From the IMG/VR virus record IMGVR_UViG_3300036801_000157, positions 1 to 62,439 of that record: a stretch of DNA of 62,439 nt. The stretch is one strand, 5' to 3'. A model generated the notes under the pieces. That model searched no databases. It was not told where the DNA came from and saw only the letters and a program-made list of their open reading frames with translations. How positions within the stretch are numbered: position 1 is the stretch's first letter; each line of letters opens with the position of its first letter. Below, one piece after another: positions 1 through 62,439 of this stretch. The position numbers and the translations under genes are program-made. The stretch is from a virus. Lineage: Duplodnaviria > Caudoviricetes.

Positions 1-479
1 GCTCGCAATTCCGCCGTCTCGACCGAGCGTGCGCGGCGGGCTGCAGCCTCGGCCTCCTCACGCAGCCGCTGCGCTTCCAATTGCTGCTTGCGGGCAGCGG
101 CGGCCTCGGCCTCGCGGCGGGCACGCTCTTCTGCTAATTGTTTTTGTTTGAATCCATCGAGCCGTACGCGGAGCTGCTCGCGTCTGGCGGTCAGCGGCTC
201 GATCAGACCCTTGGTGAACCATGCGAAAACGGCATCTCCGGCGCGCAGATGCGGCTCTTTTTCAGCCACGCGATGCGCCGTGGTCCGTCCTATAAGATCG
301 TGCAGCTTTTTGATCGCGCTCGCCACTTGCTCCACGTCTTTGCTGCTCTCGATGATCGAAGGCAGCGCCTCGGTATCGTCCAGCGCCGCCTGGGCGTTGG
401 TCTTCAGCTCGGCGTAATCAAGCTCGAGCCGCTCCGGAATGGTTTCGGCATACGATGCAATGTTGTGACCCATGCTCAT
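1..479 (-). CDS. Phage coiled-coil hypothetical protein, truncated by the window edge
   Basis: Read by hand (not in the ORF track): ATG at 479, GAGGAG RBS upstream; MSMGHNIASYAETIPERLELDY...AEKEPHLRAG...EERARREAEAAA; open to position 1. Confidence 0.7.
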   Translation of the reverse strand, partial: MSMGHNIASYAETIPERLELDYAELKTNAQAALDDTEALPSIIESSKDVEQVASAIKKLHDLIGRTTAHRVAEKEPHLRAGDAVFAWFTKGLIEPLTARREQLRVRLDGFKQKQLAEERARREAEAAAARKQQLEAQRLREEAEAAARRARSVETAELR

Positions 480-612
480 TATTATTTGCTCCTCATCGGT
501 GACTGCGTTTAGGCCAACTTGGCCAGAAAGGCAAGACTAAAATTGGCGCCATCTTGAAATTTCTTGCCAGATGGTGCCTATTGTCTAGCCGTATTCAAAA
601 GGAGAATTTTGC

Positions 613-1368
613 ATGGCAAGACCATCAGAAGCATTCAACGAAGCCCCGAAGCGCCGCGGCCGGCCGCCGCTGATTCGAACCGCCTTTGAACCACCCAAGC
701 GCCGGGGCAGGCCGCCAAAGATTGAACCCGCCATCGAAGCACCGAAGCGCCGCGGGCGCCCCCCGCTGGCACGTGCCGATATCGAAGCGACACCCAAGCG
801 CCGGGGTCGGCCGCCACGTGTCGGCATTGAAGCCGAACCGCCGAAGCGCCGGGGCAGGCCGCCGCTCGCCAAGGAACTGGCGCCCAAGCGGCGTGGCAGG
901 CCACCTGCGCCACGTGTCGACAAGGACGACAAGTCGGTCGACATGGCTTTCCCGCTGATCGGCAGGAACGATCTCCGCAGGCTCCTCGAAGAGGCCGCGA
1001 TCCTCGGCAATCGGGCATCCAGCGCCAACGGATCGAGAAACGAACTGGTTGGTGAATACGTCAAGAACAAGCACCTTCACGCCGGGGCATTCCGCATCAT
1101 TTCGCGCTGGGCGAAGCTGGGCGAGGACGATCCGCAAAAGCTGTGGCTGGAACTTGCGCACCTTGATGACATGAGATCGAAGGCCGGAATCGACAGGATA
1201 GCCAAGGCGCAGGGCCAGTTGCTGCCGGCGATCGCCGACGAGGCTGAAGACGCTAAAGAGGCCGCCGAGGCTAAAGAGGCCGACGCTGAAACAGGGGCAG
1301 AGCAGAAAGACGACAAGGCGAGGAATTATCCTCGCGAGGTCGAGGAACGCGCCGGGGATGCCGCATGA
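613..1368 (+). CDS. AT-hook repeat DNA-binding protein with helical C-terminal domain
   Basis: Six PKRRGRPP motifs; AGGAG RBS; acidic tail. Confidence 0.75.
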   Translation: MARPSEAFNEAPKRRGRPPLIRTAFEPPKRRGRPPKIEPAIEAPKRRGRPPLARADIEATPKRRGRPPRVGIEAEPPKRRGRPPLAKELAPKRRGRPPAPRVDKDDKSVDMAFPLIGRNDLRRLLEEAAILGNRASSANGSRNELVGEYVKNKHLHAGAFRIISRWAKLGEDDPQKLWLELAHLDDMRSKAGIDRIAKAQGQLLPAIADEAEDAKEAAEAKEADAETGAEQKDDKARNYPREVEERAGDAA

Positions 1369-1391
1369 TAGGGGGAGTGGAGGGCGGCAGA

Positions 1392-1586
1392 ATGAAATCA
1401 AAACGACAATACGATCCACTTGATCTATGGCCAGCGCGCCCGACGGCAACCGCCCTCAACCTACCGACAAATATGACGCGAGCACAATTGGAAGCGATCG
1501 CCCGCAAGCTCGCAATACTTCATACGCTCACAAGATCAGGAAGAAAGCGCAAGCGGATAAAGCGTCCGAGCGGAGGGCAGAAATGA
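1392..1586 (+). CDS. Small basic hypothetical protein
   Basis: GGAGG upstream; ATGA overlap with the next gene. Confidence 0.5.
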   Translation: MKSKRQYDPLDLWPARPTATALNLPTNMTRAQLEAIARKLAILHTLTRSGRKRKRIKRPSGGQK

Positions 1587-2590
1587 AATTAATACCGCAT
1601 AAGAAGAATTTCGGACTCCATGTTCCTGGCCAACTCACGAAAGTTGGCTGGAGCATTCCTAAGAACATTTCACAAGATGAATGGCTCGCCTGCGGTGCAG
1701 CCTTATGTCAAATCGAGACCGGCGTGCAATGGTGGATCGGTGACTGGTGGATTATCGGCGAGAATCGACAATGGGGCGAGGGCGAGGAGACAGCCGAAAA
1801 ATTCGGTTGGAATTATGACACGGTTCGAACCTATGGCTCGGTCGCTCGCGCCTTCCAATTGTCGATTCGAATCGACAATTTGACGTTTCGCCACCACCGA
1901 CTAGCTATGGCTGAATCTGATCAACGCAAGCGGTTGGTATGGTTGCGCCGCGCCGAGAAGGAAGGCTGGTCAACCAACCAACTAAAGGCGGCAATCGCTC
2001 GCCAAGCCGCTCTCGACAAGACCGCGCAAATCGACTTCGACGCCAAGGCGATCGGCAAGTTTGCCGTAATCTATGCCGATCCGCCCTGGCGATACGAACA
2101 CCCACCGATGGGCGGATCAAACCGCTCGATCGAGAATCAATACCCGACCATGGTGCTAGAAGAGATCATGGCGTTGCCAGTCTCCGACATCATACACGAC
2201 GATGCAGTGCTGTTCCTGTGGGCGACCAGCCCGAAGCTCTATGAGTGTATGCGGGTGCTCGATGCCTGGGGCATGGAGCACCGCACTACAATGGTCTGGG
2301 TCAAAGGTGATATTGGCATGGGCTATCACGTGCGCGAGCGGCACGAGATACTTCTGATCGCCAAGCATGGCGAGCTGCCACCGCCGGTACCAGATGCGCG
2401 CCCGGATTCCGTTGTCGAGGCGCCGCGGTTGGAACACAGCGCCAAGCCGCCGATCTTTTATGATCTCATAGATCAAATGTATCCCGACATTCGCAAGATC
2501 GAATTGTTCGGTCGCAACTGCGCCGGCCGGCCACTCTGGACGTTCTGGGGCAATCAAGCAGTGGCGCCGTTGCAGGAAGCGGCAGAATGA
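1583..2590 (+). CDS. MT-A70 family N6-adenine methyltransferase with N-terminal LmbU-like (WWIGDW) domain
   Basis: VIYADPPW catalytic motif, LFLWAT, HE.LLIA, EHSAKP, KIELFGR; start re-assigned to ATG 1583. Confidence 0.9.
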   Translation: MKLIPHKKNFGLHVPGQLTKVGWSIPKNISQDEWLACGAALCQIETGVQWWIGDWWIIGENRQWGEGEETAEKFGWNYDTVRTYGSVARAFQLSIRIDNLTFRHHRLAMAESDQRKRLVWLRRAEKEGWSTNQLKAAIARQAALDKTAQIDFDAKAIGKFAVIYADPPWRYEHPPMGGSNRSIENQYPTMVLEEIMALPVSDIIHDDAVLFLWATSPKLYECMRVLDAWGMEHRTTMVWVKGDIGMGYHVRERHEILLIAKHGELPPPVPDARPDSVVEAPRLEHSAKPPIFYDLIDQMYPDIRKIELFGRNCAGRPLWTFWGNQAVAPLQEAAE

Positions 2591-3027
2591 ATGACGACGA
2601 CAAAGACAAAGATCGCATCAGCCGCGGACGCGTTCCAGATTTTGACATTGACCGAGCGAATGGCGCGCAAGCCGAGTTATGGGTGCTAGACATCTGTAAG
2701 ACAATGTCGAAAGGAAAGGGAGAGATTGAAGTCAAAGCGCCAAAGCCATTTCTCCGTCGCGGCAGCCCTTACATTGAATATTCCTGCAAGCATAAGGATG
2801 GACAATGGCATCCATCCGGGATCGCAACATCAAAGGCAAAATTGTGGGCGATCAAGTTCGGCTCGCTGCCGGGCATGCTCGTGATTGAGACCGCTTGGCT
2901 GAAACGAGCAGCGCGATTGGCCTACGAAAAGAAACAATTCCTCGAAGAATCCGACGGCGACAATCCCACCAAGGGTGTGTACGTCACATTCAAGAATTTA
3001 TGGGACGCGAAAGAACACGAGCCATGA
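2587..3027 (+). CDS. Hypothetical protein, possible PD-(D/E)xK fold
   Basis: Coupled to the MTase (ATGA); EIEVK and YIEY motifs. Confidence 0.55.
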   Translation: MNDDDKDKDRISRGRVPDFDIDRANGAQAELWVLDICKTMSKGKGEIEVKAPKPFLRRGSPYIEYSCKHKDGQWHPSGIATSKAKLWAIKFGSLPGMLVIETAWLKRAARLAYEKKQFLEESDGDNPTKGVYVTFKNLWDAKEHEP

Positions 3028-3302
3028 CGAACACTGACCGCGATCCTGATTTTCCCAATCTTCCGCACATCCCGGACGACATCCGCTGTTTTTGGAGTGA
3101 GAACGAAAAGTTCACACGCCATTGCCAGGAGATCGAGGAGAACGCATTGCTATTCAATCAGCGGCTTCGTGACGGCATGCCCCCTGTAGATGCGGCCAAG
3201 TTACCGATCCCATGGATGAACCGCCATAGCTTCAGTGAGCTATTGAAGATGCAGGCGGCGGCACGAGCAAAACTGCGCAAACAAACAGAGCAAAATAAAT
3301 GA
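3024..3302 (+). CDS. Hypothetical protein
   Basis: ATGA-coupled at both ends. Confidence 0.55.
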   Translation: MTNTDRDPDFPNLPHIPDDIRCFWSENEKFTRHCQEIEENALLFNQRLRDGMPPVDAAKLPIPWMNRHSFSELLKMQAAARAKLRKQTEQNK

Positions 3303-3553
3303 AGTGGATCGCCAAGCTCTACTACATGATGCGCGCCAACGGCCGCAAGATCATTCCGGCGCACCGCAAATACCACGAGCGCATCGCCGTCAATTCGATG
3401 GACAAGGAACAGGCCGAATCCTATGTCACACGCGCGCGTATGCGGTCCAGACTGTTGATGGCGCAGCGGGAGGCCGAGATCGAGGCCGGCGTCGAGCATC
3501 ATTCGCCGGCGATGGCGATGGACGTAGCGCGAGAACGTGTGAACCAGCCATGA
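3299..3553 (+). CDS. Hypothetical protein
   Basis: ATGA-coupled chain. Confidence 0.55.
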   Translation: MKWIAKLYYMMRANGRKIIPAHRKYHERIAVNSMDKEQAESYVTRARMRSRLLMAQREAEIEAGVEHHSPAMAMDVARERVNQP

Positions 3554-3711
3554 GACGAGATCGGAAAGACGACGACCACGACGAGGCTTCACCCGAGCAC
3601 GTGCTGCGCACCGATCATGCCGTTCTCGAACGAACGACCGAAAAATTCTTGCTGCTGTTGCGGCGGGAATGGAGGCGGGCGCAGAAGGAAAAGGAGATCG
3701 CGGCGCAATGA
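3550..3711 (+). CDS. Small hypothetical protein
   Basis: ATGA-coupled chain (MRRDRKDD...). Confidence 0.45.
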   Translation: MRRDRKDDDHDEASPEHVLRTDHAVLERTTEKFLLLLRREWRRAQKEKEIAAQ

Positions 3712-4073
3712 TCGACCTGTGGGCGGATCATGCCAACGTGCGCGCCGTCAACGTGATGATGCTGCTTGCCAAGATGCGGCTTGAAGCTGGGAGATCGCCG
3801 GCGCCCTGGTATCGGGCCGCCGGGCAACACCTCGCGCGCCTGCGCCGCGGGCGGGGCAAGAGCAAATGGGCACAACTTGTGCGCGACGAATGCGGGATCG
3901 GCACCAGTCGCGCTTTCGAACTGATCGCGCTCGGGCGAGGCAAGGCTCTCGCGGAGGCCCGCGCGGAGAATTCCGGTAGAGTTAAAAAGTCACGCAGCTG
4001 CAAAGCGTTACCTGGTCCAAGGGGCCCCAGGAAGACGGCAAATCGCCGCTCTGGCACAGATTCCAAGCATTGA
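3708..4073 (+). CDS. DUF3102-like helical protein
   Basis: AAGQHLARL...KWAQLVRDECGIGTSRAFELIAL pattern. Confidence 0.55.
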   Translation: MIDLWADHANVRAVNVMMLLAKMRLEAGRSPAPWYRAAGQHLARLRRGRGKSKWAQLVRDECGIGTSRAFELIALGRGKALAEARAENSGRVKKSRSCKALPGPRGPRKTANRRSGTDSKH

Positions 4074-4111
4074 TTATATTGACGTTTTCCTGTCGCGGAC
4101 GGGGCTCGAAG

Positions 4112-4621
4112 GTGGCCAACGACGAGGTCCAGCTCGCTTTGATCGCCGAGGCCGCGCCGCTCCGGGTGGCCGCCAAGCCATTCGTCGTCTTCGAGATTGC
4201 CGGCGAGCCGAAGGCCTGGGGCCGGCCGGGCGCAACCATTCGTTGGGCTAGTGGTCGACCGTTCATCCACTGGTATGTATCGGCGCCAGAGGCCGCCTAC
4301 AGGACCGCAGTAGCTTGGTGCGCCAAGAGTGCCATGAAGGGCCGAAAGCCCACCAGCGAGCCCGTGGCGCTGCTGGCGCATGCCTTCGTTGGCATTCCTC
4401 CAAGCTGGCATTGGCTCACCAAGCAAAAAGCGCGTTCTGGCGCGCTGTTGCCGACCGGAAAACCAGACCACGACAATTTTCTGAAACTTCTCTGCGATGC
4501 CTTGCGCGGAATTGTTTGGCTCGATGATGCCGCCGTCGTCGATGGCCGATGCATTAAACGATTCAGCGATCGACCAGCACTTAGATGCGAGGTCAGAGAA
4601 TTCACTTCGTCGCTAAAATGA
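4112..4621 (+). CDS. rusA: RusA family Holliday junction resolvase
   Basis: GEPKAWGRP, KPDHDNFLKLLCDAL, VWLDDAAVV motifs; probable GTG start. Confidence 0.9.
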   Translation: MANDEVQLALIAEAAPLRVAAKPFVVFEIAGEPKAWGRPGATIRWASGRPFIHWYVSAPEAAYRTAVAWCAKSAMKGRKPTSEPVALLAHAFVGIPPSWHWLTKQKARSGALLPTGKPDHDNFLKLLCDALRGIVWLDDAAVVDGRCIKRFSDRPALRCEVREFTSSLK

Positions 4622-4653
4622 AAACGGGCCGCGTTTGGATCGCGACCCGCTTC
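4621..4653 (-). terminator. Hairpin terminator closing array 1 (possibly bidirectional with rusA)
   Basis: GCGGGTCGCG-loop-CGCGGCCCGT followed by TTTT on the minus strand. Confidence 0.6.
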
Positions 4654-4660
4654 ATTCATT

Positions 4661-5806
4661 ACTGCCTTGCGTTGCCCAGCCTTTCCGGACCGGACCACGC
4701 CAAGCCTCACCCGATCACATCTCGCCACAACCGGACAGACCGCGCCTGCCGAACCAAGCCTAGCCACGCCATGTCGCATCCCGCCCCACTACGCCATGTC
4801 GCACCCCGCCACGCCTGCCAAGCCTGATCAAGCCTGTTCGAATCGAGTCGAGACATGCCATATCCCCGCCGCGCCTGCCTTCCATGCCAAATTTAACGCT
4901 GCCGAACGGACCTCGCCATATCGCGCCTGCCTTCCATGCCGCGCCCAATTCGACCCAACCACACCGGAACCTGTCGCACCCGACCATGTTTAGCCGAGCC
5001 GCGCCTGCCTGACCCAGCCTCTGCTCGCCGAACCCGGTCTAGGCTAGTGTTGCCACGCCTGCCATACCGACCGGAACTTATCTTGTCGCGCCCAGCCAAT
5101 CCCCGTCCCGTCTCGCCATGCCTGCCACGCCATGCCTTGCCTCACCCGACCGCACCGGGCCGTACCCTGTCCCACCGAACCATGCCGCACCGAACCATGC
5201 CGCGCCTTGCCGGACCCAACCGCGCCTGCCTCGCCACGCCCCGCCTGACCGTATTCAGCCCAGACGAACCTTACCCGACCCGACCACGCGCGCCGCGCCT
5301 GCCTCGCCCTACCTTGCCTCGTTACACCCAACCTTGCCAAACCCAATCCCACCTCGCCATTCCTGCCACGCTTGCCGGGCCTATCCTCGACCGACCTAGC
5401 CTTGTATCGCCAAGCTATATCAAGCCCCGCCTGCCAGACCTCGCCATGCCACGCCGGACCTTGTCTTACCTAGTTCCACCCCACCTCGCCTCGCCACGAT
5501 GCGACGCGCCATACCGCTCCTGCCATGCATGTCCATGCCTCGCCTCACGGCGCCCAGCCGGACCTCACCTCATCGGGACTTGCCCCGCCTGCCTTCCTTG
5601 CCTTGCCATGCCTTATTGCACCCGGCCCAGACACGCCCCATCTCGACTTACCGATCCTGCCATGCCCAGCCCAGCCTCACCTTTCCAGACCATGCCGTGC
5701 CACGCCCCACCTTGACTATCCGTGCAAGACCAAGCCCCGCCTGCCATAGATCACCGCGCCCGCGATTGCGCCGAGCGTTGCGCTGCCAATCCGCACCGTG
5801 CCTGCC
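4661..5806 (-). ncRNA. Array 1: about 15-16 GGCAGG-delimited units of GGY-NN pentamers (putative gapped guide RNAs)
   Basis: On + strand CCTGCC delimiters end at 4750, 4819, 4879, 4931, 5009, 5063, 5126, 5230, 5303, 5367, 5435, 5524, 5593, 5661, 5745, 5806; between them a 5-nt NN-RCC period; ORFs across it are low-complexity shadows. Confidence 0.9.
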
Positions 5807-5860
5807 GAGCTTTTTCCGCTTCATAGATGCGGTGGCCCACGCGAGGAGCGCCTCGCGCCG
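5796..5860 (-). promoter_or_regulatory. Conserved structured leader of array 1
   Basis: 51/65 ungapped identity by hand to 7682-7746; CCGC-loop-GCGG hairpin. Confidence 0.75.
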
Positions 5861-5866
5861 CGGAAT

Positions 5867-6352
5867 TTATGCAGCGAGTCGTTGCTCCAAATCGATCAGT
5901 TCTTGAAGCATCCGCTGCAATAAACCAGACAAACCTGGATGTCTCGAATCGAGCATATGCGTAACATCACGCGCGCGTTCGATCGAACTCTTACAACGCA
6001 TAACTTCAGCCAGCACAATGCGTTCAGCCGCGCTGCGATTGATTGATGTGGCTGTGATCGGAACATGGCCGGCTTCGTTGTCGCGACGATCCGGATTTGA
6101 GACGTAATACGGCGAAACTATTCGCATCGATTCGTGAACGACTGTAACTGTTATGAATCGAATTAGTTCACCAGCCCGATCGAGCCGTTGCTTGTGCGCC
6201 GCCTTTCGGTCATCCCAAATAAATTCTGAATGCAATACATGCCGCGCTGGACGAGCAGCGCGGACGATGTCCTCTCGCTTCAGCACGCCGCCGTTCGCCT
6301 CGCGGATTTGCTCCAGCGCGTCGCGGATTTGATCATCTCTGCGCGATGCCAT
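5867..6352 (-). CDS. Accessory protein of the RAMP/array system (161 aa)
   Basis: Overlaps the RAMP stop codon (TAATG); GVL..EDIVRAAR...LHSEFIWDD.KAA...RL..A.ELIR motif; lies between RAMP gene and array 1. Confidence 0.8.
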   Translation of the reverse strand: MASRRDDQIRDALEQIREANGGVLKREDIVRAARPARHVLHSEFIWDDRKAAHKQRLDRAGELIRFITVTVVHESMRIVSPYYVSNPDRRDNEAGHVPITATSINRSAAERIVLAEVMRCKSSIERARDVTHMLDSRHPGLSGLLQRMLQELIDLEQRLAA

Positions 6353-7242
6353 TATTCAATCCCCACATATTCTGCCTCGCCCTTGCCATCAAGCTTTTCA
6401 AGAATCACTGGGCCTTTCGGCATCGGCCGACGCTTGCCTTTGCGGTCCACCAGTTCATGATCCTCGGCATCGATAAGCTGGCCAAGCATCTCGCGCCGCG
6501 CGACTTCTTCGGAAAACCAAGTCAGTAGTTCTTCGGTGTTTTCATCGAAAAATCCAGGTGATTTGAACGCCTTGTCCTGCGCCGTGCGCGCTTGGGTCTT
6601 GACGATGCGCTTGAAATCAGCATTATTGGATTCGACGACATCGTAAGCGCCGAATGGTCCGCCTTTCTGGCCACGCCAATCGCCGATGCCGACGATCTTG
6701 CCGGCGGCGCCAAAGAGATTCACGACGGTTCGCTCTGTCAGGATGCCTCGGATGTAGCGAAAGGTGATCGTGCCGCACCACTCCGGAAAGATCGGCCGTG
6801 TGCGAACGTCCGGCGTGCGATTCTGGTCAGAATTGCGCACCATTGCGCAATAAATTTCTGGCGTGCCATATAGGTTTACCTGCAATTCTACGATCTTGGT
6901 GAGCCGCTCGATTTTGGCTTTTGCCGTTCCTGGAATGTCGAGCGCGACCGCCGACAATGCGCCGTGAAATGCGCCGGACGGAACGTGAATGAGCGTCTTC
7001 TCTTTCAGATCGCGGTTGACATAAAGCGCGCCTCTGAACTCAGCAGGCGGATCGTGCTTGAGGCTCTGTTCCAGCCCAGCCCGGTTCTGCCTGATGCTTG
7101 GGAACAGCAATTCCCGCCAAGCCTTTGCGGCAAATCTATTCATGATCATCGGAGACGTGCCGAGGAAGTTCATCGTCACTTCGTCGATCTTGATCTCCTG
7201 GATTTCGAGCTGCGCCTCTTCTTTTTTCCTCTTCGGTGCCAT
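6352..7242 (-). CDS. RAMP/Cas7-like RNA-binding protein (putative Vipr-type effector)
   Basis: N-terminal LGTSPMI strand; IHVPSGAFHGAL (cf. RAMP IP.SS.KGAL); Gly-rich loop GIGDWRGQKGGPFG; flanked by arrays; no cas genes in the window. Confidence 0.8.
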   Translation of the reverse strand: MAPKRKKEEAQLEIQEIKIDEVTMNFLGTSPMIMNRFAAKAWRELLFPSIRQNRAGLEQSLKHDPPAEFRGALYVNRDLKEKTLIHVPSGAFHGALSAVALDIPGTAKAKIERLTKIVELQVNLYGTPEIYCAMVRNSDQNRTPDVRTRPIFPEWCGTITFRYIRGILTERTVVNLFGAAGKIVGIGDWRGQKGGPFGAYDVVESNNADFKRIVKTQARTAQDKAFKSPGFFDENTEELLTWFSEEVARREMLGQLIDAEDHELVDRKGKRRPMPKGPVILEKLDGKGEAEYVGIE

Positions 7243-7282
7243 TTGGTGTTGTCCTTGCTAGACATCGGCCGATTTAGCCGCG

Positions 7283-7318
7283 CGGCCACTATTGCCAAAT
7301 AATCCAGCGTTTGACAAG
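7283..7318 (-). promoter_or_regulatory. Putative sigma70-type promoter for the RAMP operon
   Basis: CTTGTCAA-N14-GGCAA-TAGT-GGCCG, same layout as 15625, 28531 and 40921. Confidence 0.6.
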
Positions 7319-7322
7319 CCAC

Positions 7323-7370
7323 AAAAAAAAAGGCCCGCAGCCGGCGCAAGGATAAACCGGCTACGAGCCC
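7323..7370 (-). terminator. Rho-independent terminator downstream of array 2
   Basis: GGGCTCGTAGCCGG...CCGGCTGCGGGCC stem followed by T9. Confidence 0.85.
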
Positions 7371-7426
7371 TGTGGGCCAAATCCGCGACGGGATCGTGCG
7401 GCTTGGCGGCACCTAAAGTGTTAATA

Positions 7427-7690
7427 CCTTCCAGGTCGGCCTGACCGCGCCTGTCCTAGCCTCACGCGCCCCGCCGCACCGAGACTTACCCAGCGTGCCT
7501 CGCCTGCCAAGCCATGCCGAACCGGACTGTACCCAGCAACACCTGACCACAACATATCACGCCGTGACGAACCCCGCCTGCCTCGCCGCGCCGAACCGAT
7601 CTGTACCTTGTCCTGACGTGCCCAGACGTGCCCGGACATACCAAGCCTGCCCTACAATTCCGAGCAAATGGACGTGCCGCGCCGTGCCTA
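7427..7690 (-). ncRNA. Array 2: 3 full GGY-NN units plus leader-proximal part
   Basis: Delimiters end at 7432 (CCTTCC), 7508, 7582, 7651; 5-nt period; leader 7682-7746. Confidence 0.85.
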
Positions 7691-7755
7691 CCGACCGTTT
7701 ACCGCTTCATAGCTGCGGGCGGCCGCGCGAGAAACGTCCCGCGCCACAGCGTGTG

Positions 7756-8340
7756 TCATACGCCGGAATTTCTTGAATCGTCAAGCAGCGCATTGACGCG
7801 CTCTGACGCTTGCACAGTATCGTCGAACTGTTCAACCCCCCATTTGCCAGCGCCGATCAGTTTCACAACATAACTGCCGTGCGTAATTTCGATATCTTTT
7901 TCTGGCAGCACCAACCAAACACGATCGTGAATTCTAATATGAACCAACAAAATTTCATCGGCAGATCGCACATGCAAGCCACGCAACGACATCGCCTTTA
8001 ATTGTTGATAATATGGCGCATCTTTCCACACATCAGGATAATCAGGATCAACCGTGCACGTCACACATTGGACTCCATTGAAAACACCAAGACTTAAAAT
8101 CATGTGACTCAATAATGGAAACCATTCATGGCCGACTTTCGGGCTCATCAGCCAGCCACATGCATAGGTGCGACATATCTGCGGACGCGCTTCGTAAATT
8201 CCGCAGCCACCGCAGCCAGGCCGACAGTGCTCGCACCAAACGCCTGCCGGCTTGGATAATTCGGCAACAAATAATAATCGGCAGCATTCGGAACACTTGC
8301 CGCAGGATCGTCCTGGCGCGATTGGCGGGCCACCGTGCAT
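7756..8340 (-). CDS. Cys-cluster protein (YkgJ/CxxCxxCC-like)
   Basis: RSCGKCSECC, WCEHC, CGIYEARPQICRTYAC; start set at TGATG overlap. Confidence 0.75.
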   Translation of the reverse strand: MHGGPPIAPGRSCGKCSECCRLLFVAELSKPAGVWCEHCRPGCGGCGIYEARPQICRTYACGWLMSPKVGHEWFPLLSHMILSLGVFNGVQCVTCTVDPDYPDVWKDAPYYQQLKAMSLRGLHVRSADEILLVHIRIHDRVWLVLPEKDIEITHGSYVVKLIGAGKWGVEQFDDTVQASERVNALLDDSRNSGV

Positions 8341-9716
8341 CACGTTGTCCATATTCCAAACCCGACCGGCGCGGGATAAATAAACGGCGTGCCGGATACG
8401 GTGCCGCCGAAATTGCCGACCATCTGATCGTTGATCGCGCCGCTGGCGCCGCCGAAGCAGACCGCAGGCGCCATCGGCGACGACGCCTGGATGACCACAC
8501 CGCCGATGCCAGTGTTCGGATTCTCGGAACCGAGAACAAGCCCGTTCCAATTGCCGCCGTTCTTACGCAGCCACGCTTTGCGCGCGCCGAGATCGATCGC
8601 AAAGCTGATCACATCGCCAGATGTGCACGCGCCGAGCGTCTTGCCGCTATTAGCGCTGTTGGAAAATATATTTCCTGTCGACCTGTAGAGCGCCGTGCAT
8701 TGAATGCCGCCGACCATATTGTTGAAAGAGCCGGTCGACGAAAGTAGTCCTGGACAATCGGATGCGCCATGCGTCACGGCCATCGTGACTTCGAAATAAT
8801 ACTTGCCTGCCGTTTTCTGCGTTGTGCTGATAGCACCGCCATTGGCGACTGTGCTGGTGCGGGTCACCGATAATTTGCTGGCCGACAGCGAGACCGCAGC
8901 CGCCGTGCCGTCGAATGATGCTGGCTGACCACTGACGACGACTGGTATGTAAAATGCTTCCTGGTCGAACATGACATCGATATCGATTATTTGATTGCCG
9001 CCGAACAACGACAGAAGATAGATGGCGTCAGTGTCTGTTGCTAAGCCGGCGAACAATGTCGCGATAACATCGCTTCGTGCAGCATAGATCGCGTCGCTAT
9101 CAGTCACCAACGAGACGCCGAGCACTGTCGCGCTCGTGCGCGCTGGTGGATAAAACACATCCAGATCATTGACGAAAGGCGCAAACAGGAAATTTCGAAA
9201 CACGATCGGCGCGAACACCGAGTCCGATTCCGTGTGCCGGCCTGGCAGCACAGTCAATGGCGTGCTCAATTCCGGCGCAAACACCATTTCGAAATCTCCG
9301 AACAGGCTTGGTCGCACCGATCCAGGGAGCCCGACGACCGCCGAGAATATCGCGTCATCACTATTATATATGTTTGGCCATACGCTGCCAGGTGCCACCA
9401 CTGGCGCGATGGAAGGCAACGACAGAACGTCACCGTCGAAATAGATCATCGGCGTGACGACCTGATCGCCTTTCAGGATTGGCGCAAACACGAAATCGTC
9501 GGTGATCAGGAATCCAATATTCATAGCTTGTGGAATTATGGCGGCAAAAATAGAATCTAATTCGGATACAAATGGCGACGACAACAATTGAGTGACGGCA
9601 TAATCGAACGCAATGAACGGACCCATAATACCGTCGGCGTCATCGTAATAACGCGTTGGACCAATCACACCGCGAGGCGTGAGCGTTCCGATCTGCGCAA
9701 TGATGCCTGAGATCAT
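8340..9716 (-). CDS. Virion protein with D.D..Y.P repeats and C-terminal SPRY/ConA-like domain
   Basis: GKYYFEV, GDVISFAIDL...KAWLRKNG, NFG...F.YPAP.GF. Confidence 0.7.
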   Translation of the reverse strand: MISGIIAQIGTLTPRGVIGPTRYYDDADGIMGPFIAFDYAVTQLLSSPFVSELDSIFAAIIPQAMNIGFLITDDFVFAPILKGDQVVTPMIYFDGDVLSLPSIAPVVAPGSVWPNIYNSDDAIFSAVVGLPGSVRPSLFGDFEMVFAPELSTPLTVLPGRHTESDSVFAPIVFRNFLFAPFVNDLDVFYPPARTSATVLGVSLVTDSDAIYAARSDVIATLFAGLATDTDAIYLLSLFGGNQIIDIDVMFDQEAFYIPVVVSGQPASFDGTAAAVSLSASKLSVTRTSTVANGGAISTTQKTAGKYYFEVTMAVTHGASDCPGLLSSTGSFNNMVGGIQCTALYRSTGNIFSNSANSGKTLGACTSGDVISFAIDLGARKAWLRKNGGNWNGLVLGSENPNTGIGGVVIQASSPMAPAVCFGGASGAINDQMVGNFGGTVSGTPFIYPAPVGFGIWTT

Positions 9717-11083
9717 AATTTTGGATCAGGAATATAGCGCTTGATCGCCGCTACCTGGCCTAAATTCGCATAGTTTCCGGCAGACCCGCTAATCCACTTG
9801 CCAGACCCATGCAACATCATGTCTGGTTCTCTTCCGAAGAACGCGATGGAGCCTTCCGTGTCATCCTCATCTGACTTCTCTTTTTTCGGTGGCACAGGCT
9901 TGCCGTCTTTGACGAAAACGTTGCGAATAGACTCGTCACTCGTGTCTGCCGCAATACCGGCGAACATCTGAAATTCCGCCATTTCAACTTCATGAATATG
10001 ATCGACCCAGCGTGACGAAGCTGGGAATCCCATAAGACCTCCCAGCAAGATCGGCAATGTGCCAGAGTCGTATGTTGGCTCCGATGTGCCGATACGTGTC
10101 ACCGTCTCAGTTTCTCTCTGGACTGGATCGTATGCAACAACGGTGATGCCATCGAATCCAGAAATCGTATCTGCTACATGCCGGCCGGCAGGCGAAATAA
10201 TCCAATTATCGTCCACACCCTCCTTTATGTTGTAACACGACAACTGGCGCCCATTCTTGTTCGCATTATCAAACGCAATCCACATCTTCGGCGCGCTTAC
10301 GACAACCGGTTTCGGTGTGAGAACCGATTCCTCTGTTTGCAGTCCGTGGGTTATACATGGCTTTGTCGTGTCGAATGACAACAATAGATGATGCCAACGA
10401 TCCGCCGCCACCGTGATGCCGCTTCCGGCAACATATGGCTGGTCAACATCGGCAAGCAACGGGTGACTGCGTAAACATTCTGTTTGAGGATATACATAAT
10501 CTTGATTGATATCCTCGTATGTAAACGTTTGATTCCAGGTGCGAGCCGGCGGCGGAAATGTTGGTGGGAAAAAAAAGTATGCTTGTCGGTCATCTACGTC
10601 ATGGCCGACCAACTCTGGAACGCCAGTGATGGATGCATGTGTTCCAAATTCAAGATTAATTGCCAGCCGGACTTGGTCCGACCTACACCAGACGCCGATA
10701 TATGATGGTTCCGTGTTCCATGTGGAATCTGGTGCTATAGGCGCCTCATCTTCTATTTGAATTGTATCCTGGCGTGTACTCACCCACACGTAGGGGCTGT
10801 CTGGCAATGCTCCTACCTGAACAGCAACGTAGTTGGTATAGACCCAGCTGCCGAAATTTTTTAATTCGGTCCTAATAGTGCTTGATGTTCCAACCTTCCC
10901 AAATGTCACTAGCGGAATAATCCCAGCCATTTGCGGCGTCTGGCCGTCATGATCCCAAGAAGCGATGGCCGCATCGTATTCTTTCGCCGCATCGTCGATC
11001 GATTTTTGGGGGATACGGAACCACAGCGAAATTATCGCTCTGTGGACGCTCCATGACATCACCGTACCGCTAAGGTAGCTCAT
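9713..11083 (-). CDS. Putative tail protein (LamG-like segments)
   Basis: ISLWFR and DRWHHLLLSFD motifs; tail-module position. Confidence 0.55.
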   Translation of the reverse strand: MSYLSGTVMSWSVHRAIISLWFRIPQKSIDDAAKEYDAAIASWDHDGQTPQMAGIIPLVTFGKVGTSSTIRTELKNFGSWVYTNYVAVQVGALPDSPYVWVSTRQDTIQIEDEAPIAPDSTWNTEPSYIGVWCRSDQVRLAINLEFGTHASITGVPELVGHDVDDRQAYFFFPPTFPPPARTWNQTFTYEDINQDYVYPQTECLRSHPLLADVDQPYVAGSGITVAADRWHHLLLSFDTTKPCITHGLQTEESVLTPKPVVVSAPKMWIAFDNANKNGRQLSCYNIKEGVDDNWIISPAGRHVADTISGFDGITVVAYDPVQRETETVTRIGTSEPTYDSGTLPILLGGLMGFPASSRWVDHIHEVEMAEFQMFAGIAADTSDESIRNVFVKDGKPVPPKKEKSDEDDTEGSIAFFGREPDMMLHGSGKWISGSAGNYANLGQVAAIKRYIPDPKL

Positions 11084-11811
11084 GCCGCTTCTTTCTTCGG
11101 CGGAGGGTCGGGCGCATCGTTTGCTTTATCGCCAAATATGACGGCAAGGCCACCCCAAGACACATTCACTATCCATTGCAATGGATCAATTCTAACTGGT
11201 TCCTTTTTCCCACATTTCTGTTTTTTTGCATCTCCATTTGCCGGCGTTTTAGGAATTAAATCGCTGTTGCAGATCGCAATGTGATGGTTTGTCGTCTGCC
11301 CGATCACAGGCGACGAATCGTCTGCGCCATACCCATGTTTCCCTGTGCCGGTTTCCTTGGATTGCTTGATCACCTCGAAACAAACATACTGGTCTGGATT
11401 GCTGTCTTTTGATTTCTCGATTGCCTTTTTATATATGTCAGGGTCTCTCGGAGGTTTCCCGCCAAACCCGCCATCAAGAAATTCATCAGCAATGTTGCGG
11501 TTCGTGATCCTCTTTACAGTTACATTGCGTGTGGTCGGGCCCTTGCAATTTGCAAAGCTACGCTGCACGTCAGTCGCCTTGTATTCATCCCACACAGCTA
11601 TCTCAACATGTTGATCTTCATCTTCCGGGTTCTTAACACGTAGATAATTAGATTTTCTCTTTGGCTTACAGGCAAAGTGCCGAATTGTCCTTTGCCCTCC
11701 ATCTCCGTCTTCAACCAATTCATCCAATATTTCAAGATCAAGCCAGCAATCATCATTCTCGTTTTTTCCATAGGTGCGCTCAACATGCGTCTTGCGTTTT
11801 TGGTCAGCCAT
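11080..11811 (-). CDS. Hypothetical tail-region protein
   Basis: ORF with GAGG RBS; coupled to the next gene. Confidence 0.6.
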   Translation of the reverse strand: MADQKRKTHVERTYGKNENDDCWLDLEILDELVEDGDGGQRTIRHFACKPKRKSNYLRVKNPEDEDQHVEIAVWDEYKATDVQRSFANCKGPTTRNVTVKRITNRNIADEFLDGGFGGKPPRDPDIYKKAIEKSKDSNPDQYVCFEVIKQSKETGTGKHGYGADDSSPVIGQTTNHHIAICNSDLIPKTPANGDAKKQKCGKKEPVRIDPLQWIVNVSWGGLAVIFGDKANDAPDPPPKKEAA

Positions 11812-11818
11812 ATTTCCC

Positions 11819-12802
11819 TCATGCCCCTGCCAACAAACCAAAAAGCCTCCATTCATTGACGGCTGTTTTCTTCACCGTCGCAGTAGCATACTGTCCGAGA
11901 AGCTGATTGGAAAAGCTTGCATGCTTGAGAATCACGACTCCAGAATCACCGGCAATCATTACCATTCCCGTACCGTCCTGGTGAATGTTCAGCTCTGAGC
12001 CAATCGGAAAGTTCTGTGTTGAATCGTTCGGCACGACGATAGATACATCTGTAGCGCCATTCGTCAATACCATGAACGCGCCTGCATTTGCGACTACCGG
12101 AGACCACGAGGACGAACGCATCACCACTAATGGCTTTGCGTTGACCCAGAACCCATTCACTGCATCCCAGCGCAAATAATCTTTGTCGCTCAACGCGCTC
12201 AGCACAACGTCTCCGAGATCGTCAAGTAATAAAGTCGACCAGCTTGCGTCGCCGTTCACCGATGTGTTCTTGCGAAGCACTTCTCCGGTAGACCCGCCAA
12301 AAGGCGCCCCAGGCGTGTCCCACGACATGGCGAAATCGAGCGGCGAGGTCTTGCGTAGCGTGTACCCGGTGCCACCACCACTTGGTATGTTCGTCCCCGG
12401 AATCGAAAGCAGCACTAAATAGTATTTATTACCATGGCCATCGTTGGCACCAGCGTCGAACGTGCTGGCCGACGTATGCGCCATGGCAACCAGATAGACG
12501 ACGCCATCCGGCCCGTTGATCGCATCGTCGACCGCATATGCCGTATTCGGCAGCCACGCGCCGCGGAAAAACCAACGCTTTGTCGGCAGCGTCAGTGGCC
12601 CCTGAACAGTGCCGTCCGACATGTGGATGTAGAGTTGATCTCCGACCGCCGAGAACGATGTGATCTGAACAGGCGTCGGCGCATTAAGCTCAAGGAATTG
12701 CACGCGCGTCGTGATGTCGTAGAAGTTTCCATCGACCTGGGGCGAGGAGAGCGGCGCGCCGGCGCCAGGACCCCACGGGCCATCGCTGCGGTAAATAATC
12801 AT
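11819..12802 (-). CDS. Tail fibre/baseplate-like protein
   Basis: RGAWLPNTAYAVDD carbohydrate-binding-like motif, GGSTGEVLRK repeats, FPIGSE...W.LFG C-terminus. Confidence 0.65.
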   Translation of the reverse strand: MIIYRSDGPWGPGAGAPLSSPQVDGNFYDITTRVQFLELNAPTPVQITSFSAVGDQLYIHMSDGTVQGPLTLPTKRWFFRGAWLPNTAYAVDDAINGPDGVVYLVAMAHTSASTFDAGANDGHGNKYYLVLLSIPGTNIPSGGGTGYTLRKTSPLDFAMSWDTPGAPFGGSTGEVLRKNTSVNGDASWSTLLLDDLGDVVLSALSDKDYLRWDAVNGFWVNAKPLVVMRSSSWSPVVANAGAFMVLTNGATDVSIVVPNDSTQNFPIGSELNIHQDGTGMVMIAGDSGVVILKHASFSNQLLGQYATATVKKTAVNEWRLFGLLAGA

Positions 12803-12820
12803 TGAATTGCTCGCAAAATT

Positions 12821-13129
12821 TTATGTGGCATGCTCATAATCGGCGCATTCTGGGGCCACGTTGCCGCTAGAGTTTTCACGCTCTTGTTTGGTCATATAAA
12901 GCTTATAAGAATAGCCATAAGACGATGACCTCGTTCGCTCTATCGGAGATGTAGCCTTTGGAGGAGTCTGACTTGCCTGATTCTGCGCCGCCGCAGTAAT
13001 CGCAAGCACGCTAGGCGCCGCCATTTTCACAGTTGTAGTCGCTGGTGCCTGCCGGCATTCCGGCTTTTGCTGCGTCGGGTCTGGCGCCACCGGCAAATGC
13101 GGCCGCACGATTCTTTCCATCAAGATCAT
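12821..13129 (-). CDS. Hypothetical tail-region protein
   Basis: MILMERIVRP start; operon position. Confidence 0.5.
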   Translation of the reverse strand: MILMERIVRPHLPVAPDPTQQKPECRQAPATTTVKMAAPSVLAITAAAQNQASQTPPKATSPIERTRSSSYGYSYKLYMTKQERENSSGNVAPECADYEHAT

Positions 13130-13144
13130 GTGACGTTCCTCTCG

Positions 13145-15151
13145 TTACGTTGCTGCGAGATCGATCTGCTTGAGAACCTGCAACGGCGTCGTGGTGATTA
13201 CATTCCTGCTCTGAAGAAAGATATTCTGTATGGGTGCGAATTCCATCTCAACCCAACTTTGGTTGTCAGTGAGCGCCTGCGTCAGATTCGCATCCAATTG
13301 GGCGCTCATATTTGCATATTCTACTGTTTTAGGCAGCGGCACCGCGGTCGGGCTCGGCCCTGTTGGCACCGTCGGCGTGAAATCGAAATTTCTCAAAGCG
13401 TTGGCGCCAGATGTCAATATATCATTGATGATGGATCGGCCGTCTAACGTGCCGGCGTCGTTATATACATGACGCACGAGCAATTGATCAACGGTGATCG
13501 GGAACTGTATGCCGATCGGCACGAATGGAACCGGCTCGAAGCTCACATCGTTCGTTGTCGCGGCTATGAGCGCATTTGTGTGATGCTGATACATGGGGTC
13601 GACATAGATGTCCTCGACATAATCAGGCGTTCCAGCCGCCGTCGATGTGCCGATCGTGACTTGATTGCCGACCGCACTCTGAATGTTGATCTTGCCGAGA
13701 AATACGCCGCTATCGCCATCGCCGGTCATTCCGTAGGAAACGATTTTCCCTAGCACCGTCGTGCCCGGCAAACGCTGATCATCTATGGTCGCGCTCTTGC
13801 GGCAACTGAGATTCGATGAGACGATTTTGTGGAATGAACATTCCCATTCGACGCTGACGACTCGCGCTCTGGCGAGCAAATGCGCCCGTGCGATATGCAG
13901 CAGATATTCGATACTTTGTTGCCCGCGCGGGGTAGCAAGATACGCGCCGGAATGTGTATTCAACACACCTGCCTCGACGAGATCGCGCGAATTTATCGTC
14001 AGTGATTCCGTCAAGTCCTTCTGATCCATCGTCAAACTGACCAGCACCGGCTGCACATCGGCGCGCATTGCGACATAGACATCCTCGACACGATTCTGCG
14101 AGACTTCAGCCGCGATCGCAACAGGCTGCGTGTCAGGAGATGGCGACTGCGGCGCTGGTGGAATTGGAACACCTGGAGTCAATATCTGAGGCGACGGGTT
14201 ATACCAATCTGTGGTCCTATAACTTTCCTTGATGCTGTATTCCTCTCCCTGACCGGTATATGGGTCTGCTTTGGTGAATGATTCATTACTAGAGACTATT
14301 TCCCCACCATACATCGGCACCGTCTCTTCTGTTTTTTGGTCCATCAAGTCGCCATCGGAATGTGGCCCTGGAGATGTATTTTTACGTTCCTCGGTCTCCG
14401 TGTATTGTGGCGGTTCTTTCGCCCATTTGAAATCATCGGCCGGCGAGAGCACACCCGCCGTAAATGTGATGCCGGGTGCTGGCGTTGTTTCACCAACAAG
14501 CCCTGGAACGGTCGTGGTGTCGACAGTCCCGCTACCGCATTGCGTCCATTGAACCGAGGCCTCGATCTCGCACATTAGCAATGGAGCGCCAGCAAGCGTC
14601 ATCTTCACAGAATCATAAAACACTTCGTCCGGCGCGAAATCGATAATGCCATCCTCGCCGGTGATGATATCGGAAATCGTCACCGCACCCGTGCATCGAT
14701 CGACATGCCACAGCGCCGAATAGCCCTCGAGCACGCTGTTGGGATCGTCCTCTTTGTCTTTCTTGGCGTCGATAAAGATCGGGTCGTAGAAGGGCAAAAC
14801 CTTGAGCGTGTGCGCCAGCGCGATCTGCCGCGCGGCATAGTCGGCAGGCTTGCCTACGAGTTTTATCTTGATTATCTCCGCGAACAGATCGTCTGGAATG
14901 GCGAGCAAGCGACCGAAGAATAAGGGGATGATAGCCATGCCGTCGCTATACGACCACCATAACCACAACTTTCGATCAGGCGCCAACAGCCCGGAGTAAG
15001 GGTTGGCGATCTCAAGCGTAAGTTCGGCGAATTGGCCTTCGTCGTGGAGCAGCTCGAATGAAAACACGAGTTCGTCCTCGCGGACATGTGCGATCGGATC
15101 GAACGCTGTCTCGGGGTCTACCCATGCAAAAAAAAATGTGCCGTCTGGCAT
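13145..15151 (-). CDS. Putative tail tip/hub protein
   Basis: 668 aa, beta-rich, follows distal-tail-like gene; PLFFGRL motif. Confidence 0.65.
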   Translation of the reverse strand: MPDGTFFFAWVDPETAFDPIAHVREDELVFSFELLHDEGQFAELTLEIANPYSGLLAPDRKLWLWWSYSDGMAIIPLFFGRLLAIPDDLFAEIIKIKLVGKPADYAARQIALAHTLKVLPFYDPIFIDAKKDKEDDPNSVLEGYSALWHVDRCTGAVTISDIITGEDGIIDFAPDEVFYDSVKMTLAGAPLLMCEIEASVQWTQCGSGTVDTTTVPGLVGETTPAPGITFTAGVLSPADDFKWAKEPPQYTETEERKNTSPGPHSDGDLMDQKTEETVPMYGGEIVSSNESFTKADPYTGQGEEYSIKESYRTTDWYNPSPQILTPGVPIPPAPQSPSPDTQPVAIAAEVSQNRVEDVYVAMRADVQPVLVSLTMDQKDLTESLTINSRDLVEAGVLNTHSGAYLATPRGQQSIEYLLHIARAHLLARARVVSVEWECSFHKIVSSNLSCRKSATIDDQRLPGTTVLGKIVSYGMTGDGDSGVFLGKINIQSAVGNQVTIGTSTAAGTPDYVEDIYVDPMYQHHTNALIAATTNDVSFEPVPFVPIGIQFPITVDQLLVRHVYNDAGTLDGRSIINDILTSGANALRNFDFTPTVPTGPSPTAVPLPKTVEYANMSAQLDANLTQALTDNQSWVEMEFAPIQNIFLQSRNVITTTPLQVLKQIDLAAT

Positions 15152-15155
15152 TGAT

Positions 15156-15611
15156 CTAGCCTACTGCTTCGCCAGTCTCTTCAAGCGTTAGGCTCCATTT
15201 GACCCTGCGGCCGTATTCGTTGATGCTCTGCTGCACGCCAGTCACCATCATCATGAGACGCGGCCGGTAGATCGTGAATGCGCCGACGACGCGCTCTGAG
15301 CCATCAACGACAGGCCGTGATGGCGCGCCACCCACTGTCCGATATACCAGCTCGGCCACACAATCTACAGTGACCTTCATGCCTTGGAACACACCATCGA
15401 ACGCAGGGGCCTCGACATCGCTGCAGGTGATGACGGATTCGTACTTCTTGAATTTATCAACCGCCAGATCGACCAGAAGACCATTCACAGTTCGCCGAGG
15501 TGCCGCCACAGCTTTAATCGGATCGAGCGTCTGATCTAAATTTCTCGCAGAATATAATGGTACGCCATTGGATAAAAGCACCAATAGTGTCTGTTCAGCT
15601 GGGAGACTCAT
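15156..15611 (-). CDS. Putative distal tail protein
   Basis: RRTVNG.L, W.LTLEE motifs; downstream of tape measure; start re-assigned to 15611. Confidence 0.65.
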   Translation of the reverse strand: MSLPAEQTLLVLLSNGVPLYSARNLDQTLDPIKAVAAPRRTVNGLLVDLAVDKFKKYESVITCSDVEAPAFDGVFQGMKVTVDCVAELVYRTVGGAPSRPVVDGSERVVGAFTIYRPRLMMMVTGVQQSINEYGRRVKWSLTLEETGEAVG

Positions 15612-15624
15612 TAATTTTTCCTCT

Positions 15625-15660
15625 CTTGCATTTTCTTCAGAATTATGGCCATATCGGCCG
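15625..15660 (+). promoter_or_regulatory. Putative promoter of array 3
   Basis: CTTGCATT-N14-GGCCA-TATC-GGCCG. Confidence 0.6.
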
Positions 15661-15715
15661 CTTGCTTTCTCGCAATCGGTCCATCGGGCGCTGCGCTTGC
15701 GACACGCTCGATCGA

Positions 15716-15815
15716 CTAGGCATGGCATGGCGAGGCAGGCGTGGTTGGTCTCGGCAGCGTCCGTCTGGGTGCGGTGTACCTAGGCAGAGCGGAGCACGGC
15801 TAGGCTTGGCAGGCA
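15716..15815 (+). ncRNA. Array 3: single-unit GGY-NN mini-array
   Basis: GGCAGG at 15734 and 15808 bracketing 14 pentamers; intergenic, antisense to the tail operon. Confidence 0.8.
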
Positions 15816-15819
15816 AGTA

Positions 15820-15858
15820 AGCCAGGGCCGCAGTGATGCGCCCCTGGCTCTCTTTATT
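15820..15858 (+). terminator. Terminator after array 3
   Basis: AGCCAGGG...CCCTGGCT stem plus CTCTTTATT. Confidence 0.65.
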
Positions 15859-16039
15859 CATTCCGGCGCAATGACTCGGCCTCTTCGAGCTGGCGCAACC
15901 GAGCCAATGCCTCCTCACGCGTTGGGATGTCAGCCAGCACCGGCCGCAGATCGATCAGCCGGCCGCGTTCAAAAATTTTCCAGCTCCTGGTCTTCGTAAC
16001 AAGATCGGTGACCTCGACAGTCTGATACCGGCGTGGCAT
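15854..16039 (-). CDS. Small hypothetical protein
   Basis: GAGGA RBS; follows tape measure. Confidence 0.55.
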   Translation of the reverse strand: MPRRYQTVEVTDLVTKTRSWKIFERGRLIDLRPVLADIPTREEALARLRQLEEAESLRRNE

Positions 16040-16050
16040 TTGTGTTCCTC

Positions 16051-19000
16051 TTATTTATTCCAGCGGGGCCTGAGTCCAGTGCTCGAAGCTTGCCTCGCGA
16101 TCGCCGCGCGTTCGAGCGCTTTAGCCGTATCCTCCGGCGCAGTCAGGCCCCTGAACGTCTGATCCCCGATCGTAAGATTGATCGTGCGCGTGCTCTGTTG
16201 CGTGCTGTTCGAACCGACTACGATACCGCCGCCGGCAAACCCGGGCAACGTAATCCGAGGCATGAACGATATCTGATTGAATCCGCCATTGCGAAACCCA
16301 TCCAACGGCATTCTCAGATTATTTAAAAGATCGAACAGACCGACGCCGTACTTCTGCACCGCAGCCGCTTTCATCACGAATTCGCCGTTTGACAGCCACG
16401 ATAGTATACTGTCCGACGTTCCGCTGCCGGCACCACTGACAAAGCCGCCCGATGCATGGCTGCCAGCGCTCGACGCAGCTGCTGCCGCCGAGCTGGCCGC
16501 TGCTGCCGCCGAGCGAGCCGCGTCGTTCGCCGAGCTTGCCGCCGCTGCCGCCGAGCTGGCCGCATCGCTAGCCGAATTCGCCGCATCGCTGGCGGCCGTC
16601 GCCGCATCGGTGGCAGCCTGCTGCGCCGTCTGCAATCCTGCCTGGGCGTTGCTCACCGCCTCCGTGATCTGCTCCCCAGCGCTCGTTACCTGACTCAATA
16701 AATCTGTGAATATCGATGAAACCTGCTGTGCCGTGCTCTGCGCCGCGAAGATGATGGCGCTGAAGTCGGGCGGCTGCGGCGGCGGGATGATGATGTTGCT
16801 GAACGCCTGCGCAACCTGCTGCGCCGCCTGCCGGGCGGCGTTGATAATGGCGTTGAAGTCGGGCGAGCCGGAAAACTCCGGATGAATGTTCTGGAACACG
16901 GCTTCGATCTCGTTCGCCGCACTTCGCGCCGCGTCAATGATGTTGTCGAAATTCAGCTTGCCGGAAAACTCAGGCTTGATTTTCTGAAATATCGCCTCGA
17001 CCTCGTTGGCCGCGCTGCGTGCCGCGTCAATGACGCCACTGAAGTCCAGGCCACCCTTGAATTCTGGCTTGATGTCGTTGAAGACGGCCTCGACCTCGTT
17101 GGCCGCGCTTCTGGCCGCATCGATCACACTAGCGAAGTCCAGCCCGCCCCTGAACTCTGGTTTGATGTCGTTGAAAACAGCTTCGATCTCGTTGGCCGCG
17201 CTTCTGGCCGCATCGATCACACTAGCGAAGTCCAGCCCGCCCTTGAACTCAGGCTTGATGTTGTTGAAAACGGCTTCGATCTCGTTCGCCGCGCTTCTCG
17301 CCGCGTCGACGATGCTGTCGAAATTAAGCGACCCAGAGAACTCCGGCTTGATGTTCTGAAATACGGCTTCGATCTCGTTGGCCGCCTTCTCGGCCGCCTG
17401 CACGAGATTCGAAAATTCACCGGCGCCGCTTGGGTCGACATCTGGCTTGATCTTCAATGCGTCATTGATCCCTTTTCCTATCTTCTCGGCCTCAGTCACA
17501 AGCTGCTGGCCGGATTGATTGAGCTCTGCCGCGCCGGCGCTCATGTCGAAAAGCTTGCCGAAGAAGCCCTTGATCCCCTGTAGCGCGTTCTTGATCTTCT
17601 CTAAGAAACTGGTGGTGTCAGGTGGCTCAAGCTTGGGCGCCGGAATAGTTTCCTTGCCAAGAGCTTGTAATTTCTGTTTGTAGGCTGCGATTGCCTTGTC
17701 GGTTTCGGTTGTATCAAATCCAGCCGCCTTCAATTGGATTCGTATGTTCTGCAAGTCTTCGATCTTTCTCCTGATCTCCTCGGCTGTTTCCTTCGCGTCG
17801 CCTTCGAGCGAAACCTTTGGTGAAGCCGTTATATTGTTTAAGGCTTCGATCTCTCTCCCGAGCTCGTCGGCTTCTTGCTTCGCCTCTTTCCCGCCTTCGA
17901 GCGAAACCTTTGGTGAAACCGTTATATTGTTTAACTGCTTGATTTTCTCGGCATATTCATTGAAAGAAATTATTCCAGCTTGCCACATATATCTCAAACG
18001 ATCAGCAGTATTGCCTTCAGGATGCGACGCGTAAAATTCCTTAATTTTTGAGGCATATTGATCAAAAGAAATTATGCCGTCCTGCCACATCTTGAAGATA
18101 TCACCAGAACTGGCAGGCTTGATCTGGTTCAATTCCTGAAGCTTACTCTTGTATTGATCTACGCCAATTATGCCGTCCTGCCACATTTGCCTGAGTCCAG
18201 CCGCCGTGGCCTGCAACGCGCTGGTATCAGGCGACGGAAGCTTGATCGGGATTTGCAGCTTTTGATTGGCATCGTTGAATTTCTGAAGTACCGCATCGAT
18301 TGCCTTGTTGGCTTCCGTCGGGTCGCCGCCGATCTTTATTATATTGTCTCGCTTGCTTATGAGATTGATCAGCTCGTCGCCCAGCGCGCTGATTTGCCGC
18401 CTGGCCTCCTCAACGCCTTTAGCGCCGAGCGTGATTTCGGCCTTCTGGGCGGTGATCCTTTCCAGTTGGCCTTGTAAATCGGCAAGCTCTTTTTTGGCGT
18501 CAGTCGTATCTGCGCCGATCTTTACTTTCGCATCTATCTTGGTCGTAACTTCGGCTATCTTGCTTTTGATTTCGCTGGCTCTTTGATCGAGAGCCGCGAG
18601 GTCGGCGTCGACTTTAATTTGAAGATGCGTCTTGTTGACTTCGTCGGCAAACGCCTTCAGATCGGCCTTGATTTGCTCGAATGGCTTTTGCTTGGCAAGA
18701 CCGCTCAATATGATCCCAAACGCGCGGACCTGTTCTGTCGCAGTCAAGGAGGAAAGACCAGTCTCCTTGACAGCAGCGGCCGCAGCCTGAATATTCTTTA
18801 CATCTTCAACTGGGATTTTGAACGCTTGGCTGATCAAAGCTGGATCAACACCTTGTAATGCGCCCACTAAATCTGTAATAGCCTTTTGAACATTGCCGCC
18901 ACTTTTCACTATCTCGTCAAGCGCCACACGCGCAGCCGCGATCTTGCTGGTGCCTTCCGTCATTGAATCGAATGTGATGCCTTTGATGCCGTTGACGACA

Positions 19001-20709
19001 TCCTCCATCTTTTTGACAAGCGTCGACATGTCATTCGCTACAGCGGTCGCCGCCGCAGATGATTTTCCAGCGAGATCGTCAAAGGCTTGCTTTGCAGGCG
19101 TTGTCGCCTCAGCAAGCTGGCGTATGACATCCTGAAGCTTCTGGTAATTTTCGACGGATTGTTTCGGGCCGCCCAGTTGCTCCGCCTTCTGTTCGGCCTC
19201 CAGCCAATTCTTGGTCGCCTCCAAGGCGGCGATGTGCGATTTGGCGACTTGATCGCCCATCGCAGCTACTTTTGCGCTATTGGCTTCGAGATTGCCCAAC
19301 GCCGCAACGTAGCCTGCAGCGCTCCCGCCTGCAGCGATGAAAGCATCCTGCTGCTTGCGAAGGGCATCCGTCGTTTGCCCGGTAGCGTCAGCGAGGCTTT
19401 TCAGGGCGATTTCATTCTCGCGGATTTTGTCGATCCATCCCGAGATCGCCGAGACGACACCAGTTATGACAGGTATTAAAAGGCTGATGCCTGCGCTGAA
19501 CCCGGCGAGCGCAAGGCTGAGCGGCGCGAACGCCGCGGCTACCCCATTGGCCGCAGTTGCGATCGCGCCGATCTTCCCAGGAATTCCACCGGCGACACCG
19601 GCGAGATTGTTGAGGCCCGAAAGAGCGGTCGTCGCGCCCGTCGCAAAAGTCGATAACGCCGGCCCGACCTGCTGCAGGCTCGTCGCCACTTGCGTGAAGC
19701 CTTGCTGCGTCGCCGTAGCCGATTGCGTCACGGTCGTCAGGGCGCCTGATACGGTCTTGCCCGCGTCCGCCACCGTCGTCATCGCGCTGGCGACCGTCGT
19801 TCCGGTTTCGCCGAACTTACCGACCGTGCCAGCAGCGGTCGTGAGTTTGTCGGTCAGACCGCTGATCGCCGTCGCAGCGCCGCCGGTGACATCGGCGACC
19901 TTGCCGATGGCGCCGGACGCGTTCCCGACAGCATCACCGACCTTACTGACCCCATCAGCAGCTTTTTGACCTACGTCAACGACTTTCCCAAGTCCATCAG
20001 CGGCCTTGCTGCCGGCATCGCTGGCTTTGCCTAGTCCATCCGCGGCCTTGCCAGTCCCATCGGCGATCTTCCCGACGCCCTCGCCGGCTTTCGCCCCGGC
20101 ATCGGCGATCTTGCCGAGTCCATCCGCGGCCTTGCCGCCCGCCTCCCCGATCTTGCCGAGAGCTTCTGTCGCCTTGTTTCCGCCATCGGCGATCTTGCCA
20201 AGATTGTCGGACGCCTTGCCAGCCGCCTCGCCGGCCTTGTCTAATCCACTCGATGCCTTATCGGTCCCTTCCCCAATCTTCGAAACGCTGTCGCCAACCT
20301 TGCCGGCAGCATCGCCTATCTTCCCAATGCCTTCGCCAGCCTTAGAGGCCGACTCGCCTATCTTTGAAATACCGTCACTGGCCTTCGAGACAGAATCACC
20401 GACCTTTGAAATGTCGTCGCCGGCCTTCGAGGCCGCATCGCCAATCTTCGTAATGCCTTCCCCAGCCCCGCCGAGCGTCGAGAGCTTTTCGCCGATCCCG
20501 GAGGCCGCCTCGCCGATCTTGCCGATCTGTTCGGCCGCCTGCGCTGCCGCCTCGCCGGCCTTCTCAAGACCAGTGCCGCCGCCCTCGCCAGCCTTTTCAA
20601 TCTGCTGCGACGCCTCGTCCGCGGCATCGCCGACAGCCTTGAACTGCTGGGCAGCCTCGTCGGCGCCAGTTGTTGTTATAGTGATTTTCTGAACGACATC
20701 ATCGGCCAT
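16051..20709 (-). CDS. Tail tape measure protein
   Basis: 1552 aa Ala/Gly-rich; C-terminal HASGGFVSG.G.GTSDSI..WLSNGEFV motif; position. Confidence 0.9.
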   Translation of the reverse strand: MADDVVQKITITTTGADEAAQQFKAVGDAADEASQQIEKAGEGGGTGLEKAGEAAAQAAEQIGKIGEAASGIGEKLSTLGGAGEGITKIGDAASKAGDDISKVGDSVSKASDGISKIGESASKAGEGIGKIGDAAGKVGDSVSKIGEGTDKASSGLDKAGEAAGKASDNLGKIADGGNKATEALGKIGEAGGKAADGLGKIADAGAKAGEGVGKIADGTGKAADGLGKASDAGSKAADGLGKVVDVGQKAADGVSKVGDAVGNASGAIGKVADVTGGAATAISGLTDKLTTAAGTVGKFGETGTTVASAMTTVADAGKTVSGALTTVTQSATATQQGFTQVATSLQQVGPALSTFATGATTALSGLNNLAGVAGGIPGKIGAIATAANGVAAAFAPLSLALAGFSAGISLLIPVITGVVSAISGWIDKIRENEIALKSLADATGQTTDALRKQQDAFIAAGGSAAGYVAALGNLEANSAKVAAMGDQVAKSHIAALEATKNWLEAEQKAEQLGGPKQSVENYQKLQDVIRQLAEATTPAKQAFDDLAGKSSAAATAVANDMSTLVKKMEDVVNGIKGITFDSMTEGTSKIAAARVALDEIVKSGGNVQKAITDLVGALQGVDPALISQAFKIPVEDVKNIQAAAAAVKETGLSSLTATEQVRAFGIILSGLAKQKPFEQIKADLKAFADEVNKTHLQIKVDADLAALDQRASEIKSKIAEVTTKIDAKVKIGADTTDAKKELADLQGQLERITAQKAEITLGAKGVEEARRQISALGDELINLISKRDNIIKIGGDPTEANKAIDAVLQKFNDANQKLQIPIKLPSPDTSALQATAAGLRQMWQDGIIGVDQYKSKLQELNQIKPASSGDIFKMWQDGIISFDQYASKIKEFYASHPEGNTADRLRYMWQAGIISFNEYAEKIKQLNNITVSPKVSLEGGKEAKQEADELGREIEALNNITASPKVSLEGDAKETAEEIRRKIEDLQNIRIQLKAAGFDTTETDKAIAAYKQKLQALGKETIPAPKLEPPDTTSFLEKIKNALQGIKGFFGKLFDMSAGAAELNQSGQQLVTEAEKIGKGINDALKIKPDVDPSGAGEFSNLVQAAEKAANEIEAVFQNIKPEFSGSLNFDSIVDAARSAANEIEAVFNNIKPEFKGGLDFASVIDAARSAANEIEAVFNDIKPEFRGGLDFASVIDAARSAANEVEAVFNDIKPEFKGGLDFSGVIDAARSAANEVEAIFQKIKPEFSGKLNFDNIIDAARSAANEIEAVFQNIHPEFSGSPDFNAIINAARQAAQQVAQAFSNIIIPPPQPPDFSAIIFAAQSTAQQVSSIFTDLLSQVTSAGEQITEAVSNAQAGLQTAQQAATDAATAASDAANSASDAASSAAAAASSANDAARSAAAAASSAAAAASSAGSHASGGFVSGAGSGTSDSILSWLSNGEFVMKAAAVQKYGVGLFDLLNNLRMPLDGFRNGGFNQISFMPRITLPGFAGGGIVVGSNSTQQSTRTINLTIGDQTFRGLTAPEDTAKALERAAIARQASSTGLRPRWNK
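16860..17420 (-). repeat. 93-bp (31-aa) tandem coding repeats in tape measure
   Basis: AARSAANEIEAVF.DIKPEF.G.LDF repeated about 6 times. Confidence 0.85.
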
Positions 20710-20712
20710 GTG

Positions 20713-21243
20713 TTAAGTTCCTGCCATCTCAACGCGGAACAGTGCACCAAGCGTCTTCGCCTCGGCTTGAGCGATTTCTATGAGGTGAAACTTTTTGGGG
20801 ATCGTAACCTGAGTCTGGCCGTGGTATTCGACGGTCTTGGTATCCGCCGACAGCAGCAACGGCGCGCCGCCGCCCTTACGGTCAACACGAAAAAGGCGCC
20901 CCCCGAACTCGCTCGCTCGCGGGCCGCCTTCTTTCATTGGAATCCACAACAGCGGCCGACCATGGATGACCGCGCCGAATTGAAAAACAGTCCAATACGG
21001 AACCGCCTGGCTGAGTGTAACCGTGCGCTCAGCCCCTTCGCCGCCGACTTCCGCGGTAAGACCTTGCGTCCATCGCACGCCAAACTTGCCGGCACTTGAA
21101 ATATCGTCGCGGCCTTTCTGCAAAATATTGTCGGCGAGCTTCTGGGTGGCGGCTTCAGTCGCCTTCGCAATGCGCTGCTTTATCGCCTCCCCTTGCGCGT
21201 CAAGCTGCGGCTTAATCGAAGCCGGGACTACTGTCACAGGCAT
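20713..21243 (-). CDS. Putative neck/tail completion protein (HK97 gp10-like)
   Basis: PYW.VFQFGAVI motif; size and position. Confidence 0.6.
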   Translation of the reverse strand: MPVTVVPASIKPQLDAQGEAIKQRIAKATEAATQKLADNILQKGRDDISSAGKFGVRWTQGLTAEVGGEGAERTVTLSQAVPYWTVFQFGAVIHGRPLLWIPMKEGGPRASEFGGRLFRVDRKGGGAPLLLSADTKTVEYHGQTQVTIPKKFHLIEIAQAEAKTLGALFRVEMAGT

Positions 21244-21392
21244 GCGTCATCGTCCATTGCCAGCGGCAAACGCCAGCAACGCGCCGTGATATTCGCGCGC
21301 TGGCTCGATATCCGCATGTGCGTTTCTCAATCTGATGTAATCGTCAGCCGCCACGCGCATGCGCTCGCGCTCGATCAGATCGCACCACGCGA

Positions 21393-21902
21393 TCAATTGG
21401 CGCGGCGTGCACGCCCATGCAGCATTCCCGGCGTGTCCATTTGCAATGAGGCGTTGAATGGCGCAGGCGAGCTGGTCGTCGAGCTTGCGGAGGGATTCGG
21501 CGAGCCAGTCTTCGGCAGCGCCACCGACATCTCCGAAGTCGACGTCATGAGCTTGGTCACCCCGTCCACGAAAGGGCCAATCCCGTTTGGGAACGACAGC
21601 CGTTGCATCGCCAGCATGATCGCCAGCTGATCGCCAGCCCCCAGCGCCATCGCCTGCATCTCGGCCTGCTTGTCGTGCGGACTCCCGGTCACCATCGCGA
21701 TGATCTTCGCGATCAGCTCCGGCGCGAGCGACAGGAAGATTTCCTTCGGATCGCCATTCTTGTTGTCGAGCAATTTCCGCATGTCAGGAAAGTCGTTGAA
21801 AAGCTGGAATAGGTGCCCGGCGCTGAGGCCTTGCACAGTCAGCTTCACGCCATGAATTTCCACGTCCTCCGTCAGCGGACCGATGTCGAGGAGACTTGCC
21901 AT
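21393..21902 (-). CDS. Tail assembly chaperone G; -1 frameshift product GT ends at 21247
   Basis: Between tail tube and tape measure; in-frame C CCT TTC heptamer at 21570-21576; -1 frame open to TGA at 21247. Confidence 0.75.
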   Translation of the reverse strand: MASLLDIGPLTEDVEIHGVKLTVQGLSAGHLFQLFNDFPDMRKLLDNKNGDPKEIFLSLAPELIAKIIAMVTGSPHDKQAEMQAMALGAGDQLAIMLAMQRLSFPNGIGPFVDGVTKLMTSTSEMSVALPKTGSPNPSASSTTSSPAPFNASLQMDTPGMLHGRARRAN

Positions 21903-21918
21903 GTCGATTACTCCATTT

Positions 21919-22737
21919 TCAAGTTGTGATGGTGCCGGTCTCAGGGCTGACGACTGGCGTTGATGCACCGATCGAATTGGTGCCTGTGACCGTAACCGTC
22001 GCCGTCTTGGTGGCATCGCCGGTGACGACAGTATATGTCTTAGTGTTGACTGGAGTCCCTCCAGGCGTGGTGCCGCCAACTTTCCATAAATAACCATAAC
22101 TCGCAACGCCGATCCAGCCGCCGGTGTTGGCCGTGAGCACGTCGCCGACTTTCGGCGCGCCAGCCGTGCCGGTGCCGCCAGTGACGAAAGGCGGCATCAC
22201 GTTCTCAGGAATGACCGTGCTGACCGGCGGCTTCAGCGTCATGGTGCCGAACACGCCGCCGACCGCCTGCACCGTCCCAGTCACAGGCAATTTGGCGAAC
22301 GTGGTCCCGATCGGCGAGAAGTCGCCGGACGGATTGAATTTCACCGAAAGCAGATCGACATACCAGCGCGGACCCACCTCGTTGGTCGCGTAATATTTCA
22401 ACTCGCCGCTCAGCGAATCGCGCGAGAAAATATTGACGGTCGGATTGCCGTCCACATCCAACGTCACATCGCCAAGCACCAACATCGCAAGGTTCTGCGC
22501 AGTCAACTCCTCCATGTCCATCTTCACCTCGCCAGACTTCTCCAGCGTGATGGACAAATCCTTCAACTGCGTACCCTCCATCGCCGAAAAGTGGTCGAGG
22601 GTCGTAATCTTGGGAGTGAATGTAAAAGTCGGCACATTGCCGACGTGATAGAAGTCGAGCGCGTCTTCGGGTTTGAACAGGATAAAGCCCTTCCCAACGG
22701 CCAAGTTTTTTACATCAGGTGAGAGGATTCCGGCCAT
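21919..22737 (-). CDS. Major tail tube protein with C-terminal Ig-like domain
   Basis: VGKG...HVGNVP.F.F, PKVGDVLTA..G.W.G..SY.Y.W; GGAGG RBS. Confidence 0.85.
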   Translation of the reverse strand: MAGILSPDVKNLAVGKGFILFKPEDALDFYHVGNVPTFTFTPKITTLDHFSAMEGTQLKDLSITLEKSGEVKMDMEELTAQNLAMLVLGDVTLDVDGNPTVNIFSRDSLSGELKYYATNEVGPRWYVDLLSVKFNPSGDFSPIGTTFAKLPVTGTVQAVGGVFGTMTLKPPVSTVIPENVMPPFVTGGTGTAGAPKVGDVLTANTGGWIGVASYGYLWKVGGTTPGGTPVNTKTYTVVTGDATKTATVTVTGTNSIGASTPVVSPETGTITT

Positions 22738-22848
22738 TTGTAGCCTCCTTTGTTGATGTTGTCTAAGTGGTGTTGTGATATCATGCGGAACGCCCGTCCC
22801 CCGGTAAGAGAACGGGCGCTCCTATCCACCGAAGCAAGGGACGCTCCG

Positions 22849-23409
22849 ATGAAATCCAAGCGCAAGCGTACTAAGATTCTGCCTTCCGTCGAATACCTAC
22901 GAGCCTGCTTCGAATGCGATCCTGCCACCGACATCCTGCGGTGGAAGCCTCGGCCGCAAAAACATTTTCCCGACGCGGGAACGTGGGCGAGCTGGAACAG
23001 TCGATATGCAGGCAAGATTGCTGGCACCATCCAACAAAATGGACGACGCAGCATTCTCATCAACCGCCGTCCTTATTTGGCGCATCGAATCGGCTGGAAG
23101 CTCCGTACGGGACGAGAACCCCCAGCAAGCATCGATCACAAGGATAGAGATTACACCAACGACGTTCAGCGCAATCTTCGCGCTGCGACGAGACAACAGC
23201 AACGCTGGAACTCACGTCCTCAGAAGAGCATTTCCGGCTATCGATGCGTCTACCGCAACAAGAAAAAATGGCAGGCGTTGATCCACATGAACGGTCACAA
23301 CCGTTCTCTCGGCTATTACGCCACACCAAAAGAAGCCTCGGCCATCGTCGAACCATTTCTTCGCAAGCTTCACGGCGCCTTCTACAGATCGCCTGGGTTC
23401 AGAACATAG
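22849..23409 (+). CDS. HNH homing endonuclease with AP2-like C-terminus
   Basis: YLAHRIGW, IDHKDR...NLR.AT, SGYRCV...KWQALI...LGYY.T..EA; antisense insertion in the tail operon. Confidence 0.85.
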   Translation: MKSKRKRTKILPSVEYLRACFECDPATDILRWKPRPQKHFPDAGTWASWNSRYAGKIAGTIQQNGRRSILINRRPYLAHRIGWKLRTGREPPASIDHKDRDYTNDVQRNLRAATRQQQRWNSRPQKSISGYRCVYRNKKKWQALIHMNGHNRSLGYYATPKEASAIVEPFLRKLHGAFYRSPGFRT

Positions 23410-23855
23410 TTGAGGCTTAGCGCGAGTTGCATCTGGCCCAGCATGGTGCTGCCCGTCTGCATATCTGTGTCACCGCTAAGATACTGCAGCTCGCCATTCG
23501 ACCCGAGGAGTCCGAACAGCTCCTCGTCCGTCGAAAAAGCTTTCAGCAGCTTCACGCGGTAGGCCGACAGCGCTTCGCCGATGCCTTCGTTGCTGGCGTC
23601 CGGCGTCGGTTTGAGGACCGCGAATACCTGCGGCGACAGCGTGAATATCGTCGGCACGAGGATGCCGCCCTTGCCGGCGGCGGACACTGCGATCGCCTCG
23701 CGGCCGTCGAGCAGGACCAGCGCCGGCATTTTCTCAATCGGGATTTCACCGCGATTGCGGAAGACGAACGGCGCGTCCGTGGTGAACGTGTCGGCCACTG
23801 CCTGCAGAATCGCGAGCATGCGCTGGAGAATGGCCTCGCGCTTGTCGAACGACAT
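23382..23855 (-). CDS. Tail terminator-like protein
   Basis: DKREAIL..., position just before tail tube. Confidence 0.65.
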   Translation of the reverse strand: MSFDKREAILQRMLAILQAVADTFTTDAPFVFRNRGEIPIEKMPALVLLDGREAIAVSAAGKGGILVPTIFTLSPQVFAVLKPTPDASNEGIGEALSAYRVKLLKAFSTDEELFGLLGSNGELQYLSGDTDMQTGSTMLGQMQLALSLNYVLNPGDL

Positions 23856-24196
23856 CACCGCCTCGTGGCCAATTCCCAATACAGCACGACGCCGGCCGGC
23901 GCGATCTTGCCGATCGGCGCCACCAGGCGCAGGTCTTCCTGCGTTCCCATTTCCGGATCAGTCCACACCAGACGATCCTGTTCGGCGTCTGGCGGCACCG
24001 TCAGGCCTTCGGTCGACACCAGGAAGGTCCGATCCGGCATGTTTCGAAGCTGACCTGGATTGCTGCGCGGCAGAAAATCGACCATGCAGGCAATGCAGTT
24101 GCGGTCACCGCTGGCGCGCCGCAGAATGGCTGGCGCGCCAAATTTCGTGATCATTCTAGTTGCCGTGGCGCGGCTGCTTGCCCAATCGTATCCCAT
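23855..24196 (-). CDS. Head closure protein
   Basis: A..MI.KFG...LRR pattern; size and position. Confidence 0.65.
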   Translation of the reverse strand: MGYDWASSRATATRMITKFGAPAILRRASGDRNCIACMVDFLPRSNPGQLRNMPDRTFLVSTEGLTVPPDAEQDRLVWTDPEMGTQEDLRLVAPIGKIAPAGVVLYWELATRR

Positions 24197-24912
24197 CAGC
24201 AGATCGTTATGCCAGTCCCTTGGGCCGTCAATAGGTTATCGAAAATCAAGCCGTACGTCGTCGAGCCGAGCGCGCCAGGAGTGGTGGCCGCCGCAGTGTT
24301 GCCGCTGGCGTAGCTCACCGAAATTCGGCCGATCGTCTCGGAGGATACCACGCGTCCGACGCCTGTCGCCGCCCCGGAGCCGGATGCGCTCAATGCCATG
24401 AAGTGCGCGGCGAGCCACATGGTGGCTGAACTTTCTTGATCTCCCCAGCTATCGTCGACGAACTGGCTGGCCTGATCGAGTGCGATCTGCACCGTGGTGT
24501 CGTCCACCGCGGAAAATTCAGGGAACATGGCCTTGAATGCGGCAACGTTCGGCACGACGGTCGGATCGATGACCGTCATGAGGCCGATCGTAGTGGTGAT
24601 CAGCTCACCGTGGTCTGCGACGATGCGCACCTCGTGATAGTAATTGCCGCTCAGCCCGTCGACATCCTCGCCCGAGATCGTGACGGTGAACTGCATGAGC
24701 AGCGGATCGGTGATCTCTACGCCCGTGCCAATGCTCTTAGTGATCAACGGCGCCGTCATGTCCGGCACGCCGAGCATCTGCGCATAAGCGGCCCACGTGA
24801 GGTCTTGGACGAATTCCAAATTGATCGCGTCGGCGTCGTCCGGCCCGAGGTCGAACAGTACGTCCGTATCGTTATCAGCGTAGAGGCTGAAATTTTGGTT
24901 GATCAAAGGCAT
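24196..24912 (-). CDS. Head-tail adaptor (DUF4054-like) with N-terminal BppU-like domain
   Basis: FKAMFPEF, LAAHF, SET.G.ISVSY, STTYG; N-terminal GNYYHEV. Confidence 0.75.
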   Translation of the reverse strand: MPLINQNFSLYADNDTDVLFDLGPDDADAINLEFVQDLTWAAYAQMLGVPDMTAPLITKSIGTGVEITDPLLMQFTVTISGEDVDGLSGNYYHEVRIVADHGELITTTIGLMTVIDPTVVPNVAAFKAMFPEFSAVDDTTVQIALDQASQFVDDSWGDQESSATMWLAAHFMALSASGSGAATGVGRVVSSETIGRISVSYASGNTAAATTPGALGSTTYGLIFDNLLTAQGTGITIC

Positions 24913-24928
24913 GAGAGCTTTGTCTCCT

Positions 24929-26188
24929 TTATCGCCTGACGGTTCCGATCAAAACCTTCGTCTTGCGTTGAACGCTGCCGACGAGACTTCGCCGCGTCTT
25001 GACACTTCCGGTCAACCTCCGCCGATCGATGACTGTGCCGACGAGCACGCCGGGCGGCTGCGGGACCGGAATGCCGCCTTCGACAGAGTGAACGAAAAAC
25101 GGATAATCTTGAATGTGATCGTCCTCGACGAATATGTCAGGCTGCAAACCGTTGAACGTGTGAAGCACAACACTGAATATTTGATCAACGTCATCGACGA
25201 ATTTCGCGAAAACCTTCCAGCCCACATCTGCCGCCGGGATCGCGTCGGCGTCCGCCACGAGCTGCGGCAACAAGAACAACGACAGCGTCGGCCCATAGAC
25301 AACATCGTCGTCCTGCACCGATCCCAGCGGCACCGATCTACCGATGTTGGCGGCCGGGAAAATGTCGGCATCGAAGACGAAAGGTGCGCTCAGGCCATAG
25401 TACGCGAAGACGATCGGCGCAAAGAAGGCATCATTGTCGACCACCAGCCGCGGCGACATCGATAACCGCGCGGCGTAGATCGTATCGATATCCTGAACGT
25501 TCGGCGCACGAAGCGTCTGCTGTTTCGGCAACTTCGCCGTGTCGATCGAATATGCCGGATAGACCGTCTCGGGATCGACGAACAGAGCCGGCCGTAGGAC
25601 GCGATCCTGGATGGCGGCCGCCGCATAAATCACATCAACGTCAATAACTTTGGACGGAAATAGCGTGACCGCGCCAGCCGCCACACTCGCCGCATAGACG
25701 ACATCGATATCGGTCAGTAGCGCTGGCAACAGGAACTGCAGAACATTCCTGATGCTCGCGGCATAGATCGTGTCGGCGTCGACGAAAAACGCCCCAACCA
25801 GCGCGCCAGCCGGAGCCGCCGTGACACCTGGCACATAGAAAACGTCCGCGTCGGTGACAAGCGCAGGCAATAACGTCGCGACACCGGCCGCAACGGCAGG
25901 CGTATAAATTACATCAGAGTCGGCGACGAACGGCGGCAGCAGAGTGACCGCGCCGGCCGCCATCGTCGGCGCATAGATAATATCGGCATCGACAACAACG
26001 GTTGGCAACAGAGTCGAAAGGCCAGCCACTGCTGGCGCATAGACGATATCGGCGTCGCTGACGAGACCGGCGAGCGCCACCTGCGTCGGCGGACCCAACG
26101 TGACGATCGGCACATCCGGAGCGAGAGTAACCGTGCCGGCGTCGGTGACGAATGCGGCGCCGTAAAATCCGACGAGATAGCCGGTCAA
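24929..26188 (-). CDS. Virion protein with about 23-aa D.D.IYAP repeats
   Basis: Repeated L.P....DADxxY.P.V; TTG start overlapping the upstream stop (inferred). Confidence 0.65.
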   Translation of the reverse strand: MTGYLVGFYGAAFVTDAGTVTLAPDVPIVTLGPPTQVALAGLVSDADIVYAPAVAGLSTLLPTVVVDADIIYAPTMAAGAVTLLPPFVADSDVIYTPAVAAGVATLLPALVTDADVFYVPGVTAAPAGALVGAFFVDADTIYAASIRNVLQFLLPALLTDIDVVYAASVAAGAVTLFPSKVIDVDVIYAAAAIQDRVLRPALFVDPETVYPAYSIDTAKLPKQQTLRAPNVQDIDTIYAARLSMSPRLVVDNDAFFAPIVFAYYGLSAPFVFDADIFPAANIGRSVPLGSVQDDDVVYGPTLSLFLLPQLVADADAIPAADVGWKVFAKFVDDVDQIFSVVLHTFNGLQPDIFVEDDHIQDYPFFVHSVEGGIPVPQPPGVLVGTVIDRRRLTGSVKTRRSLVGSVQRKTKVLIGTVRR

Positions 26189-27993
26189 CTCAACGTCACC
26201 ATGGGATCGATGTAATACGTGGTCGACGGCTTGGCGACACGCACACGTGCCTCGATGATGCCGGCAAATCCCGGCTGCGGCGAGGCAAGCGTGGCGACAA
26301 GCTTGAACGGCGACCAGCCTGCGCCGGAGCCACCGCCGTTCCATGTCGAGCCATCCGAGGCGACCGCAGCATTGGCCGAGGACACAGTCGCCTTGGTGGT
26401 GTTCTTGATCGTCCCCTGCGGAAACGACGCGCTGCCGAGGTATTCAACCTCAATCCAGATGTCATCGTTGTTGGGCAGTGCGCCGGCGTTGATAGTGCCG
26501 CATACCGTCACGATGACATTGGCGCCGGTGGTCGGATTCCAGATCGCATAGGGCTCAGCCTTGAATGGCCGCAGCCACTGCGAATTCGCGGTAGTGACGA
26601 TCTTGCGCGACTGCGCCTGCCCGGTCGGATCGGTGGCGCCATTGACGCGAGTGATCGATGCTTCCGTCGTCTCGGTGCCTTCCACCACATAGCGCGCGGA
26701 CTTATAAGCCGTTGCCCCGCCGTCGGCGCGGATGACCTGGATGACCTGACCGGTATTCACCGGATTAGGAAACGTCGCGGACGCGTTGAGCTTGCAGTCC
26801 TTGACGACCCAGTTACCTATCGAAGCAGGAGGTGTTGCCGAGACGAAAACGGAAGCCCACTGGCTGAGGTCGAGCGTTTCGAGCAGGGTGTCGCTGAAAC
26901 CGCCGGTAGCGTTCTGACCTAGCAAATTCGTCGGCACCGTCGATCCGGACGCAAGCACCGTTGCCGTATTCTGCCAGGTGAAATTGGTGTAGGCGACACT
27001 GATGATCTGCCCAACATTGGAAAAACCAACCTGACAGTTGTTCCAGATAATAGCGCCGGAAGCAGTCGTGTTCAGCACTATCAGCGCAGTGCTTGAAGTG
27101 GTGGCAAGCTTGAAAGCACAGCTTTCGAAATTATAAAAACTGCTGCCAGGGAACATCGCCACGTTTGCCGCAGCCGATTGTCCGACCCCGACGATAAACG
27201 TCAGTCCGTAGAGATAAAACGTTCCACTGAGATTGATATTAATGGCTGCCGACGCCGCTGTCGTCGAGATCGTCGCCGTGACCGCCAGATCGGCCGCTGC
27301 CGGCGGATAGCTGCCCGAATGATTATGGCAAATGATTTTGCTGACCGTCGTATTGGACCCTGCTCCCCCTGTGGTGATCGCCGTCGTTTGAGACTCAGCA
27401 TGGTTGTCGCCGACATAAATCGTATTGCCGGCCACGAACCAAGTAGCCGTAAGGACGCTGGCCAGCCGCGCGTGTGGAGCGCCGCCGCCGGTGAAGTTCC
27501 CGACCACGCCGAGGCAGGTCCACGTCACCGTGCCGTCGGTCTGTGTCGTGCCAGCCGTGTCGTTCGCCCAGGCCGGCTCTGATGCACCTGTGCTTCCCGC
27601 CGTCGAGCAAATCCAGTAACTGGCGCCATTGTTGCGCTGGATGATCGCACCCAGTGAAACCCCAGTAGCAATAGCCCTTTGCGCCGCCCAGGTCGGCGTG
27701 TTCGTCTGGTCTCCGTTAACGGCGGCGGCGCCGGTAACTTCCTGCCATGTGACTGTGCCGTCGGTCGTCTTGGCGCCGCGCGTGAGCACCCAAGTCGCAT
27801 CGGTGACGTTCGCCGTGGTCCCAGCCGCAATGCAAACGAAGCATCGCTCGCTTCCCACTGCCGGCGCCGTAAACTGGCGACGCACGACACCAGCCGCAAC
27901 GGCGGTGTTCTGAGGACGGACGGTTACCGCGTAATAACCAGTCGTGCTCTGATTGCCGGCGTTGCAATACCAGGTGGTGTCGCCGAATGCCAC
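26185..27993 (-). CDS. Beta-rich virion protein (spike/fibre-like)
   Basis: TDGTVTW repeats, AG.T motifs, beta-helix-like middle, YYIDP C-terminus. Confidence 0.7.
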   Translation of the reverse strand: MAFGDTTWYCNAGNQSTTGYYAVTVRPQNTAVAAGVVRRQFTAPAVGSERCFVCIAAGTTANVTDATWVLTRGAKTTDGTVTWQEVTGAAAVNGDQTNTPTWAAQRAIATGVSLGAIIQRNNGASYWICSTAGSTGASEPAWANDTAGTTQTDGTVTWTCLGVVGNFTGGGAPHARLASVLTATWFVAGNTIYVGDNHAESQTTAITTGGAGSNTTVSKIICHNHSGSYPPAAADLAVTATISTTAASAAININLSGTFYLYGLTFIVGVGQSAAANVAMFPGSSFYNFESCAFKLATTSSTALIVLNTTASGAIIWNNCQVGFSNVGQIISVAYTNFTWQNTATVLASGSTVPTNLLGQNATGGFSDTLLETLDLSQWASVFVSATPPASIGNWVVKDCKLNASATFPNPVNTGQVIQVIRADGGATAYKSARYVVEGTETTEASITRVNGATDPTGQAQSRKIVTTANSQWLRPFKAEPYAIWNPTTGANVIVTVCGTINAGALPNNDDIWIEVEYLGSASFPQGTIKNTTKATVSSANAAVASDGSTWNGGGSGAGWSPFKLVATLASPQPGFAGIIEARVRVAKPSTTYYIDPMVTLS

Positions 27994-27999
27994 GTCCGG

Positions 28000-28194
28000 C
28001 TATCCCTTCGCCGGCTTCCGTGGCTTCGCAGAAAGGCCGCTGGCGCGTTTTTCCGAGGCAGGCGCCTCACTGGCCCGGCCGATCTCGACCGCATCGGCGA
28101 CCACCATGCGCCGCTGGCGCCATGCCTCCCGCTCGAGCTCGGCCTTCTGGTCCCACATCTGCCTGAAAGCGGTGTGCCTCTTGCTGCGGATCAT
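28000..28194 (-). CDS. Small hypothetical protein
   Basis: Fills the operon gap. Confidence 0.4.
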   Translation of the reverse strand: MIRSKRHTAFRQMWDQKAELEREAWRQRRMVVADAVEIGRASEAPASEKRASGLSAKPRKPAKG

Positions 28195-28200
28195 GGCGCG

Positions 28201-28515
28201 TTACCCCTTGATCAGATCGTCTTCATAATGCGGTGGCGCCCGGAGAACTTGGGTAAAAGGAAACACCGTCTTCCGCCTGCCTGTCACGCTGTCATAATGA
28301 CGATCGATCAGCAGCGACTTGCCACGGCCGAATAGCATGTCCCACCGCGCCTCGGCCTCCTTGCGCGTCGGTTCCATTTGCCTGAGCGTGTTGATCAAAA
28401 TGTTGATCGCTGCGCCGATCACACAATCGACGTTCTTGCCGGCTGCCGCCTGCCGGAACGCCTCGAACAACATTCGCTCCTGTTCAGGAAGGCCTTTGAG
28501 AGGATCGAGATTCAT
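28201..28515 (-). CDS. Hypothetical protein
   Basis: ORF track, 104 aa, plausible composition. Confidence 0.6.
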   Translation of the reverse strand: MNLDPLKGLPEQERMLFEAFRQAAAGKNVDCVIGAAINILINTLRQMEPTRKEAEARWDMLFGRGKSLLIDRHYDSVTGRRKTVFPFTQVLRAPPHYEDDLIKG

Positions 28516-28530
28516 GCTCTTCGCTCCGCA

Positions 28531-28564
28531 CTTGACTTGGATTCGCCATTGGCCTAAATGGCCG
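28531..28564 (+). promoter_or_regulatory. Putative promoter of three-gene moron (leaderless)
   Basis: CTTGACTT-N12-GGCCT-AAAT-GGCCG directly before ATG 28566. Confidence 0.6.
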
Positions 28565-28565
28565 C

Positions 28566-28799
28566 ATGACCGACTTGCCGGACAACATCAACTTGAACTT
28601 GATCGGCCACACGCTGCTCGCCATGCAGCGAGAGTTGCTGTCGCTGCGCGATGACATGACCGTCGTCACCGCGATTTTGAACCGCATCGACCGCAATCAA
28701 AGCAGCTTCATCGAGGAGCTGCGCGTCATGCGGATTCAACAAGACCGCGTGCGCAGCCGTGTCGACCGATTGGAGCAAGACCAGAATCCGCATCCATGA
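28566..28799 (+). CDS. Small coiled-coil protein
   Basis: INLNLIG...LRDDMTVVTAIL.RI. Confidence 0.65.
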   Translation: MTDLPDNINLNLIGHTLLAMQRELLSLRDDMTVVTAILNRIDRNQSSFIEELRVMRIQQDRVRSRVDRLEQDQNPHP

Positions 28800-28993
28800 C
28801 CGACGTTGACCTCAATTTTCTGGCGCGTCAGAACGAACGCATCCTCGCGGAATTGCGCAGCGTGCGCGACGAGATGGCAACCATGCGCGATGACATGATC
28901 GTCATGTCTGCCATGCTGCGGAAGATCGAAAATTGGATGCGCAGAACCGATGACCGCCTGCATCGCCTCGAAGATAGCGAAACAACACGATGA
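28796..28993 (+). CDS. Small coiled-coil protein, paralog of the previous gene
   Basis: VDLNFLARQ...MRDDMIVMSAML.KI. Confidence 0.65.
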   Translation: MTDVDLNFLARQNERILAELRSVRDEMATMRDDMIVMSAMLRKIENWMRRTDDRLHRLEDSETTR

Positions 28994-29241
28994 CCATCAT
29001 GATGGGCAAGCTGTACGCAGCCCTGCGCGAGGCCAACGCGCCGGAAACGGCAGCCCGCGAGGCCGCCGAGGAAGCCGCCGAATTCAGGAGTTCACTCGCG
29101 GACATCAAGGCGGAATTTTCCGGTGTCAAATTGGAATTCGCAGAAGTGAAAGGCAAGCTTCTGCTGCTGCAATGGATGGTCGGATTCAATCTCGCAATGA
29201 CCGTCGCCATCGTCGCACGCCTGTTCCTGATGCGGCCATGA
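28990..29241 (+). CDS. DUF1640/CCDC90-like coiled-coil membrane protein
   Basis: KLYAALREANAPE..A.EAA; LL.WMVGFNLAMTVAI transmembrane end. Confidence 0.7.
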   Translation: MTIMMGKLYAALREANAPETAAREAAEEAAEFRSSLADIKAEFSGVKLEFAEVKGKLLLLQWMVGFNLAMTVAIVARLFLMRP

Positions 29242-29246
29242 AAGCG

Positions 29247-30590
29247 TCACGCAGGCTCCGCTTCCTCGCATTGCAGTTCGGACTGCCGCCGCTTCAGCTC
29301 GGCTTCTAGTTCGGCGTATCGAGCTTCAAGCAGAGCAGTGTTGATCGGCGCATCTGTAAAGTCGCTCGGCATCAAGGCGCGGCCGATCCGAGCTTCAAGA
29401 CATTCAAAGCAGAGAAAGTCGCCATAGCTGGTGTTGTATGGCAGTATTTCGCGATCAGGCATGCCTGCCGAAAACCAAAGACTGTCATGCACGTGATAAT
29501 TTTCGCACCTCACGCCACAGTCGATGCAGAGGAAACTCATGCCCCTGCGCGGCGTCTGGTACGGACCGATCCGCTTCTTGTCCCTGTATTTGGCCTGACG
29601 CAACCGAGCGCATTCGCCACAAGTCCGGTATTCATATTTGCCGTCGCGACCAATCCGGAGATTGCCGCCGATCAACTCGTGCCCATGCTTGCAGTGCGTC
29701 GAAACGGTCCTTGGCGCACGTGCCGGCTTTTCTTTCTTCGCCCTGTGCTTGCGCATACGAAGCTTGATGCACTCTTTGCATCGACGCTTTTCATATTTAC
29801 CTTCGTGAGCAATGATCAGATTGTCGCCGCTCAATTCGTGGCCATGGCTGCATCTTGGCCCAAGCTTCCACCGTGATTTACCCTTCCAAGCATCAAGACA
29901 TTCCATGATCTTGGCTCGCCGCCGTGCACCCATCAGCGGCAACAGCGTCATCATCAGCCCGGAGACCTGAGCTTGCTTCATGAGCTTCCAGTGATAAGCC
30001 GTTTTGCCAGACGGCAGGAGACGCTGCTGCGGAAGCCTACCAAGATCAAGCATCGTGCCGAAACGATCGATGACATCCTTGTCCGTCATCGCGATCTCAA
30101 TGATCGGCTCACCATCGCGGCGGTGACCAAAGTAACCCTCCCCTTCAAGTAGACCAGCTATCCACCCTAGATCAAATGTCGGAGCATGCCTCCACTCGAT
30201 CTCAGGAAAAGTCGTTACGCGATCTTCAATTACAGCCAATCGCATTCTTCGCGGTCTCTCGGTCTTCCAAGAAAACCTTCGTTTCGTCTTCCAACGTTCA
30301 AGGCATTCGACGATCTTTGCCCGCCGTCGTTCTCCCATCAATGGCAGTAGCGTCATCATTAGACCAGCAGTGGTTGCTTGATTTGTGGAAGACCACCGGA
30401 ATTCGGTCTTGCCAGATGGCAATAGCCTCTGTCCTACTCCACCAAATCCAAGGATTGATTGCAGACGGCAGATGACATCGCCATCGGTCATGGGAATCGA
30501 TATCACCAGATCACCGCAGTCCCGATCGGTGAAAGAACCTTCGCCCTCAAGCAATCCCGCTACCCAACCCAATTGACCCATTGAGATCAT
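29247..30590 (-). CDS. Two-motif LAGLIDADG-like endonuclease with Zn-finger tail
   Basis: GWVAGLLEGEGSF and GWIAGLLEGEGYF; two C..GHEL.G.NL...R.C..C modules; terminal C..C/LC..CLE.R.GR.L. Confidence 0.75.
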   Translation of the reverse strand: MISMGQLGWVAGLLEGEGSFTDRDCGDLVISIPMTDGDVICRLQSILGFGGVGQRLLPSGKTEFRWSSTNQATTAGLMMTLLPLMGERRRAKIVECLERWKTKRRFSWKTERPRRMRLAVIEDRVTTFPEIEWRHAPTFDLGWIAGLLEGEGYFGHRRDGEPIIEIAMTDKDVIDRFGTMLDLGRLPQQRLLPSGKTAYHWKLMKQAQVSGLMMTLLPLMGARRRAKIMECLDAWKGKSRWKLGPRCSHGHELSGDNLIIAHEGKYEKRRCKECIKLRMRKHRAKKEKPARAPRTVSTHCKHGHELIGGNLRIGRDGKYEYRTCGECARLRQAKYRDKKRIGPYQTPRRGMSFLCIDCGVRCENYHVHDSLWFSAGMPDREILPYNTSYGDFLCFECLEARIGRALMPSDFTDAPINTALLEARYAELEAELKRRQSELQCEEAEPA

Positions 30591-30673
30591 GCAATGCCTC
30601 CAATCGACCGCGAAATGCGATCGGGAGACTGCATAGCATTGGATATGTTGTTACTCCAAACGGTGGATGTGCG

Positions 30674-31294
30674 TCATGCTGCCGCGGCGAACGCAGCGGC
30701 ATAGTCCACATACTTCAGACCGCCGAACTCCCGCACTGCATGCGGTGCAAACGTCTCGACCTGCTCGGCGATAAGACCAATTTGCCGTTTCTTTTCACCG
30801 ATATAGCGATAGCTGACGATTTCCGCTTGACCAAACTTCCCAAGCCTCATAATGTCCGTCTTCGCCACAACCGTAGATAGCTGAAAAATTCCACTCGCGT
30901 TCCACGTGATGACAATGTTGCCCCCGTTGGGCGTGACCGGTAATCCGGTGACCGACGTATCCTCATACAGCACCAGCCTCCACGTCGTATTGGCCCCCGC
31001 ATTCTTCCTGTAGATAACGATTGCGCCGATGACGGTGCCTGAGACGGCGGTGAACGTGCAGTCGTCGCCATCGAACAGGCCGTTGGTGACCGTTGGTGTT
31101 GTGATGGCGACATCGGTGCCCTGGACGTTGCTCAGCGACGAATAGAACTGATGCGCCGACGAGTAGGTGTAGCCGCTCGACGTGGTGACCAGCGCGGCGA
31201 ACGGCGCGTTGGAGCCGGTCTGATCGAGCGACTTGTTGGTGTCGGCCTCGGTCATGAGGCTTTGCTTCCAACGTGGGTAAAGTGCGTTTGCGAT
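30674..31294 (-). CDS. Virion protein with C-terminal S74-like chaperone; ATC start
   Basis: GGAGG-N5-ATC GCA AAC GCA CTT TAC; PVTPNGGNI..TW...GIFQL then S...K.DI...IGLIA.QV...P.AV...G.K.VDY. Confidence 0.7.
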   Translation of the reverse strand: MANALYPRWKQSLMTEADTNKSLDQTGSNAPFAALVTTSSGYTYSSAHQFYSSLSNVQGTDVAITTPTVTNGLFDGDDCTFTAVSGTVIGAIVIYRKNAGANTTWRLVLYEDTSVTGLPVTPNGGNIVITWNASGIFQLSTVVAKTDIMRLGKFGQAEIVSYRYIGEKKRQIGLIAEQVETFAPHAVREFGGLKYVDYAAAFAAAA

Positions 31295-31443
31295 TGTAGC
31301 CTCCTATTGCTTCAACTTTATAGACATGCGCCGAGAACGGCTTAGGAAGGCCGCTGGCACGTTTTCGCGATTGACGGATGTCGAGTAGCCACCCTGACAG
31401 TGAAGCCGGGCCTGCGGCCTTGGCACGCGGCCCTGCGCCGGGC

Positions 31444-31890
31444 TTAGGCCTTCTTCTTCGGCGGGGCGTCAGCCGGTCGCGTCACCACGTCCGGCGCCTG
31501 CCCGCGTGCGTGCATGTGAATGCCTGTCTCGGCCGCCAGCTGCTCGCCGCTTTTCTTGGCATCCTTCTCGCGGCGTTCCTTGTCGGCTTCCTGGCCTTCC
31601 TCGATCAAATTCGCCTCGGCCTCGGCCAGCGCTGACCGCGACTTCTGCTCCTCGGGAATTTCCGGGCCATCTTTCGGCTCCGGGTCTTGGCCCGAAACGC
31701 GCAGATCGGCGCCCGCCTTCGACGCCTCTTCCATGTTCTTCGCCACCGGCTCGGCCACCTCCACCTCGGCTTCCTGACCCGGACCGAGATTATGCTGCTT
31801 GCCAGCCGCGTCGAATACCCAACGCATGCCCGTCGGCGAGACGTTCTTTACCTGAATCGTACGCTTTGCGACTTCCTGCTGCTCAGCCAT
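31444..31890 (-). CDS. Hypothetical protein downstream of capsid gene
   Basis: AGGAG RBS; V.N.SP...LGPGQEAEV. Confidence 0.7.
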   Translation of the reverse strand: MAEQQEVAKRTIQVKNVSPTGMRWVFDAAGKQHNLGPGQEAEVEVAEPVAKNMEEASKAGADLRVSGQDPEPKDGPEIPEEQKSRSALAEAEANLIEEGQEADKERREKDAKKSGEQLAAETGIHMHARGQAPDVVTRPADAPPKKKA

Positions 31891-31938
31891 CGCTGTGCTC
31901 CTTTGTTTACTTCCATTACGTTGTCAACCTCATAGGAT

Positions 31939-32889
31939 TTAGATACCATCGGCATAATGTACGCTGAGCGGCCTTCTGACCTCGATACCGCCGGTACGGA
32001 AAATCCCGGGTACATCGTACCGGAGAGGCGTGACTTGCATGACGCCGAGGAACTTGTGCGGCATCGGGAGATGCAGCTTGAGGATCGACGGATCGTTTCG
32101 ATACGCGACCATGCGGGCCGCGCCCGCAGCACCTGCCGTCTCCAGCCCGCGGACCGCGCGGATGGTGAGCTGCTGGCCGGTGATGGCGGTGTATGTGTTG
32201 TACTGCTGCAGCCACGCCATCGCGCTCGCCGTGGTGTTGGCAATTCGCGTGGTCGCCAACAATGTAAAGCTGGCAACCGGCAGCAGCAGCGTGTCGGCCA
32301 TTTCAACTGTTTGCGATCCGGTGTAGATGCCCGTCAGAACCGCGTTGACATCCCGGATCATCAGATCGGCAGTCTTGGTGGACCACAGCGTTGACGATCC
32401 GCTGCCATCGGCGGCCACGCTGCCGGCGGGCACGTTGGCGTCGTTTACGATGCCGGTCCAGTTTTTGGTCGAGTCGCCGGTGAATGTGATGCGCTCCATG
32501 AACTCTTCGTAAGCTCGGCGCGCCGCATCGCCTCGCTCGGCGGTCAGATTCATGTTCGGAATCTGCATCGCCACACCAAGTTCCTCCATCGTGTAGTAGT
32601 ACCCGATGCCCGCCATCTCGATTCCTTGCTCGTACTTTGTGCGCACGATATCGGCAAATGGCATATCGGAGGCCATGTGGTGGAACCACTGGGCCTGACC
32701 GACTTTATCCGACGAGAAGAATGTTTTCGATTTCGTCCACTCGTTGCCCGAAGTATCGACAGGCACAAGGTCCGGGTATTGGATTTCAGGATACTGAATT
32801 TCGTAGATTTGCGGCTCTATATAAGAAGCCTGCTGCACCATGAAGCTCAATATCGACTGAGCGTCACGAAACGATTCGCGATAGTTCAT
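31939..32889 (-). CDS. Major capsid protein (DUF2184 type)
   Basis: YEIQYPEIQY..LVP, GY.Y..EEL, ADTLLLP, RMVAY, GG.E.RRP....Y.DGI. Confidence 0.9.
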   Translation of the reverse strand: MNYRESFRDAQSILSFMVQQASYIEPQIYEIQYPEIQYPDLVPVDTSGNEWTKSKTFFSSDKVGQAQWFHHMASDMPFADIVRTKYEQGIEMAGIGYYYTMEELGVAMQIPNMNLTAERGDAARRAYEEFMERITFTGDSTKNWTGIVNDANVPAGSVAADGSGSSTLWSTKTADLMIRDVNAVLTGIYTGSQTVEMADTLLLPVASFTLLATTRIANTTASAMAWLQQYNTYTAITGQQLTIRAVRGLETAGAAGAARMVAYRNDPSILKLHLPMPHKFLGVMQVTPLRYDVPGIFRTGGIEVRRPLSVHYADGI

Positions 32890-32929
32890 TGTAATTCTCC
32901 TTTCGAGCGTGATCGCTCAGATGATCGGC

Positions 32930-33403
32930 TCAAGCCCCGGGCGCTGTTGCTGTCAACCGGAGCAGAGCCAACGCGCCCGCTCCAGCGGATGTGAGATAGC
33001 GAGAATTCGGAATCGCGACACCGGCAGAGGCCGGATTGAGCTGCCCGGTGCTGGAGCTGTATGTCGCCGGCGAGCCATGCGTGACAGCCGCCACCGCAAC
33101 CACCCAAATGTCCCCCTCGAGCATCACCCCCATGTTTGAATTTTGCACATAGGTGTCGACCACCGTCGCCGGATAAATCGGATACGCGGTGACGCTGCGC
33201 ACCGAAATGCCGAGGAATTTCGTCGCGCCTCCGAGCACAGCGCCGCGCGCGTTGGCGCCTTCCGACACCGCACGGCCGAACGCGATGCCCGCCGCCGTTT
33301 CGCAAATGCGGGTCTCCACACCATCGTCGTCCATTTGCGTGGCGATCTGGCCCTCGAGGCCAGGCTGCATCGTTAGAGAATAAGTGGTCTGTACAGCAGG
33401 CAT
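32930..33403 (-). CDS. Capsid decoration/cement protein
   Basis: MPAVQTTY, IAFGRAV, FLGISV, G.IWV; upstream of capsid gene. Confidence 0.8.
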   Translation of the reverse strand: MPAVQTTYSLTMQPGLEGQIATQMDDDGVETRICETAAGIAFGRAVSEGANARGAVLGGATKFLGISVRSVTAYPIYPATVVDTYVQNSNMGVMLEGDIWVVAVAAVTHGSPATYSSSTGQLNPASAGVAIPNSRYLTSAGAGALALLRLTATAPGA

Positions 33404-33484
33404 GAGAATGCCTCCTTTGCTTTAGAGTGATGATTTTTGGATTGGTGTTGCCGCGAGATATCGGCCTGCGGCGGTGGCCTTTAA

Positions 33485-35539
33485 TTAAGCGCCAGCAGTC
33501 TTCGCCGGCATCCTGCTCGTCTTCCACCGATTGCTGAGATCGGCATTGCGCTTGTCGTATGCCGTAGCGGCTTTGTCATTGTAATTTGGCGTCGGCGGCC
33601 GCGAGAAACTCTGCGTCATTCGCGCGAAGCCGTCCTGATGCTCGGGCTCCGTGATACTGAGGAAAGCGCCCTCGACGGCATCGTCGTTCATCGTCTTGGT
33701 CTTCTGATCGCCGAGGCGCGCGGCGACGACATCACGGCGAATCTGCGGATTGCTCTTTCCCTTCCATGCGTAATTCTGGTCGCCAAAGAATGCCGCGGCA
33801 CGGTCTTTGACTTCCTCACGCGTCTCCAGCTCCTTGTCGAGAATCTCTGGCGTGACCTTGGAGTCCTCGACTTTCTGCTTCAGCGCGGCGATCTCGCCGT
33901 CCTTTGCCGAGTCGCCCTTCATCGCCGCCGCCAACTGGGCCTGCAGTGCGGCGATCTGCGCCTTGAGCTTCTCGACATCGACACCCTGATCCGTGACCTT
34001 GCTATTGAGCGCAGTCAGATGCCGTGCAAGAATCTGATCATCCCTGTCCTCCAGCTCGATAGTAACGCCATCGATATTCCTGGTTACCATTGTCATACTC
34101 CTCTGTTCGTCAGCACTGTCGCCCCATGATTCCGGAATGAGCTTCGTCAGGCCCAGGGCGCGGGCCCGCTTTTTGATATGCGCCTTCGCAGCGGCCGGAT
34201 CCTTGGCACGGCCAACGGCCTGAATCGCATTTCGTAAATCTTTTGAACTCTTCACCGGAAAGCCGCCATGAGGCATGGCCTGCCCCTTCTCAGCCGCCTT
34301 CTCACGTTCTTTCTGGGAGAACTCGCGATCGAGTGCACCGCCGTCTTCGCCATCTCCAATCTTCAGCTTCTCGCCACCACGCGCGGCCTGCACCAACGCG
34401 ATATGATTTGCTCGAATTCCAACCTGCATCGCATCGAATTTTTCACCGGCGCCGTTCTCGCCGTCGCCCCACAACAATCTTGCGCTATAGCCGACGCTGA
34501 GCTGCGACGTGCCGGATTGCACCGCTTTGATCGCAGCGGCATCCGCGATCATCATCGGCACGCGGATATAATCGCCATCACGGGCAATGTCCCCGGTCGA
34601 ATGACCGACCGCCAGCTCCTTCCAGTTGCCAGCATTCACCGATGTGTCGGGATGATCGAGCGTGATCGGCACATGCGCCAGCGACGACATCGCGCGCCTG
34701 TCGAACACCTCTGAATCCGGCCGCATCACACGGACGACCTTCATGTCAGGGCGGCCAAGCTCAGCCCCCTTGTAGAGCTGAACCCCCGTGCGAGCAACGC
34801 GCGGCTCGGCAACGAGGTAGCCATCCTTCCGGATACGCATGCCGAAGCGCTTGGCGGTGTCGGCGTCGAGCGTGAATGTTTCGTCGAATTGATAACTGTC
34901 ACCGGTGCCGCCTTCGCCCTCGCCTTCGCCCTCCGCCTCCGCGGCCTTCTTGCGCCTGCCACCGCGTTGCTCGATCGTCTCGGTGGTCGTCTTATGAGTT
35001 CGGCTGTAACTCGCTTCGTCCTCGTCGTCGGATTCATCATCGTCGGATTCATCATCGTCGGATTCGTCGTCGTCAGGCTTCGACTTCGGACCGTTTTCTT
35101 CTTCCGATTCACCACCCGGCAAACGCTCGGCCTCAGCCGCCAATTCCTCCACCTGCTCAGATAACTCTGGCAACTCCAGCTCGAGTCTCGCGGCTTCCGC
35201 GGCTTTCTCAGCTTTCTCAGCTTCAGCTTTTTCGACCCATTCTTCCTCACCTTCCTCGGACTGGACGCGCGAGAATTTCTGCTGTACGGCGCGCAACGCG
35301 ATTTGACCCGCCAGCCGCTCCGGCTCTTCCTTGATCGAGCTGCGAAACGCCGCCCGCCAGATCGACTTGGCCGCCGCCGGCATGGACTGCACTTCCAGCG
35401 GCAAGTCGCGATCCCGCAGCGCCTTGTCGCCTTGCGCATTCGAGATTGCAGCCGCCTTCGCCTTCGAATATCCCCTGCGCCTAAGCGCTTCGTATACTTT
35501 TGCGTTTTTTATCGAAGGCCCTGGACTCTTGCCGGGCAT
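33485..35539 (-). CDS. DUF2213: DUF2213 prohead protease/scaffold with accessory domains
   Basis: DGYL...ARTGVQ.Y, P.T.DHP, LS.GY, I..NHIALV..ARGG; N-terminal ChaB-like region and acidic linker. Confidence 0.85.
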   Translation of the reverse strand: MPGKSPGPSIKNAKVYEALRRRGYSKAKAAAISNAQGDKALRDRDLPLEVQSMPAAAKSIWRAAFRSSIKEEPERLAGQIALRAVQQKFSRVQSEEGEEEWVEKAEAEKAEKAAEAARLELELPELSEQVEELAAEAERLPGGESEEENGPKSKPDDDESDDDESDDDESDDEDEASYSRTHKTTTETIEQRGGRRKKAAEAEGEGEGEGGTGDSYQFDETFTLDADTAKRFGMRIRKDGYLVAEPRVARTGVQLYKGAELGRPDMKVVRVMRPDSEVFDRRAMSSLAHVPITLDHPDTSVNAGNWKELAVGHSTGDIARDGDYIRVPMMIADAAAIKAVQSGTSQLSVGYSARLLWGDGENGAGEKFDAMQVGIRANHIALVQAARGGEKLKIGDGEDGGALDREFSQKEREKAAEKGQAMPHGGFPVKSSKDLRNAIQAVGRAKDPAAAKAHIKKRARALGLTKLIPESWGDSADEQRSMTMVTRNIDGVTIELEDRDDQILARHLTALNSKVTDQGVDVEKLKAQIAALQAQLAAAMKGDSAKDGEIAALKQKVEDSKVTPEILDKELETREEVKDRAAAFFGDQNYAWKGKSNPQIRRDVVAARLGDQKTKTMNDDAVEGAFLSITEPEHQDGFARMTQSFSRPPTPNYNDKAATAYDKRNADLSNRWKTSRMPAKTAGA

Positions 35540-35548
35540 GGCGGACTC

Positions 35549-35668
35549 CTATTTGTTGAGCGGATCGGCGTGCCAAGAACCATTAAGGTAGCCCGCCATA
35601 GCCAACGCAAAAAGGATCGCGCAGATCGCGCAAAATGCGATGATCGCGTCCCTGCTCTGATTGCTCAT
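35549..35668 (-). CDS. Small membrane protein
   Basis: MSNQSRDAIIAFCAICAILFALAMAG. Confidence 0.45.
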   Translation of the reverse strand: MSNQSRDAIIAFCAICAILFALAMAGYLNGSWHADPLNK

Positions 35669-35676
35669 GCGCCGAT

Positions 35677-35874
35677 CTATCGCGGCAGCCTGAACCCGGT
35701 ATCCATGCCAGCGAATTGTATCAGTAGCACAATCAAGATGATGACCCCGATGGCCACCAGAACTATGGTTGCGATCTTCTGCAAAGGCGGCGGCAACGGA
35801 ACTTGCTGCATCAGCCAGTACAAGAAAATGCAGACCACGACCAATATTACGATATACACGAGCAGCGCGATCAT
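35677..35874 (-). CDS. Two-helix membrane protein (Thivi_2564-like)
   Basis: Two hydrophobic helices around PLPPP; GGAG RBS. Confidence 0.7.
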   Translation of the reverse strand: MIALLVYIVILVVVCIFLYWLMQQVPLPPPLQKIATIVLVAIGVIILIVLLIQFAGMDTGFRLPR

Positions 35875-35883
35875 CTTGCTCTC

Positions 35884-37098
35884 CTATGCATTCCCTTGCG
35901 GCAGCGATGGCACCCACGCGCACCGGCAACGTGGATGAAGTGGAATCAGCCCTCGCGCCTCGTCCAGCGTGTAGGTGTCTTCGGCCGCCGCGAGGCAGAT
36001 TTTGCAGACGCGATCGTCGCCAGCCGTTTCTATTTTGAAGACATCAGGTTCAGTCGCCTGCGCCAATTCCAATTGCGCCTCGGCCAGTTCTTTTCTGGCC
36101 TGCTCGGCCGCCTGAAAAGTCGCCGACGCTTCGGCTTGCGCCTGCGTGAGCGCGGTCTGCATCTCCGCTTCCTTCACCGCAGCGTTCGAAGCCTTGATGT
36201 TGGCACGCGCCGCCTGTGTTTCGGCGTTGGCGCGGTATTGCTCTGGCGCGACCTCAGCAGCCGCCTCGGCCTGTTGCGCCAAACCCAAAGTGCGCTCGGC
36301 CTCGGCCTCGGCCGTCTCCACTCGTGCGCTGGCGACCTCCACATCAGCCTTGGATTGCGCCTCGGTTAACTCGGCCTCAGTCAAACGCTGTTGCGCCTCG
36401 TCAACCCGCTGTTGGGCCGCAGCGATCTCGTCCGGCGTGGCATCCCGCACATGCGCGTGATCATGCTTGACCAATCGTCTGCCGAACCGGGAAGGCCGCG
36501 GCGGCTCGAGCATTTCAGCATCGATCCCGACCCGCGTGATTCCGATGGCACCGAAGTGATCCAGCCGGCCTGCATTGTGAAGCCACACGACCAGCGTATC
36601 GACCGCTGTCTTGACACGCGCCTGCCCGACCTTGCGCAGCACAGCCAGAACTTGCTGATACATCGGCAGCGGCTTGCGCCCGCCAATCGCCGCGCTCGCG
36701 GCCTGCCTCGACACCCCCTGAGTCATAGCCGCGGCAATGCCGTCAAATTCGCGCTGCGCCAGCTCCCTGTACACGATCGGCGGTGCCCGGCTATTGGCAG
36801 GCTGGCTGCCGGTGAGCGCGCCGGCGGCCTCCATACCACCGCTGTAGGCCCGCTGCAGGAACCTCTCCCACCACGGCCCGCCGAGTTGCTCGTTGGCAAC
36901 ACGCTCGAACCATCCAGCAAATGCCGCCAATCGGTAACCGGGCTGGCCCAGCAATTCGGCCACCGGATCATTTCTGGCCGACATTAAATCATGCTGCACA
37001 AGCATAGTGTGCGTCTGCGACCGCACGCGCGCGAGCCGGCGATTGGCCTCGCCCAGAAACGATCTGCGTAACGCGTATGTGCCGGTCGGATCAGTCAT
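35884..37098 (-). CDS. Head morphogenesis protein (Mu gpF-like)
   Basis: DPTGT..LR, TAGDDRVC..C, IPLHPRCRC. Confidence 0.85.
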   Translation of the reverse strand: MTDPTGTYALRRSFLGEANRRLARVRSQTHTMLVQHDLMSARNDPVAELLGQPGYRLAAFAGWFERVANEQLGGPWWERFLQRAYSGGMEAAGALTGSQPANSRAPPIVYRELAQREFDGIAAAMTQGVSRQAASAAIGGRKPLPMYQQVLAVLRKVGQARVKTAVDTLVVWLHNAGRLDHFGAIGITRVGIDAEMLEPPRPSRFGRRLVKHDHAHVRDATPDEIAAAQQRVDEAQQRLTEAELTEAQSKADVEVASARVETAEAEAERTLGLAQQAEAAAEVAPEQYRANAETQAARANIKASNAAVKEAEMQTALTQAQAEASATFQAAEQARKELAEAQLELAQATEPDVFKIETAGDDRVCKICLAAAEDTYTLDEARGLIPLHPRCRCAWVPSLPQGNA

Positions 37099-37201
37099 TT
37101 CACCCTGTGACAATTTGGCCTAATGGATTTCCTGTTGGCCATATTGACCAGCCGGACAAAATGTCCTACATTACAAACATAGGAACAAAGGAGACGGACA
37201 C

Positions 37202-37345
37202 ATGACAAAGAACGAGCAGATCGCCTACCAAGCCGGCCTCATCGCAGCAAGCTACCCGGTTGAAGGCCCTGAATACAAAGACCAGAAAATAAAGGCAGCC
37301 TACGAAAAAGGAAAAGCAGACCGAGCAAAGATGGAACCGAGATAA
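37202..37345 (+). CDS. Small hypothetical protein
   Basis: AAGGAG RBS; MTKNEQIAYQAG...; followed by GCCCCTCC-GAAA-GGAGGGGC hairpin. Confidence 0.55.
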   Translation: MTKNEQIAYQAGLIAASYPVEGPEYKDQKIKAAYEKGKADRAKMEPR

Positions 37346-37402
37346 ACCGAAACCAGCCCCTCCGAAAGGAGGGGCGCCAACCACCAGAAAGAAGAATGAA
37401 AA

Positions 37403-37753
37403 ATGACACCGCGAATGACAATCACCTGGAACGTTTTGGAATGCGCCAAAGACGCCGGCGCAGTCCGCAAGCGCAAGCCGGCAGACGTTATGCCAGCAAT
37501 GACCATCAAGCCCAAGAAGCCAAAACCAATGACTCCGGCCGCCTATCGCGATGCCATCGCGCAACTCGACCTCACTCAAGTCGCCGCCAGCGACTTCTTC
37601 GAGACCGCCCGCCGGACCTCACCGCGCTGGGCGCAAGGCGAAGCCAGGATACCGGGTGCCGTCAAAAAGCTGCTCGCCGTCATGATCAGCGAGGGTCTCC
37701 TTCCGGAAGATGTCGACAAGATCGTCAACCAGTGGACCACGAAAAGAGAATGA
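37403..37753 (+). CDS. Helix-turn-helix protein
   Basis: MTPAAYRDAIAQLDLTQVAAS.FF....RT..RW..GEA.IP. Confidence 0.7.
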   Translation: MTPRMTITWNVLECAKDAGAVRKRKPADVMPAMTIKPKKPKPMTPAAYRDAIAQLDLTQVAASDFFETARRTSPRWAQGEARIPGAVKKLLAVMISEGLLPEDVDKIVNQWTTKRE

Positions 37754-37754
37754 A

Positions 37755-38186
37755 ATGACCAGAATCGACAAAGTGTTCGTCATAGGATGCAGCGTTGCAT
37801 TCATAGGAACAGTAACAGCACTGTGGGCACACCAGCAGCAACCCACATTTCACTTATCACCCACACAAATAGATCAGATTCTAAAGACGCCAAGAATGTC
37901 AGATGAAGAGATACAGCAGTCGCACCTTGCCGCAGTGCGCGCGCAAGCGGAGTACGAGACTGCTCTCAAATGTCAACCCAATATGGGTAAGTTCTCAAGC
38001 TTGCACACTGGCATGTCCATGTCCGAAATATTGAATATCATGGGCTGCGCTGGATCAATGCTAAGCAGTTCGACTATAGCTGGCTATCGAACTGATATGT
38101 TCGAATGGCAGGGCTCGCCAGGAAACATGAACGTCATGTTTCAAAATGGCAGGCTTATCTCGAAGGCGCAATCGGGGCTGCGTTGA
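37755..38186 (+). CDS. Membrane-anchored BLIP/DUF3862-like protein
   Basis: N-terminal TM; TGMS.SEI.NIMG..G, MNVMFQNG.LISKAQ.GL. Confidence 0.7.
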   Translation: MTRIDKVFVIGCSVAFIGTVTALWAHQQQPTFHLSPTQIDQILKTPRMSDEEIQQSHLAAVRAQAEYETALKCQPNMGKFSSLHTGMSMSEILNIMGCAGSMLSSSTIAGYRTDMFEWQGSPGNMNVMFQNGRLISKAQSGLR

Positions 38187-38204
38187 TCTGCTTCGGCTTG
38201 TCGC

Positions 38205-40919
38205 TCACTGCCCCGTCTGCGATCTTCGCTGCAATGATGTCAACGGCGCCTGCTTCGCACCTCGCGCCTTGCCAGGTGCCTTCGCCTTGGGTGCGGCTTT
38301 TGCCTTCTTCGGCTTCGGAGCTGCCTTAGCCTTCGGAGCCGCTTTCGGCTTCGGACCTTTCTTTGGCTTGGGCCCAGCCTTGGCCTTGCCGCCTCCTTTG
38401 GCACCCTTACCACCACCGCCACCTTTGCCGCCGCCCGATCCCTTGCCTTGGCCTTGACCCTGGCCTTGACCCTGGCCCTTCTGCGGCTTGTCTCCCTTGG
38501 CTGCGGCCTTCGCCTCTTTCGCAGCCTTCGCAGCGTCCGCCTTCGCGGCCTGCGCGTCCGCGCGCGCCTGCTTGGCATCAGCCTTGTCCTTCGCGCTGGC
38601 GTCTTTCGCAGCCGCCTTCTCCTCGGCCTTCTGCGCTTTCGCCTCGGCCTTGGCAGCCTTGTCCGCAGCCTTAGCCTCAGCCTTGGCGGCCTTGGCCTCC
38701 GCACGCGCCTGCTTGGCCTCGTCTTGAGCGTTTTGCTTTTGGTTCGCCTTCAAATCCTTGTCAGCCGCCTTGGCCTCGGCGGCAGCCGCCTTCGCCTCGG
38801 CCTTGTCCGCCCGATCCTTGGCGGCCGCAGCCTGCTTGTCGGCCTTCGCCTGCGCGGCCGTCTTGTTCGCCTCAGCCTTCGCGGCCTCCTTTGCAGCGGC
38901 CGCCTCGGCCTTTGCCTTGTTGGCCTCGTCACGCGCCGCCTTGGCCGCGTCCTTGTCCGCCTGCTTGGCGTCTTTCGCCGCCGCCTTGGCCTCAGCCGCC
39001 TTGGCCTTTTCCTCAGCCGCGTCGGCCTTGTCTTGCGCCCTGTCCGCTTCCTTGTCGGCCTTCGCCTGCGCCTTTTCCGCTGCAGTTGCCTCTTTCGCCT
39101 TGCCTGCCTCGGCCTTCGCAGCCTCCTTTGCCGCAGCCGCCTCGGCCTTTGCCTTGTCAGGCTCTTTCGTAGGCTTCTCGGCGGCCTTGCCCTTCTCAGG
39201 TGTCTTCTCAGCCGACTTATCAGGCTTCTTGGATTTCTCGGGCTTACTGGCACCACCACCGGGAGACGAGGCAAACAGGCCAGCGGGCCCGTGATTCGGA
39301 TTGAAGTCGGCAACGACGCCACGGGCGTCGCCCGCACCCTTGCCACCTGGGAACGTGCTCTTGCGCATGTTCGGCGGAAGCTGCCCAGTCTGCCCTGGCT
39401 GCGGCGGTGGCGGCCCGCCAGGCATGCCACCAGGCCCGGGTGGCGCTACCGGCGGCGGCGCATTCGGATCGAACGGCGCGGTATGCTGGCCAGGGCCAAA
39501 CAGCGTTCCAACCGGCGCCGGCTGCGGCGTGTTCTGTTCCTCGATCGTGTCGCCTTCCATGGCCGCGTCGTCGAGCGCCTTCTCAAAGCCAGGATAAACG
39601 CCGTCCTCGATCAACTGATTGGCACGCCCATTGGCCAATGCCACCGGCGGTAATTGCGCGGCATTCACGTCGATCTGGTACGCCTGCGCTTTCTTGAGCG
39701 CGATGTCGGCCTTGTCGCCATCCGACAATTGCCACAGCGAATTCCATTCGTACCAGACCTCGGGCGGACGCGTACCGAGCGCCGAGCGGATCAGCACCTC
39801 GTCGAGCGCCGTCATCGCAGGAGTCAACGTAACCGTCTGCTCCGAGGACAGCCGATCGTAATAGTTCCTGAAATCAGCCTCTCCAGTCACATTCAATCCG
39901 CGATGCGGCAATCCGAGAAATCTGCCAGCCGGAATATCCACCGCGCCGGAAGCGATCTGTAAATATGTCGAAAGCACCTGTGGCGCAGCCGTTAGATTGG
40001 CCTCGACGCGCTGCCATTTCTCGTTGCCATCGATCAGCACTGTGTTGATGACGCTCTTGGCGGCATTCGCGGCCTGGAAGCGAGCGATCATCTTGCGCTC
40101 GCCTTCCTTGGTCGACAGAATGCTCTTCAATTCAGGAACGCTGATGATGTCGACCTTCATTTCGGCTACCAGCGTCGCCAGCGAGCCGGAAACCAGCGAG
40201 CACATTTTCACAGCATCGCTCACCGCTTGCAGAACGCTGTCGCCCCAGACCGTGTTTAATAATTGATCGGCAGTGTCCATGCCGATCAGCTTGATCACCC
40301 GCGAAGGGTGCAGCCTCACCTGCGTCTTGGAAAAATTCGGATCAGATGGATCGTTGGTCTGGAATGATCTATCGACCGGACGGTTCTGCGCTTCGTAATA
40401 TTCAGGCTGCCCGTAATATCTCGACGAAATGTCGTAAATAACCGGTCCCATGCTGATCTGATTGCGCGAGACGACGTGCAAGAACTTCAGCGAATCCTTG
40501 GTGACATCATCGTAATTAAGCTCCTCCTCGGGATCGCCGGCATCGACTCCGATGATGATCGCCGAGCCGCCATAAAGCCGCGCCTTGATCAGAGCTTGCT
40601 GAACCTTCTTCTGTAACAATAATTTCTTTTCGGTCGCCTCCAGCAATTGAATCTGATCCGGATCGGCCTGCCAATTCCGCCATTGTCGCGTCATGTCGAA
40701 AGCGGGAACATCAACCGCTTTCCTACTAATCCAATCGCCGCGATAACTAAATTCCAATTCCTGCGTCGTCAATAATGCGAATGTGTAGGCCTGCGACATG
40801 AATTTGTCGCGGCCAGGAACGCCAAGACCAGCGAGCAAATTAATATAACCGTCAGACCACCGGACGGCCTCCGTCGGCGGCATGCTTACAACATTGTCTT
40901 GCGCATCAGTCATGATCAC
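38205..40919 (-). CDS. Portal protein (DUF1073 type) with long Lys/Ala-rich C-terminal tail
   Basis: Y..DW..RK.VD.PA.DM.R.W, ARLYGGS, HPSRV, IP..R.LG, GEAD..NYYD, W..LW. Confidence 0.9.
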   Translation of the reverse strand: MIMTDAQDNVVSMPPTEAVRWSDGYINLLAGLGVPGRDKFMSQAYTFALLTTQELEFSYRGDWISRKAVDVPAFDMTRQWRNWQADPDQIQLLEATEKKLLLQKKVQQALIKARLYGGSAIIIGVDAGDPEEELNYDDVTKDSLKFLHVVSRNQISMGPVIYDISSRYYGQPEYYEAQNRPVDRSFQTNDPSDPNFSKTQVRLHPSRVIKLIGMDTADQLLNTVWGDSVLQAVSDAVKMCSLVSGSLATLVAEMKVDIISVPELKSILSTKEGERKMIARFQAANAAKSVINTVLIDGNEKWQRVEANLTAAPQVLSTYLQIASGAVDIPAGRFLGLPHRGLNVTGEADFRNYYDRLSSEQTVTLTPAMTALDEVLIRSALGTRPPEVWYEWNSLWQLSDGDKADIALKKAQAYQIDVNAAQLPPVALANGRANQLIEDGVYPGFEKALDDAAMEGDTIEEQNTPQPAPVGTLFGPGQHTAPFDPNAPPPVAPPGPGGMPGGPPPPQPGQTGQLPPNMRKSTFPGGKGAGDARGVVADFNPNHGPAGLFASSPGGGASKPEKSKKPDKSAEKTPEKGKAAEKPTKEPDKAKAEAAAAKEAAKAEAGKAKEATAAEKAQAKADKEADRAQDKADAAEEKAKAAEAKAAAKDAKQADKDAAKAARDEANKAKAEAAAAKEAAKAEANKTAAQAKADKQAAAAKDRADKAEAKAAAAEAKAADKDLKANQKQNAQDEAKQARAEAKAAKAEAKAADKAAKAEAKAQKAEEKAAAKDASAKDKADAKQARADAQAAKADAAKAAKEAKAAAKGDKPQKGQGQGQGQGQGKGSGGGKGGGGGKGAKGGGKAKAGPKPKKGPKPKAAPKAKAAPKPKKAKAAPKAKAPGKARGAKQAPLTSLQRRSQTGQ

Positions 40920-40920
40920 C

Positions 40921-40955
40921 CTTGCATTAATCTGACAAATAGGCCACTTTGGCCG
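40921..40955 (+). promoter_or_regulatory. Putative promoter of array 4
   Basis: CTTGCATT-N13-GGCCA-CTTT-GGCCG. Confidence 0.6.
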
Positions 40956-41016
40956 TGCGGCGTCGAGCGTTCTCGGCGCGGTCGCCCGGTAGCGTTAAAC
41001 CGGGAATTGATCGAGG

Positions 41017-41366
41017 GGCACGGTTCGGACAGGCGAGAACGAGGCGCGGCCAGACAGCGCTCGATAATCTTTGGCAGGAGCGGCTAGACCGGACGGGGCG
41101 AGGCTGGGCATGGCGCGTTCGGGCAAAGCGCAGCGTGGCAAGGCAGGCGTGGTTGGGTTGGACATGGTGCGGCATGGACTGGCGGGGTCAGGCGGGGCTT
41201 GGCCTGGCAGGCCAGGCACGTCGGGCGCAGCGAGTCTAGTGCAGGCAAGGCACGGCGCGGCGAGGCATGTCGCGGCAGGGATTGGCATGGCAGGCGCGGT
41301 CCGGTGCGGCTGAGCAGGACGTGGCTGGGCGCGGTGCGGATTTGCCCGGCAACGCAAGGCCGGCAG
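41017..41366 (+). ncRNA. Array 4: 4 full GGY-NN units plus leader-proximal part
   Basis: GGCAGG at 41073, 41142, 41206, 41289, final GGCAG 41362; leader 40956-41024 resembles leaders of arrays 1 and 2. Confidence 0.85.
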
Positions 41367-41373
41367 AATGTTT

Positions 41374-41407
41374 GGTGGCGGTCGTCCTTCGGGGCGGCCG
41401 TCATTTT
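41374..41407 (+). terminator. cUUCGg hairpin terminator after array 4
   Basis: GGCGGTCGTCC-TTCG-GGGCGGCCGTC then ATTTT. Confidence 0.75.
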
Positions 41408-43233
41408 CAACGCATCCTGCGCGCACGAATAAATCCAGTCGCGGTCGTAGTCGGCCCTAGCCCCACAAGATAAATCGTGGTGGCGACGTTGACGTTGAAA
41501 CGGCACACACCCGTCGGCATCGACATCGCCGCCTTGCCGAAATTCATCGAGAGATCATTCATGGCGCCGACGCCGGTCGCGAGCTGCGCCGCGGTCGGCA
41601 ACACGGCCGACGCATTGCTGATCGCAACGGCCATTCGCGTCGCGGCTGATGCTGGCGCGACGAAGCTCACCACACCGGAAACATCCCAATCGCCAGGACT
41701 CAGCAGAAGAGAGCCGATATTCGCAGCAATGCCGCTAGTGAGATTGACGGCCGTCGTAACCGAGGTCGAGAGAACCTCCCCAATTTTGCCAGCCGCCGCA
41801 TTGTCGGCCGCAATGGTGCCATTAGCAGCCGCCCGTGACGTATCGGTCGGATGGACATGATCGCCGCGCGACCATGCAGTTGCGACCCCAGTTGCAGCCG
41901 TCCCGTTCATGGTCGGGATGGCGTTCGAGGCGCCCGGCGTCAGCGGCACAAAAATCAAATTGTCGGTGCCTAACGTGGCCGTGTTATTCGGGTTTGCCGA
42001 AACCGCAACCGGACCAGGCGGGCCAGGAATGCCCTGCGCGCCGGATGTACCCTGTGTGCCGGCCACGCCCTGGGTGCCCTGTAGACCAGCTACGCCAGCC
42101 ACGCCGGCCGGCCCCTGTGGTCCCATTGGACCCATCGCGCCAGCGGCACCTTCTGGTCCCTGTAATCCTGCCGGTCCAGCAGCGCCCTGTTGCCCAATGA
42201 CCCGAACACCGAACAACACATTCGGCTTGTTGCCGCTAAGCGGCGTCGTCCCCTGCTTGACGAACGTCACTGCGAAAGAAACATAGGTGGTATTGTCGAC
42301 TGGCGGTCCGTTCAGCGTATAGACGGCATAGCAAGTCGAGTCGTTCGCCGCCTGGACGAAAACCTCGTCCCCTGCATTCGCCAAAAGCAATTGCAAGCGC
42401 TCGTCGACACCGTTCTGGTCAAGCGAGGCCACCCAGATTTGCGTGTTGCTCGGAGCATCCGCCCCATCAGTGCGGATCATTCCGTTGCCAGGCGGCGGCG
42501 TGGCAGCCGAGGCATACGCCCATGGCCACAAGCTGGTCGACGTGCCCGGCGAGCCCTGCGGTCCTTGTGGCCCGATTACGCCGGGATCACCTTGAGGCCC
42601 CGGCATGCCCTGTAGCCCGCTCGTACCGTCCTGGCCGGCGGCACCAGCCGGTCCTTGATCTCCTTGAAGCCCTTGGGGGCCTTCTAATCCCTGTGGCCCC
42701 TCAGCCCCGTCTTGCCCGGCCGGCCCTTGTGGACCTTGAGAGCCCTGGGGCCCGAGGTCGCCTTGCGGACCTGGAACACCCGGCGCGCCGTCAACGCCGG
42801 CAACGCCCGGCGGACCGACGGGCCCAGCCGGCCCTGGATCACCTTGTGGACCGGCCGGCCCAGGTGGCCCGACGCCACCAGCGCTGCCTACCGCGGTCCA
42901 ATCCGCATTCTGGCGCCCGTAAATCGTGCCGTCCGTCGGCGCCTCGGCAATGCCGCCACCGCCATCGGTCGGCACCGTCGGACTGCTGCCATCCTGCGAA
43001 AACACCGCATCCGCGCGCCCGCGCATGAGGACGCCTTCATTGATCAGTGCCTGCTGGAACGAAGCCATGATCGGGTCGTCGAGGTCGACCCAATTGAGCG
43101 CTATCGCTTGATCCCAGCGCCGCATGATGTTGCCGCCGACAAACTGCACGCCGCGCATGCGATGACGGAACAACGAAAATTCAGCGTCGGTGAACCTGCT
43201 CGTCCAATCCGTGAATGTGAGGTATGCTCCCAT
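41407..43233 (-). CDS. Collagen-like fibre protein
   Basis: Two long Gly-X-Y tracts; [19 protein letters not shown]-terminal GDWDV...IRARR.R. Confidence 0.85.
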
Positions 43234-43244
43234 TGTTCTCCAGC

Positions 43245-45587
43245 TCAATCCGCTCCAATCCAGCCAAGATCGAGATCGTAATTGCGAGCGCGATCATCGA
43301 AGCATTTCCATGCAAGACCAAGGGCCATACAGCAATCGTCAAAAAGTCCAGGAGGAGCCGCATAGCGAATACCAAGGCGAGTCCATTCGTATTCCATGGA
43401 TAGCAGCTCGATGCTGATCGGCCCCTCGGGAAACCGCACCTTGCGCTCGTGGATCGCCAACCCGAGCCCTTCCATCAGCCCCTGCTTGGACGCCTGCGTG
43501 AACCTGAAACCTTCGAGCCGCGGACAACTCAGCTCGATCACCTCGGCGCGGTTCGATCCGCTGCGCACCGGCAGCTTGATGGCTTCGACTATCGGATCAC
43601 CGACACCAGTCTCATCCACCAAAGCAGGCGTGTTGCCCACGTATTTCTTGATAATGTCCACTGTGACATGCCAAGGCCGCTGGAAGCGCAACGCTTCGCA
43701 GACGTGGCCATCCTCATCAAGGCCGATGCCGACCGTATAATCCACCTTTCTCGCCAGGTCCCAGCCCCATGCCACCGCGGGCCGCTCGCTCAATGGCGCA
43801 AAACATGCCCTGATATGCTGGGCACCGAACGGATTGCCCTCGTCGTCGCTCGGCTCGGCGAGATAAAGCTCCTTGAAGACATGCTCTGGCAGCATCGCCT
43901 TCGCCGATCTGATCTCCTCATCTGCGAGCACGCCAGCAGCAACCGCATCCCATGCCGTTATCTTGTGGTAACCGAAATTCGGCATGCCTTGCTCGGCCAA
44001 ACGCGCCAATTGGAAAAACCAGTTTTGGCGTCCCTTGACATTTCCGATTATGCGGATCGGACCGCGCGTCGCCGTCAGTGTCGAGCGGATGGCATGAAAT
44101 GCCTCTTCACGACATCTGCTCGCTTCGTCCACTACGCAGGCATAGACATCTTCACCGTAAAGTGAATTACCAGACCAGCAAGGCTTTCCGTTGCGCCTGA
44201 CAAGAATGCATGTATTCGGAACCGAAACACAATGCACCGTACCATCATATGAGCGGCCCTCATAAAATGGACCGGCCTTCGTTGAACTAAGACATCGCGA
44301 TGTCAATTCCGAAAACATAACTCGATAGAGTGGAGCGCGCTGCATAATGTCGCGTCCATCCTTCAATTTGCCGGATGACATCTCCGGATTTGGATGTTTG
44401 ACGCCGATAATCGCGCTATAGCCGCACTTGAGAGCGATTTCCTGAATATCGTCCGCTAGCCGTTTACTAGCTGTCCAGATGACTTCAATATGCCCACGAC
44501 GGATGCAACCATCACCCATGGCGAGCCACACCAGCAATGTGCGCAGCTTATCCGGTGGAAGCTGCTTCACTGCACATGGAATATATTTTTTATATTTGTC
44601 GCCCAACACAACAAGATAAGACCAAAGTTCCTTGTCCCATATTTTTAATCCGGCCGAATATTCTTTCGTCTTGTGCCCTAATCTTGCAAGCACTTCGCCA
44701 AACGCTTCTCGAACTTCGCCCTTCTCGCCACCCTTGATCCCAGCCGTTTGTGCAAAATGAATGCGATAACCGTTGCGCGCCACGAGCGCTGCAGCTTTCT
44801 CAATTGTGCTGGCATTGCCAAGAGCCGAACCTTCAGCCAAATAGAAACCTAAAAATGCGCAAAAATCATGCGTCATGACATCGTTGTCAAAGCCATCCCA
44901 TCGAGAGTGCATTGGAATCGTATCATACGCCTTTAGCTCACTCGCTGGCACCCACATTTCAACTGATCTCGGCTTGGCACGCCTACCTGGACCGAGCCGA
45001 GATGCTCCACGCTTGCGCTGCACAATCTGCCGATGATTTGGTGTCACCAACAAATCGATCTTGTTCGCCCGAATGGCGACCATTTCGCCATTATAAGGCT
45101 GATGAATGATACGCGTTGGTCGTTGCCATTCAGCCACCCCACCAGGTGATCGCGTCATCACATCGTCCGTAGTGAGAACATCTGCAAAATACTTCCACCC
45201 ATCCAGAGTAAGCACCTCTGTCTCACTGTCATAACAGTCAGGCCGATCAGAGCCGCGAAATGCAATCACCGCGCCATTGATCATAGTCAGCGTATGATCG
45301 GTAAGGTGGGTGGTGAAAACCGATCTCCCATCCTGATCGAGAAAATGCTGACGCATCCGATTGAAGGCAATGCGAGCCTGCAATGTGACCGGCGCAACCC
45401 ACCAAAAATTCTGTCCTGGCCCGCCCTTGAGCGCCTGCTCGTACAGCCAAATGATGGCGCTCACCGTCTTGCCAGATTTAGCGCTCGCCTCGATCAGCGA
45501 AATGCGCGCCGGATCGAACATGGCCGCGCGCTGCTTTTCATACAGCGGCGGCCGCTTGTAGATGATCTCGTGCGCCTGCTCGCTCAT
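43245..45587 (-). CDS. terL: Terminase large subunit containing an intein
   Basis: ASAKSGKT Walker A, VVDEA Walker B, GWDLA..VDYT, DETGVG, DDCCMAL. Confidence 0.92.
44166..45236 (-). mobile_element. Intein (357 aa) with LAGLIDADG endonuclease
   Basis: Starts [10 protein letters not shown], block [14 protein letters not shown] and MGDG motifs, ends VHCVSV...RRNGK..WSGN followed by Ser. Confidence 0.9.
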
Positions 45588-45795
45588 GGCTTGCCATGGC
45601 GGCGCACCCAGCGCCGATCCGGCGACGGCACTTCACGCCCGATGCGGAAAACGGCATGACGTAGATGATGCGAGAGCGAGTGCCACAATTTCTCGTCGTC
45701 ACGCTGCTGGTGGCGCAGACGCTCAAAATCATCCAAGGCGTGCGTGCGCTTGCTGGACATTGGTGGTCATTCACAGCCTGCCATCGATCTCATGT

Positions 45796-46191
45796 TCATT
45801 GCAATTTCTTCCTGAAATAATTCACTGCGTCCCCGATCATGCGCGGCGTTGTCACGATTTCGGTGGCGTCATCCATGACGGCAAGCGCACATTCCTGGCA
45901 CAGCTTGCGTCCAGCCGGAGCATGCGGACGAAACTGCACCCGATGTCCGCAATCGCTGCATTTCCCCGTCGCATTGTCCGGCAGCAGCAATGGCGTAGTG
46001 ATCCGAGCGCAAACAACCACCAATTCGTCATCGTCAATCATTTTTGGCGTTTCGATCCAATGCTGATATGTCTCGCCGAGACATCGGCCCTTCCATGGAC
46101 AACGATCGCAGTCGCAACCCTTGCGAAACTGCCATTCGCATCCTGGCAATGGCCGTCTCGATGGCCGCATTGGAATCTTTGCATTGCTCAT
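45796..46191 (-). CDS. Cys-rich Zn-finger hypothetical protein
   Basis: CDRC, CSDCG, LCQEC. Confidence 0.55.
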   Translation of the reverse strand: MSNAKIPMRPSRRPLPGCEWQFRKGCDCDRCPWKGRCLGETYQHWIETPKMIDDDELVVVCARITTPLLLPDNATGKCSDCGHRVQFRPHAPAGRKLCQECALAVMDDATEIVTTPRMIGDAVNYFRKKLQ

Positions 46192-46706
46192 TTCTTGGCG
46201 TCTCGTTTCGCCAGCGCCGTCGCATAATCGCGGCCGAGCATGTCCGTGCCGCGCACGAAATCCTCGGGAAACAAGCCGCGATGGCAATGCGGACAAGCCG
46301 GGATCATGTTGCGATGGCGCCAAGCCTGATCGATCGCCTTGGCCGCCAGCGAGCGCACACTGAAACTCTCGGCTTCCTTCAACGCGATCTCGCGCTCATC
46401 CAAACGATGCAGCGCGCCGCTGTATTGACTCACGAGCTGCTCGAAAGCGTCGAACGCCTCGACATTCCTTTGGCAGTCCTTGCACCAGATGCGGCGCTTG
46501 ACATTATCGTACACGAGCGACCGGTGCAGGCACGAACCATGGTGCCGCCGCGTCCAGCCACGCGCAACCCGGAGATCGCCGATGTCGACCACGGTCACGC
46601 CACCGATAAAAGCCTGCTCCTCGATCGCAGGATCGCGCTCGCGCAGCGGACAGCCCGGCACTTGGCACGGCGCCGTGACCTCGGTGTGGCAATCAGGGCA
46701 TAACAT
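46188..46706 (-). CDS. Zn-ribbon hypothetical protein
   Basis: C.H....YD...RRIWCKDC, CPHC.RG. Confidence 0.65.
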   Translation of the reverse strand: MLCPDCHTEVTAPCQVPGCPLRERDPAIEEQAFIGGVTVVDIGDLRVARGWTRRHHGSCLHRSLVYDNVKRRIWCKDCQRNVEAFDAFEQLVSQYSGALHRLDEREIALKEAESFSVRSLAAKAIDQAWRHRNMIPACPHCHRGLFPEDFVRGTDMLGRDYATALAKRDAKK

Positions 46707-46852
46707 TTGGCAATTATAGCCAACACAAGCGCCGATCAGCAAGGCCGGCACGCGGGACTCGGGGGAAAAGCGAGAAAGACCCCGATTTCGTCAGGGGACA
46801 GCCCTTTCACGCCGCGTGCCGGCTCGATCGCGTAGGCTGCCGAAAGCCCAAA

Positions 46853-47095
46853 TCAACGCGCCCGCGATCGAGTGCTCATGCGGGTCAGCTCCCGCTGCTG
46901 CCGCATCACCTCGTTCTGCCGCTCGATCCGCTCGACCGCAAGCCGATCCTGCGCGATGCGCTCCGCAAAACGATCCTGCTGAGCTTTCGCCAAAGCGTCG
47001 CCATTGCTCATCAGCGCCAGCCCGCGCACCCTGTGCCACGCCTCTTTGATCGCCGCACGCCGCTCAGCACACCCGCAAGGCATTGCACAATCCAT
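46853..47095 (-). CDS. Small hypothetical protein
   Basis: MPCGCAERR motif. Confidence 0.45.
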   Translation of the reverse strand: MDCAMPCGCAERRAAIKEAWHRVRGLALMSNGDALAKAQQDRFAERIAQDRLAVERIERQNEVMRQQRELTRMSTRSRAR

Positions 47096-47282
47096 CCAAT
47101 TTGATTAAATTCTTCAAGCCGAACCGCACCCACCCGGTCCGCCGCAAGCCCGTCCCTTCCTGACCTCACTTCTCCGATCTGCCGCACGCCACACCGCCCC
47201 ACACCATCCCATCACTCAGCCCCATATTGCGTAGGCGATGATCATTGCTATCACCACCAGAAACGCCAACAGAAGCCAACTG

Positions 47283-47474
47283 TCAGCAGGATCGATCCTC
47301 ATGTCTTTTATCTTCTATCGCGACCAGCGCCATCCGCAGCAGCAACTCGACGCTCTCGGCCAGCCAGCGCTGCGTGGCCGTGAATTGATCGTGCTTCATC
47401 TCCTCGATCTCGCGTTTGCGCTTCAACAACGCAATCACCTGCCGCTCGGCGACCATTGGAGCCATCATTCCCAA
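47283..47474 (-). CDS. Small hypothetical protein
   Basis: ORF track; operon orientation. Confidence 0.45.
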   Translation of the reverse strand: MGMMAPMVAERQVIALLKRKREIEEMKHDQFTATQRWLAESVELLLRMALVAIEDKRHEDRSC

Positions 47475-47661
47475 TATCTGTGTTGGTTATTCGCTTGCCA
47501 ACGATATAATTGCTGCTTCCAGCCCAATCTAGCCGCCACCTTCCGCCACAGCGGCGCAGCCTCGGCGCAACGCCTGATGGAAGCGGCATGCAAAGCGTTG
47601 TGCATCTTGATGCGGTCGAGAAACGGCGTCTCGCCTTTCAGATGCTCGCCGACGGAGCCCA

Positions 47662-49257
47662 TCATGCCACCGCAGGCATTTTCTCGACGTAATCCTGCAC
47701 GCCCTGGAGCATCTCATCCGCCTCGGAACGCAACTCCACCTCGCCTCTCACGATCGGGCCGTAATGGTTGGCGAGATTGCGTAGCGTAAGACCATGCGTT
47801 TCCACCGCAAAAGCCGGGCATTCCTTGCACAGCTTCTGAAACGCATAACCTTGGCCACTTCCATAACAGCCCCATTCATCGTCCGTGCAGTTGACACCAT
47901 CGTCGAACACCGTGAGATAGCAGGTCGCTACGTTCCGCGGATTTGAATATTCCGCCATGAGATTGCTGAACTCGGGATCGCTTGCGCCGTGAGCGTTCCA
48001 ACTCGTTTGAAAAAGACCGGCCTCGGCCGTATCGCTCGAAACATTGGTGGCCGACAAGTCCCGACCTTCGCAGTGCCGCCCGCTGCTCTCTCTCATCCCG
48101 CTTCCGATCATTAAAGCATACAGATGGCGCAACGTATCAACCCCCGCCGCCTCGTTGCTCATTCCCATCGCGTCGAACTTGCTGCGATAGATATTGAGCG
48201 CATCCTTGTCCGAGCCAGTCCGCGCCTTCGACATTTCGACCGCCGCGCGGTGCCCGAGCTGTAACTTGCGATATGTCTGGGCGAACGCCAGCGCCATGCC
48301 TTCCGTGAATCCTGGCGGCGCAACCCCACGATCCTTCCAAGAATACTCCGCGATCTCGCTCGCGTCGGCGATGGCGCAAATCGCCTCGATGTCCCGTTCG
48401 CTAAGCGCATGCGGCGGAGGCGGCAATGGTGGCTTGCTGTCATACAAAGCCGCCCATGTCTCCTCACCGCAGATGCCATCGGCGGCAAGCCCGCGCGTCG
48501 CCTGATAATTCATGACGGCAGTCTCGGTCTTATTTCCGAAGTCGCCGTCGTCATTTAGATTCGGCGCAAGCTCGGTGAGATTGAGTAGATACTGCAAATC
48601 CTCCACATCACGGCCCTCGTCGCCATTGCCTAGCACAGGCCGCTGCTCCAACGGCACTTCAAGCGGATCACCGACCCACGGCGGCCGCTCCGGCGGCACC
48701 GGCACGTCGATCGGCGGCTGCTCGGGCGGCTTCTCGAGTGCCTTGCCGGCGATCGACGCCGCTATGGCGTGGCAGATGGCTTCGAAGTGCTGGCGATATA
48801 AGTTGCAATCGGACGACGAATCGCAGAAAAACGTTTCGATCAAAATTGCTGGCTTGGCCGTGTTGTTCAGAAAGTACAGCCCATTTTTCTTTGCCCCACG
48901 ATTGGTGAAGCCACCCGCATCGGCAATCGCCAACGACACCTTGGCTGCGAGATCAGCCTGTGTCGCATACCAAACTTCAGTGCCGTGCGCGCCAGGAGTT
49001 GCATTTAGGTGCACACTGCAGTCGAGATCGCGCGTCTGCTTATTATGCCAGCCCACAATTGTTTTTAAATTAGTATCCTGATCATGGCTCGTGTTGTCGT
49101 GAAACTTTACCGTCGGCACCCCGCCATCATTGAGAATTTGCGTGACCCGATCGACTATCTTGCGCACCTCGTCGACTTCGTCGCATTGCGGTGGCACCGG
49201 CGAGCCCGCAGCGCCTCTGATATATTTTCCATGACCCGACGAGATCGCCAACTTCAT
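47662..49257 (-). CDS. Endolysin: N-acetylmuramoyl-L-alanine amidase + peptidoglycan-binding domain + extra C-terminal domain
   Basis: ISSGHG, SVHLNA, GTEV, PAILIE..F; DGDFG..T..AV..YQ...GL.ADGI.G..TW; RESSG...AGLFQ. Confidence 0.9.
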   Translation of the reverse strand: MKLAISSGHGKYIRGAAGSPVPPQCDEVDEVRKIVDRVTQILNDGGVPTVKFHDNTSHDQDTNLKTIVGWHNKQTRDLDCSVHLNATPGAHGTEVWYATQADLAAKVSLAIADAGGFTNRGAKKNGLYFLNNTAKPAILIETFFCDSSSDCNLYRQHFEAICHAIAASIAGKALEKPPEQPPIDVPVPPERPPWVGDPLEVPLEQRPVLGNGDEGRDVEDLQYLLNLTELAPNLNDDGDFGNKTETAVMNYQATRGLAADGICGEETWAALYDSKPPLPPPPHALSERDIEAICAIADASEIAEYSWKDRGVAPPGFTEGMALAFAQTYRKLQLGHRAAVEMSKARTGSDKDALNIYRSKFDAMGMSNEAAGVDTLRHLYALMIGSGMRESSGRHCEGRDLSATNVSSDTAEAGLFQTSWNAHGASDPEFSNLMAEYSNPRNVATCYLTVFDDGVNCTDDEWGCYGSGQGYAFQKLCKECPAFAVETHGLTLRNLANHYGPIVRGEVELRSEADEMLQGVQDYVEKMPAVA

Positions 49258-49814
49258 TTTCGGTCTCCATCCGGTAGATAAAATTCACCCTGAAATCCGC
49301 GCGCAATAGCCTCATAAGCCGCTGCCGCATCTTCTGCTGTGCCAAAACACCCGATGTGCTGGTAGCGACCATCTATGCTAATTCGCGCCGACCATCTTGT
49401 GCCAGACGGATGAACGCCACGGAACCCAGACTTGTTGTCGTTTCTAATCCGCATATTCCATTTCTGCTGAAGATGACTAGCAGGCCGCAGATTAACCCAC
49501 CGATTGTTATCTCCATCACCATGCTTGTGATCAAGCGTCTCCGGCGGCTCCTCGCCTGTCATCCACTTGTAGATCACGCGATGCTCCTGATAGCTGCTTT
49601 TTTCGATCAGAACCCGGCGATGCCCAGTGCCTTTCACATTACCAGCACGAGCGCCAGCATTGTTCGCGTTCCAGACCGCCCATCCTTTGTATGTGGCGAA
49701 GCGATGTCTTGCTCGCGGTTTCCATATCAACCAACCGGTCTCAGGATCGTAGTCTAGATATTCGCGCAGCAGCTCGACAGGCGGCAGAATTTTGATAGCC
49801 TTCGCCTTAGACAT
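49254..49814 (-). CDS. HNH homing endonuclease with AP2-like C-terminus
   Basis: YDPETG, EHRVIY, LDHKHG...NN...NLR, SGFRGV...W.ARI...G.F.TAE.AA. Confidence 0.9.
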   Translation of the reverse strand: MSKAKAIKILPPVELLREYLDYDPETGWLIWKPRARHRFATYKGWAVWNANNAGARAGNVKGTGHRRVLIEKSSYQEHRVIYKWMTGEEPPETLDHKHGDGDNNRWVNLRPASHLQQKWNMRIRNDNKSGFRGVHPSGTRWSARISIDGRYQHIGCFGTAEDAAAAYEAIARGFQGEFYLPDGDRK

Positions 49815-50049
49815 CGAAGCACCTCCGTTGCTTTGGTGTTCAGAGATGTCGCTTCCGTGCAAGGAAACGGCATCTCGCCTTCAACTCAAGGCGGCGTCAT
49901 CGCCCATGCGATCAACGCGAACATAGCCGCCGTCGCCACCACCACGATCGAGGCCTGAACGCGAATGTCTTGATCGATGCTCGGCGCCACCATGACAGCG
50001 CAGATCACAGCAGCCACCGCGATAGCCAAAGCAACGATCACGCCACGCA

Positions 50050-50265
50050 TCAGACCGACGGTAAGGGCGCGCCGTCAAGAGTCGCGCACTTCACCGCCCA
50101 CATTGCTGCATTTTCGTAATGCGTCATGGCGAGCGAGGCCAGCCTGGAATCATGCGATTTCAGCGTCTCACAGATGTCGATCAGCTCAGCCGTCTTTCGA
50201 TTGATCAGATCAACCAACGGATGACCGCTCGGCCTTGGCCGCATTCTTTCCTGGCCGATGCCCAT
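50050..50265 (-). CDS. Acb2/Tad1-like small helical protein
   Basis: AELID.C...R.ASLA.T..E.AAMWAVK motif. Confidence 0.55.
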   Translation of the reverse strand: MGIGQERMRPRPSGHPLVDLINRKTAELIDICETLKSHDSRLASLAMTHYENAAMWAVKCATLDGAPLPSV

Positions 50266-50279
50266 CTCCGACGTTCCCG

Positions 50280-50618
50280 TCAGCGGTGTTGAGGCTGATG
50301 CGGCTGCGGAGGCAGCTGTCCAGGTGTAGGCCGCTGCCCCGGACCAGGCGGGTGCTGCTCGGGCCGCGGATTCTGCGTCGGGTTGGGATTCGGCTGCGGT
50401 TGATTCGGCGGCTCAGTATGTGGCTGCGGCTGATTGGGATTCGGATTGGGATTCGCCATTGCTCTTGCTCCTGCTCCTGTTTGTTCTGTTTGCTTCGCCT
50501 CGCGCTCGCACTCCATTTCGATCAACGCGTCGGCAAAGCCCTTCTTGTAGCCGGCGTCAAAGCCGATATCGTAGCCGTTGGCGTATGCCTGATTCTCAGA
50601 CGTTCCGCGCTCCATCAT
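50280..50618 (-). CDS. Hypothetical protein(s) with Pro/Gln-rich C-terminus
   Basis: GY..GF..GY motif; NPNPNQPQP tract possibly with a separate start at MANPN. Confidence 0.45.
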   Translation of the reverse strand: MMERGTSENQAYANGYDIGFDAGYKKGFADALIEMECEREAKQTEQTGAGARAMANPNPNPNQPQPHTEPPNQPQPNPNPTQNPRPEQHPPGPGQRPTPGQLPPQPHQPQHR

Positions 50619-50857
50619 CCGTCCCTCGCAGAAAAAGAGGCAGGCCGATCATAGCCTGCCGAGTCGGGGAGGAACAAGGCATAGTCATGGTTTTGGCGGA
50701 TCAGCGGCGACGCCTGCGGCGCGCTCGGCCGCTGCAATCCGCGCTTCCGCCGCAGCGATCACCGCCTCGGCCCGCGCCACCACCGCCTCGGCCCGCGAGA
50801 TCACGGATTCGACACGCAAGCGCGTGGAAGTCTCACTTTCAAAACCCCAACGCATGG

Positions 50858-51172
50858 TCATGGCGGTGCCTCGGGTGGACGCGGACGCGGCAGCTCGATC
50901 GGAACCGATTCGTCGCTCTGCACCCTGAAACGAGCAGTCGGCTGCACACCTGACGCGCAATTGGCCAACTGCTTGATGAGTTCGGTCTGCTGCGCGATCA
51001 TCGCGATCTGAACGCGCTCCATCGACGCCCGCGTTTCCTTGCCGCTCATATAAAACAAAATCAGGAACACCACAAAAAAGGCGATCAGCGCCAGCGTCGC
51101 CGGTGAGTTCTTCAGGCTCTCGACGATCGAGGTTGCGACTTTTCCAACTTCCTCTGATGGACCTGGGTTCAC
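50858..51172 (-). CDS. Putative holin-like membrane protein
   Basis: Single TM (LALIAFFVVFLILFY); near the endolysin. Confidence 0.45.
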   Translation of the reverse strand: MNPGPSEEVGKVATSIVESLKNSPATLALIAFFVVFLILFYMSGKETRASMERVQIAMIAQQTELIKQLANCASGVQPTARFRVQSDESVPIELPRPRPPEAPP

Positions 51173-51302
51173 CTTACCTCACTCGATTGGAACGATTTGA
51201 CGCCAGCATTGTTTTATCATCGTCGTGAGAGCATGCTGATCGCCCCCGTCCCCCGGCAAGCGGTCATCCCCTCCCCGCAGGCTCTCACGCAAATCCTTCC
51301 AC

Positions 51303-51665
51303 ATGCAGGCTCGATCGATGGCGCGCGCAGCAGCAATTATCCTTTTAATGCTCGCCACGACGCCAGCGGCGGCCCAGGGCTGGAGCTGGGATGGCACCTA
51401 TGATCCCTATTGCCCGCCAGGATGGTGCTACCAGCGGCCCGCCGTCGAGCAGCGCAGGCCTGTCCGCCATCGAACGCCTCGCGAGGCCGAGCGACCGGCC
51501 AAGCACCATGCCAAACCAGCGGCGAAGGTCGCTCGTGCTGCGCCGCAACGCGCGATGTCGCATGACGACGAGCGGGAATGGCTCAACAGCCGGGTGAAAA
51601 ACTTCTGCCGGCGTTATCCCAAGGATCAGGCCTGCCATCCGCCTGAATCACCCAAAGAGCCGTAG
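51303..51665 (+). CDS. Putative secreted protein
   Basis: Signal peptide ending AAA-Q; C-terminal FC.RYP.D..C. Confidence 0.5.
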   Translation: MQARSMARAAAIILLMLATTPAAAQGWSWDGTYDPYCPPGWCYQRPAVEQRRPVRHRTPREAERPAKHHAKPAAKVARAAPQRAMSHDDEREWLNSRVKNFCRRYPKDQACHPPESPKEP

Positions 51666-52003
51666 GACATCTCGCCGATCGCATGCCAAATCCACGCGAC
51701 GATCGCGCACCACAAAATCAGCGCGATAAGCCCCAGCATCAGACAGAAAACAACGTCGCCTTTTTGCGCGCGGCCCATGGTAATGAAGGCTGCGTCCCGA
51801 AGTACCCGTTACGGAACGCAGCTAACCGCCGAGAGCAACGAATATTTGGGGACATGCGCGACACTCGGCGGCTGTAGCGCCAGCCGGGCCCTCACCATGA
51901 AAAGAGCCCGGCTGTTCGGCACCTTTGTCGCCAGCGCTGTCGTATCAAGGTGACGCGGATGCCGGCATCGCATGGCCAGACCGGCCGGACTGCCATCGCG
52001 ATC

Positions 52004-52165
52004 TCACTTGTCGTGCTGCTCCGTGACATCGGTGCGTTTCACGACTTTTTCGGTGCCGTCATCGAGCGTGACGACAACTTGATCACCGCCCTGCTGGAAA
52101 CCAGCGTCGCCAGCACGAGCGTCACGAACATTCCTAACGTTTTTTCCTTGGTATTGTTTTGCCAT
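52004..52165 (-). CDS. Small hypothetical protein (53 aa)
   Basis: Read by hand: AAGGA RBS, MAKQYQGKNVRNVRDARAGD...VTLDDGTEKVV. Confidence 0.6.
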   Translation of the reverse strand: MAKQYQGKNVRNVRDARAGDAGFQQGGDQVVVTLDDGTEKVVKRTDVTEQHDK

Positions 52166-52279
52166 TTTCATTTTTCCTTTTCACAGTTTGCAGGGAGGCG
52201 CCCGCGCCTAGGAGCAAAGGCGCCCCCCCTCTTCACAACTGCAACCCTAGGAAAGCAGCGGAAGCCGAAATGGGCTTCT

Positions 52280-52951
52280 CTATTTCTTCACCGGCTGACC
52301 TGCCGGAGTACTTGGCAATGTGCCGGCCTGCGGCGGAGCATGAGTCGGCGGAGCATGAGTTTCTTCAGGCGGCTGGCCACCACCGGGACCGCTGGGAGGA
52401 TTCGGCTTGCCACCAGGCACATAAGCAGGATGCCAGCCCTGGCCAGGACTCCATGCCCAAGCCCAATTCGGATCAGAGGGATTGGTCGGAGGAGAACCAG
52501 GTTGTTGCGGCGGCGGCTGCTGTCCCGGAAGGCCTTGATCGGGATACGGTAACGGTCCTGGCCCAGGCCAAATCTGCGGCGGATACGGCGGCTGCGGGCC
52601 TGGGAATCCGATATCCATGTAGGGCGGCTTTCCGGGCCAAGGACCTGGCTGCGGTCCGGGCCCACCGATATCCACGTAATTTGGTGGCCGGCCTCCCCAG
52701 ATGCCCAATGGCGGAGGTTGTGGCTGGGGAAATCCGATGTCGACGTAGTTAGGCGGACGGCCGCCCCAAATACCAAGAGGCGGACCACCACCCGGCTGAC
52801 CGGGCTGCGGTCCTGGTCCTCCAATGTCCACATAATTCGGCGGCCTGCCGCCCCAGATTTGAAGTGGCGGCCCACCCGGCATCGGGCCTCCACCAACACC
52901 AACATCAGAAAAGAACAAAATGCCCTGAAATGTAACCGGTACCGCTGCCAT
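52280..52951 (-). CDS. Pro/Gly-rich repeat protein
   Basis: Three PPL.IWGGRPPNYVDIG repeats; GGAGG RBS. Confidence 0.7.
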   Translation of the reverse strand: MAAVPVTFQGILFFSDVGVGGGPMPGGPPLQIWGGRPPNYVDIGGPGPQPGQPGGGPPLGIWGGRPPNYVDIGFPQPQPPPLGIWGGRPPNYVDIGGPGPQPGPWPGKPPYMDIGFPGPQPPYPPQIWPGPGPLPYPDQGLPGQQPPPQQPGSPPTNPSDPNWAWAWSPGQGWHPAYVPGGKPNPPSGPGGGQPPEETHAPPTHAPPQAGTLPSTPAGQPVKK

Positions 52952-53077
52952 GTGATCCTCCTAGGCTATTGCCAGCATGCCCTGCTGGCGCGGGTGAAAT
53001 CGTGTTAGAGTGCGCAGCGGCCGAGCGCTGTCAACGTTCGACCGCCACTTGTCACAATAGCCTTGTATGGAGGCCAT

Positions 53078-53605
53078 ATGACCAATCACCATCCTAACTT
53101 CAAAGATATCACCGGACAACGCTTCGGGCGTCTCATCGCGCTCGAACTCGCCACCGAGAAGCGGGACGGCCGTACTCTCTGGCTATGTCGTTGCGACTGC
53201 GGCAAAGAAAAAGCAATCTCAGGCAAATATCTCCGAACTGGCCGCACCATCTCCTGCGGCTGCGCGCGACGCGGGATACCACACAATTTTCGTCATGGGC
53301 ATGGGCACGCACGACACAACAGCGAACGGCATTACCTTTATCGCACTTGGTCCAGGATGCGCGAACGCTGCAACAATCCAAATCACCACGCTTATGATCT
53401 ATACGGCGGATGCGGCATCACGGTGTGCACGCGCTGGAATGATTTCGCCGTCTTCCTTGCCGACATCCTCGGCAGGATCGGTGAACGGCCACCCGGCCTC
53501 ACCCTCGATCGCTATCCTGATCCATACGGCAACTACGAACCAGACAATGTGCGCTGGGCTACCAGAAAGCAGCAGGCCAACAACAGACGATTGCCGTCTC
53601 GTTGA
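53078..53605 (+). CDS. HNH-type endonuclease
   Basis: G.RFGRL, W.C.CDCG, SCGC, W..M.ERC.NP, YGG.GI.VC.RW, TLDR..D..GNYEPDN.RWAT. Confidence 0.85.
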   Translation: MTNHHPNFKDITGQRFGRLIALELATEKRDGRTLWLCRCDCGKEKAISGKYLRTGRTISCGCARRGIPHNFRHGHGHARHNSERHYLYRTWSRMRERCNNPNHHAYDLYGGCGITVCTRWNDFAVFLADILGRIGERPPGLTLDRYPDPYGNYEPDNVRWATRKQQANNRRLPSR

Positions 53606-53819
53606 CCTCAGTCCTCGAATCGCACGGTGCCGTCACGCTTGGCCCGGCGCATGAATTCCTCGTAGTCACGCTTGGCCTGCGCCGCGCGCTCGGCAGTCAG
53701 TCTATTGAGCGGTCCCAATGCGGCTTCAAGCTCGGCGTGCGTGTAGACGTAGTCGCCGACCTTGTAATGGCCGAACCATTGCCGCCATTTGCGAACGAGC
53801 CAATTGATCATCCATCGAA

Positions 53820-54059
53820 TCACACTGTGTCGGAGCGCTTGGCCTTGGCGCGGGTGCGTCGCGCGCGCTCGGTGCTCGACATGGCCTTGGCGCCGATCGG
53901 CGGACGGCCGGCGCGCTTCGGCTTTATAGCCGCAGCCATTTCCTTCTCGAGCTCGGCTTGAGTGTATCGCCGGCCGATCGAAGGCCCATCGGGCGGAGGC
54001 CTGCACTCGAGCAAGTCGGCGCCGCAATGCGGGCACTTGATTGTGGCCTTGCGCTTCAT
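53820..54059 (-). CDS. Small Zn-ribbon/DNA-binding protein
   Basis: CPHCG; GRPPIG.KAMS.TER.RR. Confidence 0.5.
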   Translation of the reverse strand: MKRKATIKCPHCGADLLECRPPPDGPSIGRRYTQAELEKEMAAAIKPKRAGRPPIGAKAMSSTERARRTRAKAKRSDTV

Positions 54060-54340
54060 TGCTTGGCCTTCGTCGCACGATCGGCCGCCCGCTTCTTTCG
54101 CATCAACTCGCGCATGTAGATTAGCCGATCGGTCTTCGCGGCAATCATTGGTCGGTCTTGGCGTGCCGCTCGCGCTCGATTGGCACCTTTATTTGCCAAA
54201 CCTGGAAATTCACCGATCAACCTGCGTTCGACGTATCTAGCTTTCTCCTGATCTTCAAATATCGCCAAGATCACCATTTTTGTTTTACGATCACGAACGC
54301 GTGGCCATGCAGATGATGCCGGATCATATTTATGATTCAT
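54056..54340 (-). CDS. GIY-YIG-like fragment/hypothetical protein
   Basis: A...ER.LI......ANK pattern only. Confidence 0.35.
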   Translation of the reverse strand: MNHKYDPASSAWPRVRDRKTKMVILAIFEDQEKARYVERRLIGEFPGLANKGANRARAARQDRPMIAAKTDRLIYMRELMRKKRAADRATKAKQ

Positions 54341-54423
54341 GAGCCGCCCACCTGGGTTGCTCGTGACGCCGATATAGAAGACCGTTTGCGTTTCTTCGTC
54401 GAGAATACCGTAGATGTGGAACG

Positions 54424-54783
54424 CTATTTACGTTGCGCCTTTGCCTTGACAGCTCGGCGCGCTTCGCACACCGGGCAAGGCGTAGAGACTACACTATCCG
54501 TAGATGCTACGCTAGGCATCGCGGCAAGCTTGCCATGGGCCTCGGCCAGGGCCCGTTTCAGCACCCGCACCTCGGCTTCCAGCTCGTTGATCCGCTCGAT
54601 TGCCTGCGCCATGGCAGCAGCACGCTCGGCCGGCCGCTCGACCGTCACATAACGCTTGCGACCGATCGAAGGCTTGTCAGCCAGCGGATTGTCGGTGCGC
54701 TTGGCGACGGCGCCGTCCCATGCATGCGGCTCGTGCGTGTAATGCTCGTGCCCGCACAGCTTACATTTCGGCCGTCTTACCAT
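54424..54783 (-). CDS. Hypothetical Zn-binding protein
   Basis: PKCKLCG.EH...H, CPVCEARR. Confidence 0.55.
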   Translation of the reverse strand: MVRRPKCKLCGHEHYTHEPHAWDGAVAKRTDNPLADKPSIGRKRYVTVERPAERAAAMAQAIERINELEAEVRVLKRALAEAHGKLAAMPSVASTDSVVSTPCPVCEARRAVKAKAQRK

Positions 54784-54903
54784 CAGGCGACTTCTTTTTC
54801 GTCACGGCCATCATGGCATTGATGGCGAGCAGAACGCCGAACCGCCCAAGCTCAAAGCCGGCGCCGAACAATATGGCCAACAGGAATAACTCCCAGCCAG
54901 CCA

Positions 54904-55419
54904 TCACGCCGCCTCGCCGGGCTCAGCCACACCTTCGATCATTTTCATCTCGTCGGTGACATCATCGCTGTCGCTGTAGACCTTCTCGCCGCGCTCATTC
55001 AAGATCGTCACATTCACCACGGTGCGCTGGCCATGCGTTACCGGAGGCGCATCTGCCGGAGCCAATCGCGTCGATTCGTAGGGCAAAATCTCGGCGAGAT
55101 AGCGCAATTGCATGACGCATAATTCCATGAACGTCCGGTAGTCGCCGCCAGGCCGTTCTGTCCCATCGGGGTTCCACGGCTGCTTGATGGCCATGGCGCT
55201 GCCGAGATAACGCGCCGTATCGCGCAGGCTCGTCAGCGACAGCTTGTGCACTGCAGGCACGTTCGCCTTGGCCTTCTCAATCGCTGCGATTGTGCGCTTG
55301 TTGAGCGCCCCCAGCGGCCGTCCGCCCTTGCTTGGATTGTTCGGGTCTTTGGCCTCGGATTTGCGTTTGCGCTTGGGCGGCACATACGTCGTCGGCGCGG
55401 AAAGCTCCTTTAATTTCAT
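54904..55419 (-). CDS. Putative terminase small subunit
   Basis: KGGRP.GA.NKRT, A..LPYE..RL motifs; follows ParB-MTase. Confidence 0.6.
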   Translation of the reverse strand: MKLKELSAPTTYVPPKRKRKSEAKDPNNPSKGGRPLGALNKRTIAAIEKAKANVPAVHKLSLTSLRDTARYLGSAMAIKQPWNPDGTERPGGDYRTFMELCVMQLRYLAEILPYESTRLAPADAPPVTHGQRTVVNVTILNERGEKVYSDSDDVTDEMKMIEGVAEPGEAA

Positions 55420-55486
55420 TGCGGTATTCTACATGAGCACAGTCTTCTGACATGGTGGCGAGAGTTGCCCGTTGAAAATACTCCCG

Positions 55487-56907
55487 TCAAGCGGCAAATA
55501 CTGGCGCAGGCGCCTTGGCCTTGGCTTTCGCCTTGAACTTACTGGACTTTGGCTTCTTTCCCAACCGCTCGGCCCTGACCTGATCGAAGCTTTGCCCGTC
55601 CATGGTCGCCTGCTTGCCGGTGAAGTTCTGCCAGCGCTCGATAGAACAATCCACATAGCCTGGATCGATCTCGATGGCGTAACAGCGTCGCGCCGTCATT
55701 TCGGCGGCGACAATCGTGGTGCCGGAGCCGACAAAGGGATCGTACACGCCATCCCCTGGCTGGCTGTTGTTCTCGATCGGACGCTTCATGCACTCGACTG
55801 GCTTCTGGGTAGAATGGCCGGTCTCGGATTTTACCGGCTTGTCGATTTGCCAGAGCGTCGATTGCGTCCGGTCGCCTTGCCAGTGCGCGGTCGCGCCTTT
55901 CCGAACACTGTACCAGCACGGTTCATGCTGAACATGGTAGTTTCCGCGGCCGATCACGAATTGCTGCTTGGCCCAAATGATTTGAGCCCGAACTTCAAAA
56001 CCGGCGGCGATCAATGCGTCACGGTGCTCGACCAATAAATCTCCGCCCGGAGACCATGCGTACACGACATTACCTGGAAACAGCGCCCAGGCATTGCGCC
56101 AATCCGCTTTGTCGTCATTCTTCACAACGCCTATGGCGCTCGCGCCATAGGCTTCCCATTTGCTCGGTCGGCCCGATTGCGCCAGTCTGGATCGTAATCC
56201 ACCCCATACGGCGGATCGGTCACCATGAGGTGCGGCTGCGCCTTGCCGAGAGCTCTCGCGACATCCGCTGCATTGGTCGCATCGCCGCACAGCAGCCGGT
56301 GCCGCCCGAGCCGCCACAAATCGCCAAGTCGCGTCACCGGAATCTTCGGCGGCTCCGGCGCCTCGTCAGGATCGGTCAATCCCGGCGTCGCATCGAATGA
56401 CGCCAACTCGGCATCGCCGAATCCCAACAGCGGCAGATCGAAGCCATGCAACTTTAATTCGCCGACTTCCAATTTGATCAATTCCTGATCCCAGCCGGCC
56501 AGCAGCGCCACCTGATTATCCGCAATGCGCAGCGCGCGCTTGTCGTCGTCTGATAGACCATGCTGCACCACTACCGGAAAACTCGTGAGACCCGCCTTCA
56601 AGGCCGCGAGGCGCCTGCCATGGCCTTTCAAAATCACGCCACTCTCGTCAACCACGATCGGCTGGTCGACGCCGTACCGCGCCATCAGATTGGCCAGCAG
56701 ATCGATCTGCTCGTCGCTGTGCGTTCGCGCGTTCTGCGGATAAGGCACGATCTTGGCAAGCGGCCGGTTCTCGACCCGATCAGCCGGCTGCCCATTCGAT
56801 CGCTTCAGGGAAGGCCGTGGAGGCGTTTTGCGCCGGGAGGCGGCTATCCTAGCCATGGACGGATTTCTCGCATGGGCGGCCACCTGTGGCAGGGATGAGG
56901 CATTCAT
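55487..56907 (-). pseudogene. ParB-N / N4-N6 DNA methyltransferase fusion, split by a frameshift near 56150
   Basis: Frame 1: YP.NARTH, GHGR..A, GD.W.LG.HRLLCGD, TDPPYG; frame 2: HSTQKPV, VYDPF.GSGTT, EIDP.Y. Confidence 0.8.
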
Positions 56908-56974
56908 TTAGCGGCCGCAGCGGCATGGGACGGGATTCCCGCCGCCTTACGTGCCATCGAGCTTGGCACCATCC

Positions 56975-57478
56975 CTAGGCGTTGGCGGCGAGCCTGAGCC
57001 AATCCCTGGGACAAGTGGCCACCGTATCGCCTCCGAGGATTTGAAGCAACACAACAATCCGCTCCCGCCGTGTCATTTTTACCACACCATTCAGGCCTAC
57101 AAGCGAACCAACCTTGAACTCGACCACATCGCCGACCCTAATCTGGCGATGACGCTCATGGCGCAGCAGGCCATGGCTTTCGCGCCATTGGAGCTGCTCG
57201 ATCTCACGATCTGCGATGGCCACCGGAGCGCTGCCGTTGCCCAGCAGCTTCCGGACACCCCGGGTGCCGTTTATGGCGCGCCAGCAGGCGGCATCGGCCT
57301 GCACCCGCACGAACAGATAGCCCCAGAACACCGGTTCCGGCGCCTCGATCCAACGCCCGTTGCGGCTCCGGCTGCTCTGCAGCATCGGATTGTAGACGGT
57401 GAAACTTTGCTGTTCGAGACAACTGACAGCAAGACGTGTCTTGCGTGTTTGCGCGCAGTACCAACGTTCGTTTTGCAT
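56975..57478 (-). CDS. NusG/RfaH-like transcription antiterminator
   Basis: WYCAQT, P.F.GYLFV, I..TRGV..L, KOW motif GD.V....G...GL.G. Confidence 0.85.
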   Translation of the reverse strand: MQNERWYCAQTRKTRLAVSCLEQQSFTVYNPMLQSSRSRNGRWIEAPEPVFWGYLFVRVQADAACWRAINGTRGVRKLLGNGSAPVAIADREIEQLQWRESHGLLRHERHRQIRVGDVVEFKVGSLVGLNGVVKMTRRERIVVLLQILGGDTVATCPRDWLRLAANA

Positions 57479-57579
57479 TCGATCCAGTCCAAGCTATGGA
57501 TCGATCCCGCTGTGCCTTTGGAAACGAAACCGCCGCCAACGTCAAGCGCCAACAGCGAAAATCCGCCCATCCTCGACTG

Positions 57580-57768
57580 TCAGAAGCGTCTCCTCATCTG
57601 ATCCCATGCCGCCATCTCGCGGTAGAAAGCCAAACCCGTCGACGGATCGAGGCGGAAAAGCCGATTGAGATTATCCAGCACAGCGCCAAGGCCGCGCCAG
57701 TCGCCAGTAATCAGAAGCATGCGTGCCTCGAGTTTTTGCCGCTCGATCTCATCGACGATTTGTTTCAT
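57580..57768 (-). CDS. Small hypothetical protein
   Basis: ATGA-coupled. Confidence 0.45.
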   Translation of the reverse strand: MKQIVDEIERQKLEARMLLITGDWRGLGAVLDNLNRLFRLDPSTGLAFYREMAAWDQMRRRF

Positions 57769-58442
57769 GCCGGCACCAACGCCATGGCGGCATCGCGGGC
57801 CCGCTCCAGTTCGGCGATCGCTGTACCGCCCTCGTATTGCGCCATTTCCTCAAGGATAGGATAGCCGCTGTCGATCGACGCCATGATCTCGGCGCGCGTG
57901 GCCCGCCTGCCCTCGGCGAACCATGACAACCCGACCTGATCGCCGATCTTGATCATTGGACGGCCTTGGCCATCATTGAAGATCGAGAATGTCTTGGTGA
58001 CCCAGATGCATGTCACGCCGGGATTGCGCTCGATCATCTCGCCTGCCGGATTGCCGGCATTCATCGGCAAATCCTTGCTGTGACGGCGCATCCGCGGCCG
58101 AGTCAAAAACGGGCACGCGCGCGCAGAGAATTCGGCGCACTCCAAATGACTTGGCGGCTCGGTGGTGACACGATTGATCGTGCACATGGGGCCCAGAACG
58201 AAAGCCTTGTGCACGCCGAGCTTCTCGCCGCAAACCCAGCACAGGCCATGGCGAACGCACTTCCTCCAGGTTTCCGCCAAGGCGACGCGGAAGTCGGGCT
58301 CGCCGTCGCCTGTCACGCAACGCTCGCCATGCTTGAACCAAGTAACGAAATAGGGCACTGGCGCCAACATCCCCATGATCTCCCAACGCGGAAGCGCTGC
58401 GATGCGCGGCGGCATATCTTGAAGAAAACGGCTGCTGTTCAT
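57765..58442 (-). CDS. Conserved phage protein with Zn motif
   Basis: PVPYFV.W, LCWVCG, EPP.H.ECA.FS...CPFL. Confidence 0.7.
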   Translation of the reverse strand: MNSSRFLQDMPPRIAALPRWEIMGMLAPVPYFVTWFKHGERCVTGDGEPDFRVALAETWRKCVRHGLCWVCGEKLGVHKAFVLGPMCTINRVTTEPPSHLECAEFSARACPFLTRPRMRRHSKDLPMNAGNPAGEMIERNPGVTCIWVTKTFSIFNDGQGRPMIKIGDQVGLSWFAEGRRATRAEIMASIDSGYPILEEMAQYEGGTAIAELERARDAAMALVPA

Positions 58443-58876
58443 TGGATTTTACTCACGCATTGATCACCATCGACCACAGCGATGAGATTGACGGCGAAAT
58501 GTCCGGGGTCGAATTCCTCAGTCCACATCTTCCAATCTTCGAGGCCACCCGGTAGCCCGAACTCGGCTGCGAGAGCCACAACGGTAGGCACGCTCGGACA
58601 CGCGCCAGGCTTCCCGTCAACCGAGATCGAGAGATGACGCACGAGGCCCACCGGTTGCTCTTCGAAGCTGATCGCCGCATGATAGCCCATAGGAATCTCG
58701 ACATGGTGCGAGCTGGGGCGCCATCCTGGCGGCCGATCGGCGAGCATGATCTTCGCCTTGTCCGGCATCGCCAGCGCCATGACGATGTCAAGCGGCACCG
58801 GCGTCTTGCGCGCCTCGGCGATCGCCCGCGCGATCTCGGCGCGCACCTCGTCGGTAATCATGAGCGCGCGCATCAT
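58439..58876 (-). CDS. Hypothetical protein (RHLSIS motif)
   Basis: SFEEQP.G.VRHLSISV. Confidence 0.65.
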   Translation of the reverse strand: MMRALMITDEVRAEIARAIAEARKTPVPLDIVMALAMPDKAKIMLADRPPGWRPSSHHVEIPMGYHAAISFEEQPVGLVRHLSISVDGKPGACPSVPTVVALAAEFGLPGGLEDWKMWTEEFDPGHFAVNLIAVVDGDQCVSKIQ

Positions 58877-59070
58877 CGCTTCGTCTCCCGTCGAATCGAT
58901 TCTATCAACGCACGATGCCGAGCACGCTGTTGTGCGATATCATGGTCGTGTTCATTGTACGGAAAAGCCCGATCGATCGCCGCCAGCCATGCGGCGCGCC
59001 ATGCCTCCGGGCCACGCCTCTCCTCGGCCACGATCCAGTGCAGTTTCTCCAGACTCGTCGGAGCCGTCAT
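58873..59070 (-). CDS. Small hypothetical protein
   Basis: ATGA-coupled. Confidence 0.45.
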   Translation of the reverse strand: MTAPTSLEKLHWIVAEERRGPEAWRAAWLAAIDRAFPYNEHDHDIAQQRARHRALIESIRRETKR

Positions 59071-59576
59071 TGCTTTGTCTCGCTTTCCGCCATTCGCTCG
59101 GCTATCATCCGCTCGTTGACTGGAATCAACTCACGCACGGTCTTGCACCAATCCTGAATCATACGCTCGCGGAATTCGTCGATCTCAGGCTTCCTACCTT
59201 GATGGCCGGCCAGCCAGATCGCGAACAGATCGGCCAGCACCGCGAGCTGAATACCCGGCGGCAACCTATGCAGCATTGGCGCAATGGTCGAGACGACCAT
59301 TTTCACCATGGCATCGAACACGACAAGCCCAGCATTCTCCGGAACATCCGGGACAGGGTTTGGCGGCCTCTCGTCCGGAGGCATCAGCTCGCCCAGCCGC
59401 CTCGCCAGCATCATCATGACCACGAGAATCGCATCGGCCTCGGTTTCGGCGAGCAGCACTTCGGCCGAAACGCGCGGCAGCACGATGTTGCCAAGCGGCT
59501 TGTCCTCTGGACCTCGCCATGCGAGATCGGCGCGGATTTTATTGAGAACGTCGATGCGCGTCATGATGCCGACCAA
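59067..59576 (-). CDS. Hypothetical protein
   Basis: Q.AVLADL.A.WLAGH motif. Confidence 0.55.
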   Translation of the reverse strand: MVGIMTRIDVLNKIRADLAWRGPEDKPLGNIVLPRVSAEVLLAETEADAILVVMMMLARRLGELMPPDERPPNPVPDVPENAGLVVFDAMVKMVVSTIAPMLHRLPPGIQLAVLADLFAIWLAGHQGRKPEIDEFRERMIQDWCKTVRELIPVNERMIAERMAESETKQ

Positions 59577-59831
59577 CCGTTGCGATGCGCCGCTGATACA
59601 GAGACCTCCGTGTCAATCGAGCATCCATCTGGTGGATGAAACGTGTTGTCCCCGCCGCACGTGATGCACACGGCATTGATATGCGTCACAGCGTCGTCCA
59701 CCACGTAGGTATAAACCGTGCCGCTGCATTTCCAGCACGGCGCGCCGTTGTCGGAATGATAGCGCGTTCTCATGGTCCAGACTCACTATCGGTAAATGAA
59801 GCCGCTAACAAAGCGGCCGCTCGCCCAGGGA

Positions 59832-61493
59832 TCATTTGAAGTTGTCCAATTCTCTGTAATCATCTTCGGTCATCAGCGTTGTCCGCTCGGCAACGCGATC
59901 GATGATGGCCTGCTCGCGATCCGTCAATGCGCCGTTATCATGGCCGTTGCCGTGGCCATTGCCATGACCGTTGCCGTGCCCATTGCCATTGGCGGAGCGT
60001 GCACCGCCCTGCTCCCTTTGTTTCTGAGAGTTAGCCCACGCAATTTGCGTATGCTTGATCCAACCAAGCGTCGCGATCGAGACGTAATTGGCTTGCGATA
60101 CATCCTTGATCGACCAGTCTGGCCAGCAATCGAATTTATCGCGGAACTTATTCGCAGCCCACCCAGGCTTGTAGCCGCGTTGCGCGCCGTAAAGCTTGAG
60201 TTCCCCGAGAAATCTGGCCTTGTCCTCCATCGTGTAATGCTGTTTGGCGCGCTTCTTAGGCAACATGGATTTGCTGATTTCTTGAAGCTCGACATCATCC
60301 TCGATGACGTTGTTCAGAATGACTGGTTCGAAACCGCAATACGGACATTTGCGCGCGCCAACCGGCTTTAGAGCGCTGCAGGCCGCGCATTCTTTCGGTA
60401 ATCTCTCTCGCAACTCAGCCTTTGGCTTGTCCCTTCCATCATCCAACTGATCGTGCTCAATGTCCGTTACAAATCCAAGACGCAGCGTTGTATCGCTATG
60501 GTCAAGAATTAAAGCGCAATCTTTGCCTTCAGCCGTCCTCAAAGATCGTCCGATTATCTGCTTGTAAAGCATTTCCGACTTGGTTGGCCGCGCCAAGATC
60601 GCGCATCTCACATCCCAGTCCACTCCAGTCGTCAGCGTCCCGACGTTGGTGACCACCTGAAAACCGCCAGCATGAAACTTACGCTTGATCTCTGCGCGCT
60701 CATCGAGCGGCGTGCTGGCATCCTGATAGCCGCATTCAATTCCAGCTTCGAGAAACCGCATCTGCAACGCCTGGGCATGCGCGCAATCAACACCGAAACA
60801 AAGCGTCTTGTCTTTTCCCCATCGCGTCATCCACGTCTTGACGATATCCGCACTCAGCGATCCGGCTTGCATGGCTGTGCTCAACTGGCCCTCGTGATAA
60901 TCCCCTGCAATCGTCTTCACGTCACGCAAGTCCGGATGACCCGTGGCATATACCTTGAACGGCGCCAGCACCCCCTTGTCGATCATGTCCTGCGTTGTCG
61001 CCACCGTTATCAATGTCTCGAAATATTTGCCTAGCCCACGCGTGTATGGCGTTGCCGACAGACCAATAAATGGAACTTTCTGCCAAGCCTCATGCTCCAG
61101 CCAAGTCTTGTGATATTCATGCAGAACGTGACATTCATCGATGATGATGACGTGCGCCTCCGGATAGACGCCGCGTTTCAATAGTGTTTGCACCGAAGCA
61201 ATTTGAACGGGCCGAGACCAATCCGTCAATCGATGCGACGCCTGAATCACTCCAACATCTTTTATATCCTCAGCATGCAACGCTTCCATTGTCTGGTCGA
61301 CAAGAGAAATGCTCGAGACGACAAAGCACACCCTGTTGCCTTTTTTCAATGCCGCTTCGATGATCGCGCCAGAGAGTAATGTTTTTCCGCTTCCGGTGGG
61401 AGACTGCAAGACAATTCTACGGACTCCCTGCCGAACTGTCTGACGCAATGTCGAAAGAGCTTCTTCCTGATGTGCCCATAGCGATCTGTTCAT
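59832..61493 (-). CDS. SF2 DEXH helicase with Zn ribbon
   Basis: PTGSGKT, IIDECH, GLSATP, LTTGVD, ARPTKS, QIIGR.LR, ILDH, C..C/CP.CG. Confidence 0.92.
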   Translation of the reverse strand: MNRSLWAHQEEALSTLRQTVRQGVRRIVLQSPTGSGKTLLSGAIIEAALKKGNRVCFVVSSISLVDQTMEALHAEDIKDVGVIQASHRLTDWSRPVQIASVQTLLKRGVYPEAHVIIIDECHVLHEYHKTWLEHEAWQKVPFIGLSATPYTRGLGKYFETLITVATTQDMIDKGVLAPFKVYATGHPDLRDVKTIAGDYHEGQLSTAMQAGSLSADIVKTWMTRWGKDKTLCFGVDCAHAQALQMRFLEAGIECGYQDASTPLDERAEIKRKFHAGGFQVVTNVGTLTTGVDWDVRCAILARPTKSEMLYKQIIGRSLRTAEGKDCALILDHSDTTLRLGFVTDIEHDQLDDGRDKPKAELRERLPKECAACSALKPVGARKCPYCGFEPVILNNVIEDDVELQEISKSMLPKKRAKQHYTMEDKARFLGELKLYGAQRGYKPGWAANKFRDKFDCWPDWSIKDVSQANYVSIATLGWIKHTQIAWANSQKQREQGGARSANGNGHGNGHGNGHGNGHDNGALTDREQAIIDRVAERTTLMTEDDYRELDNFK

Positions 61494-61678
61494 CGCGCTA
61501 CCTCCGCCAATTCCATGTAATCTAGAAATTCTTCAATCCACGAAATGTCGCGCATCGCATCTTGCACGGATAGACATTCGTTGAGAGCGCCGAAAGTGTA
61601 TGATCCTGGTGAAAATTGATATGCCAACTTCGCCTCACGAACCGCGCGATTGACAGCTTTCATCAATTGATCGCTCAT
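61490..61678 (-). CDS. Small hypothetical protein
   Basis: ATGA-coupled; GGAGG RBS. Confidence 0.55.
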   Translation of the reverse strand: MSDQLMKAVNRAVREAKLAYQFSPGSYTFGALNECLSVQDAMRDISWIEEFLDYMELAEVAR

Positions 61679-61971
61679 CGGTTAACCTCCATAGAATTGT
61701 CGCCATTGATCCAACTTCGCATCGGTTCAGGAATTCGCTCGGCGGCAACAATGATCACGTTGGTTGAATCACATGAGCCGCAGAACAATAGATCGCCCCG
61801 CCGAGCAGTGAATTTCTCAATGGCCGTTCTGCATTGAAAGACCGTCGGCACCCGATTGCATTCGCCACACTCGTTGCAGCTCACCAGCAACCATGTCCGC
61901 AGCCGCCGGCCGAAACTATTGCGCTGCGGCATTTTCATTTCGCAGTTGCGAAACCCGCGCGCGCGGCTCAA
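61675..61971 (-). CDS. Small Cys-rich protein
   Basis: CNECG, CGSC. Confidence 0.45.
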   Translation of the reverse strand: MSRARGFRNCEMKMPQRNSFGRRLRTWLLVSCNECGECNRVPTVFQCRTAIEKFTARRGDLLFCGSCDSTNVIIVAAERIPEPMRSWINGDNSMEVNR

Positions 61972-62439
61972 ACCCTGTTAAGTCTGCCTCAACTAAGAGG
62001 CTACCAAGGGTAGAAGAGCTAGTTATTCCCTCTTGCTTGCTCATTCTTCTATCTTCCTTTCTTACTTCTCTTGCTTTCTTCTCTGTTCGATTCGAAACCG
62101 TGCAGGCGTGCGCGCGCGAGGGTGACTGCGGACACGCTTCTCTATGCGCCGAGAGGGTGGTCATTCCCCTGGCGCTTCGAGACAGACCATTTCGCTGACT
62201 GATCAGTCGATGCAGGCGGGAGACGGCACCTGCGCCGAGCCGCGAGTTCCGGGAGCGGCTATCCCTTCGCTATTTCGCTATTAGCGCGGCCGGCGGTGTT
62301 GGTGAGGACACCTGCCGGCCGCCCGGTCGGGAAAGCGTTGGGGTGTCCCCCGACCGGCAACTGGTGTAGCGCGGCCGCCAGGGGAGCCCATTGATGGGCG
62401 GGCTTGCCCTGGCGACGCTTGCGGCAAGAACCCTACCGC

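Follow-up and report, generated by a model that had tools for sequence, protein, structure and literature searches.

A putative phage-borne VIPR locus whose last guide matches the rusA gene of related phages

The window analysed here, a stretch of 62,439 nucleotides from a viral record, contains a periodic array that converges on the phage gene rusA, and the last unit of this array resembles the 3' end of that gene in a recoded form. This raises the question of what the unit is for and, if it is a guide, whose rusA it would address, as the resident copy fits it poorly. The initial annotation of the region had proposed that the unit targets rusA of a related phage while sparing the resident one. 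Our analysis points in the same direction: with a probability of about 0.8, the unit that starts at 4750 (unit 4750) belongs to a VIPR system carried by the phage, is the last of its guide RNAs (vrRNAs), and is aimed at the rusA genes of related phages.

Genes and arrays of the locus

VIPR (Viral Interference Programmable Repeat) is the subject of three preprints (10.64898/2026.04.26.720920, 10.64898/2026.04.26.720927, 10.64898/2026.10.15.759431), from which selected passages are used here. According to those from 10.64898/2026.04.26.720920, the system has three components: the RAMP protein Vipr, encoded by phages, the accessory gene vap, and vrRNAs, each with 9-16 YNNGG repeats. Recognition of double-stranded DNA is through the NN pairs, needs no PAM, and leaves out one target base for each pair; the skipped base is mostly the wobble position, targets may be on either strand, and natural targets were defined at an 80% NN match. 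Satellites, competing phages, and VIPR loci elsewhere are silenced at the level of transcription; published systems of type II silence and do not cut. Of the seven types, type II (the SUSP1 / P. fulva clade) has a Vipr of ~20 kDa and a ~40-nt invariable structured 3' tail, while "staggered" arrays are mentioned for types other than II (same preprint).

The locus in the window has the same general design (Table 1): two genes in a phage genome, one of them coding for a protein of predicted RAMP fold, are flanked on both sides by GGY/NN pentamer arrays on the same strand. Array units are built of 5-nt steps G-G-Y-n-n, where the n-n positions vary freely. The units were parsed by the Viterbi algorithm on the window sequence, with few phase slips across both arrays. 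The first scaffold position is G in 225 of 245 steps (92%), the second is G in 185/245 (76%), and the third is C or T in 224/245 (91%). The full GGY is present in 161 of the 245 steps, and other scaffolds (GTC, GAT, GAC, and others) are spread over both arrays. Altogether there are 18 units with 9-20 variable pairs apiece, and 15 guides belong to one array. An Rfam search yielded no match at E ≤ 1.

Table 1. Features of the locus, with positions in the window
Feature	Position	Strand	Evidence and remarks
Resident rusA	4112..4621	+	Pfam RusA PF05866, E 4.6e-22; 35 homologues; database protein P0001, 169 aa
Resident counterpart of the guide target	4577..4621	+	ALRCEVREFTSSLK-stop; diverged, two AGA Arg codons, GC 0.44
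Hairpin and U-run, predicted to end transcription of the downstream array	4616..4657	-	fold -28.6 kcal/mol, z -2.76
Whole VIPR cassette, 3.1 kb	4622..7755		insertion relative to L048/L049; tblastx synteny
Downstream vrRNA array	4625-5745	-	15 units that abut one another, 52-104 nt in length except for a longer last one, all with GGCAGG at the start; also delimited as 4677..5745
Last vrRNA unit of the downstream array	4667..4750	-	GGCAGG start at 4750, 14 informative NN pairs 4743→4677, AA AA to 4667
Leader of the downstream array	5746..5866	-	~70-nt conserved block common to both array leaders (alignment)
vap-like accessory gene, 161 aa	5867-6352	-	phrog_15946; model pLDDT 92
Resident vap site for unit 5745 (first downstream unit)	6093..6139	+	antisense, wobble-aligned, 24/32 bases
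vipr, Cas7-like RAMP protein, 296 aa	6352-7242	-	profile and predicted fold; 696 homologues
Promoter-like site ahead of vipr	7317-7288	-	consensus scan only
Hairpin with T-run, terminator-like, following the upstream array	7350-7334	-	consensus scan only
Upstream vrRNA array	7440..7651	-	3 units, same kind and same strand as the downstream array
Leader of the upstream array	7652..7755	-	alignment with the downstream-array leader
Cys-rich flanking gene, 198 aa from an internal Met, ORF open to 8550	7756..8352	-	phrog_9155; 37 homologues
Resident site for unit 7651 in the 198-aa gene	7928..7965	+	antisense to the gene, wobble-aligned, 21/26 = 81%
Resident site for unit 7582	8045..8086	+	antisense, wobble-aligned, 18/28; L049 21/28

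In the parse, unit 4750 has one invariant CA pair, then 14 variable pairs, then two AA pairs, and its string of NN pairs on the minus strand (4750→4667) is identical to the one read in the initial annotation. Four of its 14 scaffold triplets depart from GGY (GTC, GTT, GAT, GAT). The unit is followed by a partial GGCAG at about 4687-4683. Past the informative pairs, the periodicity dissolves into the terminator hairpin, which overlaps the stop codon of the convergent rusA.

By its profile and overall predicted fold, the 296-aa protein qualifies as a Vipr protein, these being minimal RAMPs with an RRM core, a G-loop, and a thumb. The profile of 28 family members matches the PDB entry 36pp_D, "SUSP1 Vipr protein", with E 1.1e-6, the alignment covering only 47 residues. 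The AF2 model (pLDDT 77) has Csm3, Cas7-11, Cmr4, and type VII Cas7 as the best Foldseek matches, with 52 matches at E ≤ 1e-3 and with E 2.2e-5 for 6xn3_F, a Cas7-family RAMP protein. The family numbers 696 proteins at E ≤ 1e-5, and no Pfam domain was found in any of the 120 listed. A homologue of the 161-aa gene (150-190 aa) follows vipr in 72 of 90 fetched loci; GG period-5 arrays, as called by a strict detector, lie on the same strand downstream of the Vipr homologue in 34 of 88. The 161-aa partner is predicted to consist of helices and a beta hairpin, with a helical hairpin at the C-terminus. The best Foldseek hits for this model were PadR-type winged-helix proteins (E 0.3, not significant), VIA-align returned generic helical hairpins alone (Z ~7), and a profile search against PDB sequences gave only designed helical bundles with E 0.15 or weaker. 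No nuclease domain was recognised in Vipr or in its partner, neither of which has Pfam matches, and no other cas genes were noticed among the window ORFs around the locus.

Judging from these sequence features, the locus is a VIPR system, that is, a system of an already known kind. It belongs to another type or clade than type II, since its units abut with ~10 conserved nucleotides and its Vipr has 296 aa. In particular, Vipr is ~90 residues longer than that of SUSP1 (202 aa), the difference being a C-terminal extension; the units share only a start of ~10 nt (GGCAGGCG.G), lack the 40-nt pseudoknot tail, and in their abutting arrangement resemble the "staggered" arrays briefly mentioned for other VIPR types.

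The locus also resembles the backbone of Class 1 CRISPR-Cas effectors (Cas7/Csm3/Cmr4 on crRNA) in the RAMP fold, with subunits that tile the guide and periodic gaps in pairing, although guide and target have periods of 5 and 3 nt here, as opposed to 6 and 6 there. A CRISPR-Cas array as such was considered and rejected: there are no repeat-spacer repeats, and the contiguous (period 2) reading gives 0 matches at ≥17/20, with 1-2 in shuffles.

The putative last guide matches the rusA end of VIPR-free relatives

When the skipped base is placed on the wobble position, the guide spells out the end of rusA, 13 codons and the stop, as found in relatives that lack VIPR. At the protein level, a natural RusA, P0024, ends in ALRVEVREFVPPK-stop, which is the predicted guide peptide, residue for residue, over 13 residues and the stop. 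All 14 positions agree with the guide decoding, while the maximum in the pair-order shuffle control is 6. P0024 is known as a protein alone, and its amino acids fix 24 to 28 of the 28 guide bases. With the best-case codon choice, 21 of the 35 proteins of the RusA family could reach at least 23/28 guide bases.

At the DNA level, we scanned 127 fetched loci on both strands (254 strand scans) with the guide at target period 3. The best match, 26 of 28 guide bases (12/14 pairs), is the 3' end of rusA in the viral contigs L048/L049, followed by the rusA alleles of L051 (25/28) and L055 (24/28); ten more rusA alleles score 21-22/28, and all remaining per-strand maxima are at most 19. In L049, the site (L049:6472-6519) extends to 29/32 = 91% over 16 pairs with every third base skipped, and it is in the rusA frame, the skipped base being codon position 3. 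With 93% (26/28) and 91% (29/32), the last unit lies above the 80% NN match used for natural targets. Since the skipped base is the wobble position, the guide tolerates synonymous variation of rusA among the relatives. Of the two things that the initial annotation had suggested looking for among related RusA genes, the exact peptide was found, in P0024, and a perfect gapped DNA match was not, as the scan of the 127 loci produced no 28/28 site.

The match was compared with several controls. The best score of pair-order shuffles (n = 300) never rose above 22/28 across 4.1 million positions. Among 235 array runs from all loci, unit 4750 on rusA was the top match, and the all-loci search at a score of at least 18 gave 8 real matches and 0 with reversed-order decoys. 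The skip rule itself was assessed in 10-pair windows, where period 3 yields 59 matches at ≥17/20, compared to 0, 3, 0, 5, and 0 in shuffles. With the last unit left out, 8 such matches are seen in 1.1 Mb, and 4-7 in shuffles. The contiguous reading and skips of two or three bases (periods 2, 4, 5, and 6) were discarded as giving nothing above shuffles; the counts at ≥17/20 for target periods 2, 4, and 5 were 0, 4, and 0, with 0-2 in shuffles.

The relatives carrying the best-matching alleles could be checked for VIPR, as L049 and L051 are contained in records rated 100% complete, with lengths of 82.5 and 71.6 kb (G001 and G003, respectively). The Vipr profile has no match in G001 or G003, whereas the positive controls, G000 and G005 (the window and another carrier), gave E ~1e-143, and period-5 arrays are absent from both target genomes.

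In the window, the codon-position-1-2 reading of all 9-pair sub-windows of the 18 units in six frames produced 11 matches at ≥7/9, the sole 8/9 match being unit 4750 on rusA 4577-4603. As a separate observation, at the plain nucleotide level the resident rusA site scores 16/28 ungapped, and unrelated window sites reach 18. The resemblance to the resident rusA, taken alone, is not significant at this level. A nucleotide search of the window alone placed the two best matches next to the arrays, with scores of 14.0 and 12.5, within the shuffle maxima of 11.5-14.

The resident allele and the flanks of the cassette

The resident rusA, whose ORF is open from 4070, has a diverged 3' end at the counterpart of the guide target. 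Compared to the guide, its end has Cys in place of Val, Thr-Ser-Ser-Leu in place of Val-Pro-Pro, one extra codon, and AGA at both Arg positions. The match is reduced to 16/28 bases, or 18/32 = 56% over the extended site, and the resident RusA is the worst of the 35 family members, reaching 18/28 even with the best-case codon choice. The initial annotation was accurate on the translation of 4577-4621 (ALRCEVREFTSSLK-stop), on the identity of six of the first nine pairs, and on the two Arg codons, AGA here and CG in the guide. Its proposal that the guide targets a relative and spares self agrees with 26/28 in L048/L049 against 16/28 in the resident gene; far from no related allele fitting better than the resident one, the resident ranks last of the 35. 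As the changed 3' end brings the guide match down to 56%, the carrier's own rusA appears to be spared by its guide. It lies 56-170 bp from the guide unit, and the weapon and the immune allele are tightly linked.

Another protein near the bottom of the RusA ranking is P0002, with 19 in the best case. P0002 and P0037, the closest Vipr homologue with 85% identity, may be encoded on one contig, as the listed longest contig is 4780 bp for each of them.

The GC content of the last 45 nt of the resident rusA is 0.44, while the preceding 45-nt windows have 0.51-0.76 and the rusA end of L049 has 0.62. Among 14 distinct rusA alleles with known DNA, 12 have CGN at both Arg positions of the guide footprint, and AGR at both is found only in the resident allele and in L007. 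Each of these two genes has three AGR among 15 Arg codons, and two of the three are inside the footprint, for which our own hypergeometric estimate is ~3% per gene. A change from CGN to AGR is synonymous, yet it alters codon position 1, which would make it visible to a wobble-skipping guide. Escape from VIPR is stated to need changes at amino-acid-determining positions in the consulted parts of 10.64898/2026.04.26.720920 and 10.64898/2026.10.15.759431. The examined passages of the VIPR preprints make no mention of CGN to AGA escape, neither "arginine" nor "six-fold" occurring in 10.64898/2026.10.15.759431, and the resident escape seen here differs in this respect from what these passages report.

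In L048/L049, rusA is followed by ~90 bp with a terminator hairpin and then by a homologue of the 198-aa gene. As the two genes are directly adjacent there, the region 4622-7755 of the window is an insertion that separates them. Viral contigs scanned with single proteins gave one locus for vap and no relative for the 198-aa gene.

We then asked what the other units match in the cassette-free genomes. When G001 and G003 were scanned with all 18 units, three alone exceeded their own shuffle maxima: the last unit (0.93 vs. 0.71), unit 7651 (0.77 vs. 0.73), and unit 7582 (0.75 vs. 0.71). The best matches of all three in G001 fall within 1760-2171, that is, in rusA and its neighbour. Units 7651 and 7582, the first and the second of the upstream array, are antisense to the 198-aa gene, again with the skipped base at the wobble position. 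In the family of this gene they match at fixed places, unit 7651 with 11/13 (e.g., SADDILLVHVRCN in P0161) and unit 7582 with 11/14 (e.g., KIGGVQTVTVTVDP in P0183), the sense-orientation and shuffle controls giving at most 7. No perfect allele for either unit was found in the 198-aa family, the available alleles matching at 75-81%. In published VIPR, guides score low on their source genome, with no self-target at 80% or more; the self-match of unit 7651, 21/26 = 81%, is borderline at this level, and short units score 0.80-0.85 when shuffled. Thirteen of the 18 units matched none of the RusA, Vipr, Vap, and 198-aa families, and searches of ~2 Mb of related sequence and of the complete genomes G001 and G003 were negative for them.

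The locus is similar to published VIPR in that one base is skipped per NN at the wobble position, that targets are on either strand and belong to competing phages and to other VIPR loci, and that the last guide scores low on the resident rusA. It differs in that no fewer than three guides point to the cassette's two neighbour genes.

Mode of action and alternative explanations

By analogy with the published type II systems, the transcript of the array (minus strand) would be cleaved into single units. On each of them, the 296-aa Vipr would assemble into a filament of many copies, sequestering the GGY triplets and presenting the NN pairs. The pairs would then bind one strand of double-stranded DNA, presumably the complement of the rusA coding strand, with every third target base skipped, and the bound filament would block transcription. 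The system would probably serve the phage to interfere with related competitors, either in mixed infections or upon superinfection.

Two observations concern this scheme. The target sits at the very end of rusA (3'), so that blocking transcription there would cost the gene no more than its final codons. The units have no ~40-nt 3' tail, so their maturation may differ from that of type II.

TnpB/IscB omega-RNA elements carry a guide that targets the element-free site, and phage homing endonucleases have immune donor flanks. Similar to them, the guide at the edge of the cassette recognises the flank of element-free relatives, and the flank of the carrier is diverged; unlike in these elements, no nuclease was recognised here, and the guide is not a copy of the flank, but its recoded image with a 5-nt period. 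One could suppose that the guide marks an empty insertion site, and that binding or cutting of the flanks promotes copying of the cassette together with its immune flanks, in a homing or drive-like manner. The form of the cassette, inserted as a discrete 3.1-kb piece with rusA on one side and the 198-aa gene on the other, would suit this well, as would the aim of the last downstream unit at one flank and of upstream units 1 and 2 at the other, the location of all three best G001 matches at 1760-2171, and the diverged alleles of the resident flanks. Still, we find it unlikely, as there is no recognised nuclease domain in Vipr or in the 161-aa partner (the fold searches for the latter being uninformative), the published type II systems silence and do not cut (10.64898/2026.04.26.720920, in the part used here), and the 198-aa gene is matched by its guides at no more than 75-81% in the available alleles. 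It also seems quite improbable that unit 4750, the last one before the terminator, is a decayed terminal repeat that once targeted rusA and is no longer matured. Its four non-GGY triplets out of 14, the loss of periodicity into the hairpin, and the two mismatches in the best DNA match could be taken as signs of decay, but non-GGY scaffolds occur throughout both arrays (GGY in 161 of 245 steps), the unit is followed by a partial GGCAG, and its agreement with living alleles, 91% across 16 pairs, speaks for maintenance under selection.

Regulation of the phage's own rusA, or of convergent transcription at the junction between rusA and the array, is suggested by the position of the unit directly next to rusA, by array transcription converging on the rusA stop codon, and by the 81% match of unit 7651 to the resident neighbour gene; with the resident rusA site at 56%, far under the 80% for natural VIPR targets, and with the resident allele being the worst of the 35, this explanation is very hard to sustain. 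Finally, chance resemblance between the guide and rusA would be in line with plain nucleotide matches of all units to the window, which stay within shuffle maxima. Its probability is practically negligible given a score of 26/28 where 300 shuffles reached 22 at most, the exact match of 13 residues and a stop to the end of P0024, and the absence of scores ≥18 among reversed-order decoys.

A vrRNA aimed at the rusA genes of related phages remains the preferred reading of the last unit. VIPR was described only in 2026, with natural guide-target pairs documented for few clades, and the present locus contributes one more clean pair, well backed by the statistics, from another clade, where Vipr is longer and the units abut without a tail. 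The sequence shows both parties to the conflict: the targeted alleles in complete VIPR-free genomes and the seemingly spared, recoded allele of the carrier. What is added is a natural triplet of guide, target, and immune allele, together with the flank-directed arrangement and the Arg-codon escape. The first of these latter two hints at a preference of the guides for genes near the cassette, which bears on the origin of such guides; the second hints at first-position synonymous Arg changes as escape mutations, which bears on the durability of wobble-skipping recognition.

A wider interpretation can be put forward tentatively, as possible but short of probable. The cassette may be a weapon-and-immunity module centred on its own locus, with the end guides directed against cassette-free flanks, the other guides against rival vap and perhaps vipr, and its own flanks resistant. 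Because the flanks of the carrier bear resistant alleles, recombination would rarely separate the guide from the immunity, and the locus would gain a drive-like advantage in mixed infections. As a corollary, six-fold degenerate codons would offer synonymous escape from a wobble-skipping guide; given the CGN to AGR changes, two each in the resident allele and in L007, VIPR targeting would not be fully "escape-proof" at Arg, Leu, and Ser. Regarding VIPR genes as targets, unit 5745 agrees with the cassette's 161-aa gene in 11/16 residues when read in antisense, and for unit 5524 there is a marginal resemblance to a conserved motif of Vipr (10/17 vs. a control maximum of 8). In addition, one guide of another carrier, L129, matches the conserved Vipr motif of other loci.

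Guides matching VIPR genes and the flanking gene

The downstream array opens with a unit (5745-5662) that mirrors, in antisense and aligned to the wobble positions, a conserved part of the cassette's own 161-aa accessory gene (site 6093-6139). The two agree at 24 of 32 bases, and the target of this unit is probably rival cassettes. In L129, another VIPR carrier, the guide at 8053-8103 matches a conserved Vipr motif (V-R-N-S-D ... T-P-D) in locus L130 (L130:7394) and in six further VIPR loci; the match scores 19.5, and decoys reach at most 16. Within the downstream array, unit 5230 contains an exact 15-nt tandem duplication (5173-5203), and hence three guide pairs are present twice in that unit.

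The first unit of the upstream array (guide 7651-7583) matches the phage's own flanking 198-aa gene (target 7928-7965) at 21/26, or 81%. This self-match is borderline, being just over the 80% at which natural targets are called in the VIPR paper, which reports no self-hits (bioRxiv 10.64898/2026.04.26.720920). The unit could weakly autoregulate the resident gene; alternatively, the guide could be directed at an unsampled allele. The product of the flanking gene has 37 homologues, none of which carries a name.

Genes of the window with distinctive sequence motifs
Feature	Coordinates	Sequence detail
Flanking target gene	7756-8352	Cys-rich product: C-x-x-C-x-x-C-C and further Cys pairs
ORF	613-1368	~7 copies of P-K-R-R-G-R-P-P, encoded by 48-nt tandem repeats (649-863)
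ORF (387 aa)	1427-2590	D-P-P-W motif

Other ORFs of the window

The repeats of the ORF at 613-1368 resemble AT-hook DNA-binding repeats, and the motif of the 387-aa ORF is putatively the one typical of N6-adenine DNA methyltransferases.

Loci associated with rusA

On L012, a metagenome contig of 3.2 kb, two GG period-5 arrays (101-421 and 1041-1341) lie upstream of a rusA homologue (1715-2119) on the same strand. No vipr is visible on this 3.2-kb fragment, which may represent a solo-array arrangement. The rusA allele of another related locus (L007:1081-1125), like the resident one, has AGR codons (AGG and AGA) at the two Arg positions within the footprint of the last downstream guide (4750-4667), and no array is found near it; it is a candidate escape allele of a targeted population.

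Follow-up and report, generated by a model that had tools for sequence, protein, structure and literature searches.

Between the end of the RusA gene and the end of a minus-strand gene (5867–6352), an uncultured soil siphovirus carries about 1.15 kb in which no credible gene was found. The question raised by this tract is what its repeated pentamers are for. The window analyzed here, meaning the whole stretch of DNA, is a linear IMG/VR virus record of 62.4 kb with an estimated completeness of 83% and siphovirus-type structural genes. A reading of its letters alone (the original prediction) held that two consecutive units of the tract decode to the catalytic region of a tyrosine integrase, that no integrase lies in the window, and that the units are guides against the integrase of a competing mobile element or against a relative's allele. 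The second of these points was confirmed, as a six-frame search with PF00589 (E ≤ 1) returned no integrase in the window. An Rfam search of positions 4000–8500 (E ≤ 1) matched no family. The sole blastn match of positions 4000–8000 among phages was 110 nt of Gordonia phage UmaThurman, and the matching segment is UmaThurman's own pentamer array. A search of sequencing runs found the stretch in one DNA run, likely the source sample, and listed no RNA run.

Read on the minus strand, the tract is an array of (GGYNN)n pentamers (array 1; Table 1), which on the plus strand appear as C-rich NNRCC pentamers with a GC skew of about −0.4. Parsing yielded 215 pentamers, 154 of which start with GG and 142 with GGY, and positions 4 and 5 are near-uniform. 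The pentamers form 13 in-phase runs of 11–20 repeats and four shorter runs (3–8 repeats), the latter located near the 4859–4927 end. Breaks between runs are mostly register shifts of 3–4 nt (GGCA, GCA, or GCG), with a few others (GAGC, GATC, GTTC, and T). On the plus strand the register slips every 52–104 nt at a near-constant (G)CGCC-TGCC, and this GCGCC-TGCC punctuation ends most units. No invariable tail or pseudoknot was seen between in-phase runs, which are separated by just these 3–4 nt. We infer that each in-phase run is one guide; the boundaries of the units are putative because no type II-like 3' tail or pseudoknot separates them.

Related arrays were identified elsewhere in the window, both upstream and downstream of the genes described below. 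Array 3 lies away from them, between the portal and tail-fibre genes. An element of about 75 nt is common to arrays 1, 2, and 3 (mean column identity, 75%) and contains a small hairpin with a 9–10 nt loop; it may serve these arrays as promoter or leader. The order on the minus strand is leader, array 2, hairpin, promoter-like site, vipr, vap-like gene, leader, and array 1. A further hairpin, between the end of the RusA gene and the end of array 1, was absent from a terminator scan begun at 4550.

Table 1. Positions of genes, arrays, candidate guides, and associated elements in the window
Feature	Coordinates	Strand	Basis or description
RusA gene	4070-4621	plus	
Putative GC-rich hairpin, T-rich runs flanking on both strands	4625..4655	.	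by eye from sequence
vrRNA array 1, (GGYNN)n	4662..5797	minus	pentamer parsing
Unit C', putative 15-repeat run	4931..5005	minus	read-out a loose fit to the stretch between the L-G-H His and a Tyr nine residues later
Unit A, putative 20-repeat guide	5127..5226	minus	read-out from just after H-D-L-R-R-T-A-x to L-G-H
Unit B, putative 12-repeat guide, two repeats degenerate	5231..5290	minus	read-out ends H-D-L-R-R-T, W at −3
Leader-like element, array 1	5798..5866	minus	upstream of array in vrRNA sense
vap-like accessory gene, 161 aa	5867..6352	minus	synteny
vipr, 296-aa RAMP protein, glycine-rich loop	6352..7242	minus	profile and structure matches
Promoter-like site	7317-7288	minus	before vipr; sequence scan
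Terminator-like hairpin with T-run	7350-7334	minus	before vipr; sequence scan
vrRNA array 2	7436..7666	minus	upstream of vipr; runs of 14, 15, 7, and 5 repeats
Leader-like element, array 2	~7690-7760	minus	sequence common to arrays 1, 2, and 3
Leader-like element, array 3	~40950-41030	plus	sequence common to arrays 1, 2, and 3
vrRNA array 3	41072..41367	plus	four runs of 14–15 repeats, GGCA/GCA shifts
Possible degenerate array 4	47101..47210	minus	22-pentamer run, poor GGY conformity, no shared leader; weak

By profile and by modeled structure, the gene at 6352..7242 encodes a Vipr RAMP protein, and the locus is a VIPR system. The gene belongs to PHROG 4652 and to no Pfam family. A profile built from 38 homologues matches PDB entry 36pp_D, the "SUSP1 Vipr protein", over profile positions 24–206 (E 1.7e-17), and within the glycine-rich loop of the alignment G181, G185, R190, and G198 are invariant. 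An AF2 model of the window's Vipr (mean pLDDT 84.9) produced Foldseek matches to Csm3/Cmr/Cas7-type RAMPs (E 5e-5, probability 1.0). The adjoining vap-like gene (PHROG 15946, no Pfam family) yielded no solved relative of its protein by sequence, and its AF2 model (pLDDT 92.7) resembles winged-helix regulators only weakly in fold (E ≥ 0.2).

Systems called VIPR (for Viral Interference Programmable Repeat) are the subject of three preprints from 2026 (PMC13142463, 10.64898/2026.04.26.720927, and 10.64898/2026.10.15.759431). In the accessible text of the first, Vipr is a minimal RAMP protein and the vrRNAs are 9–16 YNNGG repeats followed by a tail (PMC13142463). Vipr protomers are described there as holding each GGY and presenting the NN, which pairs with DNA so that every third target base, mostly the wobble position, is skipped (PMC13142463, 10.64898/2026.04.26.720927). 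As far as the accessible parts of these sources go, binding silences transcription, and the targets found in nature belong to rival phages, prophages, and satellites (2026 VIPR preprints, including PMC13142463). The VIPR kind itself is already known from them, and the window's array is a further case. The original claim that the units are guides therefore stands on two observations: Vipr homology marks the locus as a VIPR locus, and the decoding that had been used is the NN-plus-skip code that the accessible text reports.

The DNA strand expected to pair with a guide is spelled by the plus-strand dinucleotides of its array; in the present case it is the target's sense strand. Tyrosine recombinases have an H-x-x-R box, an L-G-H about 20 residues on, and a catalytic Tyr nine residues after the His of L-G-H. 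Both the H-x-x-R box (unit B) and L-G-H (unit A) occur in the read-outs at the right spacing; these are guide read-outs and not a gene. The read-out of unit A starts eight codons after the His of H-D-L-R-R-T, as it does in real integrases, and the transcription order B, A, C' is the order of the corresponding segments in an integrase.

Base-by-base reading reproduced the 20 in-phase dinucleotides from 5127 exactly as first listed. In the second unit the first 12 dinucleotides from 5231 held, and the 13th (GC, read as A) proved to be out of phase: after the T pentamer, a one-base register slip leads into the constant GCGCC-TGCC punctuation. The final A called for both units is uninformative, the last GC of unit A also belonging to the constant element. 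The third base of each pentamer in units A and B is a purine, so only codon positions 1 and 2 carry signal; the residue calls hold at these two positions, whereas literal triplets would give Q, E, and M in place of the chosen H, D, and I. The TG of the second unit had been read as W, and C or a stop is also possible. Two unit B pentamers, 5251–5255 and 5261–5265, deviate from NNRCC.

We consider it likely that units A and B are two adjacent guides directed against catalytic codons in the tyrosine integrase of a rival element, which would be their predicted target. They sit in the main array of guides of a VIPR system that the phage carries. Following the mechanism given in the preprints, Vipr protomers would polymerize along the RNA, each holding one GGY and presenting the next two bases, and the presented bases would pair with double-stranded DNA with every third target base flipped out. 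The 3–4 nt register shift, mostly GGCA, breaks the repeat phase every 11–20 repeats, and each run would be one guide. Guide B, followed by guide A, would pair through codon positions 1 and 2 with the sense strand of a P4/CP4-57-like tyrosine integrase gene in its catalytic region, guide B covering the H-x-x-R box and guide A the stretch up to L-G-H. The bound Vipr-RNA complex would silence transcription, and its likely role would be to keep a rival element's integrase silent, the rival being a prophage, satellite, or island in the host. Since the targeted codons are catalytic, escape mutations would have to change catalytic residues.

We searched for a natural target in several collections, the viral-contig and metagenome-contig searches being made with exact sub-patterns only. 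An 8-codon sub-pattern of unit A had 54 exact matches listed in viral contigs and a 10-codon sub-pattern had three listed in metagenome contigs; none of the 54 and none of the three lies in an integrase. The highest agreement with unit A across the 238 integrase loci listed for a generic motif is 27 of 38 read bases (71%), and by manual count the closest integrases that were fetched share about two thirds of residues with its read-out across 19 codons. A local search of 1.57 Mb, covering both strands of fetched loci, identified no run clearly above its shuffles: the best value for unit A was 27/40 against a shuffle maximum of 26, and for unit B it was 19/24, equal to the shuffle maximum of 19, at a match that is not an integrase locus. 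SUSP1 guides match their targets at about 89%, according to the accessible text of one preprint (10.64898/2026.10.15.759431). Self-targeting was assessed by comparing 12-repeat windows of the four arrays with the phage's own genome under an NNx rule, and no window exceeded 8 of 12 codons (7 for shuffles). Of the targets first proposed, a relative's allele found no support in the closest complete relative, whose integrase belongs to another subfamily and does not match units A or B. The proposal of a competing element's integrase is upheld in part. It draws on the guide nature of the units, on their read-out, and on the serine recombinase precedent described below, and against it stand the exact sub-patterns, which hit no integrase in viral or metagenome contigs.

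These searches bear on a second reading, in which the units are real VIPR guides whose target lies in the past, relics or decoys that have drifted since the target was lost and now silence nothing. GG is missing from 2 of the 12 repeats of unit B, which may be decaying because those two repeats lack it; the two runs between units A and C' are poorly periodic; and the collections searched held no near-perfect target. However, those collections were covered by exact sub-patterns only, no other run of the array is as regular as unit A (on the plus strand, CC ends 18 of its first 19 pentamers), and the read-out of unit A remains near the sequences of real integrases, so we regard loss of the target as unlikely and guides with a present-day integrase target as the better account.

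Whether the integrase read-out exceeds chance was assessed with 118 integrase fragments from viral contigs, fetched among the matches listed for a generic H-D-L-R-R-T-A back-translation. Scored against real integrase codons, the dinucleotides of unit A reached a top score of 10/19, a value reached by none of 300 shuffles, and the best offset was exactly +8 codons in 30 of the 32 integrase loci having at least 8/19 codon matches. With a position matrix from 55 non-redundant integrase fragments, unit A scored 32.4 bits at +8 codons from the His, which none of 20,000 order shuffles reached (mean, 2.0; sd, 3.5; maximum, 27.0); the maximum among 2,355 in-phase windows of other phages' arrays was 16.4 bits. 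A wider profile of 201 columns gave z values of 7.4 for unit A and 6.4 for unit B, neither reached by any of 300 shuffles. Across 78 tests (13 runs, two orientations, and three profiles), units A and B were the only two with z > 3, both as sense reads and at adjacent positions of the integrase profile (121–132 for B and 135–154 for A). A read-out of the H-D-L-R-R-T type occurs once in the window, at 5261, and at none of 8,075 in-phase positions of other arrays. The integrase read-out of units A and B is not chance, and the claim that two adjacent units fit the catalytic region of a tyrosine integrase at the right spacing is upheld by the matrix, offset, and z-score tests. Neither the Vipr nor the Vap profile gave a run with z > 3 in either orientation when used as a target.

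A coincidental resemblance of the dinucleotides to integrase motifs is accordingly very improbable. Many units and many protein families were open to the original prediction, and the scan spans very many windows. In addition, hmmsearch with a small home-made integrase HMM gave nothing significant on single fixed translations in five phases and on both strands; unit A scored about 1 bit (E ~1–2), less than the 2.7 bits of a control decode of the reverse strand. We attribute the weak score of unit A to its short length and to the fixing of one residue per split codon box, but the outcome still weighs against the integrase reading. What counts against coincidence is the matrix score of unit A set against its shuffles and against other arrays, the independent H-D-L-R-R-T in the adjacent unit, and the correct spacing and order of A and B.

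Unit C' fits less closely. Its score of 13.4 bits, taken over 10 repeats, falls short of the null's 99th percentile (14.4), and z for the whole run is below 3. Its profile position follows that of unit A, and a fit to the Tyr segment is suggestive only.

The array signature is widespread in viral contigs, where at least 123 stretches matched and 113 of the 123 matches listed were arrays. In a collection with one genome per bacterial species, 17 of 120 matches were true arrays. A vipr homologue was found in 56 of 77 array-bearing loci, and a vap-like homologue beside the array, which it often abuts, in 52 of 77. Across these 77 loci the vipr and vap-like homologues are always on the strand where the array reads GGYNN, and array orientation tracks vipr and not the flanking genes.

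That the C-rich tract is no guide array at all, and serves instead for Rho loading or termination, as a DNA signal of the G-quadruplex or Chi-like kind, or as a protein-coding gene of low complexity, has next to no likelihood: the plus strand has a strong skew of C over G between convergent genes, long ORFs stay open across the tract (such as plus-strand ORF 4936–5715), and the equivalent tract of UmaThurman is annotated as gene 40, but the tight linkage to a Vipr homologue, an orientation that follows vipr, the pentamers bearing TAG, TGA, or TAA and the register shifts that interrupt any single frame, and the explanation that the accessible VIPR literature offers for a 3+2 repeat all argue against it. 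A codon-plus-CC cryptic gene, a TRAP-like RNA sponge, and centromere repeats had also been considered and were dropped once the Vipr link was found.

We compared the locus with type II VIPR, known from Escherichia phage SUSP1 and a Pseudomonas fulva prophage (PMC13142463). As far as the accessible text describes that type, the two share a small RAMP Vipr with one accessory gene (a putative one in the window), both phage-borne; pentamer RNAs of the GGY/NN form on the upstream as well as the downstream side of the genes; and a target code, predicted for the window, in which NN is followed by a single skipped base that falls on the wobble position (PMC13142463). Relative to SUSP1, the window's Vipr is distant and is matched by profile only, and SUSP1 was absent from the seven phage records in tblastn. 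Several features differ from type II as it is presented in the accessible text. The window's units have a 3–4 nt register shift between them in place of an invariable tail or pseudoknot, and its runs hold 11–20 repeats versus 9–16, with unit A (20) outside the reported range. Array 1 packs 13 long and four shorter runs into 1.15 kb, and the genome has two further arrays at other sites, each preceded by this leader. We did not file the locus under type II because no invariable 3' tail or pseudoknot occurs between its runs.

The closest precedent for the predicted target is SUSP1 vrRNA4, which in the accessible account reads the active-site codons of a satellite serine recombinase (10.64898/2026.10.15.759431). 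Against the excision recombinase of F5 satellites, that guide likewise lies on recombinase active-site codons, so that escape would cost catalysis; its footprint is six units (18 bp), and the available text reports target and effect as shown by experiment (10.64898/2026.10.15.759431). The window, in contrast, offers a tyrosine integrase read-out, two (perhaps three) long guides covering about 31–45 codons, and a predicted target. The backbone RAMPs of Class 1 CRISPR systems (Cas7, Csm3, and Cmr4) have the same RRM-based RAMP fold with a glycine-rich loop and, according to the accessible part of one preprint, also form a filament on the guide with periodic flipped bases (10.64898/2026.04.26.720927). 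VIPR differs from them in its periods, 5 along the guide and 3 along the target versus 6 and 6, in having neither CRISPR repeats nor cas genes, and in binding double-stranded DNA with silencing and not cleavage.

A more specific proposal is that this clade organizes its guides in a way that accounts of VIPR have yet to include: long arrays that lack tails and follow a shared leader of about 75 nt, guides of 11–20 repeats delimited only by a GGCA-type shift that breaks the phase of the Vipr filament, and consecutive guides, in the order of the target gene, tiling the catalytic core of an integrase. We hold this to be possible though rather doubtful, and tail-less register-shift arrays with a leader in common may prove to be either a described architecture or a new one. 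Were the proposal right, breakage of filament phase by the register shift would mean that no tail, ribozyme, or processing site is needed, and guides bounded only in this way would give new insight into how Vipr filaments are measured out on RNA.

By the same test, the window's phage, more than 50 other viral contigs, and Gordonia phage UmaThurman are placed in the newly described VIPR class. The read-outs of units A and B suggest the active-site codons of tyrosine integrases as natural VIPR targets, as has been shown for a serine recombinase, and the 20-repeat and 12-repeat guides provide a concrete test case with a predicted target.

Two other proteins in the window have unusual features. 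The first (613–1368, plus strand; 251 aa) contains about seven copies of an AT-hook-like motif, P-K-R-R-G-R-P-P, encoded by 48-nt tandem repeats at 649–863; PHROG and Pfam searches of this protein returned no family. The second is a 780-aa ORF (43245–45587, minus strand) with a large terminase domain in its C-terminal half; residues 115–254 of the ORF also match a thymidylate-synthase PHROG. This second match may reflect a fusion, an insert, or an artefact of ORF calling.

In UmaThurman, gene 40 (NC_031249.1, 33362–33685) is annotated as a hypothetical protein and consists of a GGYNN/NNRCC array of the same build, so that this ORF call is probably spurious. Of its neighbors, gene 39 encodes a homologue of Vipr (tblastn E 8e-12) and gene 41 a member of the vap-like family. 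A tyrosine integrase and a repressor are encoded about 2 kb from the array.

Arrays of several units were also identified in bacterial records, with three pattern matches in Aureimonas ureilytica and nine in Nocardia sp., and these probably sit in prophages. A 158-kb viral contig carries a 1.6-kb array (L043:1421-3004) in which a hairpin-forming insert of about 40 nt recurs roughly seven times between pentamer runs; in a different VIPR architecture, this insert could be a tail or have a part in processing. In the closest relative, the array (L002:7626-8288) contains fresh tandem duplications of whole short units, with a 19-nt block present three to four times and a 9-nt block three times, which hints that these arrays grow by slippage or duplication.

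Follow-up and report, generated by a model that had tools for sequence, protein, structure and literature searches.

VIPR (Viral Interference Programmable Repeat) was described in 2026, with experiments that rest on two examples, one enterobacterial and one pseudomonad (bioRxiv 10.64898/2026.04.26.720920). According to the text of that preprint, its vrRNAs consist of 9–16 GGY/NN pentamers, with one Vipr protomer per GGY, and the NN bases pair with DNA in such a way that every third target base, usually the wobble base, is skipped (10.64898/2026.04.26.720920). The targets are described there as competing phages and satellites; natural targets were called when at least 80% of the NN bases matched, and no self match passed that threshold (10.64898/2026.04.26.720920). 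Phage SUSP1 and a Pseudomonas fulva prophage are given as type II examples (10.64898/2026.04.26.720920). Published VIPR loci number 667; VIPR types run from I to VII, and accessory genes from vap1 to vap6. The text of another preprint describes solo vrRNAs that aim at the vipr genes and vrRNAs of relatives, and for which the self-match is lower than the non-self match (10.64898/2026.10.15.759431). Guides against VIPR systems are therefore already reported, and that idea itself is not new.

The stretch of DNA analysed here, called the window, is an entire virus record of 62,439 bases. In common with the VIPR loci described in the text of the first preprint, it has a Vipr protein of the RAMP family encoded next to a small accessory gene, guides built of GGY/NN pentamers both upstream and downstream of these genes (9–16 pentamers in the published vrRNAs, up to 20 here), a one-base skip that falls on the wobble position of codons, apparent targets in competing phages, and targeting of either DNA strand with no PAM reported. 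In type II VIPR, as described there, each repeat tract has a conserved 3′ tail with a pseudoknot, whereas the units in the window have no such tail and only the 4-base GGCA; because this tail is lacking, the locus was not filed under type II. Its arrays fit the “staggered arrays” of the legend to figure S18, which the paper itself calls unconfirmed by RNA sequencing (10.64898/2026.04.26.720920). The Vipr protein has 296 aa here vs. about 200 aa in SUSP1, and the window also has extra solo arrays, which lie far away from vipr among the structural genes and run on the opposite strand.

Vipr and its accessory gene

The window is a soil phage contig with siphovirus-like genes for the tape measure, major tail protein, major head protein, portal, large terminase, and endolysin. 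Its VIPR cassette spans 3.1 kb and lies between the RusA gene (4070–4621, plus strand; Pfam PF05866) and a gene of 264 aa. In the relative G002 only ~100 bases separate RusA from the 264-aa gene; because the two genes lie that close together there, the segment from 4621 to 7756, which holds array A, vap, vipr, and array B, is an insertion relative to G002. Neither Vipr nor Vap was found in five relatives, in a search whose positive control, the window itself, worked.

The 296-aa gene (6352–7242, minus strand) was assigned by a profile hit and by its predicted fold. A profile of 32 homologs of the protein matched PDB entry 36pp_D, “SUSP1 Vipr protein,” with an E value of 1.5e-7, and nothing else scored below 0.4; in a single-sequence search the match to SUSP1 Vipr had an E value of 0.031. 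The sequence match is confined to residues 148–199 of the 296-aa protein, within which R149 and G185-x-G187-D188-W189-R190 align with R138 and D177-W178-R179 of SUSP1, which the text of the structural preprint identifies as residues that contact GGY (bioRxiv 10.64898/2026.04.26.720927). The thumb arginine and the GxGDWR loop are invariant or near-invariant across the family of the 296-aa protein. Its AlphaFold model had a pLDDT of 76.4 and gave 31 PDB matches at E ≤ 0.001; among the matches listed were CRISPR RAMPs (Cas7, Csm3, Cmr, and Cas6 proteins). From the profile match and the modeled fold we identify the gene as vipr. Among cultured phages the protein matched only five Gordonia phage records, with 27–31% identity, and the 161-aa protein encoded next to it had no match.

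The gene for the 161-aa protein (5867–6352, minus strand) has a start codon that shares one base with the vipr stop codon. The protein belongs to no Pfam family and matches phrog_15946 with an E value of 1.6e-9. Because 73 of 80 Vipr loci from IMG/VR have a relative of this gene on the same strand as vipr, we take the gene to be the accessory gene of the clade and refer to it as vap. The model of Vap had a mean pLDDT of 85.9 and no confident known fold: Foldseek gave no match at E ≤ 0.001, with winged-helix regulators among the weak rows, and VIA-align aligned the model at its C-terminal helical hairpin only (Z up to 9.0), which is a common arrangement. The family is thinly sampled, with three other proteins among 5.8 billion, the closest of them 71% identical.

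Repeat arrays and the unit at 5662–5745

Array A lies downstream of vap (4667–5806, minus strand) and is a 1.1-kb non-coding tract, rich in C and strictly periodic at 5 bases, located between the RusA gene and the minus-strand gene block. Its pentamers have the form NN-[G/A/T]-C-C and are grouped into ~17 units of 8–20 pentamers, each unit ending in TGCC. The third base of the pentamer is G, A, or T on the plus strand, and the Y of the repeat is therefore mostly C on the RNA. The closing 4-mer (GGCA on the RNA strand) moves the register by one base per unit; only this TGCC separates abutting units, with no conserved tail between them and no conserved spacer of ~40 nt. Open reading frames within the array (for example 4936–5715, plus strand) were discounted: a 5-base period does not suit coding sequence, and such frames can be put down to the C-richness of the DNA.

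Array B (7442–7651, minus strand) has the same pentamer pattern upstream of vipr, and next to it on the minus strand is a terminator-like hairpin with a T-run at 7350–7326. The order along the RNA strand (minus) is thus array B, the terminator-like hairpin, a promoter-like site, vipr, vap, and array A. Two further arrays are oriented opposite to A and B, with plus as the RNA strand: solo guide C (15734–15807), which has 14 units, and solo array D (41073–41357), which has 4–5 units and lies immediately upstream of the portal gene. Together the four arrays contain 20 units of 10–20 pentamers, in which CC (GG in the RNA) recurs at constant positions. A candidate fifth pentamer tract at 47116–47210 gave no significant target in the window, G002, or G004. 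The array pattern was found in at least 125 IMG/VR stretches. No Rfam family reached its gathering score anywhere in the window, and Tandem Repeats Finder picked up fragments of the arrays only. A look-up of sequencing runs placed the stretch in one DNA run, probably that of the source sample, with no RNA run listed.

The unit of interest occupies 5662–5745 on the minus strand; among the well-formed guides it is the one nearest to vap on the transcriptionally downstream side. Positions 5662–5741 parse as 16 pentamers (ATGCC CAGCC CAGCC TCACC TTTCC AGACC ATGCC GTGCC ACGCC CCACC TTGAC TATCC GTGCA AGACC AAGCC CCGCC), and TGCC at 5742–5745 closes the unit, so that the RNA strand reads GGCA followed by 16 GGYNN repeats. 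The CC anchor is retained in 14 of the 16 pentamers, which is among the highest fractions in array A. By its pentamer parse and NN series, the unit is to be regarded as a guide of a phage-borne VIPR system.

Resemblance of the guide to the resident vap gene

A first-pass annotation had read a series of dinucleotides from this unit and matched it to the resident vap; recomputation gave the identical series. At 6139–6092 on the minus strand (VHESMRIVSPYYVSNP) the gene agrees with the guide in 9 of 16 dinucleotides and 24 of 32 bases, all at codon positions 1 and 2, so that the site is in frame and the skipped base is the wobble position. Two of the mismatches are synonymous, as had been claimed: Arg CGA vs. 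AG. and Ser TCA vs. AG. The peptide I-H-Q-S-L-R-I-V-T-P-F-Y-V-S-N-P that accompanied the claim fared less well, in that it names one residue per dinucleotide where two are possible and so flatters the likeness; when every compatible residue was allowed, 11 of the 16 positions fit the resident protein.

The second-best site for the guide in the whole window, on both strands, scored 20/32. None of 3000 order-shuffled guides scored 24 at any site in the window (six shuffles came closest, with 23), and with zero or two skipped bases the best score of the guide itself was only 19. Correction for the 20 guides leaves a probability of roughly p < 0.01, before the in-frame position and the neighboring location of the gene are counted. 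When guides of at least 12 units, 285 foreign ones among them, were scored on the vipr-vap region, this guide gave the maximum, 0.75, vs. a 99th percentile of 0.67. Across the 20 units of the window, a skip of one base alone produced outliers: 2 of the 20 guides had scores reached by 0 of 200 shuffles, whereas the lowest p was 0.385 with no skip and 0.035 with a skip of two. The frame was checked for six guides (4667, 5662, 7509, 7583, 15807, and 41141) at their sites in the resident or in relatives, and all were wobble-aligned. We conclude that the likeness of the guide to the resident vap is real and specific to the vap gene family.

Such near-matches are not a general property of these loci. 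In 46 vap loci, 4 of 228 guides matched their own vap at p ≤ 0.01, one of them (in L143) wobble-aligned, and self near-matches were not enriched in other loci (6 of 313 guides at p ≤ 0.01).

Vap alleles in other loci

The first-pass annotation had set, as a check, the search for a homologous accessory gene that would match the guide perfectly. Perfect gapped matches to the guide numbered zero in collections of viral, metagenome, and genome contigs, and when homologous vap alleles were collected and scanned with mismatches allowed, none exceeded the 24/32 of the resident. Across ~160 loci with relatives of vap or vipr, 24/32 was the best score of this guide. Foreign alleles tied with the resident at that score in L126/L247 (IHKSMKIKAPFYVRDP) and L154 (VHHSHKVVAPYYVRDP), at the homologous in-frame site; the same site scored 22 in L256, 21 in L257–L259, and 20 in L246 and L248. 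Among 80 Vipr loci, 7 of the 10 best matches of the guide fell on it. For P0002, the closest known Vap (71% identical, and known as protein only), a score derived by hand from the peptide could be at most 22/32; the 4,780-base contig that encodes it also encodes P0006, a Vipr 85% identical to the resident one. The nearest vap for which DNA was available in the comparison is 54% identical. An all-against-all scan of 857 called guides over the collected loci gave matches at chance level only.

Guide and resident differ at eight bases, and there foreign alleles agree with the guide in 42 of 96 cases, or 38 of 80 when two doubtful rows are removed, against a chance expectation of at most one third. 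Jointly, the resident, L126, and L154 cover 30 of the 32 guide bases. Judged from these alleles, the guide looks like an unsampled member of the vap allele family, or its consensus, and not like a copy of the resident. By the measure used for anti-VIPR guides, at least 80% NN match to a VIPR gene of another element and a lower match to self, the best foreign vap stood at 75%, equal to the resident, whose own 75% lies just below the 80% cut-off of the VIPR papers.

Guides that match flanking genes and vipr

For four units (5662–5741, 7583–7647, 15807–15738, and 41141–41077) the best match in the window fell in the gene that adjoins their own array. Guide 4667–4746 (minus strand), the RusA-proximal guide of array A, scored 29/32 on the 3′ end of RusA in the relatives G002 and G003 and at most 18/32 in the resident. 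The 29/32 site consists of the last 14 codons and the stop codon of RusA, and the match is antisense and wobble-aligned; in G004 the best score of this guide in a genome scan was 26/32. A second unit of array A, at 5436–5520, scored 23/34 on the resident RusA with a local p of 0.006; relatives gave 16/34, and this candidate was set aside as unsupported. In array B, the 13-unit guide 7583–7647 (minus strand) matched the resident 264-aa gene in frame at 7965–7927 (SADEILLVHIRIH) with 21/26, a score reached by 3 of 3000 shuffles; relatives gave 20/26, which is below the 21/26 (81%) of its own neighbor gene. The other array B guide directed at this gene, 7509–7578, had a best score of 21/28 in relatives. 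Solo guide C (15807–15738) scored 19/28, in frame, on the adjacent 190-aa gene at 15569–15528 vs. 22/28 and 21/28 in relatives.

For the terminal guide of array D, 41141–41077, the site in the resident portal gene (40711–40749, plus strand) is on the template strand and wobble-aligned. The resident scored only 20/26; among 40 portal loci, three scored 25/26, three scored 24/26, and 25 scored at least 22/26, whereas the other 15, several of which have no N-terminal part, scored 16–19. The portal protein of L206 is identical to the resident at 441 of 470 residues, the sensitive site is present in it, and no array lies upstream. At this site the resident differs from L206 by two changes of Ala GCG to Ser AGT and by one switch of Arg CGC to AGG. 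Changes at codon positions 1 and 2 number 5 in the 13 codons of the site vs. 60 in the 470 codons overall; this enrichment of “escape” changes is only suggestive, as the neighboring stretch varies even more.

The full set of 20 guides was scanned, with no prior selection, over G002 and G004 (estimated complete, 158 kb). Five reached p ≤ 0.02, all of them flank-directed (4667–4746, 7509–7578, 7583–7647, 15807–15738, and 41141–41077), and the portal guide scored 24/26 and 25/26. As expected, the vap-directed guide had no match in these two relatives. Perfect gapped patterns of guides 7583–7647, 41141–41077, and 15807–15738 gave no matches in viral contigs; since the portal guide nevertheless has targets at 25/26, scans for exact matches miss real targets. 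At the level of sequence, then, the sister guides match the flanking genes of relatives better than the resident copies for the portal, the end of RusA, and guide C.

When 296 distinct guides drawn from vap and vipr loci were scanned all against all, a guide in L246 proved to match a conserved VRNSD coding site of vipr. It scored 21/22 in L247/L126, 20/22 in eight further vipr loci, and 19/22 in two, whereas its score was only 16/22 on its own vipr and also on that of the window. The match is antisense and wobble-aligned, and the spared vipr alleles differ by Ser and Arg codon-family switches. The Vipr protein of L246 is 59% identical to the resident one. By base matching, the L246 guide thus qualifies as an anti-VIPR guide, with foreign vipr as its predicted target.

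Discussion

With some reserve, we favor the reading that guide 5662–5745 acts on rival relatives that also carry VIPR, silencing their vap gene in co-infection or superinfection, and spares its owner. The unit would be transcribed on the minus strand together with vipr and vap and then processed; each GGY would be bound by one Vipr protomer, and the 16 NN dinucleotides thus displayed would pair with DNA in a two-on, one-off register. The code of the unit corresponds to a single in-frame, wobble-aligned site of the vap family, and binding there would silence the rival vap. The resident gene would escape by its eight mismatched bases, a 75% match presumably being too low for binding, and two of these mismatches are six-fold codon-family switches that leave the protein unchanged. 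A sensitive vap allele should then exist among relatives.

Of the original proposal, that the unit is a guide aimed at a homolog of the accessory gene, a good part stands: the unit has the form of a real gapped-code guide, the 161-aa gene is the accessory gene, and the family has one in-frame site for it; no better allele was found among those sampled. The proposed setting, a conflict between related phages, fits the sister guides and the vipr guide of L246, whereas for the vap guide itself foreign alleles only tie with the resident at 24/32.

Three other readings of the resemblance were weighed against silencing of a rival vap. That guide and gene resemble each other by chance is hardly credible: this is one guide-target pair at 75%, and the author of the first-pass annotation was free to pick spacing and strand, but no shuffled guide of the 3000 reached the score, the matched site is in frame within the neighboring gene, and independent homologs are matched at the same site. 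Self-regulation, in which the guide would bind the resident vap weakly despite the eight mismatches and so tune vap (or vipr-vap) or act as a brake on the system, seems to us distinctly unlikely. It would account for the resident being tied for the best known match, which a local origin of the guide predicts equally, and the 75% match is close to the 80% cut-off of the papers. There are also two possible parallels, the vap-proximal guide of L143/L180, which matches its own vap in frame with 20/26, and guide 7583–7647 with its 81% on its own neighboring gene. The L143 guide is, however, the only wobble-aligned case among the 228 guides of the other 46 vap loci, and the published sets, as far as the texts of the preprints describe them, contain no self match of at least 80%, self-sparing being described as the rule. 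Moreover, foreign alleles that are 46–54% identical in protein equal the resident in score and do so at complementary positions, which would be unexpected for a guide tuned to the resident.

The remaining reading is one of origin: guides would arise from, or co-evolve with, the sequence that flanks their array, so that the likeness to vap reflects ancestry and the unit may be decaying. In this genome, each guide with an identified target or near-target does point at a gene flanking its own array, and in other loci high-scoring self near-matches lay within 400 bases in 7 of 16 cases (two of the 16 being duplicate records) vs. 29 of 253 low scorers. Against decay, the unit retains 14 of its 16 CC anchors; and because the sister flank-directed guides have near-perfect, apparently live targets in relatives, adjacency does not imply decay. 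Nor is a guide-making mechanism known for VIPR. We regard an origin of this kind as an unlikely explanation of the resemblance, and retain the silencing of a rival vap as the preferred one.

The position of the guides may have a meaning of its own. Each guide that has a target or near-target adjoins a resident, mismatched copy of the gene that it matches in relatives; the pairs are the RusA-proximal guide and RusA, the vap-proximal guide and vap, the array B guides and the 264-aa gene, solo guide C and the 190-aa gene, and the terminal guide of array D and the portal gene. Relatives with sensitive alleles are without the arrays: in L206 the portal gene has no array upstream of it, and G002 is without the VIPR cassette. 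Immune and sensitive alleles differ repeatedly by six-fold codon-family switches (Arg CGN/AGR, Ser TCN/AGY, and Leu CTN/TTR), and these switches are the only synonymous changes by which a gene can evade a guide that ignores the wobble base. By analogy with free-standing homing endonucleases, vrRNA arrays could be selfish linkage blocks of a weapon plus an immune allele, an idea that is possible but that we hold to be doubtful. Linkage of array and immune allele would keep recombinants from attacking themselves, and binding at the empty site of a rival might promote the copying of both into that rival; a vap-directed guide would be the same logic turned on VIPR itself. Guides that lie beside an immune copy of their own target were not found in the main text of two of the VIPR preprints, and this adjacency is apparently a new feature.

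The locus provides a natural example of tail-less, register-shifted arrays whose guide-target pairs are open to checking in public contigs (96% and 91% in relatives). It gives evidence that VIPR-against-VIPR targeting reaches another clade and probably the accessory gene. If the adjacency rule proves general, it would bear on how guides stay safe for their owner, and perhaps on how they spread. The natural mismatched pairs, with 75–81% to self and 91–96% to rivals, could be used to gauge the mismatch tolerance of Vipr.

Comparison with known systems

In the localized marker exclusion of T-even phages, a free-standing homing endonuclease is encoded next to a resistant version of its target gene and attacks that gene in relatives without the weapon; target and insertion point are at most a few hundred bases apart. 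VIPR differs from these endonucleases in being described as a binder and silencer and not as a nuclease, and it is not known to cause gene conversion.

With the SUSP1-like solo vrRNAs, as described in the text of the preprint, the window has in common that the VIPR genes of a rival are the apparent aim and that targets are wobble-aligned (10.64898/2026.10.15.759431). Those vrRNAs target vipr and other vrRNAs, and their carriers are mostly without vipr-vap (10.64898/2026.10.15.759431), whereas the guide in the window belongs to a VIPR-positive carrier and has its site in vap, with no sensitive vap allele among the sampled loci.

The backbones of Class 1 CRISPR-Cas systems (Cas7, Csm3, and Cmr4) appear, from the modeled structure, to have the RAMP fold of the guide-binding protein in common with Vipr, and the texts of the VIPR preprints describe for both a thumb element that periodically interrupts the guide-target duplex. 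Unlike Class 1 CRISPR-Cas, the locus has no CRISPR repeats and no cas1 or cas2. The periodicity differs as well, with five guide bases per three target bases in VIPR vs. 6 per 6 in Class 1 CRISPR-Cas.

Position of the VIPR cassette and the guides at its ends

The whole 3.1-kb VIPR cassette (array A, vap, vipr, and array B) occupies 4621-7756, between RusA and a 264-aa gene. In the relative G002 (locus L327, 1432-2792), the corresponding comparison showed that RusA and the 264-aa gene are convergent and lie approximately 100 bases apart. The guides at the two ends of the cassette are directed toward these two flanking genes. The guide at 7583-7647 matched its own adjoining gene at 7927-7965 at 21/26 bases (80.8%), and its score in the sampled relatives was slightly lower, at 20/26. 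The VIPR papers report no self hits at a threshold of 80% (bioRxiv 10.64898/2026.04.26.720920), a value that this self-match just exceeds; the phage may simply tolerate it, or it may reflect true self-regulation.

Codon-family switches and divergence of vap

Where a guide and a spared allele specify the same protein and disagree in sequence, the disagreements were switches between the two codon families of an amino acid with six codons: CGN and AGR for Arg, TCN and AGY for Ser, and CTN and TTR for Leu. Such switches were found at 6092-6139, 7927-7965, 15528-15569, and 40711-40749 of the window, and at about 2890-2919 of L246, a VIPR locus of the same clade. By hand count of four guide-resident pairs, they accounted for 7 of the 22 mismatched codons. 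A switch of this kind is the sole synonymous escape from a guide that skips the wobble base; deep divergence could give rise to such switches as well.

The closest relative is a 4,780-base contig whose Vipr (P0006) is 85% identical to that of the window and whose vap protein (P0002) is only 71% identical. The accessory gene diverges more rapidly than the gene for the guide-binding protein, a pattern that attack on vap by the guides of rivals might be expected to produce.

Solo arrays and other features of the contig

The solo arrays at 15734-15807 and 41073-41357 lie within the block of structural genes, with the GGY strand opposite to that of the genes around them, so that their expression would require either dedicated promoters or antisense transcription. 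At 47116-47210 (+ strand) there is a fifth tract, made up of 19 pentamers that have CC anchors and lack the TGCC delimiter; scanning the window and the relatives' genomes G002 and G004 gave no significant target for it. It could be a guide that has degenerated or is constructed in another way, or no more than C-rich DNA.

The contig's left end carries a 251-aa ORF (613-1368, + strand) that contains about eight tandem AT-hook-like PKRRGRPP motifs; no family match to it was found in Pfam or PHROGs.

Guides in other VIPR loci

The L246 guide at 2372-2436, just upstream of vipr, matched position 1197 of another locus, L249, at 25/26 bases, approximately 1.3 kb upstream of the L249 vipr, whereas the best match in its own locus was only 16/26. 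It is probably another rival-directed guide. In L143 and L180, which are one contig present as two records, the vap-proximal guide at 4494-4558 matched its own vap in frame at 4238 (DDNRTVYNPLSEI; 20/26, 0/100 shuffles). This is a second locus in which a vap-proximal guide matches its own vap; the vap site differs from that in the window.

What the first reader, a model, noticed from the sequence alone, without database searches (positions are those of the whole stretch)
5796..5860. Conserved structured leader shared by the arrays
Seen: 5796-5860 and 7682-7746 are 51/65 identical without gaps. Array 4 (40956-41024) has the same layout (CGTTCTCG..CGCGG.CGCCCG...GATCG...GGCACGG) with its stem changed from CCGC/GCGG to CCCGGT/ACCGGG. 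Array 3 keeps the GATCG...GGCATGG end. Inference: a covarying RNA handle for processing or loading, or an acquisition signal.
Basis: partly seen in the sequence, partly recalled or inferred. Interest (0 to 1): 0.7.

Follow-up and report, generated by a model that had tools for sequence, protein, structure and literature searches.

The report
Conserved 5' leader of VIPR guide-RNA arrays
The "arrays" are guide-RNA arrays of a phage VIPR system, a CRISPR-like RNA-guided silencing system first described in 2026, and three of them begin with the same roughly 75-base hairpin-bearing leader, which the VIPR papers I read do not mention and whose role is still untested.

Summary
5796-5860 and 7682-7746 are 51/65 identical without gaps; the next best 65-mer in the window scores 33/65. 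A third copy lies at 40956-41034.

The arrays are VIPR vrRNA arrays of GGY/NN pentamers. They flank a Vipr RAMP gene at 6352-7242(-), whose family profile matches the solved SUSP1 Vipr protein at E=1.2e-41. VIPR is in print in three 2026 bioRxiv preprints.

The leader is real but so far private to this phage:
- It has 3 copies at 89-96 bits; nothing else in the window exceeds 16 bits.
- I found no copy in 136 other viral loci, 80 metagenome loci or 5 relatives' whole records.

Hairpin 1 (8 bp) pairs in all three copies, with both-sided changes at 4 of 8 pairs. Three paralogues cannot give significant covariation.

Best reading (about 0.5): the leader is the transcribed 5' end of stand-alone promoter-leader-array-terminator units, and it defines, protects or loads the vrRNA precursor. 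The rivals are a promoter/operator and a duplication relic. An acquisition signal is not supported. No RNA data exist.

The parts
5785..5862 (-). Leader copy 1 (RNA sense on the minus strand). It starts 5 nt after the stop codon of the vap-like gene. Hairpin 1 is at 5839-5858 and hairpin 2 at 5816-5832. The last about 20 nt are the first repeats of array 1.
   Evidence: Covariance model hit of 95.6 bits; alignments A1/A2; fold.
7671..7748 (-). Leader copy 2, starting 8 nt after the stop codon of ORF 7756-8550(-). Hairpin 1 is at 7725-7744 and hairpin 2 at 7702-7718.
   Evidence: Covariance model hit of 96.3 bits; 51/65 identity to copy 1; fold.
40956..41034 (+). Leader copy 3 (array 4), divergent from the portal gene start. 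Hairpin 1 is at 40960-40979. Hairpin 2 is the 6-bp version at 40985-41004.
   Evidence: Covariance model hit of 89.3 bits; fold predicts both hairpins.
15661..15733 (+). Degenerate leader-like junction in front of short array 3. Only the last part is kept (GATCG, three bases, GGCATGG at 15710-15725). Hairpin 1 is missing.
   Evidence: Pattern match; sequence; 11.6 bits with the model; alignment A5; fold z-score 0.04.
4655..5800 (-). vrRNA array 1, about 1.1 kb of GGYNN pentamers with some degenerate patches.
   Evidence: In-phase GG detector blocks at 5055-5804 and 4610-4804; unit statistics; sequence.
7400..7686 (-). vrRNA array 2, upstream of vipr.
   Evidence: Detector core at 7420-7554; sequence.
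41015..41350 (+). vrRNA array 4, a 'solo' array between the portal gene and the tail-fibre gene, on the opposite strand to both.
   Evidence: Detector block at 41076-41375; sequence. It is absent from the close relative L135, whose portal is 91% identical.
15719..15815 (+). vrRNA array 3, a short solo array of about 100 nt.
   Evidence: Sequence. The strict in-phase detector did not list it; the looser GG[CT]-density scan flagged + 15671-15840.
6352..7242 (-). vipr gene, encoding a RAMP / Cas7-like protein of 296 aa with a helical C-terminal extension.
   Evidence: phmmer against PDB chain 36pp_D 'SUSP1 Vipr protein', E=0.031. Family profile A3 against the same chain, E=1.2e-41 over 5-198/202. 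AlphaFold2 model pLDDT 83.3. All Foldseek rows shown are CRISPR type III/VII effector or gRAMP entries; 42 matches at E<=0.001. phrog_4652.
5867..6352 (-). vap-like accessory gene (161 aa), directly downstream of vipr.
   Evidence: phrog_15946. I judged by eye that its family is the second commonest neighbour of arrays in other viral loci: 19 of 138 upstream ORFs and 8 of 150 downstream ORFs. It cannot be matched to a named vap from the main text.
4610..4652 (-). Intrinsic-terminator-like hairpin and U run ending array 1.
   Evidence: Fold z-score -3.62; sequence.
7325..7376 (-). Intrinsic-terminator-like hairpin and 9-U run ending array 2.
   Evidence: Scan hit at 7350-7334; fold z-score -3.38.
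41373..41408 (+). Intrinsic-terminator-like hairpin and U run ending array 4.
   Evidence: Fold z-score -4.01; sequence.
15819..15860 (+). Terminator-like hairpin and U-rich run ending array 3.
   Evidence: Fold; sequence.
40922..40954 (+). Shared upstream element of the two solo arrays: TTGCAT, 15-16 nt, then the palindrome GGCC-N5-GGCC. It ends 1-2 nt before leader copy 3 and is a candidate promoter/operator.
   Evidence: Only 2 matches in the window, against 0.04 expected; 0 of 100 shuffles reach 2. Alignment A6.
15626..15659 (+). Second copy of that upstream element, in front of array 3.

Best explanation
The arrays are vrRNA (guide RNA) arrays of a phage VIPR system. The leader is the transcribed 5'-terminal, non-guide segment of three stand-alone vrRNA transcription units.

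Each unit reads promoter, about 55-nt leader, GGYNN array (whose first units GGCAC-GGYNC-GG are themselves conserved), then an intrinsic terminator.

Proposed mechanism:
1. Transcription starts at or a few bases before the first conserved base.
2. An 8-bp G+C-rich hairpin with a CGYU loop forms 3-6 nt from the 5' end, and a second, weaker hairpin follows.
3. An A/U-richer single-stranded linker of about 10-14 nt then runs into the first repeat.
4. The hairpins protect the 5' end and mark where the Vipr filament, which coats the GGYNN tract at one protomer per pentamer, must stop or start.
5. The linker is the likely place where the 5' end of the first guide is cut.

Shown here: the copies, their position, pairing kept through changes in hairpin 1, the terminators, the Vipr homology and the pentamer code. 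Inferred: transcription, the start site, processing, and any contact with Vipr.
For: Identity of the system:
- The Vipr profile matches the solved SUSP1 Vipr protein at E=1.2e-41.
- The predicted structure has a Cas7-type fold.
- In the window's arrays, 130 of 187 unit steps are 5 nt. Among the 5-nt units the third base is C 57% and T 29%, and positions 4-5 are near-random.
- The locus order array-vipr-vap-array matches the published layout (discovery preprint, Results read).

Leader:
- There are 3 copies at 89-96 bits, against 16 bits or less elsewhere in the window.
- Conservation starts abruptly: the sequences upstream of the three copies are unrelated.
- Hairpin 1 is 100% paired, with 4 of 8 pairs changed on both sides. 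Sliding the 3' partners by 1-3 columns drops pairing from 97% to 28-58%. A kept structure with changed sequence argues for a folded strand rather than a sequence-specific duplex site.

Strand and transcription:
- All four arrays are G-rich on the strand that carries a terminator-like hairpin plus U run at their 3' end.
- Array 4 is antisense to both neighbours, and only 36 nt separate the portal start from the leader. Its promoter must therefore lie in those 36 nt or in the leader itself.
- Those 36 nt hold an element shared only with array 3.
- By eye, arr2 has TTGACG-18 nt-TATGAC ending about 7 nt before its leader (sequence).

Cassette behaviour: relative L135 (91% identical portal) lacks the whole stretch from leader to terminator.

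The model system has a comparable feature: in phage SUSP2 each of the 4 repeat tracts is preceded by a conserved roughly 35-nt element of unrelated sequence.
Against: - No RNA data: the one listed run that holds this DNA is not on record as RNA.
- The leaders do not fold better than shuffles (z -1.38, -0.73, -0.91).
- There are only three sequences, all paralogues in one genome, so the compensatory pattern is not statistically secure (14 of 500 shuffles reach it).
- Part of the hairpin 1 'covariation' in array 4 can also be read as paired indels.
- Array 3 keeps an array and a terminator but has lost hairpin 1, so the hairpin may be dispensable.
- Most other VIPR arrays sampled have no room for such a leader. 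The median gap from the upstream stop codon to the first repeat is 12 nt, and it is 30 nt or less in 105 of 141.
- Only 5 of 60 within-locus pairs of 5' flanks exceed the 99th percentile of between-locus pairs, and the top two are this window's own.
- The published structured cap of vrRNA is at the 3' end.
- The promoter scan found no sigma-70-type site at or upstream of any leader.
Confidence: 0.5

Rival explanations
1. The leader acts as DNA. It would be a shared promoter and/or operator that co-regulates all vrRNA arrays, with the inverted repeat bound by a dimeric regulator. The RNA made from it, if any, would be irrelevant.
For: - Array 4 needs a promoter within about 100 nt of its first repeat.
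- Sequence outside the stems is also conserved: 43 invariant columns of 81.
- In SUSP2 the conserved element before each repeat tract reads like TTAAAA-17 nt-TTTAAT, which would put the start at the first repeat (my reading). Conserved 5' flanks of vrRNAs may therefore be promoters.
Against: - No -35/-10 pair is recognisable inside the leader, and the promoter scan finds none there.
- The region that would be the spacer is a G+C-rich hairpin.
- The half-sites of the inverted repeat differ between copies while their complementarity is kept. That is the opposite of what a sequence-specific operator predicts.
- A separate, better promoter-like element lies upstream of the leader in arrays 3 and 4.
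Confidence: 0.2
2. The leader is a relic of cassette duplication. The arrays arose by copying one leader-array unit within this phage. The unique-sequence leader is still alignable only because the repeats diverge faster, and it has no function of its own.
For: - The leader was found nowhere outside this record.
- Array 4 behaves as a gained or lost cassette.
- Array 3 carries a decayed version.
- Other VIPR loci work without such a leader (discovery preprint).
Against: - The copies differ at 14 of 65 positions (arr1 vs arr2), and arr4 differs more, yet hairpin 1 is fully paired in all three through 4 both-sided changes. Free drift would break it.
- The terminators of arr1, arr2 and arr4 look unrelated in the 3'-flank alignment; arr1 and arr4 share only a 13-nt motif just before theirs. 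What is kept is therefore the leader specifically, not a whole copied unit.
Confidence: 0.13
3. The leader is a small self-cleaving ribozyme, or the substrate of a dedicated nuclease, that releases the array. It would be analogous to the hammerhead-interspersed vrRNA arrays reported for VIPR types I and V.
For: - The discovery preprint reports hammerhead ribozymes between vrRNAs (Results, and the legend of fig. S19 seen as a passage).
- The leader has two hairpins and conserved single-stranded stretches.
Against: - No Rfam family matches at gathering score in the whole window.
- In E-value mode on two of the leaders (arr1 and arr4) only noise appeared: 11.6, 12.8 and 6.7 bits, none of them ribozyme families.
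- By eye, the hammerhead core motifs are absent.
Confidence: 0.05
4. The leader is a CRISPR-type leader, that is, a signal for acquiring new repeat-spacer units.
For: Only its position at one end of each array.
Against: - No Cas1 match in the record; the positive controls hit in 7 of 14 control genomes.
- The arrays are 5-nt GGYNN units, not repeat-spacer units.
- No adaptation step appears in the sections and passages of the VIPR preprints that I read.
Confidence: 0.02

Closest known systems
VIPR (Viral Interference Programmable Repeat) systems: Vipr protein plus vrRNA. bioRxiv 10.64898/2026.04.26.720920, where I read Results, Discussion, Methods section 20 and passages.
   Same: - A phage-encoded RAMP protein of the Vipr family.
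- Arrays of GGY/NN pentamers flanking vipr, with an adjacent accessory gene.
- Extra 'solo' arrays elsewhere in the genome, as described for SUSP1-family phages and satellites in 10.64898/2026.10.15.759431 (passages only).
   Different: - The window's Vipr is distant from SUSP1 Vipr: a single-sequence search gives E=0.031. It also has a C-terminal extension of about 90 aa.
- The arrays are 0.1-1.1 kb long rather than about 100-nt units of 9-16 repeats.
- Each array has a 5' conserved leader and its own terminator.
- I could not assign a VIPR type: the type definitions are in figures and supplements that I could not see.
The 3' tail (pseudoknot) of type II vrRNA in the SUSP1 clade
   Same: A conserved, structured, non-guide segment that caps a hypervariable repeat tract, shared by all vrRNAs of one phage.
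   Different: - It lies at the opposite end of the RNA (3', not 5').
- It is about 40 nt long with a pseudoknot that is resolved in cryo-EM and caps the filament (10.64898/2026.04.26.720927, passages only).
- There is no sequence similarity to the leader.
- In this window the 3' ends are ordinary terminator hairpins. Only arrays 1 and 4 share a 13-nt motif before them.
The conserved roughly 35-nt element upstream of each repeat tract in Escherichia phage SUSP2 (NC_028935.2). This is my own reading of the record.
   Same: A phage-specific conserved element immediately 5' of every vrRNA repeat tract (4 of 4 tracts; 29 invariant columns of 71).
   Different: - Its sequence is A+T-rich and unrelated.
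- It abuts the first repeat and looks like a sigma-70 promoter.
- Going by the roughly 100-nt transcript size reported for SUSP1, it is probably not part of the mature RNA.
- I found no mention of it in the passages I searched. The supplements, which I could not see, may cover it.
CRISPR leader and Cas6-type repeat hairpin
   Same: A conserved element at one end of an array of guide units, with a hairpin that could direct processing by a RAMP protein.
   Different: - The record has no Cas1.
- The hairpin occurs once per array rather than once per unit.
- The leader is G+C-rich rather than A+T-rich.

Membership tests
VIPR system | A Vipr protein, i.e. a minimal RAMP with an RRM core, G-loop and thumb | tested here: met
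   Profile A3 (29 sequences, window protein first) against PDB 36pp_D 'SUSP1 Vipr protein': E=1.2e-41 over 5-198/202 of the profile and 1-189/202 of the chain. AF2 model pLDDT 83.3. All Foldseek rows shown are CRISPR type III/VII effector or gRAMP entries (Csm3, Cmr6, Cas7-11 where the title names the subunit); 42 matches at E<=0.001. The G-loop columns G181, G185, R190 and G198 are invariant.
VIPR system | vrRNA made of tandem pentamers with conserved GGY alternating with variable NN | tested here: met
   Window arrays: 130 of 187 steps are 5 nt. Position 3 is C 0.57 / T 0.29. Positions 4-5 have each base at 0.18-0.37.
VIPR system | Arrays in the intergenic regions flanking vipr, with an adjacent vap accessory gene | tested here: met
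   Gene order on the minus strand is array 2, vipr, 161-aa gene, leader, array 1. In other viral loci the Vipr-like ORF is the commonest neighbour of arrays: 38 of 138 upstream ORFs and 34 of 150 downstream ORFs. Whether the 161-aa gene equals one of vap1-6 could not be checked.
VIPR system | vrRNA is expressed, co-purifies with Vipr and directs DNA binding by the 1-nt-skip rule | not testable with these tools
   No run on record as RNA holds the locus. I did not attempt target prediction.
Type II (SUSP1-like) VIPR | About 100-nt vrRNAs of 9-16 repeats, each ending in a conserved roughly 40-nt 3' tail with a pseudoknot | tested here: not met
   The arrays are 0.1-1.1 kb long. The 3' flanks of arrays 1, 2, 3 and 4 share only 14 invariant columns of 160, and they end in unrelated terminator hairpins. 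The conserved element is 5'.
CRISPR leader | Lies next to a repeat-spacer array that is served by a Cas1-Cas2 integrase | tested here: not met
   No Cas1 (PF01867) match in the record. The units are 5-nt GGYNN.
Known RNA families (Rfam 15), including hammerhead and other self-cleaving ribozymes | A covariance-model score at or above the family's gathering threshold | tested here: not met
   0 matches at gathering score in the window. In E-value mode the best scores on the arr1 and arr4 leaders were 11.6, 12.8 and 6.7 bits, against thresholds of 35-55.
Intrinsic terminator (for hairpin 1) | A G+C-rich hairpin directly followed by a U run | tested here: not met
   Hairpin 1 is followed by G/C-rich sequence in all three copies (alignment), and the terminator scan does not list it.
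Sigma-70-type promoter (for the leader itself) | -35 and -10 hexamers 16-18 nt apart | tested here: inconclusive
   The scan finds none in or just upstream of the leaders. The host is unknown and the scan covers only the E. coli-type consensus. By eye there are weak candidates upstream of the leaders (sequence; element).

The most novel reading that the evidence does not exclude
In this VIPR lineage the structured cap of the guide RNA has moved to the 5' end. The leader hairpins, together with the fixed first repeats (GGCAC-GGYNC-GG), would nucleate or bound the Vipr filament and set the register from which a long precursor is measured out into guides. The published SUSP1 ternary-complex intermediates are anchored near the 3' pseudoknot, with protomers resolving 3'-to-5', so this would be assembly and processing anchored at the other end of the RNA.
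Probability: 0.2. Interest if true: 0.6.

Novelty: new variant of a known kind. Interest (0 to 1): 0.4.

Why it matters
VIPR was described only in 2026. The main texts I read characterise one architecture in detail: short vrRNAs capped by a 3' pseudoknot.

This uncultivated soil phage shows a different layout:
- kilobase-long and solo arrays, each built as its own transcription unit;
- a shared 5' hairpin leader;
- an ordinary terminator at the 3' end.

If the leader is a loading, boundary or processing signal, it would say how long arrays are turned into guides. It would also say whether filament assembly polarity is fixed in the family, and it would give a second, portable 'handle' design for engineered vrRNAs.

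If it is only a promoter or a duplication relic, the finding is an annotation detail. Either way, the window is best annotated as a VIPR locus with four vrRNA arrays rather than as unexplained repeats.

Tried and rejected
- **Pattern scan of viral contigs for the leader's 3' half.** It gave 10 loci. All were chance matches inside coding-looking DNA with no G-rich array downstream.
- **Pattern scan of metagenome contigs for the leader's 5' half plus GGCACGG.** It gave 84 stretches. I scored the 80 listed with the model; the best was 26.7 bits, with broken stems.
- **Model search of 100 + 36 viral loci and of 5 relatives' whole records.** There were only array-like hits of 20.4 bits or less. These scans need exact pattern matches or loci already fetched, so diverged leaders elsewhere can have been missed.
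- **Public sequencing runs.** No RNA holder is listed; the one listed run, a DNA run, may be the source sample. I did not lay reads.
- **Earlier scan notes.** Nothing for this genome or for the array sequence. A word search failed on its word limit and I did not repeat it.
- **Literature.** Two keyword searches made before I had the name found nothing relevant. The PDB hit name then led to the VIPR preprints.
- **Ideas held before the VIPR match and dropped:** a TRAP-like ring-protein sponge, G-quadruplex or R-loop origin, RNA polymerase pause array, Chi or primase site clusters, sigma-54 promoter, and an RfaH ops/JUMPstart element (12.8 bits against a threshold of 35).
- **A 'general 3' tail motif' CAAMRCRA.** It was present at only 5 of 166 array 3' ends, so I dropped it.
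- **Gordonia phage UmaThurman blastn hit.** It lies inside an annotated hypothetical-protein CDS, and I did not pursue it.
- **Genome contigs array scan.** By eye, most of the 28 tracts that passed my length and G-skew filter are single-unit pentanucleotide microsatellites or other G-rich repeats, not VIPR arrays. A few look like real arrays (for example L307, L325 and L343). I made no host inference from this.
- **The G-rich tract at 47070-47259(-).** The detector flagged it, but it looks degenerate, has no leader (9.7 bits), and I did not count it as an array.
Full report
**1. The observation**

Sliding the first 65-mer over every position of both strands of the window gives a mean of 17.2 matches (sd 3.7) and a next-best of 33, so this is far beyond chance. 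BLAST over the whole record reports the pair at E=9e-13.

A third copy lies at 40956-41034 on the + strand. A covariance model built from the three copies (R1) scores them 96.3, 95.6 and 89.3 bits. With all filters off, the next hit in the window is 16.2 bits, and it merely matches array-like sequence.

Its start does read GATCG, three bases, GGCATGG (15710-15725). The rest of the leader is not recognisable there (11.6 bits; alignment A5).

**2. What the arrays are**

On the strand that carries the leader at the 5' side, the arrays are G-rich tracts built of 5-nt units:
- 130 of 187 unit steps are exactly 5 nt.
- Among the 5-nt units, position 3 is C (57%) or T (29%).
- Positions 4 and 5 are close to random.

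I scored same-strand ORFs next to 173 arrays in these loci and in the window. One protein family is by far the commonest neighbour: 38 of 138 upstream ORFs and 34 of 150 downstream ORFs. The window's ORF 6352-7242(-) belongs to it.

That ORF gave a weak hit to PDB chain 36pp_D, 'SUSP1 Vipr protein' (E=0.031). A profile of 29 family members, with the window protein as the first sequence, matches the same chain at E=1.2e-41 over almost its whole length. The AlphaFold2 model (pLDDT 83.3) finds only CRISPR type III/VII effector and gRAMP entries among the structures listed, Csm3, Cmr6 and Cas7-11 where the title names the subunit (42 matches at E<=0.001).

The name led to three 2026 bioRxiv preprints.
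- **The discovery paper, 10.64898/2026.04.26.720920.** I read Results, Discussion, Methods section 20 and passages. It defines VIPR systems as a phage-encoded ancestral RAMP (Vipr), an accessory vap gene, and vrRNAs made of alternating GGY/NN pentamers. The NN dinucleotides specify a DNA target with a one-base skip, leading to transcriptional silencing of competing phages and satellites.
- **The structural paper, 10.64898/2026.04.26.720927** (passages only).
- **The competition paper, 10.64898/2026.10.15.759431** (passages only).

The window therefore holds a VIPR locus. On the minus strand it reads array 2, vipr, a 161-aa vap-like gene, leader, array 1. Two 'solo' arrays (3 and 4) lie in the structural-gene region.

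**3. What is known about conserved ends of vrRNA**

In the characterised type II systems the repeat tract is followed by an invariable 3' tail of about 40 nt. [quoted passage not shown] The word 'leader' occurs in none of the three main texts in this sense, and 'promoter' only for expression vectors and reporters. Other array architectures are mentioned (staggered, hammerhead-interspersed, single vrRNA), but their details sit in supplementary figures that I could not open. A conserved structured element on the 5' side is thus not described in what I could read.

**4. Anatomy of the leader**

In RNA sense the conserved block is about 75 nt long, and its last 20 nt are already repeats (GGCAC-GGYNC-GG, conserved in all three copies).

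- **Hairpin 1.** It is an 8-bp G+C-rich stem with a CGYU loop, at 5839-5858, 7725-7744 and 40960-40979. It is predicted in every copy. On the alignment, 100% of cells pair and 4 of 8 pairs change on both sides. Sliding the 3' partners by 1-3 columns drops pairing from 97% to 28-58%.
It has 4 bp in arrays 1 and 2 and 6 bp in array 4. The MAFFT columns show no both-sided change. Shifting one gap by hand gives one C-G to G-C swap. RNAfold predicts this stem only for array 4.
- **Statistics.** None of the leaders folds better than shuffles (z -0.7 to -1.4). With three paralogues, 14 of 500 column shuffles reach the observed covariation. 'Structured' is therefore plausible for hairpin 1, weak for hairpin 2, and not statistically established.
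- **Known families.** No Rfam family, ribozymes included, matches.

**5. Context of the leader**

Each of the four arrays ends in a terminator-like hairpin plus U run on the G-rich strand (z -3.4 to -4.0 for arrays 1, 2 and 4).

Leaders 1 and 2 begin 5-8 nt after the stop codons of the upstream genes. Leader 4 begins 36 nt from the divergent portal start, so array 4 needs its own promoter there. Those 36 nt carry TTGCAT, 15-16 nt, then a GGCC-N5-GGCC palindrome. The element recurs only in front of array 3: 2 matches in the window against 0.04 expected, and 0 of 100 shuffles reach 2.

By eye, arr2 has TTGACG-18 nt-TATGAC ending about 7 nt before its leader (sequence). The promoter scan lists none of these, and the host is unknown. 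Placing the transcription start at the first conserved base is therefore an inference.

A relative with a 91% identical portal (L135) lacks everything from this upstream element to the array 4 terminator and has other sequence in its place. The unit thus behaves as a cassette.

**6. Distribution**

I found the leader nowhere else:
- 10 chance hits in viral contigs.
- Nothing above 20.4 bits in 136 other viral loci.
- Nothing above 26.7 bits in 80 pre-filtered metagenome loci.
- Nothing in the whole records of five relatives.

In the other array-bearing loci the median distance from the upstream stop codon to the first repeat is 12 nt, and it is 30 nt or less in 105 of 141. Only 8 of 161 arrays have a terminator-like site within 95 nt downstream.

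Within loci holding several arrays, 5 of 60 pairs of 5' flanks exceed the 99th percentile of between-locus pairs, and the top two are this window's. For 3' flanks, 7 of 61 pairs exceed it. This fits the published 3' tails and marks the window's 5' leader as unusual.

Caveats: my array starts require three in-phase GG, same-strand ORFs in G+C-rich DNA can be spurious, and the loci were selected with a GGC-specific pattern.

**7. A comparison in the model clade**

In Escherichia phage SUSP2 (NC_028935.2), all four repeat tracts around its Vipr gene are preceded by a conserved A+T-rich element of about 35 nt (29 invariant columns of 71). It abuts the first repeat and reads like a sigma-70 promoter. 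With repeats plus tail adding up to the reported transcript size of about 100 nt, it is probably not in the mature RNA. Phage-specific conserved 5' flanks of vrRNAs may therefore be common, and in that case they may simply be promoters. This keeps the promoter rival alive for the window.

**8. Verdict**

The arrays are already-known VIPR vrRNA arrays. The leader is a real, phage-specific, three-copy 5' element with one well-kept hairpin.

- **Best reading (confidence 0.5).** It is the transcribed 5' end of stand-alone vrRNA array units, serving 5'-end protection and boundary, processing or loading.
- **Rivals.** DNA-level promoter/operator (0.2), duplication relic (0.13), ribozyme or nuclease site (0.05), acquisition signal (0.02).

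I file the locus as a new variant of a known kind. The decisive data are 5'-end mapping and Vipr pull-down RNA-seq of the cloned locus.

Noticed in passing
window 15626-15659 and 40922-40954 (+): The two solo arrays (3 and 4) share an upstream element: TTGCAT, 15-16 nt, then a GGCC-N5-GGCC palindrome. Both copies lie between a divergent structural-gene start and the array. There are only 2 matches in the window against 0.04 expected. It is a candidate regulated promoter for solo vrRNAs, or a 5'-UTR element of the divergent genes.
   Followed up: partly
L135:1045-1530 versus window 40920-41425: A relative with a 91% identical portal lacks the array 4 cassette. About 480 nt of other, coding-looking sequence lie between the tail-fibre homologue and the portal start. 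Array 4 has therefore replaced, or been replaced by, a segment of similar length.
   Followed up: partly
window 4660-4690(-) and 41345-41375(+): Arrays 1 and 4 share a 13-nt motif (GGCAACGCAAGGC) and a similar short A/T-rich stretch just before their terminators. Array 2 does not. This could be a rudimentary 3' tail. A looser form of the motif is rare at other arrays' ends (5 of 166).
   Followed up: partly
L362 (Escherichia phage SUSP2, NC_028935.2) 2146-2215, 2282-2345, 3546-3612, 3662-3730: Every one of the four vrRNA repeat tracts in this SUSP1-like phage is preceded by a conserved A+T-rich element of about 35 nt that looks like a sigma-70 promoter. It is not mentioned in the passages of the VIPR preprints that I searched.
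   Followed up: partly
163 arrays in viral loci L014-L134: GGCAC is enriched as the first unit of arrays: 19/163 against 5.7% of all units (binomial p=0.003). GGCAA is enriched as the last unit: 37/163 against 9.6% (p=5e-7). This hints at preferred boundary repeats across VIPR clades.
   Followed up: partly
window 6352-7242(-), residues about 205-296: The window's Vipr has a helical C-terminal extension of about 90 aa beyond the roughly 200-aa RAMP core (helices 208-263, then disordered). Its 42%-identical homologue in L014 (285 aa) has it too, although that locus has no leader.
   Followed up: no
window 47070-47259(-): A G-rich tract with some in-phase GG spacing follows a small ORF near the amidase gene. 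It is degenerate and has no leader or clear terminator. It may be a decayed array or just skewed sequence.
   Followed up: partly
window 43245-45587(-): The 780-aa ORF matches large-terminase PHROGs only in its C-terminal part. It also has a weak LAGLIDADG hit (E=0.0022, below the cut-off) and a match to a PHROG named thymidylate synthase in residues 115-254. The terminase may be interrupted by an intein or homing endonuclease.
   Followed up: no
This produced a sub-threshold JUMPstart hit (12.8 bits against a threshold of 35). The bases are not conserved in leaders 1 and 2, so it is probably coincidence.
   Followed up: yes
Genome-contig loci L242-L361: The nine-unit GGCNN pattern mostly picks up single-unit pentanucleotide microsatellites, such as (GGCTT)n and (GGCAA)n, in Actinomycetota, Burkholderiales and others. 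Only a few hits are true mixed-unit arrays (for example L307, L325, L343). L343 follows a Vipr-like gene end.
   Followed up: partly
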